Of a stretch of 64,000 nt of DNA, positions 1 to 64,000 are shown piece by piece; within the stretch, counting starts at the first letter, position 1; every line of letters begins with the position of its first letter. Both the position numbers and the translations under genes were made by a program. Source of the DNA: Octopus vulgaris (lineage: Eukaryota); NCBI GenBank assembly GCA_951406725.2, contig OX597820.1, forward strand, positions 21,328,001-21,392,000, written 5' to 3'. The notes under the pieces were generated by a model. That model was not told where the DNA came from. It searched no databases and saw only the letters and a program-made list of their open reading frames with translations.

Positions 1-977
<977 letters not shown>

Positions 978-1306
978 TCATCATCATCATCGTCGTTTAG
1001 CGTCCGTTTTCCATGCTAGCATGGGTTGGACGGTTCTACTGGGGTCTGTGAAGCCAGAAGGCTTCATCAGGCCCAGTCAAATCTGGCAGTGTTTCTACGG
1101 CTGGATGCCCTTCCTAACGCCAACCACTCCGTGAGTGTAGTGGGTGCTTTTTACGTGCCACCCGCACAGGTGCCAGACAGAGCTGGCAAACGGCCACGAA
1201 CGGATGGTGCTTTTTATGTGCCACCGGCACAAGGGCCAGGCGAGGCTGGCAACGGACACGAAACGGGGCGGTGCTGGCAACGGTCGCGAAACGGAAGGTT
1301 CTCTTA

Positions 1307-1598
1307 CATGCCACCGGCACTGGTAACACATCTGCAATTTCCATTGATCGATTTCCATTCTGATCCTCACTTGCCTCAACGGGTCTTCACAAGTAGAGTT
1401 TCGACATGCCACCGGCACTGGTAACACATCTGCAATTTCCATTGATCGATTTCCATTCTGATCCTCACTTGCCTCAACGGGTCTTCACAAGTAGAGTTTC
1501 GACATGCCACCGGCACTGGTAACACATCTGCAATTTCCATTGATCGATTTCGATTCTGATCCTCACTTGCCTCAACAGGTCTTCACAAGTAGAGTTTT
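1307..1598. repeat. 98-bp tandem triplication in the LINE 3' UTR
   Basis: Unit ACATGCCACCGGCACTGGTAACACATCTGC...CAAGTAGAGTTT starts at ~1307, ~1405 and ~1503, nearly identical. Confidence 0.93.
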
Positions 1599-1669
1599 GT
1601 GTCCCAAGAAGGGAAGGTATGCATACGTAGGCTGGCTCCATCCCAAGTAGAAGGCCACGGGTTATGGAC

Positions 1670-4003
1670 TCACTTGTCCTGCCGGGTCTTCTCACGCACA
1701 GCACACTTCCAGAGGACTCGGTCTCTAGTCATTTCCTCAGTGAGACCTAAAGTTCGAAGGTCGTGCTTCACCACCTCGTCCCAGGTTTTCCTGGGTCTGC
1801 CTCTTCCACAGGTTCCCTCAACCGCTAGGGTGTGGCACTTTTTCACACAACTATCTTCATCCATTCTCGCCACATGACCATACCAGCGCAATCGTCTCTC
1901 TTGCACACCACAACTGATGCTTCTTAGGTCCAGCTTTTCTCTCAAGGTACTTACACTCTGTCGATTATGAACACTGACATTACACATCCATCGGAGCATA
2001 CTGGCTTCATTTCTTGCGAGCTTACGCATATCCTCAGCAGTCACGGCCCATGTTTCACTGCCATGTAGCATGGCTGTTCGTACACACGCATCATACAGTC
2101 TGCCTTTCACTCTGTGCGAGAGGCCTTTTGTCACCAGCAGAGGTAAGAGCTCTCTGAACTTTGCCCAAGCTATTCTTACTCTAGCAGTTACACTTTCAGC
2201 ACACCCGCCCCCGCTACTGACTTGGTCACCTAGGTAACGGAAACTATCAACTATTTCTAGTTTTTCTCCCTGGAAAGTGACGGAAGTTGGTCTCAGAGCA
2301 TTTTCAGTGTTTATTGTTCCTGAGCATCTGCCACATACAAAAACCATCTTCCTAGTTAGCCTTCCTTTGACATTGCTGCACCTCTTATGTGTCCATAGCT
2401 TACACTTGGTGCATCTTATAGAGTTTCTACCTACACCTTTTCTACAGATCGAGCAGGGCCATCTACCTGAAGGCGTTTGTGATTTGTCTACCTTCCTACT
2501 GATTACGACTTTGGTTTTAGCTAGATTGACTCTGAGGCCCTTCGATTTTAATCCTTGTTTCCACACCTGAAACTTCTCCTCCAGTTCTGATAGCGACTCA
2601 GCAATTAGAGCAAGGTCATCAGCATAGAGGAGCTCCCAAGGGCATCCTGTCTTGAATTCCTCCGTTATTGCCTGGAGGACTATGATAAATAGGAGGGGGC
2701 TGAGTACTGAGCCTTGGTGGACCCCTACCTCTACCCGGAATTCTTCACTGTACTCGTTTCCAACCCTCACCCTACTAGCAGCGTCCCTATACATGGCCCG
2801 CACAGCTCTCACTAACCATTCATCTATCCCTAGTTTCCTCATTGCCCACCAGCTAAGGGATCGGGGGACCCTGTCGAAGGCTTTCTCCATGTCAACAAAA
2901 GCCAGGTACAGGGGCTTATCTTTGGCTAGGTATTTCTCTTGCAGCTGCCTTACCAGGAATATAGCATCAGTAGTACTTTTCCCTGGCACAAACCCAAACT
3001 GCATCTCATCTAAACTAACTCTCTCTCTAATTAGTTGGGCTATGACCCTCTCCGTAACCTTCATCACCTGATCCAACAGCTTGATACCTCTGTAGTTATT
3101 TGTATCTAGAGCGTCACCTTTACCTTTGTAGCAGTTGACTATTATGCTGCTACACCAGTCATTGGGTATGACTCCTTTGTGTATCACCTGATTAACTATA
3201 TGGGTGACTAGGCTATAGCCGATACTACCAGACATTTTGAGCATCTCTGCAGTGATTCCTGATGGGCCTGGGGCTTTTCCTGTCTTCATGCTTCTAATTG
3301 CCTTAGCTACCACGGAACTATCAACTCGGATAGCTGGTCCCTCTGTTGGGTCAACATTCGGCAGACTCTCTTTATCCCATTCATTTTCTTTATTCAGCAA
3401 ACTTTCATAGTGGCATCTCCAAACCTCTCTCTTTGCATCCTCATTTAGCGCAAGTGAACCATCTTCCATGCGAACACACTTCTCTCCTACCACATCACGA
3501 TTCTCTCTCACACACTGTCTTGCAACGCGAAACACCTCTAGTCTTTGGTCCTCACGGCGCAGAATATTGGCAAATTTTTTCTTATCTGCTTCCCCTCTGG
3601 CTAAATAAACCTGTCTCTTAGCTTCTCTTTTGGCAGTCTGATACAATTCCCTGCTACCCCCATTTTTCCAGACCTTCCAAGCCTGTCTCTTTTCTCTAAT
3701 AGCCCTGTCTACAATATTGTTCCACCACCACGTTATTCTAGGTCGAGAGGGGACTTTGCACCAGCCACAGATCTGGTCAGTGGCTCTCAGCAGGTTGTCC
3801 CTTAGAAACGTCCAGCTGTCTTCTACCCCCTGTGATGCTCTATCCCCTTCTACTTCGTCAGAGGCTTCAAGTAATATGTCTCTAAATCTCTGTCCATTTG
3901 CAGGATCTTTAAGCTTCCAGATCCTTCTTCTCCATATTGGTCGTCTTCTGGTTGTCCTCCTAGTCCTGATCCTAAAGTCACTAACTACCAGTCTATGTTG
4001 TGG
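1670..4003 (-). CDS. LINE ORF: end of the AP-endonuclease (QHRLVV), reverse transcriptase, inserted C4HC3 zinc finger and C-terminal domain
   Basis: RT motifs [61 protein letters not shown] and GRGRPRKTW. The frame stays open upstream of the called 658-aa ORF to ~4003 ([11 protein letters not shown]...WWWNN). Confidence 0.92.
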
Positions 4004-4007
4004 GGTA

Positions 4008-4751
<744 letters not shown>

Positions 4752-4859
4752 TGAAAAGAACGTTATATGATATAACATCAGAAGTAGCTTACAGAAAGAG
4801 TAGGGATATCAATAGTGAATGTTAAATATAAAGGAAATTAATGTTTAAATTATATATAA

Positions 4860-6380
4860 TGTTAGAGATTACTAAGTACTAAAGGTGTGTTTTTGCCAAT
4901 GTTTACATCTGTATGCTCGCTCTATAACCGTGATTACTAGGGGATTTTAGAAAAAATAATGAAAAATAATTCAGAATTACTGAGAAGACAGAATTCCTTG
5001 CCTTTGTCGTAAGGTATCGAGATTGAGTGAATCAACCATTTTAAGTGAAATTGTTCATTGTGGTCTTAGATCCCAAATTAGTTTGCTGAGACCGGTACTA
5101 TTACGTTTATTTCTACCTTTAAATGTTTGTAGTGATCCTATACAACGGCGCGCGCTCGCGCACCGTCCATAACCACCGGAAGAAGAACCCTTTTGCCTAC
5201 GTAGCAGTTAGCCGAGGCAAGGGGATGGTAAGACGTTGACCACCAGCGTCCAGCAAGCAGCGACTGAAGGCGACGGTCACCTATATTTTTTCTCCGTCCG
5301 AACTTGATTCTAGCAGCACCTTACCAAAAGGCCTTTAACCAAATTGTTGCAGACCACATCTTCTCCCTGTTCCGGACGCCATCTTTGACCAGTGTCGTTT
5401 TGCATTTGAACACTTTCTTATTTTACAGCGATAAGGTTCAGCACTGACACATTTATACCAAGGACATCAGATAACCACTTATTGTTACTGTTACCACATT
5501 AGAGAATAAAGTAGTATATATATCTTTTACGTCTGCGTCTTGTTGTTTCTGACTGGTAGAATTCTGGATTATTAAAGCAACGGCTAGTGATTGCCTCTTG
5601 TACCCCGAAAGTACAAGAGAAGATATTCGCACTCACAAGTTCGTTTCATGTTGAGTAATGGATAGAAATTCTTTTAGATAACTCTAACGATGTGCTTCCA
5701 ATGCAAAATCGTACTTTATTACGAGTACTGATTATACACTAGTATATAGAATTTTTAATCTAAGAGTTACTTGATAAAAACTTAATTCTGTTGGAATTGA
5801 CTTCAAATACAATAACCTTGTTAATAATATTTCTAGAGGGCTGGATGGCATTAGCTAAATTAATGTTAGTATTAGTAAATGTATTAATATTTAACTGGTT
5901 GATATTATGTGAAGTGATAATTTGTAAGAGATTTTTTTGTGTTGGAAAAACCGATCCTAACCATATGTGAATTGATAATAGAGTAATACCTAGAATTCTT
6001 TGGAAAATTCCTAACAATAGCTTGATGAAACAGCAGTGGGAGATTAGATTTAATTTGTCTCCCGTACGGAATTATTAACCAAATATTTTTACTAGTATTT
6101 ATAGCGTAATCATTTATGAAAGTGTTATGTTTACTTTTAGAACGATACTAGGGGATTAAATAAGAGTTATCTCCCTTCATCCGTTTTGCATCGGTGCATA
6201 AGTTATGTTTGTTATCAATAATTCTTTTACGACTAGAAATTTTATCTACATCATTGAATTTACAATTAGACTGAGTGAAATCAATGTAGAAGATTTTCTC
6301 TCTATAACCTGCTTTAATCACTTTTTAATTACTGCTTTTTTCACTTTTCTGAAGAGAAAATTGCATTGTTTATACCATTT
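4860..6380 (-). mobile_element. Degenerate Penelope-like element: RT C-terminus/linker and GIY-YIG endonuclease, interrupted by a solo LTR
   Basis: Manual minus-strand translation gives KNIWLIIPYGRQIKSNL..AIVRNFPKNSRYYSIINSHMVRIGFSNT, NSIY*C..FCIGSTSLELSKRISIHYST|FKGRNKRNSTGLSKLIWDL, LKWLIHSISIPYDKGKEFCLL and RCKH. These match PLE motifs as I recall them (IIWFNPPY, HFP..N..VKVSYS, YIG.T..FK.R..H, STELSK.IW.LK, KCRH). Contains stops and frameshifts. Confidence 0.8.
5128..5648 (+). mobile_element. Solo LTR, probably Ty3/Gypsy type, 521 bp
   Basis: TG...CA termini and a 4-bp TSD TGTT (5124-5127 and 5649-5652). GC/CpG-rich interior with AATAAA at ~5505. Removing it restores the Penelope frame HYST-FKG. 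Confidence 0.8.
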
Positions 6381-6633
6381 ATTCTTTTGAGTAATATCAG
6401 TAGAATTTCCGAAACATGTGTCGGAAGTAAAAATATTTGATTTACACCTGCGTTAAACTCCATTTATTTATTCATATATTATACAAAAAATTCCACGTAA
6501 ACACGAAGTTTCTACCTTTATAAACAAAGAGTTACAACTTCTTTACTTGTGAGATTTTTTGCTACCCTGGTAACTATTTATTTATTTTTTCCGTGTTAAT
6601 TGTTAACAAGGCAAAAATACACTCATCTATTTA

Positions 6634-6685
<52 letters not shown>

Positions 6686-6759
6686 TGTGTGTGTGTGTAT
6701 GTATATATATAAAGCATTGGTATGTTGAAAATTTTCTCCCATATTCATTATCCCAAAAT

Positions 6760-6800
<41 letters not shown>

Positions 6801-7409
6801 TTGTATGTATACTCATAGTTATATATACATATATATTACAGAGTAGGCATCGAAAGGAGTGTTGTGAAATAAACAAACATTCAGATCAGTTTGTACATGT
6901 TTGGGACATATTTGACCTGTAAGGCCATTTTTGTTGCAGTTTGCCATGGAGAAAAATGTCATTCGAGGCAGATGTTAAAAGACCAACAGCAATTTCAGAG
7001 CATCCCCTACGGCCCAATATATGCATTTCAAGTTCCTTCACTACAATCACCACCACATACTAAGTGGGACAGCACTGAGAGGATTTTAGAAGTATTGAAT
7101 CTTTATAGAAGATCAGTAGAAGCTTTCTATTGATTGTGTCATAATCATCAAGGTCAAATAAAGTATATAGAAGACACACCAAAAAGTGTTGTAAAACAAA
7201 CTTTTAGATCAGTGCAAATGTTTTTGGGAGTTACTTAATTTATAAAAGAACCATTTTCACTGCATTTTAGTAATACCATTTGCCTAAAGTGAGAATTTTC
7301 TTCGCAGGAAACCATAGTTAAAGCGGTCTAGAAAAGCACAGAATTATAGTAGAAATACTTATAGTTCTTCATATCCTTATTAAAAATAAAAGAAAAACAA
7401 ATTCATTTT

Positions 7410-8252
7410 GAAATGGATTTTTTTTAACTCTTTATTCAAACGAACAGTATTTTAATTCCCACATTTTCTTAGCGAACATTTCGATTTTCATTTACAATTA
7501 TAAATAGTTAACAATTTGATTTTTTTAAAGAAAGATCAATGGTCATTTCAAATTCTGATTAAGTTTATAAATATTCTGAAGCAGCTTAGAATATTCTATA
7601 AATATGCAATATATTAATTTCTCCAAGCATGTATAAAATATATATATAGTCTATCAGCGAAACACGGAGTTTGAAATCATACAAAAAAATATAAAAGAAA
7701 CTGAAAAATAGTGTTTTAAATTATTTTTATTTAAAAAAAGAAAAAATCAAAATTTTAAATATATGGCCTATTATTTGTAATAAACAATTATTTTTCTCAA
7801 CAAAATAAAAATATTTTACCCTAAAGCGTAAGAAAATATAAATCTTTTTATATTCCAAAAACTCTTTATTTTCAATCTCCATTCAAATTTCATGTTTGTA
7901 TTTATTGTTCCTTCAAACAAATCATCAGTTTATCACTGATTTGGTTAATGTAAATCGATAATACTAACAGTAATGTCTAATTTGATATACATACTTTAAT
8001 TTAGATAGGCTTTAATATATACATATTTCTGCTCATATTCCAATAGCCGAAGGAGAGCATTTATTTGTAGATCTTATAAAACATTATTACATGCTTAGCT
8101 GTTTGTACATCAAATGAAAACACTCATCACAGAGAGTAATAATCCACAATAAGTTAAAAGATTTGATGGACTATCACATTTGGTTTTTCATAGGTTTAGC
8201 TCAATGTTTGAATGTTGATTGTCAAATGAATTTCTTGACTGGCACAATTTCA
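7410..8252 (-). other. unc-22: Twitchin terminal exon: stop codon plus ~840-nt 3' UTR
   Basis: Strong acceptor ttttctttctgtttcag|TGA; the stop at 8252-8250 is in phase 0 with the preceding exon. AATAAA on the minus strand at 7431-7436 is followed by a U-rich tract. The 3' end is inferred. Confidence 0.72.
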
Positions 8253-8344
8253 CTGAAACAGAAAGAAAAATAATTATTATTAAGAACACTTACAGAAACG
8301 ATTACAACAGTGTTCATACTTACAGGGAAAATAAAATAATATTT

Positions 8345-8776
8345 GAGCATGGCCAATGCCAGTGCCACCTGACTGGCAACCATGCCAGTGGCATATAAAA
8401 AGCATCATTCGAGTGTGACTGATGCCAGTGCCGCCTGACTGGCACTTCTGCTGATGGCATGTAAAAAGAACCATTTGAGCATGACTAATGCCAGTGCTGC
8501 CTGACTGGCATTCATGCCGGTGGCATGTAAAAAGCACTGTTTAGGCGTAGTCGATGCCGGTATTGCCTGACTGGCTCCCATTCTGGTGGCATATAAAAAG
8601 CACCCACTACACTCTTAGAGTGGTTGGCATTAGGAAGGGCATCTCGCCATAGAAACTGCCAGATCAGATTGGAGCCTGGTGCATCCTCCTGACTTGCCAG
8701 TCTTCAGTCAAACTGTCCAACTGTCCAACCCATGCCATCATGGAAAGCGAACGTTAAATGACGGTGATGATTGATG
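8345..8776 (+). mobile_element. RTE-tail-derived non-autonomous element
   Basis: Internal GCCAGTGCC-CCTGACTGGCA subrepeats and the shared CCAACCCATGC..CATGGAAA..CGTTAAATGA tail. Similar copies at ~18125-18335(-), 27895-28290(-), 34604-35012(-), 60677-60838(+) and 63685-64000(-). Confidence 0.75.
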
Positions 8777-8794
8777 TAAAGTCATCCTTTAATT

Positions 8795-9178
8795 CTTTTA
8801 TTCTTTTGCTTGTTTCAGTCATTTGACTGCAGCCATCTTGAAGCACCACTGTTAGTCAAACAAAGCAATCCCAGGACTTATTCTTTGTAAACCTAATACT
8901 TATTCTATCAGTCTCTTTTGCTGTACCACTAAGTTACGGAGATGTAAACACACCAACATCAGTTTTCAAGTGATGATGGGGCAGACAAATGCAGGCACAA
9001 AAACATATACACATACAACAGGCTTCTTTCAGTTTCCGTCTACCAAATTCACTCACAAGACTTTTGTATGCTTGAGGCAATAGTAGAAGATACTTGCCCA
9101 AGGTGACACGCAGTGGGAATGAACCCAGAACCATGTGGTTGAGAAGCAAGCTTCGTACCACACAACCACGCCAGCACC
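8795..9178 (-). mobile_element. tRNA-derived SINE, family A
   Basis: Diverged copy of the element at 17693-18120. Confidence 0.8.
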
Positions 9179-9656
9179 TTTGATTTTTTTTCATTTTCTT
9201 TCCATACTTATGGTCATCTTTTAATGTCTTATACTATATGTAATGTAACGTCTTATGCTATACATAACCTAATGTCTTAAGCAATATATACATTAATTTT
9301 AGATTTTGGCACAGGACTAAAAATCTTGGAGAAGAGGATAAATTATTTACATTGACCCCAGGGATCAACTGATACTTATTTTATAGACCCCAAACGGATG
9401 ACTGGCTAAGTTGACCCTTGTAGCATTTGAACTCAGAATGTAAAGACAGATGAAATACATATTAAATACTGTGATGGACTGGTGTCCCGTCCAGCTGGAG
9501 GGAACACAGACACCACAGAAAGCGGGAAACCAGGCCTATGAGCCTGGCTAGGCTTGAAAAGGGCACATAAATAAAAATACATATTAAATGAGTTATATCA
9601 ATAGTTATAATAACAGCAATGTTTTTTATTATTATATTAATGATAATAATTATTAC

Positions 9657-9898
9657 CTCAATAGACTTGAGAAGTTCTTGAACATCAACATGTGCTGGGC
9701 TTGCTGTATCTGTTACTGTCACATTCAAGGAAAAAGTCCATAAAGAAACTACATCATTGCTATCTTTTGCAGATACTTTATAAACTCCACTGTCTGTAGC
9801 TAGGGCTGCTGGGATCTCGAATTCAAATTCCTTATCATTCTCAGTGAATTTAAACCGACCGGTGTTTTCAATTTCATCATTATTTTTCTTCCAGGTAA
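9657..9898 (-). CDS. unc-22: Twitchin exon: second half of post-kinase Ig5 and C-terminal tail (VTWKKNNDEI...DSGVYKV...VQELLKSIE)
   Basis: ttatttcag acceptor, GAG|gtaata donor, 242 nt, phase 1 to 0. Ig W and DxGxY motifs. Confidence 0.9.
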
Positions 9899-10369
9899 CT
9901 GAAATAAGTTAAAATAATTTAAGCTTAATTTGGATGGTATGTGCAATGCATTAAAGAACCTAATATATAAATCATACTTATTAAATGGATAGGAAGCCTT
10001 TACACCAGATGTTTGACTGTATAGATCTATTGTTAAGAGTGAAATTTTTTTGATAGAAACTGAAATGTATGTAGCTGATTAAATCATGAACAGATGTCCA
10101 TTCTTTTGTGTCTTTCTATTATATTCTGTGATAATATACTTAATATATTCCTTGGCATTAAGAAGGGTGTCCAACCTTAAAATATTTATAATTTTCATCC
10201 AAGGGTTATTGTTATTTTTACTATAATTATCCTACATTATATCAGTACAGTTTGATGCGACCCCAAAAATCTGGTTCACCAGTCAGACCATTAGACCAGT
10301 GGCTGGCATAATGGAATAGGAGCTTTATTTGCATATTGAAAACATTTCCCATAAACAAATTTAAAAGAC

Positions 10370-10405
<36 letters not shown>

Positions 10406-10409
<4 letters not shown>

Positions 10410-11834
10410 CCTTTAACTCACAAGGAGAGTTAAATGATTTAGTTAGAGACTTGTCATTGTCGAAGGATAAAGCTGAACTATTAGCATCTCGCCTACAAGA
10501 AAAGTGTCTGCTTAAGAAAGATGTTTGTATTACACATTTCAGGAAGAGAAATAGGGATCTGACTTCATGCTTCTCTGTTGATGGACCACTTTGTTTCAGT
10601 AATAACACTGATGAGGTATTTCACTGTTTGTTCCAAGAGCATGTTCCAGCTGAATGGCGCTTATTCATTGATTCAGCTAAGCGAAGTCTCAAGGCAGTAC
10701 TACTACTACACAACAGCAATAAGAAACCATCTATTCCGATAGGACATTCAGTGCACATGAAGGAGTGTTATGAAAATATGCATTACTTTATGGCATTAAG
10801 TATACAAACTACAGCTGGAAAATATGTGGAGACTTGAAGTTGATTGGAATGTTGATGGGAATGCAATCTGGGTTCACGAAATATTGTTGCTTTTTATGTC
10901 TATGGGACAGTCGTGCAACTAGCAAGCACTATGTGCAATCAGAATGATTGCAAAATCATATGAGCTGGGAGTTTCTAGCGTCCACAGTAAGACACTTTTA
11001 AACCCAGAAAATGTTCTTCTTCCCCTTCTTCACATAAAGCTTGGCCTCATGAAGCAATTCGTGAAGACACTTGCCAGGGAAAGCTCAAAAGGTTTTGAAT
11101 ATGTAAAGGCTAAATTTCCAAAAACCACTGAGGCAAAACTGAAGGAGGGCATATTTATAGGTCTGCAGATAAAAGAACTCCTGAAGGACAACCACTTCCT
11201 CACAGCACTGGATGAGATTGAGCTTAAAGCCTAGGAATCCTTCAAATGGCTCTGTAAACAAGAGATCTCTAGAGTTTAGAAATGGAGTGAAATGTCTTCT
11301 AGACTCCTACGCTGCAATGGGTTGTCAGATGTCACTAAAAGTCCATTTCCTTGATTCACATCTGGGCTTTTTTGCAGAGAACCTTCGAGCAGTGTCTGAT
11401 GAGCAAGGGGAATGCTTTCATCAAGATATTGCATCGATAGAACAACGATATCAAGGATTTTGGAATGCAGGAATGTTAGCTGACTACTGTTGGATGTTAT
11501 ACAGGGATGAACCTGAGACAAAACACCATAGAAAGTCCAAATCCCAAAGATTTTAAGTTGTTATGCATTTGAGTGTATTCTAACTTATTTGTACACAATA
11601 ATTTTAATTTTGTACAATAAAAAGCCATGAAATTATCGTATCTTTTATTCAATATATTTTATAGAGACATGCTTTACGTATCCTATAAGTTAAAAGAGCA
11701 AGTATCATTAACATGAACATGTGACCTGATAGAGGAAATCAGATTTCAGATTCCTAATCAACATCAAAAATTAACCCAGAAAAGTCAATCAGCAACTCTG
11801 ATGATTAAAAAAAGGTTCATTTTGTTGACCAGTG
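10406..11834 (+). mobile_element. Chapaev3-type (Transib/RAG1-related) DNA transposon relic, left end missing
   Basis: Frameshifted transposase pieces LNDLVRDL, WRLFIDS, ICGDLK, CFLCLWDSR, LHIKLGL, KVHFLDSH and SDEQGECFHQD. The right end TTTTGTTGACCAGTG is followed by TAA, fitting CAC...GTG termini and a TWA target. Confidence 0.78.
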
Positions 11835-11944
11835 TAATTATAAAAGTATTTATCTCCTTTAAGATCTTAACAGATTTTTATTTACAATACATTTTTTCCT
11901 GTTTACCAGACATAAACTAATTACAAAAATTGTAAACTGCTCAC

Positions 11945-12058
11945 CTTTTACATTGCTTTCTTCAAAACTGCAGCTGAACCTAGCGAGTGTCCCTTCTTCA
12001 ATACTTAGAGATTGAGGAAATGTTACAAATGTAGGACCAACAACCTCATCGTCTGGAA
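11945..12058 (-). CDS. unc-22: Twitchin exon: first half of post-kinase Ig5 (VPDDEVVGPTFVTFPQSLSIEEGTLARFSC...)
   Basis: ttatttag acceptor, G|gtgagc donor, 114 nt, phase 1 to 1. Confidence 0.92.
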
Positions 12059-12468
12059 CTAAATAATAATAGAGAAAAATTAAAATTAATTATACATAAA
12101 CATATGTATGTCATTATTCAGTTTTACTTCAAGTTTTCTTGCCAATAGAGAAAGAGCCAGATTCTAACCTAGACCCAATGCTCCTCAGTAGAATTTTGAC
12201 ATCACCAACGGGGTATTTTTGTTTGTTTGTTTGTATGTATGTACGTACATACATATATATGTCATTCAGTTTATTTCAAGATTTCTTGTCAATAGAGAAA
12301 GAGCCGGTTTCTAACCTAGATTCAAGGTTCTGTCATTCAACATCAACAACACGGTATTTTTGTATGTATGTAATGTATGTATGTATGTATGTATGTGTGT
12401 ATATGTATGTATGTGCAGATTTGTATGCATTTTCATGCATATTGTTGCATATCTAGACATGCTCATAT

Positions 12469-12872
12469 ACTCTTACTCTTTTACTTGTTTCAGTCATTTG
12501 ACTGCGGCCATGCTGGAGCACCGCCTTTTTAGTCGAGCAAATCGACCCCGGGACTTATTCTTTGTAAGCCCAGTACTTATTCTATCTGTCTCTTTTGCCG
12601 AACCGCTAAGTGACGGGGACGTAAACACACCACCATCGGTTGTCAAGCAATGCTACGGGGACAAACACACACACACACATACACACATATACATATATAT
12701 ACATATATACGACAGGCTTCTTTCAGTTTCCGTCTACCAAATCCACTCACAAGGCATTGGTCGGCCCGGGGCTATAGCAGAAGACACTTGCCCAAGATGC
12801 CACGCAGTGGGACTGAACCCGGAACCATGTGGCTGGTTAGCAAGCTACTTACCACACAGCCACTCCTACGCC
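12469..12872 (-). mobile_element. tRNA-derived SINE, family A, near full length
   Basis: Pol III A/B-box head, internal (TA/TG)n and (AAAAGAGT)n-like tail. Further copies at ~15120-15612, 16120-16470, 26968-27370, 31326-31668, 60385-60610 (all -) and 45361-45525 (+). Confidence 0.88.
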
Positions 12873-13108
12873 TAGATATATATTTAAATGATAAACTTCT
12901 GGAAAGTTTTACAGATTTTTACAGTTCCAGTGATGGATTAGATCTGTAGTCATCGAGTTAGCTTTCTCCTTTCTGGTTTTGAGAAGCCTAACTTCTCAGG
13001 ATTGGCATTTAGGCAGTATGTATGTATGCATGTGTGTATGTATATAAACATATATACATGTGTACATATATAAGTATATATACATACATATATACATGTA
13101 CATATATA

Positions 13109-13156
<48 letters not shown>

Positions 13157-13258
13157 TCATCATGATCCTCATCGTCGTTGTTTAACGTCTACTTTCCATG
13201 CTGGCACGGGTTGGACGGTTTGACTGAGGGCTGGCAAGCCAGAAGGCTGCACTAGACT

Positions 13259-13295
<37 letters not shown>

Positions 13296-14297
13296 AACCA
13301 TGCTAGCATGGAAAATGAACGTTAAACGATGATGATGATGATGATATATATATGTAGGAGAAAACTTAATCCAAGTGAGTATTTCTAGTATCATGGAGTA
13401 ACCCTTTTAATACCAACTCATTTGAAAACACCTCTGATTCTGCACTACAAACTTTATATAAATTAAATTCTCCCATCAAAACTTCAGGTAATTTTATGCT
13501 CCTTGCACCAACTTAAAATGGCTTCAAATTTTGGCACAAGGTTAGCAGCCTTGGAGGAAGGCATAAATCAATTACATCGAATCCAGTGTTCAAATGGTAC
13601 TTCTTTTATCAGCCCTGGAAGGATGAAAGGCAAAGTTGACCTCTGTGTAATTTGAACTTAGAACAACACCAACTTAATAATGACAATGTCATTTTAGTAG
13701 TTCTTCAATGTTGGTGCTTTTACGTGTCACCGACACGGACGCCAGTCAGGCGGCGCTGGCATCTGCCATGTTCGGACGGTGCTTTTTACATGTCACCAGC
13801 ATGGGTATTTTAACTACAATTTCGATTTGATTTTTATTTTGATGTTGGTGATATTTTTTATTAAATATGCAATCTAAAATAATTGTAGATTCTACCTACT
13901 AAAATGTTTTATGTTTAAAATTCACATCTAGATATTTTGAATTGTTTTTAAGTTCGCTTATACCATGATATATTATTATATAATATATTTTATAGTAATA
14001 TATTATTCACTTCAATCTCAACCAAACTACAAGTGGGTGCTGCAAAGTTATTGGCTTTGGGTAAAAGAAAATGCAAGAGGGTCAGTTGATCATGATTTTA
14101 TTTAACATATTCCCCTCTCAGATTCACATACTTATTCCAAAGGTCCTTCAGTTTTTCTAAGCCTTGTAAAAGAACTTAGAAGGTTGGGCCTCCAACTAGG
14201 CCTTTTGTGATACCCTTAAAACCAGGAACTTTTCACTTTTCAGCACCCTTTTGTATAATAAAAATGCAACTACAAAAATATAAGGTTATGTATTTAC

Positions 14298-14495
14298 CAA
14301 CAACTTTCAAAGTACAGCAACAGGATGTTCTACCAGCCTCGTTTGATGCTTCACAGGAATAGATACCAGCATCCTCAGGAAATACTTCAGCAATTATTAA
14401 TTTATAGGTGTCATCGCTATTTTCATATGCAAATTCTTCAGAATTTTCAACCTTATTTTCACCATGTAACCAAGTGATGCTTGGTTTTGGCATTC
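14298..14495 (-). CDS. unc-22: Twitchin exon: second half of post-kinase Ig4 (GMPKPSITWLH...EDAGIYSCEASNEAG...LKVV)
   Basis: tttcatttag acceptor, G|gtaaat donor, 198 nt, phase 1 to 1. Canonical I-set motifs. Confidence 0.95.
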
Positions 14496-14619
14496 CTAAA
14501 TGAAAGTTTAAAGTTCATTAGTCTTGCATTACAACCATTAAAAAAATATATTTCACACTTAAAAAATAACTAAAGTGCAAAAACAAAAACAATATGCAAT
14601 TACATGAAACATTATACAA

Positions 14620-14963
14620 ATATTTCGTTTTTGGATTTGGTTTGCAAGATTCTTTATATGAGTTCACGTGTTGAAGCATATTCTGTTGTGTCTGGGGAGA
14701 GTCATTTTCTTTTTTTTACCTTATAATTTAACACACTGACCAGTAAAATTTCCACTTATTTCTTATTTTTATTTTCCTAAAATTTTCGTTGTGTCTTGCA
14801 ACCTTTTCAATAGTTTTGACTATATATGTATGTGTGTCAAGACTATTGAAAAAGTTGCAAGATGCAACGAAAATTTTAGGAAAATAAAAATAAGAAATAA
14901 GTGGAAATTTTACTGGTCACAAAAGGCACAAAAAGAAAATGATTCTCCCCAGACACAACAGAA
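14620..14963. mobile_element. Foldback element with a hammerhead-like motif in each arm, probably derived from a Penelope pseudo-LTR
   Basis: Arms ~14680-14820 and ~14836-14963 are reverse complements. A single-arm relative lies at ~34137-34306. Confidence 0.75.
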
Positions 14964-15405
14964 TTATACAAATAAGATCCTTCTAAAAATCAATTTAAAT
15001 AACAAAGGTCAAAAAATGAATTCATATAAAGCTAAGAGTACAAATTAAACTATAATTAGTAATTATAGGATATTTTTATACTCAAATATTTTATTAGATA
15101 TAATCGTAAAAATTGTTTTTATCTTTTATCTTTTACTTATCTCAGTCATTAGACTAAGGCCATGCTGTGGCAATTGCCTTGAAGAATTCTAGTCAAATGA
15201 ATCTACCCCAGGGCTTATCTTTTTAAAGCCTTGTACTTATTCTACTAGTTTTCTGGGGTTTTATTTTTACCAAGCCACTAAGTTATAGAGATGCTGTCAT
15301 CAACACTGGTTGTCAAGAAGCAGGTGCACAAACATAGACACAAAGGTACATATACACACACATATACATACATACACACACACACACACACATACATATA
15401 CATAC

Positions 15406-15436
<31 letters not shown>

Positions 15437-15755
15437 CATACATATATATATATATATATATAGCTTCCTTCAGTATTCATCTCTTAAATTCACTCACAAG
15501 GCTTTGGTTGGCCCAAGGTTATAGCAGAAGACACTTGCCTAAGATGCCATGCAGTGGGATTGAACCCAGAACCATGTCATTGAGAAGCAAACTTCTTACC
15601 ACACAGCCACAGATATCTTCTCCAATACATTTGGTTGATATTTATAATTTGGTTTAATTTCATTCGGTAGAAGAAAATATTCCAGGCTACTTTAATTTTA
15701 TGATTTTAGACAATTTTTCAACAATATAATCTGATATACCAAGAAAATACCTTAC

Positions 15756-15869
15756 CTGATATTTCACAACTCAAAGAAACAGCATCTCCATCTTTCACCA
15801 CAAGACCAGTTAGGGGTTTTGTAACACATGGTGGATTTCCTGTTTCAGTTATGACTGGTTTTTCAAGCA
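15756..15869 (-). CDS. unc-22: Twitchin exon: first half of post-kinase Ig4 (VLEKPVITETGNPPCVTKPL...VSLSCEIS)
   Basis: Poly-T tract with taag acceptor, G|gtaagg donor, 114 nt, phase 1 to 1. Confidence 0.93.
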
Positions 15870-16612
15870 CTTAAAAAAAGAAAAAAACCGAAATTTGTTT
15901 TATATTATTGTTTGCATCAACGTTTTGTTCATATATTCTTCATATACAGGGTCAGATTAAGACCCACCAAGGCCCTAAGTACTTAAAAGATTTTGGTGCC
16001 CCCATAAAAGATTATGTAATTCAAAATATAAATAATAACAAACCATAAAATAATTTTTTTATTTTTCAAAACAAAACAAAGTAGTAAGAGGGAAAATAAT
16101 GTTTATTTTTGTCTACTTCCACTTTACTCTTTTACTCTTTTACTTGTTTCAGTCATTTGACTGTGGCCATGCTGGAGCACCACTTTTAGTTGAGCAAATC
16201 GAGCCCACGACTTATTCTTTGTAAGCCTGTTACTTATTCTATCGGTTGCTTTTGCTGAACCACTAAGTTACTGGCACGTAAACACACCAGCATTGGTTGC
16301 CAAGTGATGTTGGGGGTGGGGGACAAACACAGACACACAAATATATACACACGCATACATACATATATACATATATATGACGGGCTTCTTTCAGTTTCCG
16401 CCTGCCAAATCCACTCACAAGGCTTTGGTCAGCCCGAGGCTATAGTAGAAGACACTTGCCCAAGATGCCAGGTGGTACTTAATTTATCAACCCCGAAAGG
16501 ATGAAAGACAAAGTCAACCTCAACAGAATTTGAACACACAACATAAAGACAGACGAAATACTGCTAAGCATTTCGCCCAGCGTACTAATATTTCTACCAG
16601 CATGCCTCCTTA

Positions 16613-16669
<57 letters not shown>

Positions 16670-16998
16670 AATATATAAAAACACTACACTCATTTTTATA
16701 TTAGGAGATTGTCAGATCATGCAAAAGGAGAACCTGATCTGAACCAAATTGTGAAAAAGGAGAATCAATGATCAGGGAAAATTACAAAAGACAGTGCTCT
16801 TCACCCAATGAATTTAACCAGGCAAGAGTGAACAGGAACATGATGTACCTCTATGTATTTTTTTTCCAGCAAATAGAGTATACATCTTACTACAAGGCCC
16901 CCTTCACTTCTACAAAAGTGGACTTGGAGGAGGTCTGGCTGATGCAGAGTAGTATGTGTACTCCGTCATCAGGGAAAGGGTGTATTGAGGGTATATAA

Positions 16999-17232
16999 AG
17001 GCAGTGAGCTGGCAGAAACGTTAGCACATCAGGCGAAATGCTTAGCAGTATTTCATCTATCTTTACGTTCTGAGTTCAAATTCCGCCGAGGTTGACTTTG
17101 CCTTTCAACCTTTCGGGGTCGATTAAATAAGTACCAGTTACGTACTGGGGTCGATATAATCGACTTAATCCATTTGTCTGTCCTCGTTTGTCCTCTCTGT
17201 GTTTAGCCCCTTGTGGGCAGTAAAGAAATAAG
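16999..17232 (+). mobile_element. tRNA-derived SINE, family B
   Basis: GGCAGTGAGCTGGCAGAA...GAGTTCAAATTCCGCC head. Copies at ~9300-9460, 13520-13665, 16472-16612, 28920-29137, 37105-37267, 43465-43660 and 48983-49195 (all -). Confidence 0.8.
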
Positions 17233-17380
17233 TATATTGAGGAGGCTCCTTGGTTTTTAAAACTGAGAATGAAGTGAAGAGATGATAGTGCTGGTGCATC
17301 AAATGCTTACCCAGCAGCTAGTGTCAAAGTGCGTAGGTTTCAAGACTGAGAATCACCACCTCTGTGTGTGTGTATGTGTG

Positions 17381-17425
<45 letters not shown>

Positions 17426-17459
17426 GTACACATGAAGAATGTTGTTTAAAATTGCTCAC

Positions 17460-17613
17460 CTTTAACATGGACAGTTGCTGATGTACTTGATTCTCCTGCA
17501 GAATTAGTAGCTTTGCAAACATATATTCCTTTATCACTTGGAAGGAGTTCTGGAAGTTGTAGTGTGCACACCCCATTGGAGTACGTTTGGGAAGCAACAT
17601 TACTCTTAATAAT
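17460..17613 (-). CDS. unc-22: Twitchin exon: second half of post-kinase Ig3 (IIKSNVASQTYSNGVCTL...DKGIYVCKATNSAG...VHVK)
   Basis: ttacttttatag acceptor, G|gtgagc donor, 154 nt, phase 0 to 1. Confidence 0.94.
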
Positions 17614-17692
17614 CTATAAAAGTAAACATAACAATATTTTCATAAATATGAAATGAAACAAAATATGACACTTATTATTATTATTAGTAGTA

Positions 17693-18120
17693 GGAGTGGC
17701 GCATGAGTGGCTGTGTGGTAAGTAGCTTGCTAACCAACCACATGGTTCCGGGTTCAGTCCCACTGTGTGACATCTTGGGCAAGTGTCTTCTGCTATAGCC
17801 CCGGGCCGACCAATGCCTTGTGAGTGGATTTGGTAGACGGAAACTGAAAGAAGCCTGTCATATATATGTATATATATATATGTATGTGTGTGTGTGTGTT
17901 TGTGTGTCTATGTTTGTCCCCCTAGCATTGCTTGACAGCTGATGCTGGTGTGTTTACGTCCCCGTCCCTTAGCGGTTCGGCAAAAGAGACCGATAGAATA
18001 AGTACTGGGCTTACAAAGAATAAGTCCCGGGGTCGATTTGTTCGACTAAAGTCAGTGCTCCAGCATGGCCACAGTCAAATGACTGAAACAAGTAAAAGAG
18101 TAAAAGAGAGAGTAAAGAGA
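17693..18120 (+). mobile_element. tRNA-derived SINE, family A, full length
   Basis: A box TGGCTGTGTGG, B box GGTTCAGTCCC, internal microsatellite and GTAAAAGA tail repeats. Confidence 0.9.
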
Positions 18121-18408
18121 GTAATATTAATGTCTGCCTTCCATGCTGGCAAGGGTTGAATGGTTGGGCTCAGGGCTGGCAAGCCAGAAGGCTGCACCAG
18201 GCTCCTGTCTGATCTGGCAAGGTTTCTACGGCTGGATGCCCTTCCTAACGCCAACCACTCTGAGAGTGTAGTGGGTACTTTTTTTATGTACCACCGGCAT
18301 GAGGGCCAGTCAGGCAGTACTGGCATTGACCACACTTAGATAGTGAATATTATCACACTAATATTCTAAATTATAACTCAAGCACAATATGGATAAATTA
18401 TATTTTAC

Positions 18409-18539
18409 CCTATCGTTTATTGACCACACAATAACAGGTTCTTCACTTGATTCAACAGTGCACTTTAAGGTAAGTTTGTCACCTTCATTCAGAGCCTGCG
18501 ACTGAAGTGGCTTGGTGAATTTTGGTAGATCAATTTCGT
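18409..18539 (-). CDS. unc-22: Twitchin exon: first half of post-kinase Ig3 (EIDLPKFTKPLQSQALNEGDKLTLKC...VWSINDR)
   Basis: tttccatttcag acceptor, AGG|gtaaaa donor, 131 nt, phase 1 to 0. Confidence 0.93.
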
Positions 18540-19077
18540 CTGAAATGGAAACAAGACTCATTATACTTATATCATTTTTGTAATCAATTTTTAAGCAAAT
18601 TTTTAAGCATTTTTCATACACACAAAAAAATATTAGCAGTGTGATTTTAAATATTTTTAGATTAATTTCCTTAAATGTTATAATTCACATTAGATATGAA
18701 TATATTTATTTTTAATTAAATTTAAGAATACTCATGAAGAGAAATTAAAATTTTGTAAATAATATCTGAATCACTGTAAAGCTTCATATTTCATTAAAAA
18801 GTATACAACTATCACCAATAAAAAAATTCCTAAATTAAATGTGTGTATTATATTATACTTATAATAAATTAATAGATACATGGGAGTTTATTTTGTTTTT
18901 AATTTCTTTTTCTATTTAACACCACAATAAAAAAAGGGTAGGTTATTGGAACACAAAAGATGATAAAAAAAGATGCAGTATGAAGCAAAATGTATATTCA
19001 ATTATTAATATGGTATGCATCATATATATATGCAATAATAAATAATATAAAAAAATATATTATTATATATATGTATA

Positions 19078-19127
<50 letters not shown>

Positions 19128-21430
19128 TATATGTATGTATGTATAAACATATAAATATATATGTATATGTATATGTATATATGCATATATGTATCTGTAT
19201 ATATACAGATATATATATATATATGCATATAAATATATATATATCTATATATATATGTGCATACATATATACTTATTTACATATGTGTGTGTGTATGTAT
19301 ATTTATATATGTATACACACACACACATATGTACATACATTCATACACATATTTATATGTACACACATATATATGTGTGTATGTAAGTATGAAATAACAA
19401 AACAGAAGTCCATTTTCTCATTTTAAAGTAGCTTTGTAAATAAATTTCATATCTTTTTGCTACATTTTGGAGTTAAAACACCACATTTGTTTCTTGTTAG
19501 TAAATATCCTTGATATATAAAACAATTCACTTCTAGTCAAGATATATATATTTCAAAAAATAATTTTGAATTTCAGGAATGTTCTAAAATATATACAAAA
19601 AAAAAAAAGCACGCCAATTCCCAAATTTAATGTTAATTAAAGCAAGTTACCAAGTTAGATTTCAATTTAGAATTCAAACGCAAACAATCATAAGGAAAAA
19701 ATAGAACAAATCTGAATATTAAAATTAGTCTTGGAAAACACAAAATCTAAAATTTCAAAAATATTCTAAAAAATATCAGAAATATATTCCATAAGATATG
19801 AATATATGAATATTCAAATAAAGTAAAAAAAGATTCATAAATTGGCTCTAGATAGTTTTTTTTGTTATGATAACTATATTGTTATTTAAAATTCAATTAT
19901 GGATGTAAGTTATTGTTATCACTTATTATACTTTCAATTGGTGAATACTTGTTTGTTGATGAAATGAAAACAAATTTATAAAAAAATTTAAAATACAGAA
20001 GGTTTATCAAGATGATTGAATTTATGAAAAAAGTGAATAGAAACTGAAAATAAAATGTAATAAATTAGCTCAAAATGGTAGAGCAGTATTATATATGAGG
20101 ATAGAAAAATATTGAGATGTAATGAATCTAAGAATTTTATCAATCTGACATTTGTTGCCTCTAGCCTATGCATACTAACATTGTAATTTATATTAAAAAT
20201 ACCTAATTTTGAGTTTTCTTTTATATAGCAAAGCAAATTCCTAGACTATTACAGTTAAACTTATCCTCACGTGTTTATGCATTGTATCCTTACATGCAGT
20301 AATGTTTTGTGTGAATATGAAAATGGAAAAGAGTAAAGAATATACAATGCTTCCAAAATGGGGAAATAAATAAAATAATTACAAAATGAAGAATATTAAA
20401 ACATTCTTGTCAATGAAAAGCACCCCAAGGTCAATCATAATTTTAAAAAATTTATGGGAAAAGGGGAAGTTCTTTGGGTTGGTAAAACTTTGCACACAGT
20501 GTTATATAATATATAGGAAAGGTAGAATGGGGGGAAACACAAGGTAAAAATTAAGAATATATAAATAATATATGCTTCAAGGGATAAATATTGCACAACA
20601 AAAAAAATCTTCTATCATTTGAAAAATCTTTCATTCCAAGTAGAGCAGAACTGACACTTCTGTGGCTCATGCTGCCATACATGCATATTGCATATTCACC
20701 TACCAGGTGCTATTGTCCTCAGGTGGAAGTTGAAATAGGTTGCTCTCATCATAGCTTTGTGTGGTATTGAAGTAGCCAAGTATATGGCACTACTTTAAAC
20801 AATCAAACCCATTATACAGTTCGCTCCAATTTCAGCCAAATGTAGCTAAGCAAACTTTGAAAGGTTCTTTTTTTTTTGTTTTCAAATTAACTTGGGGAAA
20901 AAGCCACATTTTATTGATTTGTTTCTGCTTCTTAAATATTCTGGAGACTTAAGATAACTAGCAGAAAATATTCCTTAAAATAAAATTCATTTTGTTTCTT
21001 TTTTCCATAGGAATGTTTTTGATTATTATATGTGAATACATGAAACTTTCAAATTAAGATTAATCAAAGAAACCGCTTATACATAAAAAGAATTCTCATT
21101 ATGTTCAATATGCACTTTTGCATACATTTATATATAAAAAAAAGCAACTTTTAAAATTCAAATTATAATTATCAGATATGTCTACATTAAAAACAAACAA
21201 GAATGTGTGTGTTAAGTTTTGTAGTTTGACACTTACACTTTTTCTCTTAAATACTAAAATTCATTCTTCAGCAAAATGAATTTGTGTTATTTAATTTAGT
21301 TGTGGTTTCTTAAAATGTGGACAATATTAGGTTTTGAGATTTTTGCATTGTTTTATTCAGATATGAAAGCAAAAAATTTTTAATATAACATTTTACATAT
21401 ATATATATATAATATATATGTAATATATAT

Positions 21431-21757
21431 ATGGCTCAGTGGTTAGAGCGTCGAGCTTACGATCGTGAGGTTGTGAGCTCGAATCCCAGACTGGGCTGCG
21501 TGTTGTGTTCTCGAGCAAGGCACTTTATTTCACGTTGCTCCAGTTCACTCAGCTGTAGAAATGAGTTGCGACGTCACAGGTGCCAAGCTGTATCGACCTT
21601 TGTCTTTCCCTTGGATAACACTGGTGGCGTGGAAAGGGGAGGCTGGTATGCATGGGCGACTGCTAGCCTTCCATAAACAACCTTGCCCGGACTTGTGTCT
21701 AGGAGGGTAACTTTCTAGGTGCAATCCCATGGTCATTCATGACCGAAGGGGGTCTTG
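21431..21757 (+). mobile_element. tRNA-derived SINE, family C
   Basis: TGGCTCAGTGGTTAGAGC...TCGAATCCC tRNA-like head. An inverted copy lies at ~58130-58452, with related heads at ~32485-32730 and ~33090-33400. Confidence 0.82.
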
Positions 21758-22019
21758 ATATATATATACTATATATATGTGTGTGTGTATATGCAAGTAA
21801 CTACATGCATATGCATATATATATATGTATATATATATATACACACATTTCCCTTTGATATGATTAAATATTGTAAGTTTTTGGATAATTTTCGGTTTTA
21901 AAAGTTGGCATTTTTTTATTGCCGGCGAAGGACTGTGGCTGCGCAGTAGATTTTGAAAAAGTTAGGACATATAAATACGGGGCAAATAGTGTGATCGCTC
22001 CATGTGTATACGTTTAACC

Positions 22020-22107
22020 CTAGGTGGTCCTGTTGAAGAAGATTTCACCTAGTGAATTCCTTTACTTGCTAAACTAAAATCAGAAACCAGTTGGTCCAGG
22101 AAACTAG
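22020..22107 (+). ncRNA. Type I hammerhead ribozyme-like motif, variant and partly degenerate, in a probable Penelope pseudo-LTR fragment (~21849-22247)
   Basis: TCCTG [TTGAAGA] A GATTT...AAATC A [GAAA] CCAGTTGG TC^ CAGGA: stems I, II and III and a GUC triplet are in the correct order. Confidence 0.62.
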
Positions 22108-24331
22108 ATGGTAAAATGATTTTATTTTTCATTTCGTTCTTGTCGAATTTTATCCCTAATTTTTGTGGTTATAGAACCTAGCTGTTCTTTCTAGTGTGTT
22201 GAATTCCTATAAGTGGATTTCTCATGTGTTTAAATATACACTATATCGTATATATATATATATATGTATAGGTGCTGTGAACTATTGAGCTTACAATGCT
22301 CAAAACTCCTGCTATCTGTTCTCTGAACTGGTAACTCATCTCGGAGAGCTGTAAGTCTTAGTAACACCTGATGTAGGGTAGATCTGACTTTTGTTACAGA
22401 CAACCTCTAGTGCTTGTTATATGATAAAATGTAGCCAGTTGCTGCTGTAAAATGATTGTTGATAAGAAAGGTATCCAACCATAAAAAATATTCATCCCAC
22501 CACTAAGGGGAAAAAAATGATGTACATAACAGCAAAGTTTTGCCAGTTTTCTCTGTTACATGGTGTGCCAGAAGATGAAACACATGGACTTATGTTGTGA
22601 AACCCATTCAGTGTATGTCAGCATGAAGTAGTGGACATCAAAATTGTGATGATGTAAAAAGATGGTGATATATTCATTTGAAACTGATCACTCTATTGTT
22701 ACTCTGAGTTTCTCCTGTTTATGAAATTGTTCAGGAGACAAATGACTTAAGCAACATGTATTTTTTTGCATCAAAATGCATATACTACAATTATATATAT
22801 ATACACACAGAGTATTGTGTCAAGGTATTATGTGGTCAGTGGTTTGCTGCCAATAGATAAATGAAGGGACTTTGATATATTGCTTTTCCTCGGGGCTCAT
22901 AAAGCTGTTAAGACATCCTGCTATATATATATTTAGTTGTTCTGCCACATGAAGTTTCTTTACTTATACTAGTCAAATTTATGATAAATTTAAATAAAGA
23001 AATTTCTTAAAGAATAATCAACTCACTTTTCATACAATATAGCATATGTTTGACATGAAAGGAAAACCTTTGTTTTTCTTGTAGTTTCAGCACAGAGCTG
23101 CGGCCATGCTGATGCACCACCGTTAATAATTAAAGAGATGCATTTTATGGAAATCTTTCAATTTGTTAATGAATTACGCTAATTATTTTCTGTTTCTGGG
23201 ATCAGGGTATACCTGAACAATATTAGAATATATACTTAAACTTGGACAGTAGCAAAATTTTCTACACAACTAATATAGAGAAAAAAATTTCAGTTAAAGC
23301 ACATCAAAATCTCTACATCAAATAATAATTCCAAGCACTAGACTAATTTCACATATTCTTGATTAATATCATATTTATTTCAATTGAAAAAATATTTTTG
23401 GACTGAAAACTAATTGTATATATATGTATATATATATTTAGCTGGTGTTGCATAACTACGAGTATCATGATAAACATGATATATTCTGTTCAATTCAAGA
23501 GTAAATTATTTAAAATTGGAAATGTTTAAAACTATTTCAAATTGAGTTAAAATCTAAGAGGAAGAATTACAAATATTTTGATTTATAAATGGTATGAAAT
23601 GAATATGTCTAATGAAATAACATATACAAAATACTGTCTTCTGGAGAAAAAAAAAAATACATTGTAGGAAGCATAAAAAACATCAAAAACTTAAACTAAA
23701 AAATTTTCCAGAAGAAATACTATATTCTGATTCCTTATAAACAATTATAGTTTCTTGCAAAAAAATATGAGCTGATAAATATGTCTTTTCACTTCTGATT
23801 ATCTTAAAAGTCAATAATTTCAGTGACTAAGATCATCTAGTGTGAAAAAGATCTTTACATATTAAATTCTACGTATCAAACACTTTTAAAAATCTACCAA
23901 GTATGAGATCAATTGAATAGCTAATTCAAGCAAGCAAATAATTTTTCTAGATGATTCCATTCATGCAATGTACAGTTATTAGTTTTTTTAAGTTCTATTC
24001 TACATGAAAAAGATGCAAATACTATACAGCTTGCAACAAATTACGATAAATAGAATAAGTGACAGTTGAAATATAATTGTTTTTCCTTTCTTCATTTCTT
24101 ATTCACCCCCACCCATCAGCTGTGTTTCATAAAGGCAATTAACAAAAAGAGAATTGATGGATATTTATCATTTACCACACACATAAACACATATACTAAA
24201 TATCAAACATTGTTTATGAACTGAATTAGCCTTATAAAATTCAATTGATAGTGTATGAAATTAGAAGTATATATCTTGGACTAAAATTTGGAAATATAGC
24301 ACTAACAACATTAAAATATAACAGTCTTATG

Positions 24332-24379
<48 letters not shown>

Positions 24380-26562
24380 GTAATAATAATAATAATTATA
24401 CATCAGAAGGAAAACTTCAAAAAGTTATTGAATAATCTGTTAAATAAAACTTATCTATTGGAGCATTTTCTTTTAACACAACACATTATGCCACCAAACT
24501 ATTAATATGTATATAAGTAGTATACAACTCTAACTCAATGTCATATGATTTCCTGCTCACTTTCTTACTTTACTAAAATAAAGATTTCCTTCTATGTACC
24601 TTTTGTATATGTACTTTATGAAGTACTAAAAGTAGCACTATAGCAAAATTCATTTTAATTTAATTACAATGATTTAAAGAATTGTATGCAAAAGTATTCT
24701 TCAATTTTTGCAGATAAATATCTGTAAAATTAAGTAGAAAAACTCAAACTATTTTTTAAACTTCAGATTAAGAAGGATTTGTTAAAACAAAATAGTTATA
24801 GATTATTGAAATTAGTTTTTTTATACATAATTTTATTCAACTATTTGAAATATTAAAAAAATAAGATATAAAATCATCTATTCTGTGACAGTATTATTCT
24901 CTTTCATAGTAGCATAATAACTTGGATTAACTTTCTTAATGAACTTAATATTTTTTATTTTGTCCTTGCATTTTGTTTGAAAGGTTTTATTGTTTTTACT
25001 TAATTTAGAACATGATAATTTTGTATTAAAATAATGATATAATATTAACTTAATTTTCTTATTGAGAAATATTCAATTTATTTAATTAATTAGATGATGA
25101 TTGGTTATGTTATTTCTCCAAACTTAACTCATTACTGTGATGAAGCACATAAAAATAATTGTGAACCATAAATAATAAACAAAGCAAATGACTGACGGTG
25201 ATTAAGAACAATTCTAAGTGAAAAATTAAGTTCTATGAATAATTTATGAAAAAGTTTATTTACGAAACAAAATACAATTGTTGAAATTTAAGCAAATTTT
25301 AATAGCACAGGTCAATTCAGTATCTTTCAGAATATTAATTAAATTAATACATAAAATTGATCTAACTGATCAACAGAATCTTTTCTTAGTATTCTTATTA
25401 AGTTCTTCAGTTTTTAACTGAGATATTTAAATAATTTTTTTTTAATATTCATTGCAGATAAATTTCAAGGCTGAAGGAAAGTTTACTAGGAAGGAGTATA
25501 GGGAAAAAAAAATGAAGGTTAATGAATTACACTTAAATTTCTTCCTTCAAATAAATCAACCGAAAGAAGAAAACTTTAGTCAGTTCTCTATTCATTTCTC
25601 TATATTTTTTTTCTTAGTTTTTCAGCCGTGCAAACTAGAAGGCAAATTGTTATTAGAATTCACAAACTGCTTTTAGTTTATTTTTCCTTACAAGATAAAG
25701 AAATCAGAATTTTTTTCGTGCTAAAGATGAACATATAAATAAAAAATGCATATAAGAAATTTAATAGATTTACTCCATTAAATCTAATCATTGAAATAAT
25801 TAGATATTAGATTCAATGTGTTGTTATATATGCATGAAGTAAGTTTTAATGTAAACTTAGTGAATTCAGGTAAAAAAAAAATACTTAAAAACAAGATCTT
25901 TCTTGTTTTTCCATTTACCTTCTAGAAAGTGCACAGCCTCAGAATTGCTAAATTAATTTGCAAAATATTTTATTTTCATTTTTTTTTATTTGTTATTTTA
26001 GAATATATAAATAGAATTCTTTTCCTTAACTACTAGTGTTGCCTGTACCATGCCAGACACCATTATTAGTAGCAATATTACCACCTTTATTTTTCGCACT
26101 TTTTATATACTACTTCAGATATCTCAGTAGAAAACCTGAGATATTTTTATTGGGACAATGATAATGCTATTCAACCATTAATCACATTTAACAGTTTTAC
26201 TTCTGATAAATTCAGTATTTATGTGTGTGTGTGTGTTTGTGTGTGTGCATATATGATTTGTATTAGGGTTACCTTCATTTTTAATAAATACTAAAGGTTT
26301 GGCAAATACAAAAGAGATCTTTAAAAGGATTGTCTTTTCTCCTTTTTGTTTTTTTGTTAAAAAAAAGTCAGTATTAATATTAATAAATATTGTCAGAAAA
26401 TATAGACTAGTAGAGTTAGGCCAATTGAACCAACATCAAGTTGGAAAACTTAAATAATTAATTGTATTTTAAAATGACTTTTTATTTTAAGATTTTTTGT
26501 ATTTTGCATCATATATATATATATATAAGAACATTTTTAGATTAAATCTCCATTAAACATAC

Positions 26563-26805
26563 TTTTGTGTGTTGTCCTGCTGGATGAAGATGAAGATTGA
26601 ACAGTTGTAGTTGTTCTGATTGTTCCATCCTCACTAGTAGAAGTAGTAGTGCGTGAGGAATGTCTGCTGCTACTTTCCTCGTTGTCAAGAGAATTAAGCA
26701 TATCATCAAGATTTTTGGTACGTCTTGCAACACGGGTAATTCTGCTCTGTTTCTGCTTAGACAAATCTAAGCCAATTGGTTTTTGCTTTATATCACCTAT
26801 GCGAT
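26563..26805 (-). CDS. unc-22: Twitchin exon: unique basic then Ser/Thr-rich linker between post-kinase Ig2 and Ig3
   Basis: ttttctttttatag acceptor, A|gtatgt donor, 243 nt, phase 1 to 1, open (RIGDIKQKPIGLDLSKQKQSRITRVARRTK...SSSSSSRTTHK). Read-through reaches TAA at 26539-26537. Confidence 0.85.
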
Positions 26806-28384
26806 CTATAAAAAGAAAATAGTTTTGCAGTATTAGTAATCAATAGAATTTTTTTAAAATTTACATATAGTTAATCGTTGTAAATAGCCCCCAATAGATC
26901 AGATTGAGCATATTTTACAAACGAAGCAAAATGTCTGGTAGTTGATTGCAAAATCAACAAGCTCTCTTTCACTCTTTTACTTGTGTCAGTCATTTGACTG
27001 TGGCCGTGCTGGAGCACCACCTTTAGTCAAGCAAATCGCCTCCAGGACTTATTCTTTGTAAGCCTAGTACTTATTCTATCGGTCTCTTTTGCCGAACCGC
27101 TAGGTTACGGGGACATAAGCACAGCAGCATCGGTTGTCAGGCGATGTTGTGGAGGGGACAAATGCAGACACACAAACATATACACACACATATATATACA
27201 CATATATGACGGGTTTCTTTCAGTTTCCATTTACCAAATCCACTCACAAGGCTTTGGGCAGCCCGAGGCTATAGTAGAAGACACTTGCCCTAGGTGCCAC
27301 ACAGTGGGACTGAACCCGGAACCATGTGGTTGGTAAGCAAGCTACTTACCACACAGCCACTCCTACACCTACAAGCTGTTTATATTAACTGGAAATTTGC
27401 TTTAGAAAAGTGATAGTAATAATTGATTCAATTATTAATAGAATAGTTCAAGACCAAAGATTGTATTTAGCAGGATTTGAATGGGGATTTTAACTTGTAT
27501 TTATATTAGATGTTGCATTTAATATAACAATTAGTCATGCCATCTTCATTTTGCTTGTTGAGACAGAAATTAGACACAGACAAGTTTTCAAAGAGAAAAG
27601 GAAATGTATATAAATGATTTTTTCCTCACAATATACTAACAAAAAAAAAATTATAATGTTTATTATGAGCAATATAATATATATAACATAATGTACAATA
27701 TAATATATATAGCTTGAAGTATATTAATGCAAAACATTAATGTCTGAATGTTTTATATTCTTTGATTTTCCCATTTAACTGAACAACAGTTATTCTGATG
27801 GTAGTTTGGAGCACTCAGATTTAAGAAGGATATCTTCGGAATTTTGTCTAATGGATGAGAAGTATCCAAATAGTTATTGAAACCATCTATAACCTCATCA
27901 TCATCATCATCCTTATCATCATCATCATCATCATTTAACGTCCGCTTTCTATGCTGGCATGGGTTGGACGGTTTGACTGAGGACTGGCAAGCCAAATGGC
28001 TGCACTGGGCTCCAATCTGATCTGGCAGCGTTTCTACAGCTGGATGCTCTTCCTAACGCCAACCACTCTGATAGTGTAGTGAGTGCTTTTATATGCCGCC
28101 GGCACGAGGCTCAGCCAAGTAGTACTAGTGACAGTCATGCTCAAATGGTGTTTTTTATGTGCCACCTGCACAAGATCCAGTCCAGTGGCACAGGCAACGA
28201 CCTCACTCAAATGTTGTTCTCCACATGCCACCAGCACAAGTGCCAGTAAGGCAACGCTAGTAACGATCACACTCAAATGGTGCAATTTTGTATATATGTA
28301 TATATATACATATACTTGCATTTGTTGAACAAAGTTTATGGAGGCAGATTTTCAAATATATAACAAATGTAAATAAATACTTAC

Positions 28385-28565
28385 TTTCAACATTCACTCG
28401 GCATGAACTCTGAACCTCTCCTAGTGAGTTTTCTGCAATACATGTGTATTTACCAGCATCAGAAAGTTCAGCTGTGTGTACTTCTAATGAACAGATTCCA
28501 TATGAATAAGTAACCATATAATGATCACCAGTCTTTATTTCTTTACCATCTTTAAGCCATGTGAC
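28385..28565 (-). CDS. unc-22: Twitchin exon: second half of post-kinase Ig2 (VTWLKDGKEI...SDAGKYTCIAENSLG...VNVE)
   Basis: tttgcag acceptor, A|gtaagt donor, 181 nt, phase 0 to 1. Confidence 0.96.
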
Positions 28566-29138
28566 CTGCAAATAATAATAATAATAATAATAATAACAGA
28601 GTGTAACTGCCATTTCAGTAGTTGTAGGAGCACCAACAACCAAGTTTGAGAAATATGTCAGAGAAATTGAAACTGATATGAGGATAAATACATACTCAAA
28701 AAAAAACTATTCTGTTGGAGACAGCAAGGATTTTTTGATTGGTACTTGGGTGTTCAGTATCTTCAATGATACCTGACATCTAAGTACCGTATCTTATAAT
28801 TCATGGAAAGAGACCCTTTGAGACCCTTGACAACATAATTAACTGCTTTCACAGAATTAACCGGAGCAAGTAAAATTGAGAGCTCCGAGAAGTAGAATTT
28901 AATAAAAGTAATAATAATCCTTTCTATTATAGGCACAAAGCCTGAAATTTGGGGTGAGGGGGCGCCAGTTGATTAGATCGACCCCAGTACACAACTGGTA
29001 CTTAATTTATCAACCCCGAAAGGATGAAAGGCAAAGTCGACTTCAGCAGAATTTGAACTCAGAACTTAGCGTTAGTTAAAATACCACTAAGCATTATTTC
29101 ATCCAGGGTGCTAATGATTCTGCCAGCTCACCACCTTC

Positions 29139-29169
<31 letters not shown>

Positions 29170-29972
29170 TTCAAAATGATTCATGAAGAATACATATTAT
29201 GTATTACACTACAAACACTTGGGTGTCTTGAGACCTAGAACTCATAAAGCTGGAACTTAAGCCAGTTTCCATGGAATAAAAGTAACTGAGATTACAATAC
29301 TCTCATCTCCACCGAATGGGATGCTGGTCCAATGTAAGGGTTAAATTCCCTGCTATTGTTGGAACTATTGGCCTGGAACAATGTGAAATGAAGTGTTTTA
29401 CATAAGAACATAACATATCACCGTCTCTAAGAATTGAAATCGTGATCTTATGGTTGTGAATGTGACACTCTAGCCACTTGACCACGTGCCTTCACCATAA
29501 CACACTATAACACATTGTTATAATTCAACCCTTTACCATTTAAACTGGCCATATCTGGCCAATTATTCTACCTGCTTTATGATTAAATCGGCCAGACCCA
29601 GGTTCTCCCACTAACCCTCCAATGTCATTCTAAAAACATACAATGACCTCACTAAAATTTCAAAGCTGTGAGATAATGCATGATTAATTCGAAACAATGT
29701 GAATAAATAAGCATTGCATTTGACAGAATAATCTGAATACTAAAAGGTTATGATTTAAACTGGCCAGATCCAACCTCTCACACCTATCCCACAATGCCAT
29801 TCTGAAAATAGATAATCACATCATCGAAATATCTAAGCTATGAGACAATGCATGATTAATTCAAAACAATGTGAATAAATATGCATTACTTTTGACAAAG
29901 TAATTTGAATGCTAAAATTTAGATAAGTTCTATTACATAAGTAGATTATTGTAGTTAAACTAGTATATTTAC

Positions 29973-30114
29973 CTTTGGATGTGGCAAAGCTGCGACTGTA
30001 CACAGAAGCTTGAATCCAATACCAAGCTGAATAATTCTTTCACGAAGATCAAAAGTAAATGAAGGAGGAATATCCTTTGGTTTCTCAACTGCTCTCTCTT
30101 GTGACACACGCTTC
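29973..30114 (-). CDS. unc-22: Twitchin exon: linker end and first half of post-kinase Ig2 (KRVSQERAVEKPKDIPPSFTFDLRERII...PHPK)
   Basis: ttcaatag acceptor, AAG|gtaaat donor, 142 nt, phase 2 to 0. The P-F-F-LR motif is typical of this twitchin/projectin Ig. Confidence 0.93.
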
Positions 30115-30340
30115 CTATTGAAGTAAAACAGAGTAATTGACTCAAAAATGTTTGTTGAATCAATATTTTTTTAAATGGAATAAAAGAAAAATAATGTTCC
30201 ATATACTAGGGAAGCTACGACCATTAGCTGTACTGTAATGATATCATTTTTATCAACGTCTGTTATACAAAATAAATATTACTTAGAAAAAATGTAACTT
30301 TGAATCATATGATGATTTCATTTATGCATACAATGCTTAA

Positions 30341-30563
30341 CCCTTTCATTACTAATCCGGCTCAAACGGCTCCTAGATCTGTTGTACAAATATCTTGTTT
30401 TCATAAGTTTTGAAATAAAATCTTCCACCAAACCTTAGTCACAATTTATGTTCCTAACACTAGCTGAATGATAACTGTAAGTTATTTTACTAAATTCTTT
30501 GTTATGTTTAAAATAATCGAAAGAAACACAGAGCATCTCAAAATAAATACAGTAACAAAAAGG
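30341..30563. mobile_element. piggyBac-type MITE
   Basis: TTAA flanks and CCCTTTCATTAC...GTAACAAAAAGG imperfect TIRs. A second copy in opposite orientation lies at ~59027-59246. Confidence 0.8.
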
Positions 30564-31776
30564 TTAAGATATTATCATGAGATTTGTCTTTCATCTAACA
30601 TGTTTTACATAATCTAGTTAAATTTTGCATTTGGTTCGTAAGATGTAAAGATGTGTGATAATAGAAAACCTGTAGCAGGTCTGGGTTTGAGAGGGTATGT
30701 CATTGATGAGGTTGTGAATGGTGATGAAAGGACTTTGACAAACTTGATTGATTGACTCAGTGATTAATTAAACAATTGATCAGTTAATTGATTAGATGTT
30801 AACTAATCAATTAATAGCAATAAAAGTGAAATAGAACCAGTGCATGTGTTTATTATTGACATAATGACCCTCCTAAGATACAGCAAAATAACTGAAATAT
30901 ATTTTAGATTAATAGCTAGAGTTATAGATAATTCATTAAGCAGATATCTCTATGTGGGGTTTTGTTTTAAAACCAGAAAATTGCTGAAAGAATGGTCACC
31001 ACAATATCTTTCTTCTGAAGTTTACTATTTTGTAAACAGTTTACTATTTTGTAAAAGATGTTTAGGACAGAAGTCTCTACCAAATATCAAACTCAATAAA
31101 ACTTAAGACATTATAAATAACCATTTTTACATTAGAGAAGAACAGAGAATAACTGTTTTTCATATCTTATTCAACCCAGAACAATTAGTGATACTTTTAT
31201 ATCCTTGGTTGTGGATATATGATTTTAATGAAGTGGGGGCAAAGCAATGTATTCACAGATGTAACTTCTGACTACCAATACATGAGACTTCAACGCCTTC
31301 TCCTCCTGTGTCTCAACAAGACATTACTCTTTACTCTTTTACTTGTTTCAGTCCTTTGACTGCGACCATGCTGGAGCACTGCCTTTAGTCAGTTGCTTTT
31401 GCCAAACTGCTAAATTACAGGGACATAAACACACCACCATCGGTTGTCAAGTGATGTTGGGGGACAAACACAGACATGCAAACATATACACACACATACA
31501 TATATACATATATACGACAGGCTTCTTTCAGTTTCTGTCTACCAGATCCACTCACAAGGCTTTGGTCAGCCTGGGGCTATAGTAGAAGATATTTGCCCAA
31601 GGTGCCACACAGTGGGACTGAACCCGGAACCATGTGGTTGGTAAGCAAGCTACTTACCACACAGCCATGTAAAATTTCTACAAATCCACCTTTTAATCAC
31701 ACAAGGGTGTTAATGTTTCAATATAATTGTAATTAGATTACAAAACAAAATTTATTTGCATGTGAAGTTGAATTAC

Positions 31777-31828
31777 CTTTTAGGTGTACTCTCACGGCTA
31801 GATGGTTGACGGCTGACTTCTCTCATTG
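31777..31828 (-). CDS. unc-22: Twitchin 52-nt exon: Ig1-Ig2 linker (PMREVSRQPSSRESTPKR)
   Basis: ttattatttcag acceptor, AG|gtaatt donor, phase 1 to 2. Needed to reconcile the phases of the neighbouring exons. Confidence 0.88.
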
Positions 31829-32018
31829 CTGAAATAATAAGAATTGGAAATTTACAGTTTATCAAGTTTCCCAGAGTATTCTAAATGTTCCAATCAAAGT
31901 TGGTGTATGTTCTTTTAAATAAACTTTTAGAATTTTTAAATTTCGTAAACCCAAAAGCAAAAATTAGTACACAAACAGATAAATAAAGAGTTTAAAATGT
32001 CAAAATAATACATATATT

Positions 32019-32088
<70 letters not shown>

Positions 32089-32872
32089 TAGCACTATGTC
32101 GGTTATGACGACAAGGGTTCAATTTGATGAGACCAATGGAACAGCCTGCTCATGAAATTAACTCCACAGACACGTGTACCCTTAAAATAGTTCTCGGGGG
32201 AGACTCAGCATGACACAGAGTGTGACAGGGCTGGTCCTTTGAAATACAGGTACATCAGAAGTAGGAAGAAAGAGTGAGAGAAAGTTGTGGTGAAAGAGTA
32301 CAGCAGGGTTCACCACCATCCCCTGCCAGAGCCTCGTGGACCTTTTAGGTGTTTTTGCTCAATAAACACTCACAACGCCTGGTCTGGGAATCAAAACCAT
32401 GATCCTACGGCTGTGAGTCTGCCACCCTAACCACTGGACCATTGCACCTCCACACACACACATACACACATATATTTCTTTCTCACCTTTTTAAAGCCTA
32501 GCCAGGCTCATGGGCCCGGTTTCCCGGTTTCTATGGCGTATGTGTTCCTCAGCTGGATGGGACGCCAGTCCATCGCAGGATTACTCATTTTTGCCAGCTG
32601 AGTGGACTGGAGCAATGTGAAATGAAGTGTTTTGCTCAAGAATACAACGCATCGCCCGGTCCAGGAATCAAAACCACAATCTTACGATCACGATGCTAAC
32701 ACCCTAACCACTAAGCTATGCACCTCCACCATATATATACACAATAATTTAAAATGCCAAGCTATTTATTTTTATATACTTTTGAAACTGATCACAGATG
32801 TTAAAATATTGAATGCAAGATTTTTGTTTTCAATTAATATATGAAACAAAATTTCGTTAAAGGTGCACTTAC

Positions 32873-33045
32873 GTTCGACTTTAAGTATAGCAACTTCTTC
32901 ACGGCTACCAAAAGAGTTTTCTGCTCTTACAACATATTCACCCTTGTCGTCAACTTTCAGTCTGCTGATCTTCAGTTCATATTCGTTGTTATTGTATTTC
33001 TGCATATGTTTTACACTCTGAGTGAGTATGGAATCTTCCTTTGCC
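32873..33045 (-). CDS. unc-22: Twitchin exon: second half of post-kinase Ig1 (AKEDSILTQSVKHMQKY...DDKGEYVVRAENSFG...KVE)
   Basis: Poly-T ctaatag acceptor, C|gtaagt donor, 173 nt, phase 2 to 1. Confidence 0.96.
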
Positions 33046-33958
33046 CTATTAGAAAAAAAAAAAATTTTAATAAATATAAATCATAATATGTTCTTTTTTG
33101 TTTGTTCCTTCTTGAGCCATGCCTGGCTCGTAAGAGCCGGTTTCCTGGTTTCCTTGGCATATATGTTCCCCACCTGGACACGACGCCGGTCCGTTGCAGG
33201 TGAACTGTAAAATGCAGGAAGAAAGAGCGAGAGAAAGTTGTGGCGAAAGAGTCAGCAGAAGTTCGCTATTACCTTCTGCCGGAGCTGCGTGGAGCTTAGG
33301 GATTTCGCTCATAAACACACACATCGCCCAGTCTGAGATTTGAACCCATGATCCCTCGACCACAAGTCCGCTGCTCTAACCACTAGGCCATGTGCCTCCA
33401 CAAATCACAATATGGGGTCATAGTAAAAGTCTGAACCCAAGATCCTATGGTTGTGAAGTGAACATCTTAACTATATAGCCATGCCCATCATCATCGTCTT
33501 TATCATCATCATCATTGCCATCATCATCGTCATCACCATCATCATCGTCGTCTTTTAAATTTGGTCTTCTTTCTTGGCATGAGTTGAATGGTTCAACAGA
33601 ATCTAATGAGCCAGAGGACTGGGTTTTGCGCCATTGTCTGCTTTGGCATGGTTTCTATGGCTGAATTTCCTTCTTAATGCCAACCGTTTTACAGAGTGTA
33701 GTGTGTACGTTTTTTGTGCTACTGGCAATATTAAGGTTGCCAGGTAACTCAATGAAAAACCACCTTTGGCAGAGTGAAGTTGTAGTTGAGAAGGAGATGT
33801 CTTTATAACAGGTGTTGAGAAGCTAATGCATGCTAACCTCTCAAGTAAGTAAAATATACCCTGTTAATTTCAGATGAGAAATTTTAATTCCTTTAAAACA
33901 ATTATAATATATAATTAATTTCACATATATAATGTAGATTATAAATTATGATACATAC

Positions 33959-34076
33959 CATGTAATAATAGGAGGTGAAACTGCAATGACTTTGCAGTCA
34001 AATTTAGCAATTTGGCCTTCACCAGCCAAAACATTACGTGGCTTACGCACAAAGCGAGGAACAGCTTCACGGCGAT
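33959..34076 (-). CDS. unc-22: Twitchin exon: first half of post-kinase Ig1 (DRREAVPRFVRKPRNVLAGEGQIAKFDCKVIAVSPPIITW)
   Basis: ttattcag acceptor, TG|gtatgt donor, 118 nt, phase 1 to 2. Confidence 0.96.
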
Positions 34077-35657
34077 CTGAATAAGACACAAATAATATTT
34101 ATGATTGCATTTTTGCTATTATATTTCATTATTGGAATTTCGTTTTTTGATTTGGTTTGCAAGATTCTTTATATGAGTCAAGACTATTGAAAAGGTTGCA
34201 AGACGCAACGAAAATTTTAGGAAAATAAAAATAAGAAATAAGTGCAAATTTTACCTGTGAGTGTAAAAGGCATAAAAATTAAAATGACTCTCCCCAGACA
34301 CAACAGATTATTGGAATTTGATATTTGTATTCTAATCATTTTCATAGTCACTCTGATATCGTAATAAACATTTATCTGAAACTTTTTATTAATATATTGT
34401 AATAGGTTCGTTTACATTCATATGAAAGAAAATATTTATAGTGCATCCTAATGGATTTATAAACATTTTGTCTCTCTTTCATATATTCTAAAAGTATGTT
34501 AGTGAATATATCTCACACGTGTAAAATGTTTATCAAGCTTTTTGTAACGTAGTATTCAGATAAATACAAGGGTGCTATGTAAATATTGTATTGGGTATGC
34601 AAATCATCATTGTTTAACGTTCGCTTTCCATGCTAGCATGGGTTGGACGATTTGACTGAGGACTGGCGAACCAGATGGCTGCACCAGGCTCCAATCTGAT
34701 CTGGCAGAGTTTCTATAGCTGGATGCCCTTCCTAACGCCAACCACTCCGAGAGTGTAGTGGGTGCCTTTACATGCCACCGGCACGAGGGCCAGTCCAGCA
34801 GCACTAGCAACGACCTCACTCGAATGTTTTTCATGTGCTACCGGCACAAGTGCCAGTAAGGTGACGCTGGTAACGATGCTTTTATGATGATTTTTATGTG
34901 CCACCGGCATGGAAGCTAGTTAGCTGCTCTGACAACGATAACGCTCAGATGGTGCTCTTAGCACTCCACTAGCATGGATGCCAGTCATCGAATTTGATTT
35001 CGATTTTGATTTCTTCTACTTTTTAATATTTCTTATTTGTCTTTTTTATTAGAATAACTGGGTTTTATAGTTTAATCACACGATGGGAAAAATATTGCAT
35101 ATTTTCAATAGTGCAGCTATTGCAGTGCACCTCAGCACTGTATGAATTAAGTTCATTATTATTATTATTACATATTTTTAATAATATTCACTATATTGCA
35201 TTCATCTTGGACAACCAATATGTACAATATTAGTAAAAGAAGCTGACCGAATGAAGTTCAATTAATATATTTCAAACTATTTTAATGAAGATTGTTCACG
35301 AATCATAATTGATTTCTTGATTTATAATTTTAACTTTATAGTTCTTCAAAATTTTATCTGGTAAAAATAATTACAACTGAATTGCTTATCAAAGATTGCT
35401 GCTTTAAATTCACTAGTATTATTTATTTTATCACGTGTGATTCAGTTTCACATTGATACAAGTGCTTTATTGCAATGGTTTTTATATAATCTAGAGATTT
35501 TTGTCAGTTTCCTGATGTAATTTTTTAGAACTTAGATATACAACATCACTGTGTGTTAATGGGACCACTGTGGAATCGCTGAAATCAGTAAAAAGGGTAA
35601 AAGTGTATGATATTAAAGTTAGATAATTGAATTTTAATCAGATAAGATGGTCCTTAC

Positions 35658-35760
35658 CAAAGTAGGTATCATATATCTGGTACTCCTTGGGTCTGTGTTT
35701 ACGCAATGAACTGAAGTTAGCAATACGACCAATGGCGGGCATTGGTTGAGGCCAATCAGC
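35658..35760 (-). CDS. unc-22: Twitchin exon: autoinhibitory tail, part 2 (ADWPQPMPAIGRIANFSSLRKHRPKEYQIYDTYF)
   Basis: ttatctag acceptor, G|gtaagg donor, 103 nt, phase 0 to 1. Diagnostic twitchin regulatory motif GRIANFSSLRKHRP. Confidence 0.97.
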
Positions 35761-36069
35761 CTAGATAAGGTGAAAAAGTGTTTATTAGTTTGAGAACATT
35801 TTTATTAGGTATAAAAATAAACAGAAATGCTAATAATTTCTATTTCAGAAAAGTTTATGTAATATTTTTAGTGCTATTTACAGCATTTACATAACAGTTT
35901 GAAAATATTACAAAAGAATTATTTTGAATTATTGTCGTTAAAATATTCTGATTAACAATAATATATTTATAATATTGAACATTAAAATGATATGTATATA
36001 CGTATGTGTATACATACAAGTATAATTGTTGTTACTTTTACTCTCTAAATATTTATGAATATATACCAC

Positions 36070-36130
<61 letters not shown>

Positions 36131-37264
36131 TGTTGTCACTTTTACTTGTAAGGCATCGATTACAAACATATACTGATTAAATATTTCATCAATAATGAAT
36201 CAGATTATTACTGTATTACTGAAAAGGCAAAGCTACTGGCACAGGACGGGTGGAGGGAACATGAAAGATATATTTTATTATTTTGTTAATGATTATACTT
36301 TACAACTTTCGAAGCCTAATCATAGAAAGCGCTAATTCATCTGATGAGAAAACAAAATTGCTTGAATAACAAAATAACCCTCTCTAGAGAAAACTAATAT
36401 ACAATAAGCATATATGAATATGTGATACAGAAATTGGGTTATGTCTAATATGCCCACGTATCTTTTATGCTATCAAATATAGCAATAATTTCTTACCCTA
36501 TGATTTTAAGAAGGAAAACTGTTAAAATGATAGGATAAATTATAAGGAAAAATGTAGTTTTATAATTTTTCCACAGCACTTTAACTGGATCATTGTGAGA
36601 CTGACTTCAAATTTTTCCAGGAATGATATCTTTTAAGAACAAAGTGTGTGAGATTTCAGTCAGCTGCTGTTCTTATGAGATGAGAAATAAATCTTGCAAC
36701 AGCTAAACTTCAAGAACACTGGGATGAACTTCAGCTAATATCACTTAATCTGCTGACTACCTTTTAGAGACAAGCATTTGGCTTAATCAATAGCCAGTTA
36801 CAAGTTTATTAAAAAAGATATATTTCACTGGATAATATTTGTTTGAAGAACAGCAATGACACTCCAGAGATTAAAATCATAAGTATATGAAATCAAGATT
36901 ATAAATCCAAATGTGGTTTGTGATATTTATATTTTTCTCAAAAGCTTCAGAGAAGTAAATAAAATAGTTTTGATGAGGGACATGAAATATATACATCTGC
37001 TTAAAGCAAGGTTGTTTTTAATATTTCATCACTGGATAATAATAGAAAAATGTGCATCTATCGAAATTATTACAAAAGTAATAATGATGATAATATTAAT
37101 AATCCTTTCTACTATTGGCACAAGGCCTGAAATTTGGGGGAAATGGGAAAAGTCGATTACATCAATCCAAGTGTTCAACTGGTACTTATATTATCGACCC
37201 CCAAAAGGATGAAAGGCAAAGTGAACTTTGGTAGAATTTGAACTAAGCACTTTGCCTGGCATGC

Positions 37265-37311
<47 letters not shown>

Positions 37312-37328
37312 TTTACATTAATACTTAC

Positions 37329-37406
37329 GTATTTTTCTTTGATCTTCTGCCTGATTTTGTTGTATCGACTTGATGGAATTCTGTGTGTAAGATTACTGTG
37401 ATCACC
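37329..37406 (-). CDS. unc-22: Twitchin exon: autoinhibitory tail, part 1 (GDHSNLTHRIPSSRYNKIRQKIKEKY)
   Basis: ttgttatag acceptor, TAC|gtaagt donor, 78 nt, phase 0 to 0. IPSSRY.KIR..IK.KY twitchin motif. Confidence 0.97.
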
Positions 37407-40234
37407 CTATAACAAGATAATTGGGTAAAAAAAAAACAAAAACAAAAGAAAACAATTGAATAAATGCACCAAATTTTCTTTTCTGTGGGCCAAAATTATA
37501 ATTTTTGTTTTTATTACAGAACTATTTTAAATGCCATACTATTGTTTGTTTCTTTATCTAGAAGCATGATTTAGTTCTTATTTTAGTCATAAAATAATAT
37601 CTTGTTGCTTATCTAATTTCAATGTATTTTCATTATTCTGCTTCAAATTAAAAGCAAAGAAATTATTTGTATCAATATCTCAATCCCATTGCTACCGTTC
37701 TTTCAGTTAGTTATGTTTGTAGTCACGATGGAACATTTCCATCATTTGGTCATCAGTTATTTCCTTTTCATTTAGTACATACACATATATAAGTACAAGA
37801 CTTATTGATAAATTAATCCAATAAATTATTTCAATGTTACTACACTATCCCATATATAGAAGCCCAAAATAATAGAAAAGTATATTAAAAACAGTCTAAA
37901 ATAGAATTACATTTCTGAAAAGGAAACAAAACATTGTAGTTATCATTTATTATTTTAAATATATATTTTGCTAAGAACAGAAACAATATATTACTTCTTA
38001 AAGACAAATAAATATATAACTTTTTTTTTCAAAGATAATTAATTAAAAAAATATGATGCTTCAGATGCATCCATCTTAAAATATATATTTTTCCAATAAC
38101 ATTAACAAAAAGAATAATAAACGAATATATAATGAAATTTGTAGAAAGTATTACAGTCTTAAGGAAAGCCAATATTTTATCATATATTTTTTGATTATGA
38201 AACAATTTAAAATCAAATACTTTGATTTTATTCTTTCCTTTCTACTCTGTATAAATATTATAAATCAACTCAGACATAAAACTACATTCAGATATATATA
38301 TATAGTTTTAAGATATTTTCATAAGTAGGCTAAAGTTCTCCAATATTCTGGAACTGGTTTAAAAGAAACTCTAGATAAATCACTAGTATATATATATATA
38401 TATGCATCCATTTGGAAATAAACATATATATTATTGAGAAACAATTATTATTATCAATAGTCAGAAATATTCTGATTCTTTTCATTGTAACTTAATATGA
38501 TGTTTGTGATGATGATGATGATGACAATATTAAAAAAGCATGATGATTCGATGGATGTCATTATGATGATGTTTTATGAAAAGACACTGGTGATAAGACA
38601 GTGATGATATAATGTTCATGTTCATCATGTTAATTATAATACCACTATTCATAATAGTGTTAGGAATTTGATCAACTAAATAACAATTTTTTTTTCTATT
38701 GGTTTTAGAAAACTGCTACATTACTAAGTTACCACTGCGGAATGACAAATATTAATGAGATTAGTAGTGACGAAGCGAACTATTGACAGGAAACATGCAG
38801 CAATTATTATTAAGTGTTCAATAATATGTGTTTTTTTTTTCGTGACATCAGTGTGCAATCAACACAAATGATACATAACTGCTGAAACAAAATTATAATT
38901 TCAATTTATATTGTCTCTAACAAACTTTAACAATTAGCAAACAAGGGTAAATCTATCCTTAACTGTCTAATTATATATCCTCCTTTTTATAGTTGTTAAT
39001 GTTAGTGCCTTATTTATTTTACAAACTAATTTTATATCACTGTTTTGTTTTCAGTAGGGTAACTGTTTCATTTATATACAAACTAAGGCAGTGGTGAAAT
39101 ACCTACTTCAAACATTAAGTATTGAATCATAGATTTGGTTATTATTTTATAGGAATCTTGTTGATTTCCAATGGCATAGAGATAGTGACTCCTATGGGTT
39201 AATAAGCATAGTTTAAACCATAACAAAATACTGGTAAATTAAGTATTTTGTTTTACTAAGAAAATTGTAACTTATCTGCATTCTTTTAACTAAACTTATA
39301 CTTGCAGTATAACATTTAAATTTTTAAATATCTATTTCAATATAGATGTGTATATATATATATAATTATGTTCAATTTATACTCAAATTTACAATGTGTA
39401 AATTCCCCAATTTGAAAACTCTTAAATTCAATCAAATTATTTTGTCATCTATATATACCGCAAGCTTCAATAATCAACCAGTAAAAATATTGATCTATAC
39501 ACTGGTAATTATGATTAACTATCATTTAAGTATAAGTTAGAGTAATGTTTAAACTTGGCATTTTTTATTTCAATATGTGTCATCATCATTCAACATCGAA
39601 ATGATTTAAGAGAAATGACAGTTTTAGAAAGTTTCAGAGAATCTATTAAGGACTTCTAAAGCATAAAATACCCAATGAAAAATAATAATAAAAAAAGCTA
39701 TTTGTTGGACATAAAAATAATTTGTCTGGACAATGATACTAATTCATAGCATTTTGCTCTTAGACATGCACAATTTCTCTCTCTCTCTATCTATCTCACA
39801 CACACATACATACACTGATATATATATATATATATATATATAACTGATATATATATATATGTTGCAGCATAAACCACATCTTTCTGTCTCAACTTGAAAA
39901 ACTGTGAAACTGCTTAAATCTTTAAATATAATAAAAAATCTTAACACTTGCTCACATACATACAAAGACATATGCATACCTCAGAGACATACATACACAC
40001 AACCACATTTACATAACTTTTCAACATGTACCTGAGAAAATTCCCATCTTAAATAACATTGTCATCACAATGAAATCATTAACAAATATAACTTTTATGA
40101 AATATTGTGTTAAGAGTTTCTGGACAGATAAGTTCAGCTTTGAACATAAAACCTTAACCCAAATAGGAATTGGATACAGAGCTACTTAAATCCATTAACT
40201 TCGATCTGATTTTTTTAAAGTAATTATTACTTAC

Positions 40235-40429
40235 AAGTCCCGAAAACCTGGTGTAAATCCCCGTGGAATGTATCCCAGTGGAATGTATTCCTGTGGAATG
40301 TATCCTTGTGGAATGTTTCCAATTGGAATGTACCCATGTGGAATGTCGGTCGAGCCAAAGATTTTCTGTAGAATTGTAGTTGCTGTGGTTGTTAAGGATA
40401 TATTCATCACTTTGATCACTGATCATCAT
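40235..40429 (-). CDS. Candidate alternative twitchin exon (cassette or alternative first coding exon), 65 aa with an HSTGI-type 5-aa repeat
   Basis: tgtttttcaaag|ATGATG... open frame ...GGACTT|gtaagt, 195 nt, phase 0 to 0. The last three repeat units differ only at synonymous positions in this frame. Confidence 0.6.
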
Positions 40430-40679
40430 CTTTGAAAAACACATTTTAAAGTATTTATAGAATGTATAGAGATAAGGTATTATGTAAGCACTGAATGTCT
40501 TCCAAATGTGAGTGGGGTTAAGTTTATCATTTGTGGATATTAATTTAGGGTTTTTTTCTTTTTTAAGTGATCTTAAAATTATGATAAATATTTACTTTAC
40601 TTGAGTATCATAACAAACTAGAATTTCCAATAACTAGATTAATATCTTCATATATATTTTTTATAATTAAATGTTTATC

Positions 40680-40724
<45 letters not shown>

Positions 40725-40819
40725 CATATTATGTATATTATATATATATTACATATGTAATATATATGTATTATATATATGTATATATATATATAGATAC
40801 AGATATGTATATATGTATA

Positions 40820-40861
<42 letters not shown>

Positions 40862-41846
40862 AAGGTATATAGATATATGCATATATATATATATAAATAA
40901 ATATATATCGATTGAAACATTTATTTTTTATGTCCTATCTTATAGCATTTCTATATCTCTGAGGTTTAATATCAGAAAATAGAAATATTTCTAAACAAGA
41001 ACGATACAAGAACTTTTAAAATATTAATTAGAAGCTATGTTTTTCATACTCTTTCCTTTCTCTGCTTATTCTCTTTTCTATTAATATTACAGAGGGATTA
41101 ATAATGCTTATTACATCCCTAAATTATAGTTGAACCGAAATGCATAGCACCACAGTATGCCTCCATTGAATAAGGTGTAAAGTTATAATCCGAAAATTTG
41201 GATAACAAATAAGATTTGAATATTTTCTTCCAATTTTTTCTTATATTGTTTTTCTCTATAAACAAAAGCATTTTAAATTTATGATACATTAAGATATAAA
41301 TTCTGATATATATTTTAATCTCTTAGCTAAGGTATTATTTCGTTTGTAATGACATTTATGAATTTCACTGGTAGATTCTTCAGTGTTTTGGAGAATTTAA
41401 GAAATGCTAATAAGATTATGTATTACAGTAAACATTTCAGTTACTAATATTTTAAATGAAGATCTTCATAAAATTACGAATCATCAAAAGTAATCACACT
41501 TTTAGATTATGTTAATGAGCAGTTAGAGAAGCTTAAATTTAGTAACAATATGAAGACCTTCTTTTAAAATATTCATAGGATTATTAAATTTGTATGAGAT
41601 TTAATCATAAATAAATGCATAAATGTATTTTTTTTAAATATAATAGCTAAAATTTCTCATTAAAATAAATGTAAACTGAATTCATAAGCTAAAAATATTT
41701 TGATAATTTTCACGCATAATTTGATATTTATCTATCTATTTATATATATATAGTAGCATGAAACGATTGTACTACACTACCTTGGATATCTTTGTTGCTT
41801 ATTTTGTTTATATATATATATTTATATATATATATATATATATATG

Positions 41847-42267
41847 TTGTATAAAAGATTGTGGGTAAGGCCAAAACAATGCGAAGCAAATGCAAGAAAA
41901 CAGATATGTGATTTAATGTAGACTTATCTTGTATTCAATATTTCGGGGTCTATGAACCCATCTTCAAGAAATTGATGAATTTTGCCGATGTGCATGTATG
42001 TGAGTGTATGTGGAGTGGACATGCACAGAAGGGTGTTGCTATAGCAACCAGCTAGTTTCTTGTAACACCCTTATAGCAACACCCTTCTGTGCATTTCCAC
42101 TCCACACATGCACATTGGCAACATTCGTCAATTTCTTGAAAATGGAGTCGTAACCCCGAAATATTGAATACAAGGTAAGTCTACATTAATTCACATATCT
42201 GTTTACTTGAGATTTACCTTGCATTTATTTCGCATTATTTTGGCCTTACCCACAATCTTTTATACAA
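41847..42267. mobile_element. Foldback element (~195-bp arms) with a hammerhead-like motif in each arm, inserted in (TA)n
   Basis: 41847-42043 is the reverse complement of 42072-42267, with scattered mismatches and small indels. Confidence 0.85.
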
Positions 42268-42303
42268 TATATTCTACACAATGCTTCATAGTAATTATTC
42301 CAT

Positions 42304-42348
<45 letters not shown>

Positions 42349-44479
42349 TACATATATATATATGAGAGTTTTATTAATTTGTAATAATGTTTATAAGTTC
42401 CTGAATATTTGAAGGTTGCTTTAATTAATATAATATAATATAATATAATTTGAGTTTAATATACTTAATTTAATGAGAGCCCCTCCCACGCACAACGAAA
42501 TATATTATCCATTAGAATTATTCTGTAATTGGATGGGTACATTTACCAACACTCTGCAAATGTTTATATTTATCTAGTTTGGAATTATTCTTAAGAGAGT
42601 AAAATTAATTCTGGGACTGACGTCACCATTTATCTATAAAAAACCATAAAAAAACTTATGATAAACTACAGGGCAGTCAATTGACAATGCACATTGTTTT
42701 GTGCTCTGGTCTTGAGTCTGGACAAAAGAAATATTAAATGCTCAATTATTCATATGAAAATTTATATTTGTGATTTTTTTTTAATGTATTAAAACTCCAG
42801 CTGTAATGTTTTGATCTTTGCCCCCCCATCAGTGTTAAGGAAGTACCCTTAACAGGTCAACTTAACCAGCAGCTGAGCAAGTAAATAAAGAGAAATTACA
42901 ATTTGGTTATAAAATACTAATTTAACTGAAAACTGAGGAAAAAATCTGGTGAGCTACAGGGCAGAGATTAATTTTTTGCATGAAAAGGAATTTGCATAAT
43001 GTTTTAAAGAAATTATTTAATATTACTAAAGATTATATTCTCTACTTTCAAAATCTTGAACATGAGAAAATATGATAAAGGTACAAATAAAACAAGGAAA
43101 AAGTGTTACATCAAAAAATTCATGATTTGTTTAAGAAACTCAAAACACCATGCTCTATACGGCAAAATAAGCACAAAAATACAGATTTTCACAAAGCGAT
43201 CATGCATATGATATTTCGGTTAAAATTTAGAAAAGTAAAATGATTTAATTCTCAAGTCATTTAACATTTAATTATATTAGGCTGCAGATCATAATGTGAG
43301 AACATACATCATAATTTTCAAAAATTAAAAATATGATAGTTTCTAAATCATAATTATAATCATAATTTTCTAAATATATATAATTTCCATATTTAGAATC
43401 CTACAGTAGTGAAAAAGTAGAACTAATCTTAAATCCTATATTAAATAACTGTTTTTAATTTAAACATAAGGCCAGCAATTTTAAGGGGAGGAATTTAGTA
43501 AAATCAATCAACCCCAGTGCTTGACTCCTACTTTATTTTTTTGACCCTGAAAGGATGAAAGGCAAAGTTGAATTTAGCAAGATTTGAATTCAAAATGTAA
43601 AGAGTCAGAGGAAATATTGTAAAGCAATTTTTCTGACACTCAATTCAGCTTAATGCCTTTAAAAAAATTTATTAAATAATGCTTAATTTATGAATAAGCC
43701 AAATAAGTTACATAAAGATAAATAATTCTAGGCTTAAAACACAGTTCTTACTCTTTGTTATTAAAGCTATTTCATTAACTATGCAAAATGTACACATTTG
43801 GTTTTCCCGATGTCAATTAATTTTAATATATAGTTTGTAAAATTAATTAATATCACATTTAACTAATTTCAGTTAATTATTCAGTCATTATTTTTCTGCT
43901 TTTACCCCAATATAAATCAAAAGAAAAAAACAAGTGTGTTAGCTGTATTAACTATTAGGAAGAAATTTAAATAATATTTTAACATGAAATGAAGTTTCAG
44001 AAAATACCTATCAAGGACATTATTTGAGTTAACATTGACGAGCTACAATCTAATATAGTTTTGTCTGCCTTTCTGTTCCTAGTATATCTAACCATATCAT
44101 GTAGAAGATTAGGATAAAGAATTTCTCATGCTATAAAAGGCAATATGAAAAAGGTTCGCTCAGAGAATCAGCTTACCAAAGTTTCCCTGATTTGTCTTTT
44201 ATATATAAAAATATATGAAGTAAGGCAAAATCAGTACCAGTTAAAGGAGTACTTTCCATTAATGTATTATACATATCAGTTGCAAACAGCTATGAAACAT
44301 GCTCAGACCAACCCACACTCCAGGTAAAGGGCTATGTATAGAGTTATTTTGGGTTACCATTTAAATATATTTAAATATAAATGTTTAGCTATTTTATCTG
44401 CCTAGAAAGTTTAAAATTAGAAAATTACAGACCGTCCAAACAACTTCAGGAGCTGTATAAACATATACCAAACACATTA

Positions 44480-44546
44480 TACACATATATATGCATATAC
44501 ACACACACATATATATGCATACACACACACACACACACACACACAT

Positions 44547-44638
<92 letters not shown>

Positions 44639-44895
44639 GTATGTATATATATATATATGTGTGTGCATGTGTATGTATGTATATATATATATATATATAT
44701 ATATGCACATATATATATATATATATGTATGTATATATGTATGTATGTATGTAAATGTTGAATGATGAAAATGAATGTTTTTATATATATATATGCAGAT
44801 ATATATATAAATATATATACACACACACACATATATATATATATATAAATATATATATACATAGATATATATATATATACATATACATACACACC
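44480..44895. repeat. Compound (CA)/(TA)/(TATG) microsatellite
   Basis: Direct inspection. Other tracts include (TG)n ~6637-6700, ~19060-19385, (AAT)n ~24332-24395, (CA)n ~36073-36129 and ~40685-40908. Confidence 0.97.
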
Positions 44896-45547
44896 CACTT
44901 ATCATTGATAGTTTGCCCATCAACTATGATGATGGTCTAAGCAGATTTGAGATCATCATACGTATTTTTCTGGTGAAAATAATGTGTGCACACATCAATC
45001 TACCTTCTCATTCCTACGTACTATATCCAGTGTCACAAGATGAATTCAAGACACCTCAGCTTGTGTGAGAATGCAGGAGGCTTCCAAAATGGTTAAATGA
45101 CTCTTCACATTTTACTGGTGTGAGGTGTCAAAATTATAAATCATCATTTCAGATTTTGGCTCTGTATCATGTCTTAACTTATCCTGATAGTATGTGAACA
45201 CCAGCACTATTAGTTCAATGTCCATGGCCTGCTGCCACCAATTTTATAGTTGGGGACTTGAAGTTTACTACTTTCTTCTTTGTTTCGTTTGAATGAATGA
45301 ACACATCACAGGCTTCTGATCTTACGCATAGACACATTTAAAGTGCATATGTATAGCATAGGTGCAGGAGTGGCTGTGTGGCAGATAGGTTGCTTACCAA
45401 CCACATGGTTCTGGGTTCAGTTCCACTGTGTGGCACCTTGGGCAAGTGTCTTCTACTATAGCCTCAGACTGACCAAAGCCTTGTGAGTGGATTTGGTAAA
45501 CAGAAACTGAAAGAAGCCTGTTGTATAGGTATGTATGTATGTATGTG

Positions 45548-45579
<32 letters not shown>

Positions 45580-48441
45580 CATACATGCATATATATATAT
45601 ATAGAGAGAGAGAGATATATATATTTTACTTGTTTTATTCAGTACTCATGACTAAAATATGTCATATCATATTATCATAATAAATGAAGCATTGATGTTA
45701 ATTAAATATTGCTTTCATATGTTAACATGTAGGAGAAAACTAGCTCAGTATTATATTTTCAAAATAGTACTTTTATTGTTACTTATTTATTTTTTGATTT
45801 AAAAATTATTCTTTTATTCTTTCATTCATTTCAGCCAACTGGCTATTGTCATGCTGTAGCACTATCGGGGTCATCTTGATCAATGACACGGTTTTGCTCG
45901 TAACTTATAAAATCATGACTCTTTGCTTTCTTTTCTGTGTATCTGCTTTCAATTCCCCAAATCAGTTTTATTCTCAGATAGTCTTTGTATGTTATTTACA
46001 ACCTACATACATAACAGAAACAGTATTTACCCCAGAGGTCAACTGCCACGATCAGTCCCTTGATGGTTACACCTCTCACTTCTTAAAGAAATACATGGCT
46101 GTTGTGAATATGTCCTCCTTACAAGGTTGGGTACTCCAAACACACCCACCTAGTAGTACCTTTGAATAACTAAAAGTCGAGTGGCGACCCTTTAATCCTG
46201 GCACAGATACTGTCTCTAATGCCAGTAGCATGACAAAATTCACCCGGCCTTCACTGTCAGGTAGTTGTTGATAGGAAGGGCATTTATCTGTAAGAAATAC
46301 TGCCAAAATAAAAAGGAGCAAATGATGGAAGTGCATAGCATACTCTTTAAATTCCACCACAGACAACATGTCTCCTACTGGCTGTGTGATATGATACACC
46401 AGCCACACTGTGAGGTGTGAAGCTGAGAGGATGTGAATCCAGCTAAAAAAATTGTCTCAAATAAGCAAAATCAGAAAAAATGAAAGGAATGAACAGTCTA
46501 GAGAGGATTCTTTTGATTCACTTCAGACAACCTCACTAATTCTGGTGGCATGATATAATGCACCTAGTCCACACCGTAAAGTGATTGATGATATGAAGGA
46601 CATCCAGCCATCAAAAACATTCCAAAAATAACTGCATTCATGACTTCAGAGATGACCCCGTTTTCTCTGTTGCAGCATGTAACTAGATGATGAGAGAATG
46701 CACCAAGGGGAAAAATACTGTTGTGATCCATCCAAAACCATGCTAGCATGGATTGATGTGTACAAAGTGATGATCATGTAAGAATGCATTATATATAAAC
46801 TTACTATAACAGAAGCATGTACATGTATATGTAATCCAAAAATACTTTGCTATTTTATTCTAATTAGTAATGATAAAAGTTTGTTAAGTTAAGAGAAGCA
46901 GTGTATATAACTAATAAGTCATAAAACATATTGTTTTATATCGTTTGTTGGAGGAATTTCGGCTTTTTCATTTAATAAATTTCGTATTTATTTTTGACAG
47001 AAACATTTAAGTGATACGACTATTATTTCAGTTTCCATAGATTTTCGTTATATTTTAAAATTATAGATATAAACTATTTGTTTAATACCTATGTAAGTGT
47101 TCCTAGTTATATTATTTAAAGAACGATATCATATAATGAATATATATCGTTCCACATATTTGTTTTGTTTATCTTGCCCTTTATCAATTCACAATCTAAA
47201 TTAGAAAAGAATTAATACTGTTAGTACAATTAATTTCTCGTCACATTTTGATTCAATACTGCAAAACTGCAAAAAGAATCAAATGAATATTAAGTAAAAT
47301 AGAAATAGTTCAGTAGATTATTACGTATATCCTGTATTTCTCTAGCAGCTCATTAGCATTAGGGATATACATAAAACACTGAGAAAGATGCTCCTTGAGA
47401 AAATTAGATCAGGGTTTTAGTGTGTAGACATTTTCAAGTATAGAATTTTTTTTTTAAAGATATACAATTAAGATCAGCAAAAACAGTATATCAAAAACCA
47501 ATGGTTTGTAAAACTTCTGAACACAGTTTTTAAGGGAATGATCAGAAGAGGCAGTAGGGGTAAAAACTTAGCATGAAGTCTATACCTTCCCTCGGTCAGT
47601 ATTTTGGACTTCCTCCTCGAAAACCTGGAAAAAGTGAAAAACGAACAATAGCATGCCAGTATCAATGTTCTGGCCTATACATTGTTGCTGGGTCCTCAAA
47701 ATCAAATGCAATATGTCCCATACACTTAAACCTTATTCCCCCTTTCATAAAAATAATGTCAATATGAACTCTTTTGATAACATTATTTTGATATATACTA
47801 AAAATAAAATTTAACTCCTGTTCATTTAAAATTATAAGGCTGTAATTTTTATTCTATTTATGAGAATATCTGAATATATCTATATTTGTTTCTACTTTAG
47901 AAGATAATTTTTTTACATTGCATGCTATAGTGGTTCATACAGAGCTCAGTTACAGAAGGCTGACAGACAAATATCCTAAATAAAGTTACTATTCAATTAT
48001 AGTTGACCAATGAAATTCTAGATTTTTCATTTAATCTTAAGTAATGTTACAATATCTTAAACCTAAAAATTAATTAAACTAGTCTCCTTGTCTGCAAATA
48101 ATTTCATTAATCAACGTATAAAAATATATAGAAAAAACTATCTTACTAAACAAATATATCAGTTATAGAAATATAGTAGGATGAAAAATTCCAGTCACTT
48201 AAGATTATTTAATACAGTCAGTAGACAAAATCTCCCTCCAGGAGTGTTTAAAGTCTAAAAACAACAAACAAGAGAAATAACCCCAACAAAATCAAATAAG
48301 TGAAATTTGTAGAAAATATAGAAGATGCCTATGGAAGTAGATCATATCTTTAAAGTCAACTGGTGAAAACAATGGACATGTTTCAGTTTTATTAGATCTC
48401 CATATTCTATGCTGTTGACAAGACTAACACTCATCACAATA

Positions 48442-48490
<49 letters not shown>

Positions 48491-51400
48491 GATGTATAAA
48501 CATCAAAAAAATATATCTATGATAATTTAGTACTCAACTCACAATGCAGCATTAAAATCGCTATATATTATTACAATGCTGTAATTCCTTGGTTGAACAA
48601 ATTTGCATGTATATACAAAATTGGACTGAATAATTGCTGAGACCAGCATATTTAGAATTAAAAGTGAAAAGCATAAATTTCACACAAAGCTCATAATTAA
48701 ATTATGAACTATATGTAAAATTTATGCTTTACTACTTATCACATACACACACACATACAGAAGGTGGGTGAGTAATTAGATGTATCTGCTTCACTGAGGA
48801 TACCTAATGAGACTTAACAGGCTTTTTTCTTTCACCTTTTAGGTTTATTAAAAACAAGATGCATTCACACCTGCATTGTCTATATTTTTTTAAATATTAG
48901 TTAGTTGGTTTTATTGAAGTTAACTCCCTTGTTTGTTGATTTTTAGATTTGTAAACACCACTAGGGGAAGTTTTTGCATATTCTTTTCTACTCTAGGCAC
49001 AAGACCCAACATTTTGGGGGGAGGGGACCAGTCGATTAGCTCGACCCCAGTATGCAACTGGTACTTAATTTATCGACCCCAAAAGGATGAAAAACAAAGT
49101 TGACCTTGACGGAATTTGAACTCAGAACATAAAGACAGACAAAACACCACTAAGCATTTTACCTGGCGTGCTAACGTTTCTGCCAGCTCGCCGTCTTCGA
49201 AGTTTTTGTATACTGACTGCAGGAATATTCTTAGTTAATCAAAGTTTTCATCTCACTATATTATCTATGTTAATCCCTATTACATTTATACTTTGTATAC
49301 AAAATTTTCCCTGAGGTACTTCCCCTTAACCAGATATTAGTCTATGAACTAATGTTTTAAAACATACTTCTGTTTAAAAAGGAAGGGAATTAATACAAAT
49401 GATTAAATACAGTCAAATGCTTCAACTGATCATGAAAGTCGTAAATATTTATATTTCAATATTTTTCAGAATTCCCCAAGTTTTAATATCTCAGACATAA
49501 CATAGACTCTATCATAATATTCAGAAATGTTATTTCATTTTGAGAATGTAACTTTTGAATGCTCAGTTGAAAAGAATAATAGTAATGAGTTTATTGTCTG
49601 CAGAGCTCAGGTGCACTACAACTTGTATGTAGAGTTGTAGCTGATTATGCAAGGGTTGCACTCTACAATGGGTTTCAAGTTTACTGTTTAAAAGCAAGTT
49701 ACAGTGTTGAGTAGACTGTAATTTTGTTTTCCTTTTGCAGTGAGTATAATTCTTAATTGCTTAGGTATTCAACTGCTATTCACAAATCAGTGGGATTCCA
49801 AACAGTAAAATATGTTTCTATAGCAAAACCATTTCATCTATCTTTGCAAAACCAACATTTTAAACCATCTTAAAAACAATTAGTTTTTAATTCTTCTCAC
49901 AAACTTAAAAACTGATATTAAGCACTAATTATATTTAAACTTTTAATGGAGACTTTTAATGTTATAAATGTCTGATTTATTTAGTCTAATTCTATATTTT
50001 TCTATTTTTCTTTTATTTTCAATAAAATATTTATTTAGCATTCACTTAGCTGTGATCTTAATGCATTGACAATATGATTGAGCTCATTAATAAAAAAAAA
50101 AATAATAATAATTGATCTATGTCACTTGAATTAGACACTATAATTACTTTGTGTAATTAATTAAATTTCCAACAAGCTTATGTATATATAGGATTTATTT
50201 ATTCAAGATCAATTGTGTTTTTATTTTTTATGGATAGCGCCTAACATACAATCTAATTTGACACTGATACTTGGCTCCTAAATGCCTTAACTGAAGTTTG
50301 TTCTTGTATGTATTTAAGGATAATACTGTTTCTAAACTCATGGCTTCCAGTTACATTTCTTACTGGGTAATGCCACTGATTGTTAGAAAATATCAGTGGA
50401 AAAAGTTCTCAAGTCCTGCTGTTGGAGTTCAGGAAGTACAAGGGCCCAAAATCCTCAGTAATAATCCAGTAAGCTGCCCTACTATCTGGTGTTAACCCTG
50501 TATCTTGTTATCTCACTTTGTGACTTCCAACAATATTTTGAGGCACTCACATGGTCTATTTAATTGCATCTGGATTATCACAGGAACTAACAATTTTTAG
50601 TAATAATCCTTGAAACTAGTTATCATTTTCATCTTTTCTACCAAACAATCTTTTAAACTTAGAATTATTTTAAAGTTTAAAAATAACAATAGATTATATC
50701 ACGGACTACAGTTTAATCCCTCATAACTTTCTAATCCCTTCTAAATGTAAATTACAATTCTTGAAATAAAGTCTCGTCCTCTGCCTCTAACCCCTTTATG
50801 CTGCCAAGTTTGCTTTATCTATTTCAAGCCTTTTCAAAAAAGTGGGTTCTTTGCTTGTGTGGAATCTATTCTTTGTAACGCTCATCCCACTCACAAAATC
50901 TAAATTCATTTATTCTGGCTAAAAGTCACTTTTACCTATTCCTATAAGTTCATCTCTCCTTCTAACTGAATAGAACTCTTCAAATTCTATGCTGTCTATC
51001 CTTAACTAAAAAAAATGTGCTCTCCCCTGATTCTTCTGGGACTGCTAATCATGTGATTGATACTATACTCATAAATATACCCCGACTGAGACATTTAACA
51101 CTCACATTCCCAAAGAAAAGGAAAATATGCATCTATGCTTTGCACAGCATGCAAGCTCTCTTGCCCCCTAAATTGCAACCCTGTGGTGCTTGTCAAAGGA
51201 ATCCCTGATAAATTTTCCAAACCCTCCTATTCCTGATAATGTCTCCAAACCTCCTATTCCTGATAATGTTTCCAAACTCTCCTATCCGCCAAGCCATACA
51301 AACAGCAGACTAGTTATTTACATTTCTGATGATGAGTAGTTGCTGGGAAAGCCTGTAAGAAGCAACCTACCTCATTTTGTTCTGAATTCCCTTTTGCACA

Positions 51401-54400
51401 CAGAAACACACAAAAAAAATGTTCTCACATTTTCATTTCCTAATTTCTCTCATACATCATAAAGTGTTCAACTTCACTCACCCTAGCAAGATGTCTTCAT
51501 ACTTACTCCTTAAAATAATTTTGGCCCTAAAAACATCCTCCAGTTGGGACAAAATAACCTAGTAAACTTCAACAGTATCAAGATACAATTACTAACATAG
51601 TAAAGAAACAGTATTGCACTTGTACTTCACCCTTTCTACATATTGAACAACACAGAACTAAAGCTGTCAAAGCCACTGCAATTGCTAAGCTTCAGAATCT
51701 TTGCTAAGGATCATATGGCAATCTCACATATTGACAAAAACACTAGACCTTTGCTTAAGCTTCCGAATTAATCTTAATTGAGATTTATAACTAAAGTACG
51801 AATTATTTAGTATTGCTTGCATATTTGGGATGGTGCTGTTCCTACACAAACATGCTAGACTGCATGGCTCCACTACAAAAATATCATTCAAGTGATTGAC
51901 AACTTACTTCCCTCTCTCTGCCTCTGATCATTACCAAAATGGCTACTGATCCACTGAACTAGGAAACTGTATGCTATCTCTAGTCAAGACCATCTGACAT
52001 AACTGCATGTTCTTATTTATAATTTCTGCTGTGTTTCACCTAACTGTTTCTTGCAGTACAATCCTTCTTCACCCCCTACTGGTTTCAGCAGGAATTCTCT
52101 TCTTGACTACATTTTTTTACAGATATTAATTCAAGCTAAAAAACCAATCTGGGAGAGCCTCAAAGATCATGGACACCACCTCTTTTCTTCTGAGTAAATA
52201 TTATAAAAAAAGTTACTTTGATAAAGTGTTTGGAAAAGTTAAGCTTAATCACATTTAAGCTTTTTTATACTAAATAAGGTATTGAAATTTCAGCTTTTGA
52301 ATTGTAAGTAATTTTCTCATCATTGGTGATGTACTTTTGCAAAAGGCACTAAGTTTATTTGGTAATAAGCCAGAAAGATCAAAGACAGAAAGATAGCAAC
52401 ACAGAAAGAAATATGGTGATAAAAGCAGAAAAATGGTGAGAAAGCATGGGTTGAAATGAGAGACTGAATGACTGCATAATGGTCTGCCCAGGTGTCTTAA
52501 AACTAAAGTAAGCACAAGAACTTGCATCAGCTGAATTTAATCCAGTTATAAAAAACATAGAGTGAAGTATGTTTATGTCAAAAAGGCTGGAAACTGAATG
52601 AAAATTTTATATTTTGAGTGGAAAATGACTGAGAACTGATGAATATTTTCTTGTTTCTTTGATTGAATCCTATTAAAATAGTTTGAACACCTTCAACAAA
52701 TTAATTCAAATTCAGTCACAAACCATTGGTTAGCCCAGGGTTATAGTAGAAGATACTTGACCTAGGGGTTGCATAGTTAGATTGAACCTGGAATTATGTG
52801 ATTCCAAAGCAAACTTCTTAACCACATGGCTATATCTACTTCATTCCTTCATTTCTTAAAAGTGTTACTGTTTTATGTTTCAGAAATGAAACGTAGTAAT
52901 TTTATCTTCTTCAAAGCTCTTCAACGATCAACTGAATATGCTGATTTTACTTGCATGAATGAGATAAGCCAGATGCAAATGGACTGATATATGCAGGAGA
53001 GATGACAGCACTGGTATAGATACGTGATGGCAATAATTGATAAACACAGAAGGAGATAATGTCATGTTATGACAGTGGAAAATGCTTGTAGAAAGATGAC
53101 AAAGAAGCTATGGGAAAATATGGTGCGTTCAGATCTCAAATTATTGTATTTCATATATGAGATGTCATTGGCAGAGATGTGTGGCAATAGGCCTTTCTCA
53201 AGGGGTACCTAAAAATTGCTTCATTAACATGAATACATAAATATGATTCCCAGTTAATTAGTTCATTTTACTACTTTACTTGGTTAGGATAGAGATTTGT
53301 AAGTACAACAAATGTGTGCACAGAAGAAATGAAATTTCAAGTATGTCAAGAGTTGAATCCAATATACGGGATCATAAAAAGCCATACACATTGTAGAAGG
53401 TTGTAGAAAAGTTCTGTTATTTAGGTACATCTGAAATTGTACAGTAATGAGATCAGAAGGAAACAGAAAAAGACTTAGATGTGCTACGTTATTTTGTAGA
53501 TTCCGTAGACTCAATTTATGCCTTCTTAAATAATTTGATATTAATACATTGGTAATGATGAAATTATAACAGTAAGAAGAAAAAGAGATGAAGGAAAAGA
53601 AAAAGACGATCCAACTACTTTGGTTCTTTCAGATGGTTTTATAAACTTTGCCTTTTTGCTAAAATTACATTGTAGACTGCATAAATACCAGTTGTGCTAT
53701 GTGGCGGGTATTAGTTTTTCTTTCATTAATATTACATTTAGCTTGAATTATTTCTTTTGCTACCAGTTTCTTTCTTGTGTTTTAATATTCTGAAAGAGTT
53801 TCTATTGCTTTAATTTTTTCTTATCAAGATTTGTCTTGCTATTTATTGTTCACTGGAAACGACTGTCTAATAAAAGATATTGCAAGTATTTTCATGTCCT
53901 AAACCAGGACTGCCATGTTATGTTGGCAAACAATCTTTACTCCAAAGTGCTGTTGCTAAATATCTCGATATCTCTTGTTGTGAGATTTAAAAATAGTAAT
54001 TTTCTATTTTCATGTCATTGACTTTTTGTGGTTCTTTTTTCAAGATTATTAAATCCCACTAAAGTATTGATACTTTTAGTTAACTTTTCCATAAATTTAA
54101 AATGACAATTAAAACATCCTTAATCTCTTGCAAAAGGATGTTTTATAAACTTTAAAATTAGTGATTAGTTTTATTCAGTTTCACTTCATAGTATACTATT
54201 ATTTATATTTATGTAACTGTTAAGGGGTAAATCCAAATATAAATGTGTACATCGATTTCTGACATCCTCTAAGCTAAGCGATTTACAGCAGAAGATCAAT
54301 GAAATTATGTTATGTCTTTCCTCAGGAGTAACACAGATATAAGTGAAATAAAATTAACATATATCACTCAAAACTACATCAAGAACCCTGCCTGCAGGAA

Positions 54401-54572
54401 ATATACCTACTCTAATTCACTAATTTAATAAAGTAATCTTTAAAGAGTGAGCCATGAAGGATATCTCTCAATTTTATTTAATCATTTGAAATTAGAATTA
54501 TTTTATGGATGATTATTTACATGTTTAGTTAACTCACTAAGATTTGAATAAAACAGTGAATATTATATGTAA

Positions 54573-54626
<54 letters not shown>

Positions 54627-57600
54627 ATGTAAGTATATATATTGTGAATAATTCAATGGACTAGGGCTTCAAGTTTTTGCCAAACGATACATACATACTT
54701 GCATATATATATATAACTCAGAGTTATAATAAATTGATCATTATAATAAGTTCATAATTCTAATATGTAAAAGTTATTAGATTAGTAGATAGTTTTGAAA
54801 TGTATGATAACTAACTAAGATATAATGGGAAACCAATAATTGAATAATTAATTATAGTTGTAGTGGTCACTCTATATGTCAACTGTAACAAAATAGTCAC
54901 ATGATTTAAGCCCATTTCTTCCTTGAAAAAATTTAGGAGTAAGCTTTGCATTATTTACAGACTACAAATGAAGACTATGACTGTTAATACATTCACCTTT
55001 GAAAAAAAAAATTAATGTACTTTTATCGAATATATTATTAACTAAGTGTAAATTTTATTTATTTTCCTATATTTACTTGTATGAGCTTCCTAAAATTTTT
55101 ATTGGTTGTCATTTTACTTTTCCTTCTGTCTACCAAAACAAAGTGTTTATTAAATTCATAAGGCTGCTCATCTGTTATTTTGTCAATTATGCTAAATATT
55201 CCCTATTGTAACATGTAAATTCTAAGCTAATTTGTTTCAAATTATTTAAAAGAATATGCATAGAAAAATACTGGAAAATTTAATTCTCTACCTCATCATT
55301 AAAATTTTAAATTCTTTAAAACATTTTTATTTTTTAACAATATTTATATATATATAGAGATATAGATATATAGAATAATTTCTATAATGCAATCAAAGGA
55401 GAACCTTAAGATCATATCAGCATAATTAATGTTGGTGATTTTATTGTTAAATACACTATCAATACATCATCTAACGTTTTTGATAAACACTTACAAATTC
55501 AAAGTCAATTTTGGTGTGTCAAATGCTATAAAGAATATAAATAATCTGATTAAGTTCAAAATAATTATTTTCCTAAACTAATAGTGGAAAATTCTGAAAG
55601 CATTTCAGAATATTTAGTACCACAATTCTATTCATAGAAAAGAATTGTATTATATATACAGTGTTGTGTATTTAAGTTTATCACATGATTTTACTTTATC
55701 AAGAATCACCCAACACAATCTCTTTTAGAATATATATAGAACATTTTTAAAAAAAATCTTATCTTTGCCTATTCTTTAAGAGTATTTCAGTAAATACTTT
55801 CTATTCAAAAGCTAATTTCTACTTGAACTTTTCCACTAAGTTTGCAAAGTTTGTATATGTGTGGATCCTATTCCCTTCCCTTTTCACCTGTATATTGAAC
55901 TTGGACATCTACAGCAAAGACTTTTAACTACTCTGGTGGAAATATATGTCTTTAAGATCATATGTTTCCACTATCAATCACCTTACTTTCTCAGTTATCA
56001 GCAATTATTCAAGCATGCATACTCACCATGAAAAGAAATCATGAAAATATTCAATTGCAGGGACTTGACACCTTAGAACCATTTAAAAACACTAAAATAC
56101 ATTTGTGATATATCGTAAACAAGCATTTAACACTATTGGTTCAAATATCCAAACTCAATTTTGGCTTAATAAATCCTGAAAAATCTATCAAGGATATTCT
56201 ACATTGCAAAGACTACCACAAAAATTCGTTTTCTTCCTTTAGACCAATATTTGATCCCTGACCAACTGCTAGTATTTAATACTGCTCAAACATGACAATG
56301 CTTCCTTCTCTGCCTCCCACACACTCACACACATGAGACAACGCATCCCATACATTTGCCACACATTTAGAATTCATTCAAGAAAATTTCACCACCTTTA
56401 AGTATGTGTTATTCATCAACACCTAACGCATAAAATTAAATTTCTGTTCCCCATTTCTTTTTACAAGTGCAAGGGGTCTTTCTATTTTTTCATTATATCA
56501 CCTCCACCTTAACCCATGTGATGAACTTTCTTCATTCCCTTCTGGCATACCCAATGTGTTTTTTCTACACCCTGCACTAAGGAGCCAATTTTCTTTTTTT
56601 TTTATTCAAAGATGCATATTTTCAACAGCTAACTTGCTGTCCAGAACCTGCATTAAAGAGCCAAATTCTTTCCCAGAGATGTAGCTTTTCTACAACTAAG
56701 ATATAATATTTAAAATCCAATATTAACAATACCTATTTTAACCATACAACAATTAATGACGAAATTGAAACAGAAAGGCCCCAGTCATGGATGAAACCCT
56801 AGTAAATTCTGAGTTGTTTATCTTTGGGAATCTTATTGTTTTTCTAGGATTCTTGATTAACCCCCAGTTATAAATAATAAAAATTTTGGGGGAAAAGGGA
56901 AATACAACAAAATAGAAATACCATATACTGGATAAGCTATCTATCTTAGAATCTACAATATATATATTTTATATGAGAATCTGCAGAATAAGATTCATTT
57001 CTTAGAATACCCAGTGAGGTTTGAAATTGCCTTCACTGTCATATATTTTTGTCATTGTTTCTGATAATAACTAGAAAAATTCGCAATTTTTTTTAGATTA
57101 CAAATTGTCACTTCTAAGAAATTTAGGAAATAAAATTAAGTAATTCTTTTAATGGATAAAATGAAGGCTCTAAATTAAAAGAAATATATATATACTATAC
57201 TGCATATTAGATATATAATGTATACATTTTAGAACAGTTTCTTTATCAATTTTATATATACAAGGAAATATTAACTACTTCTATATTAGCACCTATCTTC
57301 TCTTTATATCCTCCTCTTATGCTTGTACATCAATACATTATATAAATCCATTAATCACTTTATATATGAAACAGAAACATACCAGTAATGTTTAAAACAG
57401 TCATATATTTTCATCTAAATGAAATAAATAAAGTTAATAAAATACAAGTCCATTGTATAAAAATTACATTTCCTATTTATAAAGAAAAGTCAAACTTTTA
57501 AATCGTGTATCATATTATGTTAACTCTGATGTTCATATGTCCTCCATTGATTTTATGTATGTTTTGGTCTGTCATCAGCATGCAACACACTGAATAACTG

Positions 57601-59909
57601 ATGAACATTTTTGAGTGAATGAAACAAGCTAATAACATTAGTTGCATGTGGATGACAATGAAAATGTTTTTATGAAGTATTTTGGCTTTCAGGTAGTGAA
57701 TTTCTCATTAAAATTTTGAATAGTTCCTCATTAGTTCCTATATTAACCAAATATTTATTTTTCATTATATACCCTCATCAATGGTTAAATATTTATATAA
57801 AATGTTGAAAGAAATTAATATAAAACAGAATTGCTTTAGTAAAACTCTTCTGCAAAGTCTGTCTATCCAGGCTCAATTTATTAAGCATCACTATTGTGTT
57901 ATCTTAATTTAGTTGGGGTTTTTTTAATATATAGTTAGTTGTTTTTAAATATATATCTGTATCAGAGTTGTATTTTCATAGATTTCTGTGATCGATTACA
58001 TTGTTGTCCAGTTTTAGTTCCTGAGACATTATAGATAAAAAATAAATTTATTCTTTGGTAGAATGTTGATCTATAAGAGCATAGGTATTGGCCTGGTTAA
58101 CCAAATTAGACTCCTTAGTAGTATATTGAGACCCCCTTCGGTCATGACTGACCATGGGATTGCACCTAGAAAGTTACCCTCCCAGGCACAAGTCTGGGCA
58201 AGGTTATTTATGGAAGACCAGCAGTCACCCATGCATACCGGCCTCCCCTCTCCACACCACAAGAGAAAGGCAACAGCAGATACAGTTTGGCACCTGTGAC
58301 ATCGCAACTCATTTCTACAGCTGAGTGAACTGGAACAATGTGAAATAAAGTGTCTTGCTCAAGGACACAACACACAGCCCAGTCTGGGATTCGAACTTAC
58401 AACTTCACGATCATAAGCTCGATGCTCTAACCACTGAGCCATGTGCCTTCACAGTAGTATATACAGAGATATTATAGTATCATCAAATATCATAAACTTC
58501 ACCTAATGTGGAAGGCTGTTTTCATCAATATATGTATATTAGTCAAAACAAACATACACAACTATACCTGCCACTTATAACATAGAATTACAATTTTAGT
58601 AATTTGACACTTTTTTTTTGTAGTAATAGCATGATTGTCACTCTGATCAGTGCTAAGTAGGGAACAAACTAACCTTGACAAATGATTGTTAATTTTATAG
58701 TGTAGCTGCTGATTATGTAGTACACTATAAGGCAGATGGACTCAGCTATTGAGAGTTATATTTTAGCTACATGTACACAGAGCACTATTATTGACATAAC
58801 GTGAACTGCCAACTTTTTCAGCTTTTGATTTAAACATTTATGCTCTCAGTTTGCATTGCAGTTATCTATGTGAACCTTCTTTCATTCTCTAACTTTATTT
58901 ATACAGCTACACTTATATTCACCCAACAATTCAAAAGAAATAGTATTTAGATCATCAGCATAGCTTGTATTAACAAATATAAAAATATAATTATTTGTAT
59001 ATAAGCATGTGGTTTATGAAGTTCAACCCCTTCGTTACTGTATTTATTTTGAGATGCTCTGTGTTTCTTTCAATTACTTTAAATATAACAAAGAATTTAG
59101 TAAAATAACTTAGTTACCATTCAGCTAGTATTAGGAACATGAATTGTGACTAAGGTTTGGTGGAAGATTTTAATTCAAAGCTTATGAAAACAAGACATTT
59201 GTACTCAGAGCCAGAGCCCGTTTCAGCCGGGTTGGTAATGAAAGGGTTAACACTAGGGATAGGGAGTAATGCATTAATTTATTTTCCAAGGTATTAATAA
59301 CAAAGCTGAAGTAGGGTGACTCCAAATGGGAATAAAAATGTCATGGACATTTCTTTTGGGGTCTAACTGCTACCCTAGGGCTCTTGATCCTAATTTACAA
59401 TTATAAATCATTTATAATAATGTAAATTTTTTTAAGAAAATAATTTGAGATTTTTAGCTCAGAGACCTTCACTACCTGAGGCCAAATTTAATTGTCTAAT
59501 TATGAGACATGACATGATATTTTATTTTTTCATTATTAAACAATGAACATGCCAAGTACATAATGAAAGCATCCATACTAAATATATACGAAATAAAATA
59601 GTTAGTATGCATTATGATATTTGAATAGGATATTATATCCTACTGCTATTATTTCACGCTGTTTATGGAACTGTCATGAAAGTTAAATATGCTTAATGGT
59701 TCAAATGTATTGAATGATTATTTTATTTCTTTTTATTTCTTCACATCCATTTCGAATTTTTCTAGAATTCAAAATAAAACTTGATCCCACTGAAAAATAT
59801 CACTATCATATAATAATTAATTCACATAAATATATATAAGTATACTTGTATCTAAAAACATATTTCGATGTGTTATATTGCCTTTCCAAATACTGAATGT
59901 GTCACCTAC

Positions 59910-59955
59910 CTTCAGCCAAGCATGATCAATTGCTTCATGAACAGTTAACCTTTTC
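59910..59955 (-). CDS. unc-22: Twitchin 46-nt exon: kinase subdomain XI end (KRLTVHEAIDHAWLK)
   Basis: tttcttttcag acceptor, AAG|gtaggt donor, phase 2 to 0. Invariant subdomain XI Arg and H.WL motif. Confidence 0.95.
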
Positions 59956-59975
59956 CTGAAAAGAAACAAATGAAA

Positions 59976-60335
59976 CCAATGAACATGTCTTAACAATTAA
60001 CGCTTAAGACCTAACAATGAACATGTCTTAACAGTTAACACTTAACACTTAACAATGAACATGTTAATTAACACTTAACAATGAACATGTTAATTAACAC
60101 TTAACAATGAACGTGTCTTAAAAATTAATACTTAACACCTAACAATAAACATGTCTTAACAATTAACACCTAACACTTAATAATGAACATGTTAATTAAC
60201 ACTTAACAATGAACATGTCTTAAAAATTAATGCTTAACACCTAACAATAAACATGTCTTAACAATTAACACCTAACACCTAACACTTAATAATGAACATG
60301 TTAATTAACACTTAACTATGAACATGTTTTAACAC
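59976..60335. repeat. AT-rich minisatellite built from AACAATGAACATGT(C)TTAA and TTAACAC modules
   Basis: About 11 irregular units of ~27-43 bp containing the palindromes AACATGTT and GTTAATTAAC. Confidence 0.9.
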
Positions 60336-60606
60336 TGTTAAATATATATTTTCTTATAGCTTTGTGGGGTTTTTAAAGGGGTCTTTTATTTTTAACTTGT
60401 TTCAGTCATTATACTGTGGCCATGCTGGGGCAGTACCTCGAACGATTTTTAGTTGAATGAATCAAACCCAGCATTTTTTCTTTTTAAAGCATGCCACTTA
60501 GCCTATCAGTCTCTTTTGCTGAACTGCTAAGTTATGGGGACATAAGCAGACCAACATTGGTTGTCAAGCAGTCATGGGGACAAACATAGACACAAACACA
60601 TGCACG

Positions 60607-60658
<52 letters not shown>

Positions 60659-60853
60659 AATATATATAGATATACACCCACTACACTCTTGGAGTAGTTA
60701 GTGTTAGGAAGGGCATCAAGCTGTAGAAACATTGCCAAATAAGACTGAAACCTGGTGCAGCTCCCCAGCTTATTAGTTTTCAGTCAAACCGTCCAACCCA
60801 TGCCAGCATGGAAAACGGACATTAAATGATGATGATGATATATATCATCATCA

Positions 60854-60890
<37 letters not shown>

Positions 60891-61499
60891 TTCGGCCAGC
60901 CTGGGGCTATAGCAGAAGACAGTTGCCCAAGTATTCTTTCAATCATCTTATATAGGTTTGAGACATAGCTTTTAAAATCTTGCCAAAGAAAGAAACTAGG
61001 TATGTAAGAACAATTGCCAAGTTACATAGCATCAAATAGATTGAATGTGCAAATGCCCAATGCACAAATCAAGAAACACTTTGTATAAGTTCCTAAAGCA
61101 GCTTAATCAGCATATAATGGTTGAGATACAAGAATATGTCAAAGATTTTTCAAAATCCTTAGTCAATCAGGTTTATATTGGATTCCAAAAGGCTGTTGAA
61201 AATAAGATAAATATGGAAGGTAAGAGTCACAGAACACTGAGGAATATTTTGGTTTGATTAGCTGTTGACAGAGCAAGAAAAAACAAAGAACTATGCAAGT
61301 TACCTTTTTAAAGATTTCCATAATGTTCTGTAGATTATTTTGTAACCTTTTGTGATTTATATCAGTTTTTGTTTTTATCTGTAGACTCATTCTTCCTTGA
61401 GACTCAATTATCATTTAGATAGTATTTTTTATGATGATACAATTACAGCAACAGTCTTTTCAATATGACACCCTCTGGATTAAATCTTTTATCTGGCAT

Positions 61500-62157
61500 G
61501 TTCATCATCATCATTGTTCGACCGTGGTCGAGACAATGGAATTTACCATGCTACGCCAGACTTCACGGTCCATCATGGCATTACGGAGGTCCTGTTGTTG
61601 GATGCCTGTATCCCTGAAGGTTACATCAGGGTAGGAGAGTGTGCGCCCTCTGGTATTGCGAGTAGATGGCTTCCAGAGGAGAAGAGTAGAAATTACCTCT
61701 TTTTCAGCTCTACAACAATATCCAGCAAACTGGACTCTCCTACCTTTCACAAGAGATGACACAGGTGGTAGTTTCCCATATATTTGCATTTTGGTTGGAT
61801 GGCGCTTCCACGAGAGATTTTGAGCTCTCATAAGGAGGCGAGTGTAGGTTCCATCCAACCACCTCTCAAGCTTCTTTGATAACGTCCAGGTTTCTGAGCC
61901 ATATAGTAGAATTGGTTCAACTGTGGCTTTGAAGATTTCAAGTTTGAAGTCTCTACTTAGATTTGATGACCAGATCTTATGCATGTCATTACAGGCTGAC
62001 CAGGCCATACCCTTTCTAGTTAGAAAGTCTTTTCCAGATAATGATATGTATGACCCAAGATATTTGTAATCAGAAACCATATTTAAGGGCGCATTGTTGA
62101 GAGTATGGATGATGCAATCACTGTTGGACAGGCACTTGTTTATGTAGTTTATGTTAG
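61500..62157 (-). mobile_element. 3' fragment of a second RTE-like LINE family (RT C-terminal region)
   Basis: ORF 61511-62080 has YKYLGS, ILLYGSETWTL, R..FAGYC.R and DREVWR. The stop runs straight into a (TGA)n tail. Confidence 0.85.
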
Positions 62158-62242
62158 GTAGTTAACTATTGCCTAGTCTATGCATATAAACAAGGATAGG
62201 AATGAGTAAAATAACAGAATTTTAAAAGAATGAGAATACTTA

Positions 62243-62425
<183 letters not shown>

Positions 62426-62492
62426 TTATTAGACTAAAATGTATATCACAAATCAAAGTGATACTTTTATAATTTTAATTTCTGTTTATATA

Positions 62493-63005
62493 CTGTAAAT
62501 CCTCGAGTATAATCCGCATTTTTTCCCCAAAATTTAAAGGTCAAAATCCCTAGTGCATACTATATACGAGGTTAAAAATGAAAAATTATTCTCTAAGCAA
62601 TGTCCGAGTCCCTATTTGCTGTCTGGCAATGTTTATTCAGATGCATTTTGTGATGTCGGGTGTGAAAATGCCTTAAGCTAAGCCAGAAAGCAATGAAATC
62701 ATAAAAGAATCATCCATAACTTGCAGTAAGCAACATTTATTAAACGTTATTACTGTTATTTCTTTATTTTCTGCAAACAAAATGCACAAAAAAGCTACAT
62801 GTTTGCATTATGTTATATGTACAATAATAATAAAGGACATTACTGTATACAGTTTTACAAACCAAGGACGTTATATAGAGCTCCTTGACTCAAGTTAGAG
62901 AAGGGGTGCGCATTATACACAAGGTTTAGGTTTTTCAGAGGTACAGTCCCCTAAAAATCCTCTGCGTATTATACTCAAGGGCGGACTATACTTGAGGGTT
63001 TACAG
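62493..63005. mobile_element. Tc1/mariner-superfamily (Tc2/pogo-like) MITE
   Basis: TIRs CTGTAAATCCTCGAGTATAATCCGC and GCGGACTATACTTGAGGGTTTACAG, each flanked by TA. Confidence 0.85.
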
Positions 63006-63204
63006 TAACTTCAAAAATATATATAAACATTTTAAAAATGCATTGTATAGTTAAGGAACTATACAATCATTATTTGACTTGAAATGTTAGATTTTAGCTT
63101 TGAAACCGAAAATGATTTTCCTTTTTTAACGTGTATCAAAAGTGTTATTATAGATTTCATAAATTAAAAACTTCCATTATAGTATTCTTACAAAATTTAC
63201 TTAC

Positions 63205-63404
63205 AAAACATAGGCAAGTACTCCAACTGCCCACATGTCTGTGTAGAAGCCGACAGCTTCTCTGTCAACAATTTCTGGAGCGGCAAACTCTGCAGTGGCT
63301 GTTGTAACTTTAACGATCTCATCGGGATTCAATTTTGTTGCCAGACCAAAATCTATGATTTTAACTTGTGTGCTTTTCTTTGTTTCACACATGATGTTTT
63401 CTGG
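63205..63404 (-). CDS. unc-22: Twitchin exon: kinase subdomains VIb-IX (PENIMCETKKSTQVKIIDFGLATKLNPDEIVKVTTATAEFAAPEIVDREAVGFYTDMWAVGVLAYV); the gene continues beyond the window
   Basis: ttacag acceptor, TT|gtaagt donor, 200 nt, phase 0 to 2. DFG, APE and DMW motifs with the twitchin-type activation segment VKVTTATAEF. Confidence 0.97.
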
Positions 63405-64000
63405 CTGTAATGTAGAATAAAAACAGTATTTTAATATAAAAAGTATTAGAAAACCACAATCAAAAAGCATTCAAAGAAAAAAGTCCTAAATACGAAGGGG
63501 GATTTCTTTGTGATGAGTACATTCATTCAAGCATGTCTGCTCGTAGGAATATCGGTGTTTCAGTTCACATGTTGCTTGCCATTTGTCTAGTAGACATCAT
63601 GATCCACCTTTTAAAATAAACCCATAACAAATCATGTGTCATCTCAATGTCCACATTTGTTCTCCCCTACATTGGATAAAATTCATCATCATCATCATCG
63701 TTCAACATCCACTTTCCATGCTAGCATGGGTTGGACGAATGACTAAGGGCTGGGGAACCAGTTGGCTGCACCAGGTTCCAATCTGATCTGGCAGAGTTTC
63801 TACAGCTGGATGCCCTTCCTAATGCCAACCACTCCGAGAGTGTAGTGGGTGCTTTTACGAGCCACCAGCATGAAGGCCAGTCAGAAGGTTCTGGCAACGG
63901 TCACGCCCAAATGGTGTTTTTTTACGTGCCACCTGCACACTGGCACAAGTGCCAGAAAGGCAACACTGGTAGCAATCATGCTCGAATGGTGCTTTTTACG

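Follow-up and report, generated by a model that had tools for sequence, protein, structure and literature searches.

A conserved exon and a microexon between the kinase and the autoinhibitory tail of Octopus vulgaris twitchin

Does the large intron that separates the kinase of octopus twitchin from its autoinhibitory tail contain an exon, and if so, what would its inclusion do to the enzyme? The tail of twitchin kinase (CRD) is a pseudosubstrate that docks into the sites for ATP and peptide; the N-terminal linker (NL) restrains the hinge, and each of the two alone inhibits partially (PMC4472019, PMC8523150, bioRxiv 10.64898/2026.05.18.725903). Release of the CRD is described as mechanical or as mediated by partners such as MAK-1, and is called unexplained (PMC4472019). 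Here we explore a stretch of 64,000 nucleotides of Octopus vulgaris DNA (contig OX597820.1, hereafter the window), in which an earlier note, made from the letters alone, had pointed out an open segment of 195 nt inside this intron.

The gene at this locus is twitchin. Its kinase domain is nearest to twitchin kinase, as the C-lobe exon (62244-62396) finds Aplysia twitchin 1KOB (residues 245-293, E 5.8e-23) as its best match in the PDB, followed by 1KOA and 3UTO, with DAPK chains coming after those. The exon with the DFG and APE motifs (63205-63404) was recognized by translation and splice sites. The last kinase-core exon (59910-59955) has 46 nt, ends in HAWLK with a phase-0 donor, and its letters form the loose end behind 37408 in contigs of the RNA runs X1, X5 and X14 described below. 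The first exon of the tail (37329-37406) begins in phase 0 and matches 1KOB 310-335 (E 7.7e-11); the second CRD exon (35658-35760) was found by tblastn with twitchin homologue P0041, and its letters form the loose end before 37328. Upstream stretches (L006-L009) contain the exons for Fn3, NL and the N-lobe, and the catalytic motifs are intact, the Gly-loop, the AxK lysine and HLD being found in L006. Ig exons lie downstream. This order, Fn3-NL before and CRD-Ig after the kinase, is as expected for twitchin. The gene lies on the minus strand of the window, as do all exons, frames, repeat units and signals given here. The intron of 22.5 kb runs from the kinase-core exon (to 59910) to the CRD exon (from 37406), and both its borders are in phase 0.

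The part of the gene downstream of the tail showed some further features. The Ig domain that first follows the kinase is succeeded by an exon (29973-30114) that encodes RKRVS, placed where the D2 phosphorylation site lies in the mussel; none of eight candidates among proteins of 115-2000 aa carried this D2-like exon, a size range that full-length twitchin exceeds. The exon ending at 32873 and the exon at 30114 are out of phase, hence a small unmapped exon is probable, which leaves the hinge unaffected. A likely second alternative last exon of twitchin is found at 26540-26805: it is bounded by AG, its phase fits that of the donor at 28385, and its frame comprises about 89 Ser/Thr-rich codons and a TAA, with AATAAA some 50 nt beyond. 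More Ig exons follow at 18540-14300.

The segment of 195 nt is located at 40235-40429. Its borders (AAG before 40429, GTAAGT after 40235), length, open phase-0 frame and translation within the 22.5-kb intron are exactly as the earlier note gave them. It encodes 65 residues, 25 of which are His, Ser or Thr, and the peptide is predicted to be disordered. Openness of the frame alone proves nothing, since 20 stretches of at least 65 open codons occur on the same strand of the intron. Composition is more informative: GC content is 41% in the segment, compared with 25% upstream and 27% just past the donor, while other exons of the gene have 36-42%. This exon-like GC is a stronger sign of coding than the silent sites of the repeat discussed below. 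Splice sites were ranked with a crude matrix, built from nine hand-picked exons of the twitchin gene with one junction among them out of phase. By this measure the acceptor at 40429 is weak (rank 400 of 1233 intron AG sites) and the donor at 40235 takes rank 40 of 1168 intron GT sites. GTAAGT is the donor of five of the nine mapped exons; the intron contains six such sites, and the one at 40235 is alone in having a long open phase-0 frame before it. The chance of an in-phase GTAAGT within 91 codons is 0.024 (0.13 for any GTRAG), and the fall in GC from 41% to 27% at this point has P=0.04 in a Fisher test, or P=0.009 against coding GC. The donor looks real because GTAAGT is common in the gene, its in-phase occurrence is improbable and GC drops there; that it is used is suggested by these letters.

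Part of the segment consists of six 15-bp units (40257-40346, 81% matches), reading HSTWV, HSNWK, HSTRI and three times HSTGI. The observation that the last three units differ at silent sites only is correct, but it does not extend to the whole repeat. All six units together show 11 changes in the twitchin frame, 5 of them silent, where a fraction of 0.27 is expected (P=0.14), with 3/12 and 0/12 in the other two frames, and the coding selection that had been read from this pattern is not borne out by it. The +1 frame over the repeat (40234-40422) gives IPQGY-like units, which resemble the Pro-Gln-Gly-Tyr repeats of cephalopod rhodopsin tails, and ends at the TAA inside the GTAAGT donor. It was set aside as an unlikely coding frame, as it meets two stops at the acceptor. 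A mobile element was ruled out, since the stretch is single-copy in the genome (G000). No second copy of the peptide was found in G000 beyond satellite look-alikes, namely unrelated 15-bp satellites at L011 1505-1668 and L012 1497-1817 with weak peptide matches to the repeat. Pfam assigned no family to the 65-residue peptide, its read-through form or the +1 frame, and the ESM Atlas returned no match for the peptide at 0.9 (best feature score 0.80, model pLDDT 0.35).

Conservation was assessed in related octopuses. Among proteins of 35-114 aa the peptide has a sole match, A0A0L8HMF4 of O. bimaculoides (P0002), which is listed on its own as an uncharacterized protein of 96 aa. It is identical to the window frame 40444-40157 in 95 of 96 positions: in 65/65 residues of the exon and 25/26 past the donor. 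The frame is thereby conserved in a related octopod, and the match suggests that A0A0L8HMF4 is a piece of twitchin and not a gene. Neutral divergence was taken as 3.75%, from organism B, in which 50 of 1333 intron letters differ. At this rate 5.4 changes are expected in the exon of the O. bimaculoides protein and none is seen (P=0.004). For the part past the donor 2.1 changes are expected, and P is 0.35 at 3.75%, 0.22 at 4.8% and 0.02 at 9.6%. The split of O. vulgaris and O. bimaculoides is placed at 13.3-33.5 Mya, which with 0.0036 per My gives a divergence of at least 4.8% (PMC13282606). Of the 23 words of 40200-40460, 21 occur in organism B, against an expectation of about 7 (P ~0.001); this test is under mild selection because the run list was ranked by share of words. 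Organisms C-F, with 0.87-1.00 of the words, were left out of the conservation tests, C being about 0.5% from the window. Judged by these comparisons, constraint falls on the 195 nt, acting on the protein or on RNA signals. Peptide conservation is known within Octopus only, and the protein form is a prediction from sequence. None of three candidates among proteins of 115-2000 aa carried the peptide, full-length twitchin being larger than this range. A HMMER search over cluster representatives yielded 150 kinases; 10 clusters were looked up, none with a named cephalopod. No insert of such size occurs in 13 twitchin-like homologues picked from these 150 matches, in which the HxWL-to-IGR distance is 34-47 residues, compared with 40 here.

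Transcription was evaluated with assembled reads. There were 24 sequencing runs listed, none of them recorded as RNA, with 14 RNA-like holders of 0.87-1.00 of the words, and four runs were aligned to 37310-40680: X1 and X5 (organism A, two studies), X8 (organism B) and X14 (organism C). These four very probably derive from RNA, since splicing in their main contigs falls precisely on the ends of exons. In Logan, each contig is a path without branches through a simplified k=31 graph (bioRxiv 10.1101/2024.07.30.605881), and those of X1 show a 30-letter overlap. Rare paths are dropped from such simplified graphs and molecules are not phased. No ranking was based on contig depth, which was 10.6-22 for the exon, 2.6-12.5 for the remaining contigs in the intron and 212-7027 for main contigs.

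The main form splices the kinase directly to the tail, as the join 59910->37406 is found in X1, X5 and X14 (three of four runs). Inclusion appears to be a minor form. In X5 (one of four runs) a 396-nt contig on 40102-40432 does not enter the exon from the intron: it joins 47586 to 40429, so the acceptor at 40429 is used. The upstream partner is a previously unreported microexon of 39 nt (47586-47624), 7 kb upstream of the 195-nt exon, which the earlier note had missed. It encodes the 13 acidic residues VFEEEVQNTDRGK, is open in phase 0 and flanked by phase-0 borders, and has a long pyrimidine tract, a CAG acceptor and an AAG|GTATAG donor. Its acceptor ranks first of 1233 sites in the intron with the crude nine-exon matrix, and the microexon is first of 497 phase-0 candidates. 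Both exons are multiples of three and open in phase 0; the chance of such openness is 0.02 for the 195-nt and 0.45 for the 39-nt exon. The assignment is based on the loose letters of the X5 contig: it has 65 of these, 36 of the microexon and 29 others, and the 30 that are printed match the microexon at 47589-47618. Since the X5 main contig ends 29 letters inside the kinase exon, and equal numbers of 29 letters are what a k=31 graph gives at a branch after one shared G, this contig-end arithmetic strongly implies that X5 also splices the kinase exon to the microexon (59910->47624).

Other contig ends are suggestive. The kinase exon and the microexon have a common suffix of four letters. The exon contig of X14 stops one unmatched letter past 40432, which, resting on this one unseen letter and the four-letter suffix, hints that kinase exon and microexon both feed 40429. 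Likewise the main contig of X8 begins two unmatched letters past 37408; these two unseen letters and the same suffix hint that both exons feed the tail exon, and by this contig end the microexon may occur alone between kinase and tail exons. Of the two joins named in the earlier note, 59910->40429 is only hinted at, by the end of the X14 contig, and 40235->37406 occurs in none of the four runs, in which no contig starts at 37406. The donor at 40235 is crossed unbroken in all four (X1 39861-40644, X5 40102-40432, X8 39945-40566, X14 39951-40432), and in X5 by the very contig that is spliced upstream. In X1 and X8 the acceptor at 40429 is also crossed unspliced, to 40644 and 40566 respectively. 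The spliced X5 contig and the identical O. bimaculoides peptide support the proposal that the segment codes in the frame of twitchin. It is a genuine exon of the Octopus vulgaris gene, transcribed, spliced at its acceptor and conserved.

The missing join from 40235 to 37406 has to be read against the state of the RNA and of the assemblies. Contigs extend over a large part of the 2.8-kb intron that follows the exon, past both of the AATAAA sites given below and up to the tail exon, and in X1 an unspliced contig spans the acceptor of the tail exon; unspliced RNA is therefore present. Because contigs run past the AATAAA sites to the tail exon, read-through of the donor can be unspliced RNA. In addition, SPAdes-like cleaning removes a low-depth join of 60 letters into a path that is hundreds of times deeper, and can thus erase joins of this kind. 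The upstream connectors of X14 have apparently gone, which fits such a loss. With unspliced RNA present and low-depth joins removed by assembly cleaning, the absence of this join is not decisive.

We lean, with a little better than even confidence, towards the 195-nt exon and the microexon being minor in-frame cassettes at the kinase/CRD hinge, which would add 13, 65 or 78 predicted-disordered residues and loosen the CRD brake. For the cassette of 65 residues that had been proposed, the used acceptor, the skipping form and the frame hold, while the join to the tail is missing in four of four runs and the donor is read through in the same four. On its short tether the CRD would act as a pseudosubstrate and block both the ATP and the peptide site, and a longer hinge would likely lower its effective concentration. 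At 0.36 nm a residue, 78 extra residues would add slack of about 28 nm contour length, re-docking of the CRD after stretch would slow with the longer tether, and the inserted residues would add Ser/Thr sites. The NL would go on restraining the kinase despite the insert. Whether the exon serves as cassette or is read through, the kinase core would be uncoupled from its brake.

The reading through of the donor, a further option that the earlier note had not considered, leads to a different product. Past GTAAGT the phase-0 frame stays open for 26 further codons (40154-40234, covered by contigs of all four runs) up to a TAA stop at 40156-40154. The window's read-through ORFs of 96 and 91 aa have no entries in the protein collection. 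The nearest AATAAA thereafter is at 39564-39569 and the next at 39018, both of them candidates only. An exon entered at 40429, with its donor ignored, stop at 40154 and intronic polyadenylation, would be an alternative last exon and give a tail-less kinase, which we consider possible but rather unlikely. Its product would end 91-104 residues past the core, without CRD, D2-like site and C-terminal Ig domains, and would be a half-released kinase whose C-terminal side is no longer anchored. Use of the donor in none of the four runs and its read-through in all of them agree with this, as do both AATAAA sites and the O. bimaculoides model, which reads through to the same stop with 95/96 identity; the gene moreover seems to have another alternative last exon (26805-26540). 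In C. elegans, about 35% of full activity is left in a construct that has the NL and lacks the CRD (bioRxiv 10.64898/2026.05.18.725903), and DRP-1beta provides a precedent (PMC3050894). However, the exon has a perfect in-phase donor with a GC step at 40235, contigs continue past both AATAAA sites to the tail exon, and with the divergence as measured, conservation past the donor does not reach significance. The O. bimaculoides model stems from automatic calling of a single ORF, whose start moreover falls within the acceptor region. A module common to a paralogue, as in DRP-1beta, found no match in Pfam, in the ESM Atlas at 0.9 or, beyond satellite look-alikes, in G000. If the last exon were nevertheless used, octopus would remove CRD, D2-like site and C-terminal Ig anchor by a conserved last exon and so possess a ladder of kinases (plain, +13, +65/+78 and tail-less), in which the strength of the brake and the response to stretch would be graded to suit different muscles of arm, sucker or skin, a tentative idea that is rather unlikely. 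The same stop at 40154 could also serve unproductive splicing, in which inclusion stalls removal of the 2.8-kb intron and the premature stop leads to nuclear retention or decay, tuning the level of twitchin mRNA. Contigs of the four runs cover 10 to 29 of the 30 bins of the stretch, the unspliced X1 contig crosses the acceptor of the tail exon, and X5 and X14 cover sequence downstream of the exon and none upstream; the missing upstream cover amounts to two bins in patchy runs, though, which is no evidence alone. A decay element needs neither frame-keeping exons nor 65 residues unchanged across species, and both are present here, so that we find this explanation decidedly unlikely.

Two further explanations are very improbable. 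One was put forward in the earlier note: by analogy to telokin, an intronic promoter would drive a product of tail and Ig domains that lacks the kinase, and its coding sequence would begin in this exon. The exon does start with ATGATG and has a TATAAA 25-30 nt upstream, contigs of X1 and X8 reach unspliced to 40644 and 40566, and UNC-89 has three promoters (PMC13242403). Yet X5 splices the ATGATG start to an upstream exon, which contig ends link to the kinase exon, and this disfavours the proposal, though the exon may have a dual use. It also requires the join 40235->37406, seen in none of the four runs; in an intron as rich in AT as this one TATAAA is frequent (six within 39381-38910), and the peptide was found in no protein of 115-2000 aa, which is a weak argument. 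The other, which we find hardly credible, is splicing noise, arising at a cryptic site because the intron is very long and heavily transcribed, with the repeat an ordinary minisatellite. The weak acceptor, the 15-bp satellites at other places of the genome (L011, L012), whose letters translate into similar peptides, and the detection of the direct microexon-exon join in one run of four would fit noise, whereas conservation at protein (P=0.004) and word level (P ~0.001), exon-like GC, frame-keeping lengths and the top-ranked microexon acceptor oppose it.

Compared with known systems, the main octopus transcript joins the core (to 293) and CRD (from 310) just as in Aplysia 1KOB, which belongs to the same family as C. 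elegans 1KOA and 3UTO (NL-kinase-CRD). Unlike what the octopus exons would offer, neither an insert nor a natural tail-less form was found in the twitchin homologues compared or the literature searched. For C. elegans TTN-1 kinase, Flaherty and colleagues reportedly described in 2002 alternative splicing in the autoinhibitory region, with two forms that differ in activity. This is the closest analogue of the in-frame cassettes, but it concerns a nematode paralogue, and the octopus change lies before the CRD and can be much longer. Telokin is a product of MYLK, and resembles the octopus case in that an intronic exon with an ATG precedes the C-terminal Ig domains; it differs in that the octopus exon is spliced to upstream exons. 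DRP-1beta, or DAPK2beta, from the same wider kinase family, has an alternative exon after the catalytic domain that replaces the regulatory tail, as read-through would do in octopus (PMC3050894). That exon is ZIPk-like and conserved in vertebrates and its protein has been detected (PMC3050894), in contrast to the octopus peptide, which has no family, is found in Octopus only and is possibly internal. Splicing at the border of kinase and regulatory tail is hence already known. Tissue-specific forms of molluscan twitchin are likewise represented by the Mytilus D1 isoforms (Kusaka et al. 2008, as cited in PMC6059360), although D1 is situated between Ig7 and Ig8, close to the N-terminus and a long way from the kinase, unlike the octopus hinge (PMC12040844). 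In Drosophila projectin the isoforms reported all keep the kinase (PMC2120353). For cephalopods, twitchin isoforms are invoked for catch-like holding and, in the accessible text of the source, not described (PMC6059360). No description of cephalopod twitchin isoforms was found in the openly accessible literature searched; automatic RefSeq models may already contain both exons.

Work on release of the twitchin CRD so far relies on engineered truncations, and natural splice forms would offer constructs that vary in tether length. With a kinase near the solved Aplysia enzyme, the octopus forms would make tether length testable against activity and force response, and they would provide a handle on the tuning of muscle types in cephalopods.

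Some observations concern sequence outside the hinge exons. A compound tandem array with periods of 7, 26, 38, 102 and 128 occupies 59977-60336, just before the point where the last kinase exon has its acceptor. A kinase intron contains an open frame of 216 codons (61514-62161) that resembles the end of a LINE reverse transcriptase. The mitochondrial ND2 and ND3 of G000 agree in every letter with proteins named Octopus vulgaris. In the mitochondrial contig (G000:C227, L002) COX1 and COX2 show frame breaks, which are likely assembly errors, and the 40 COX1 matches in the genome are mostly nuclear copies, spread over 30+ nuclear places.
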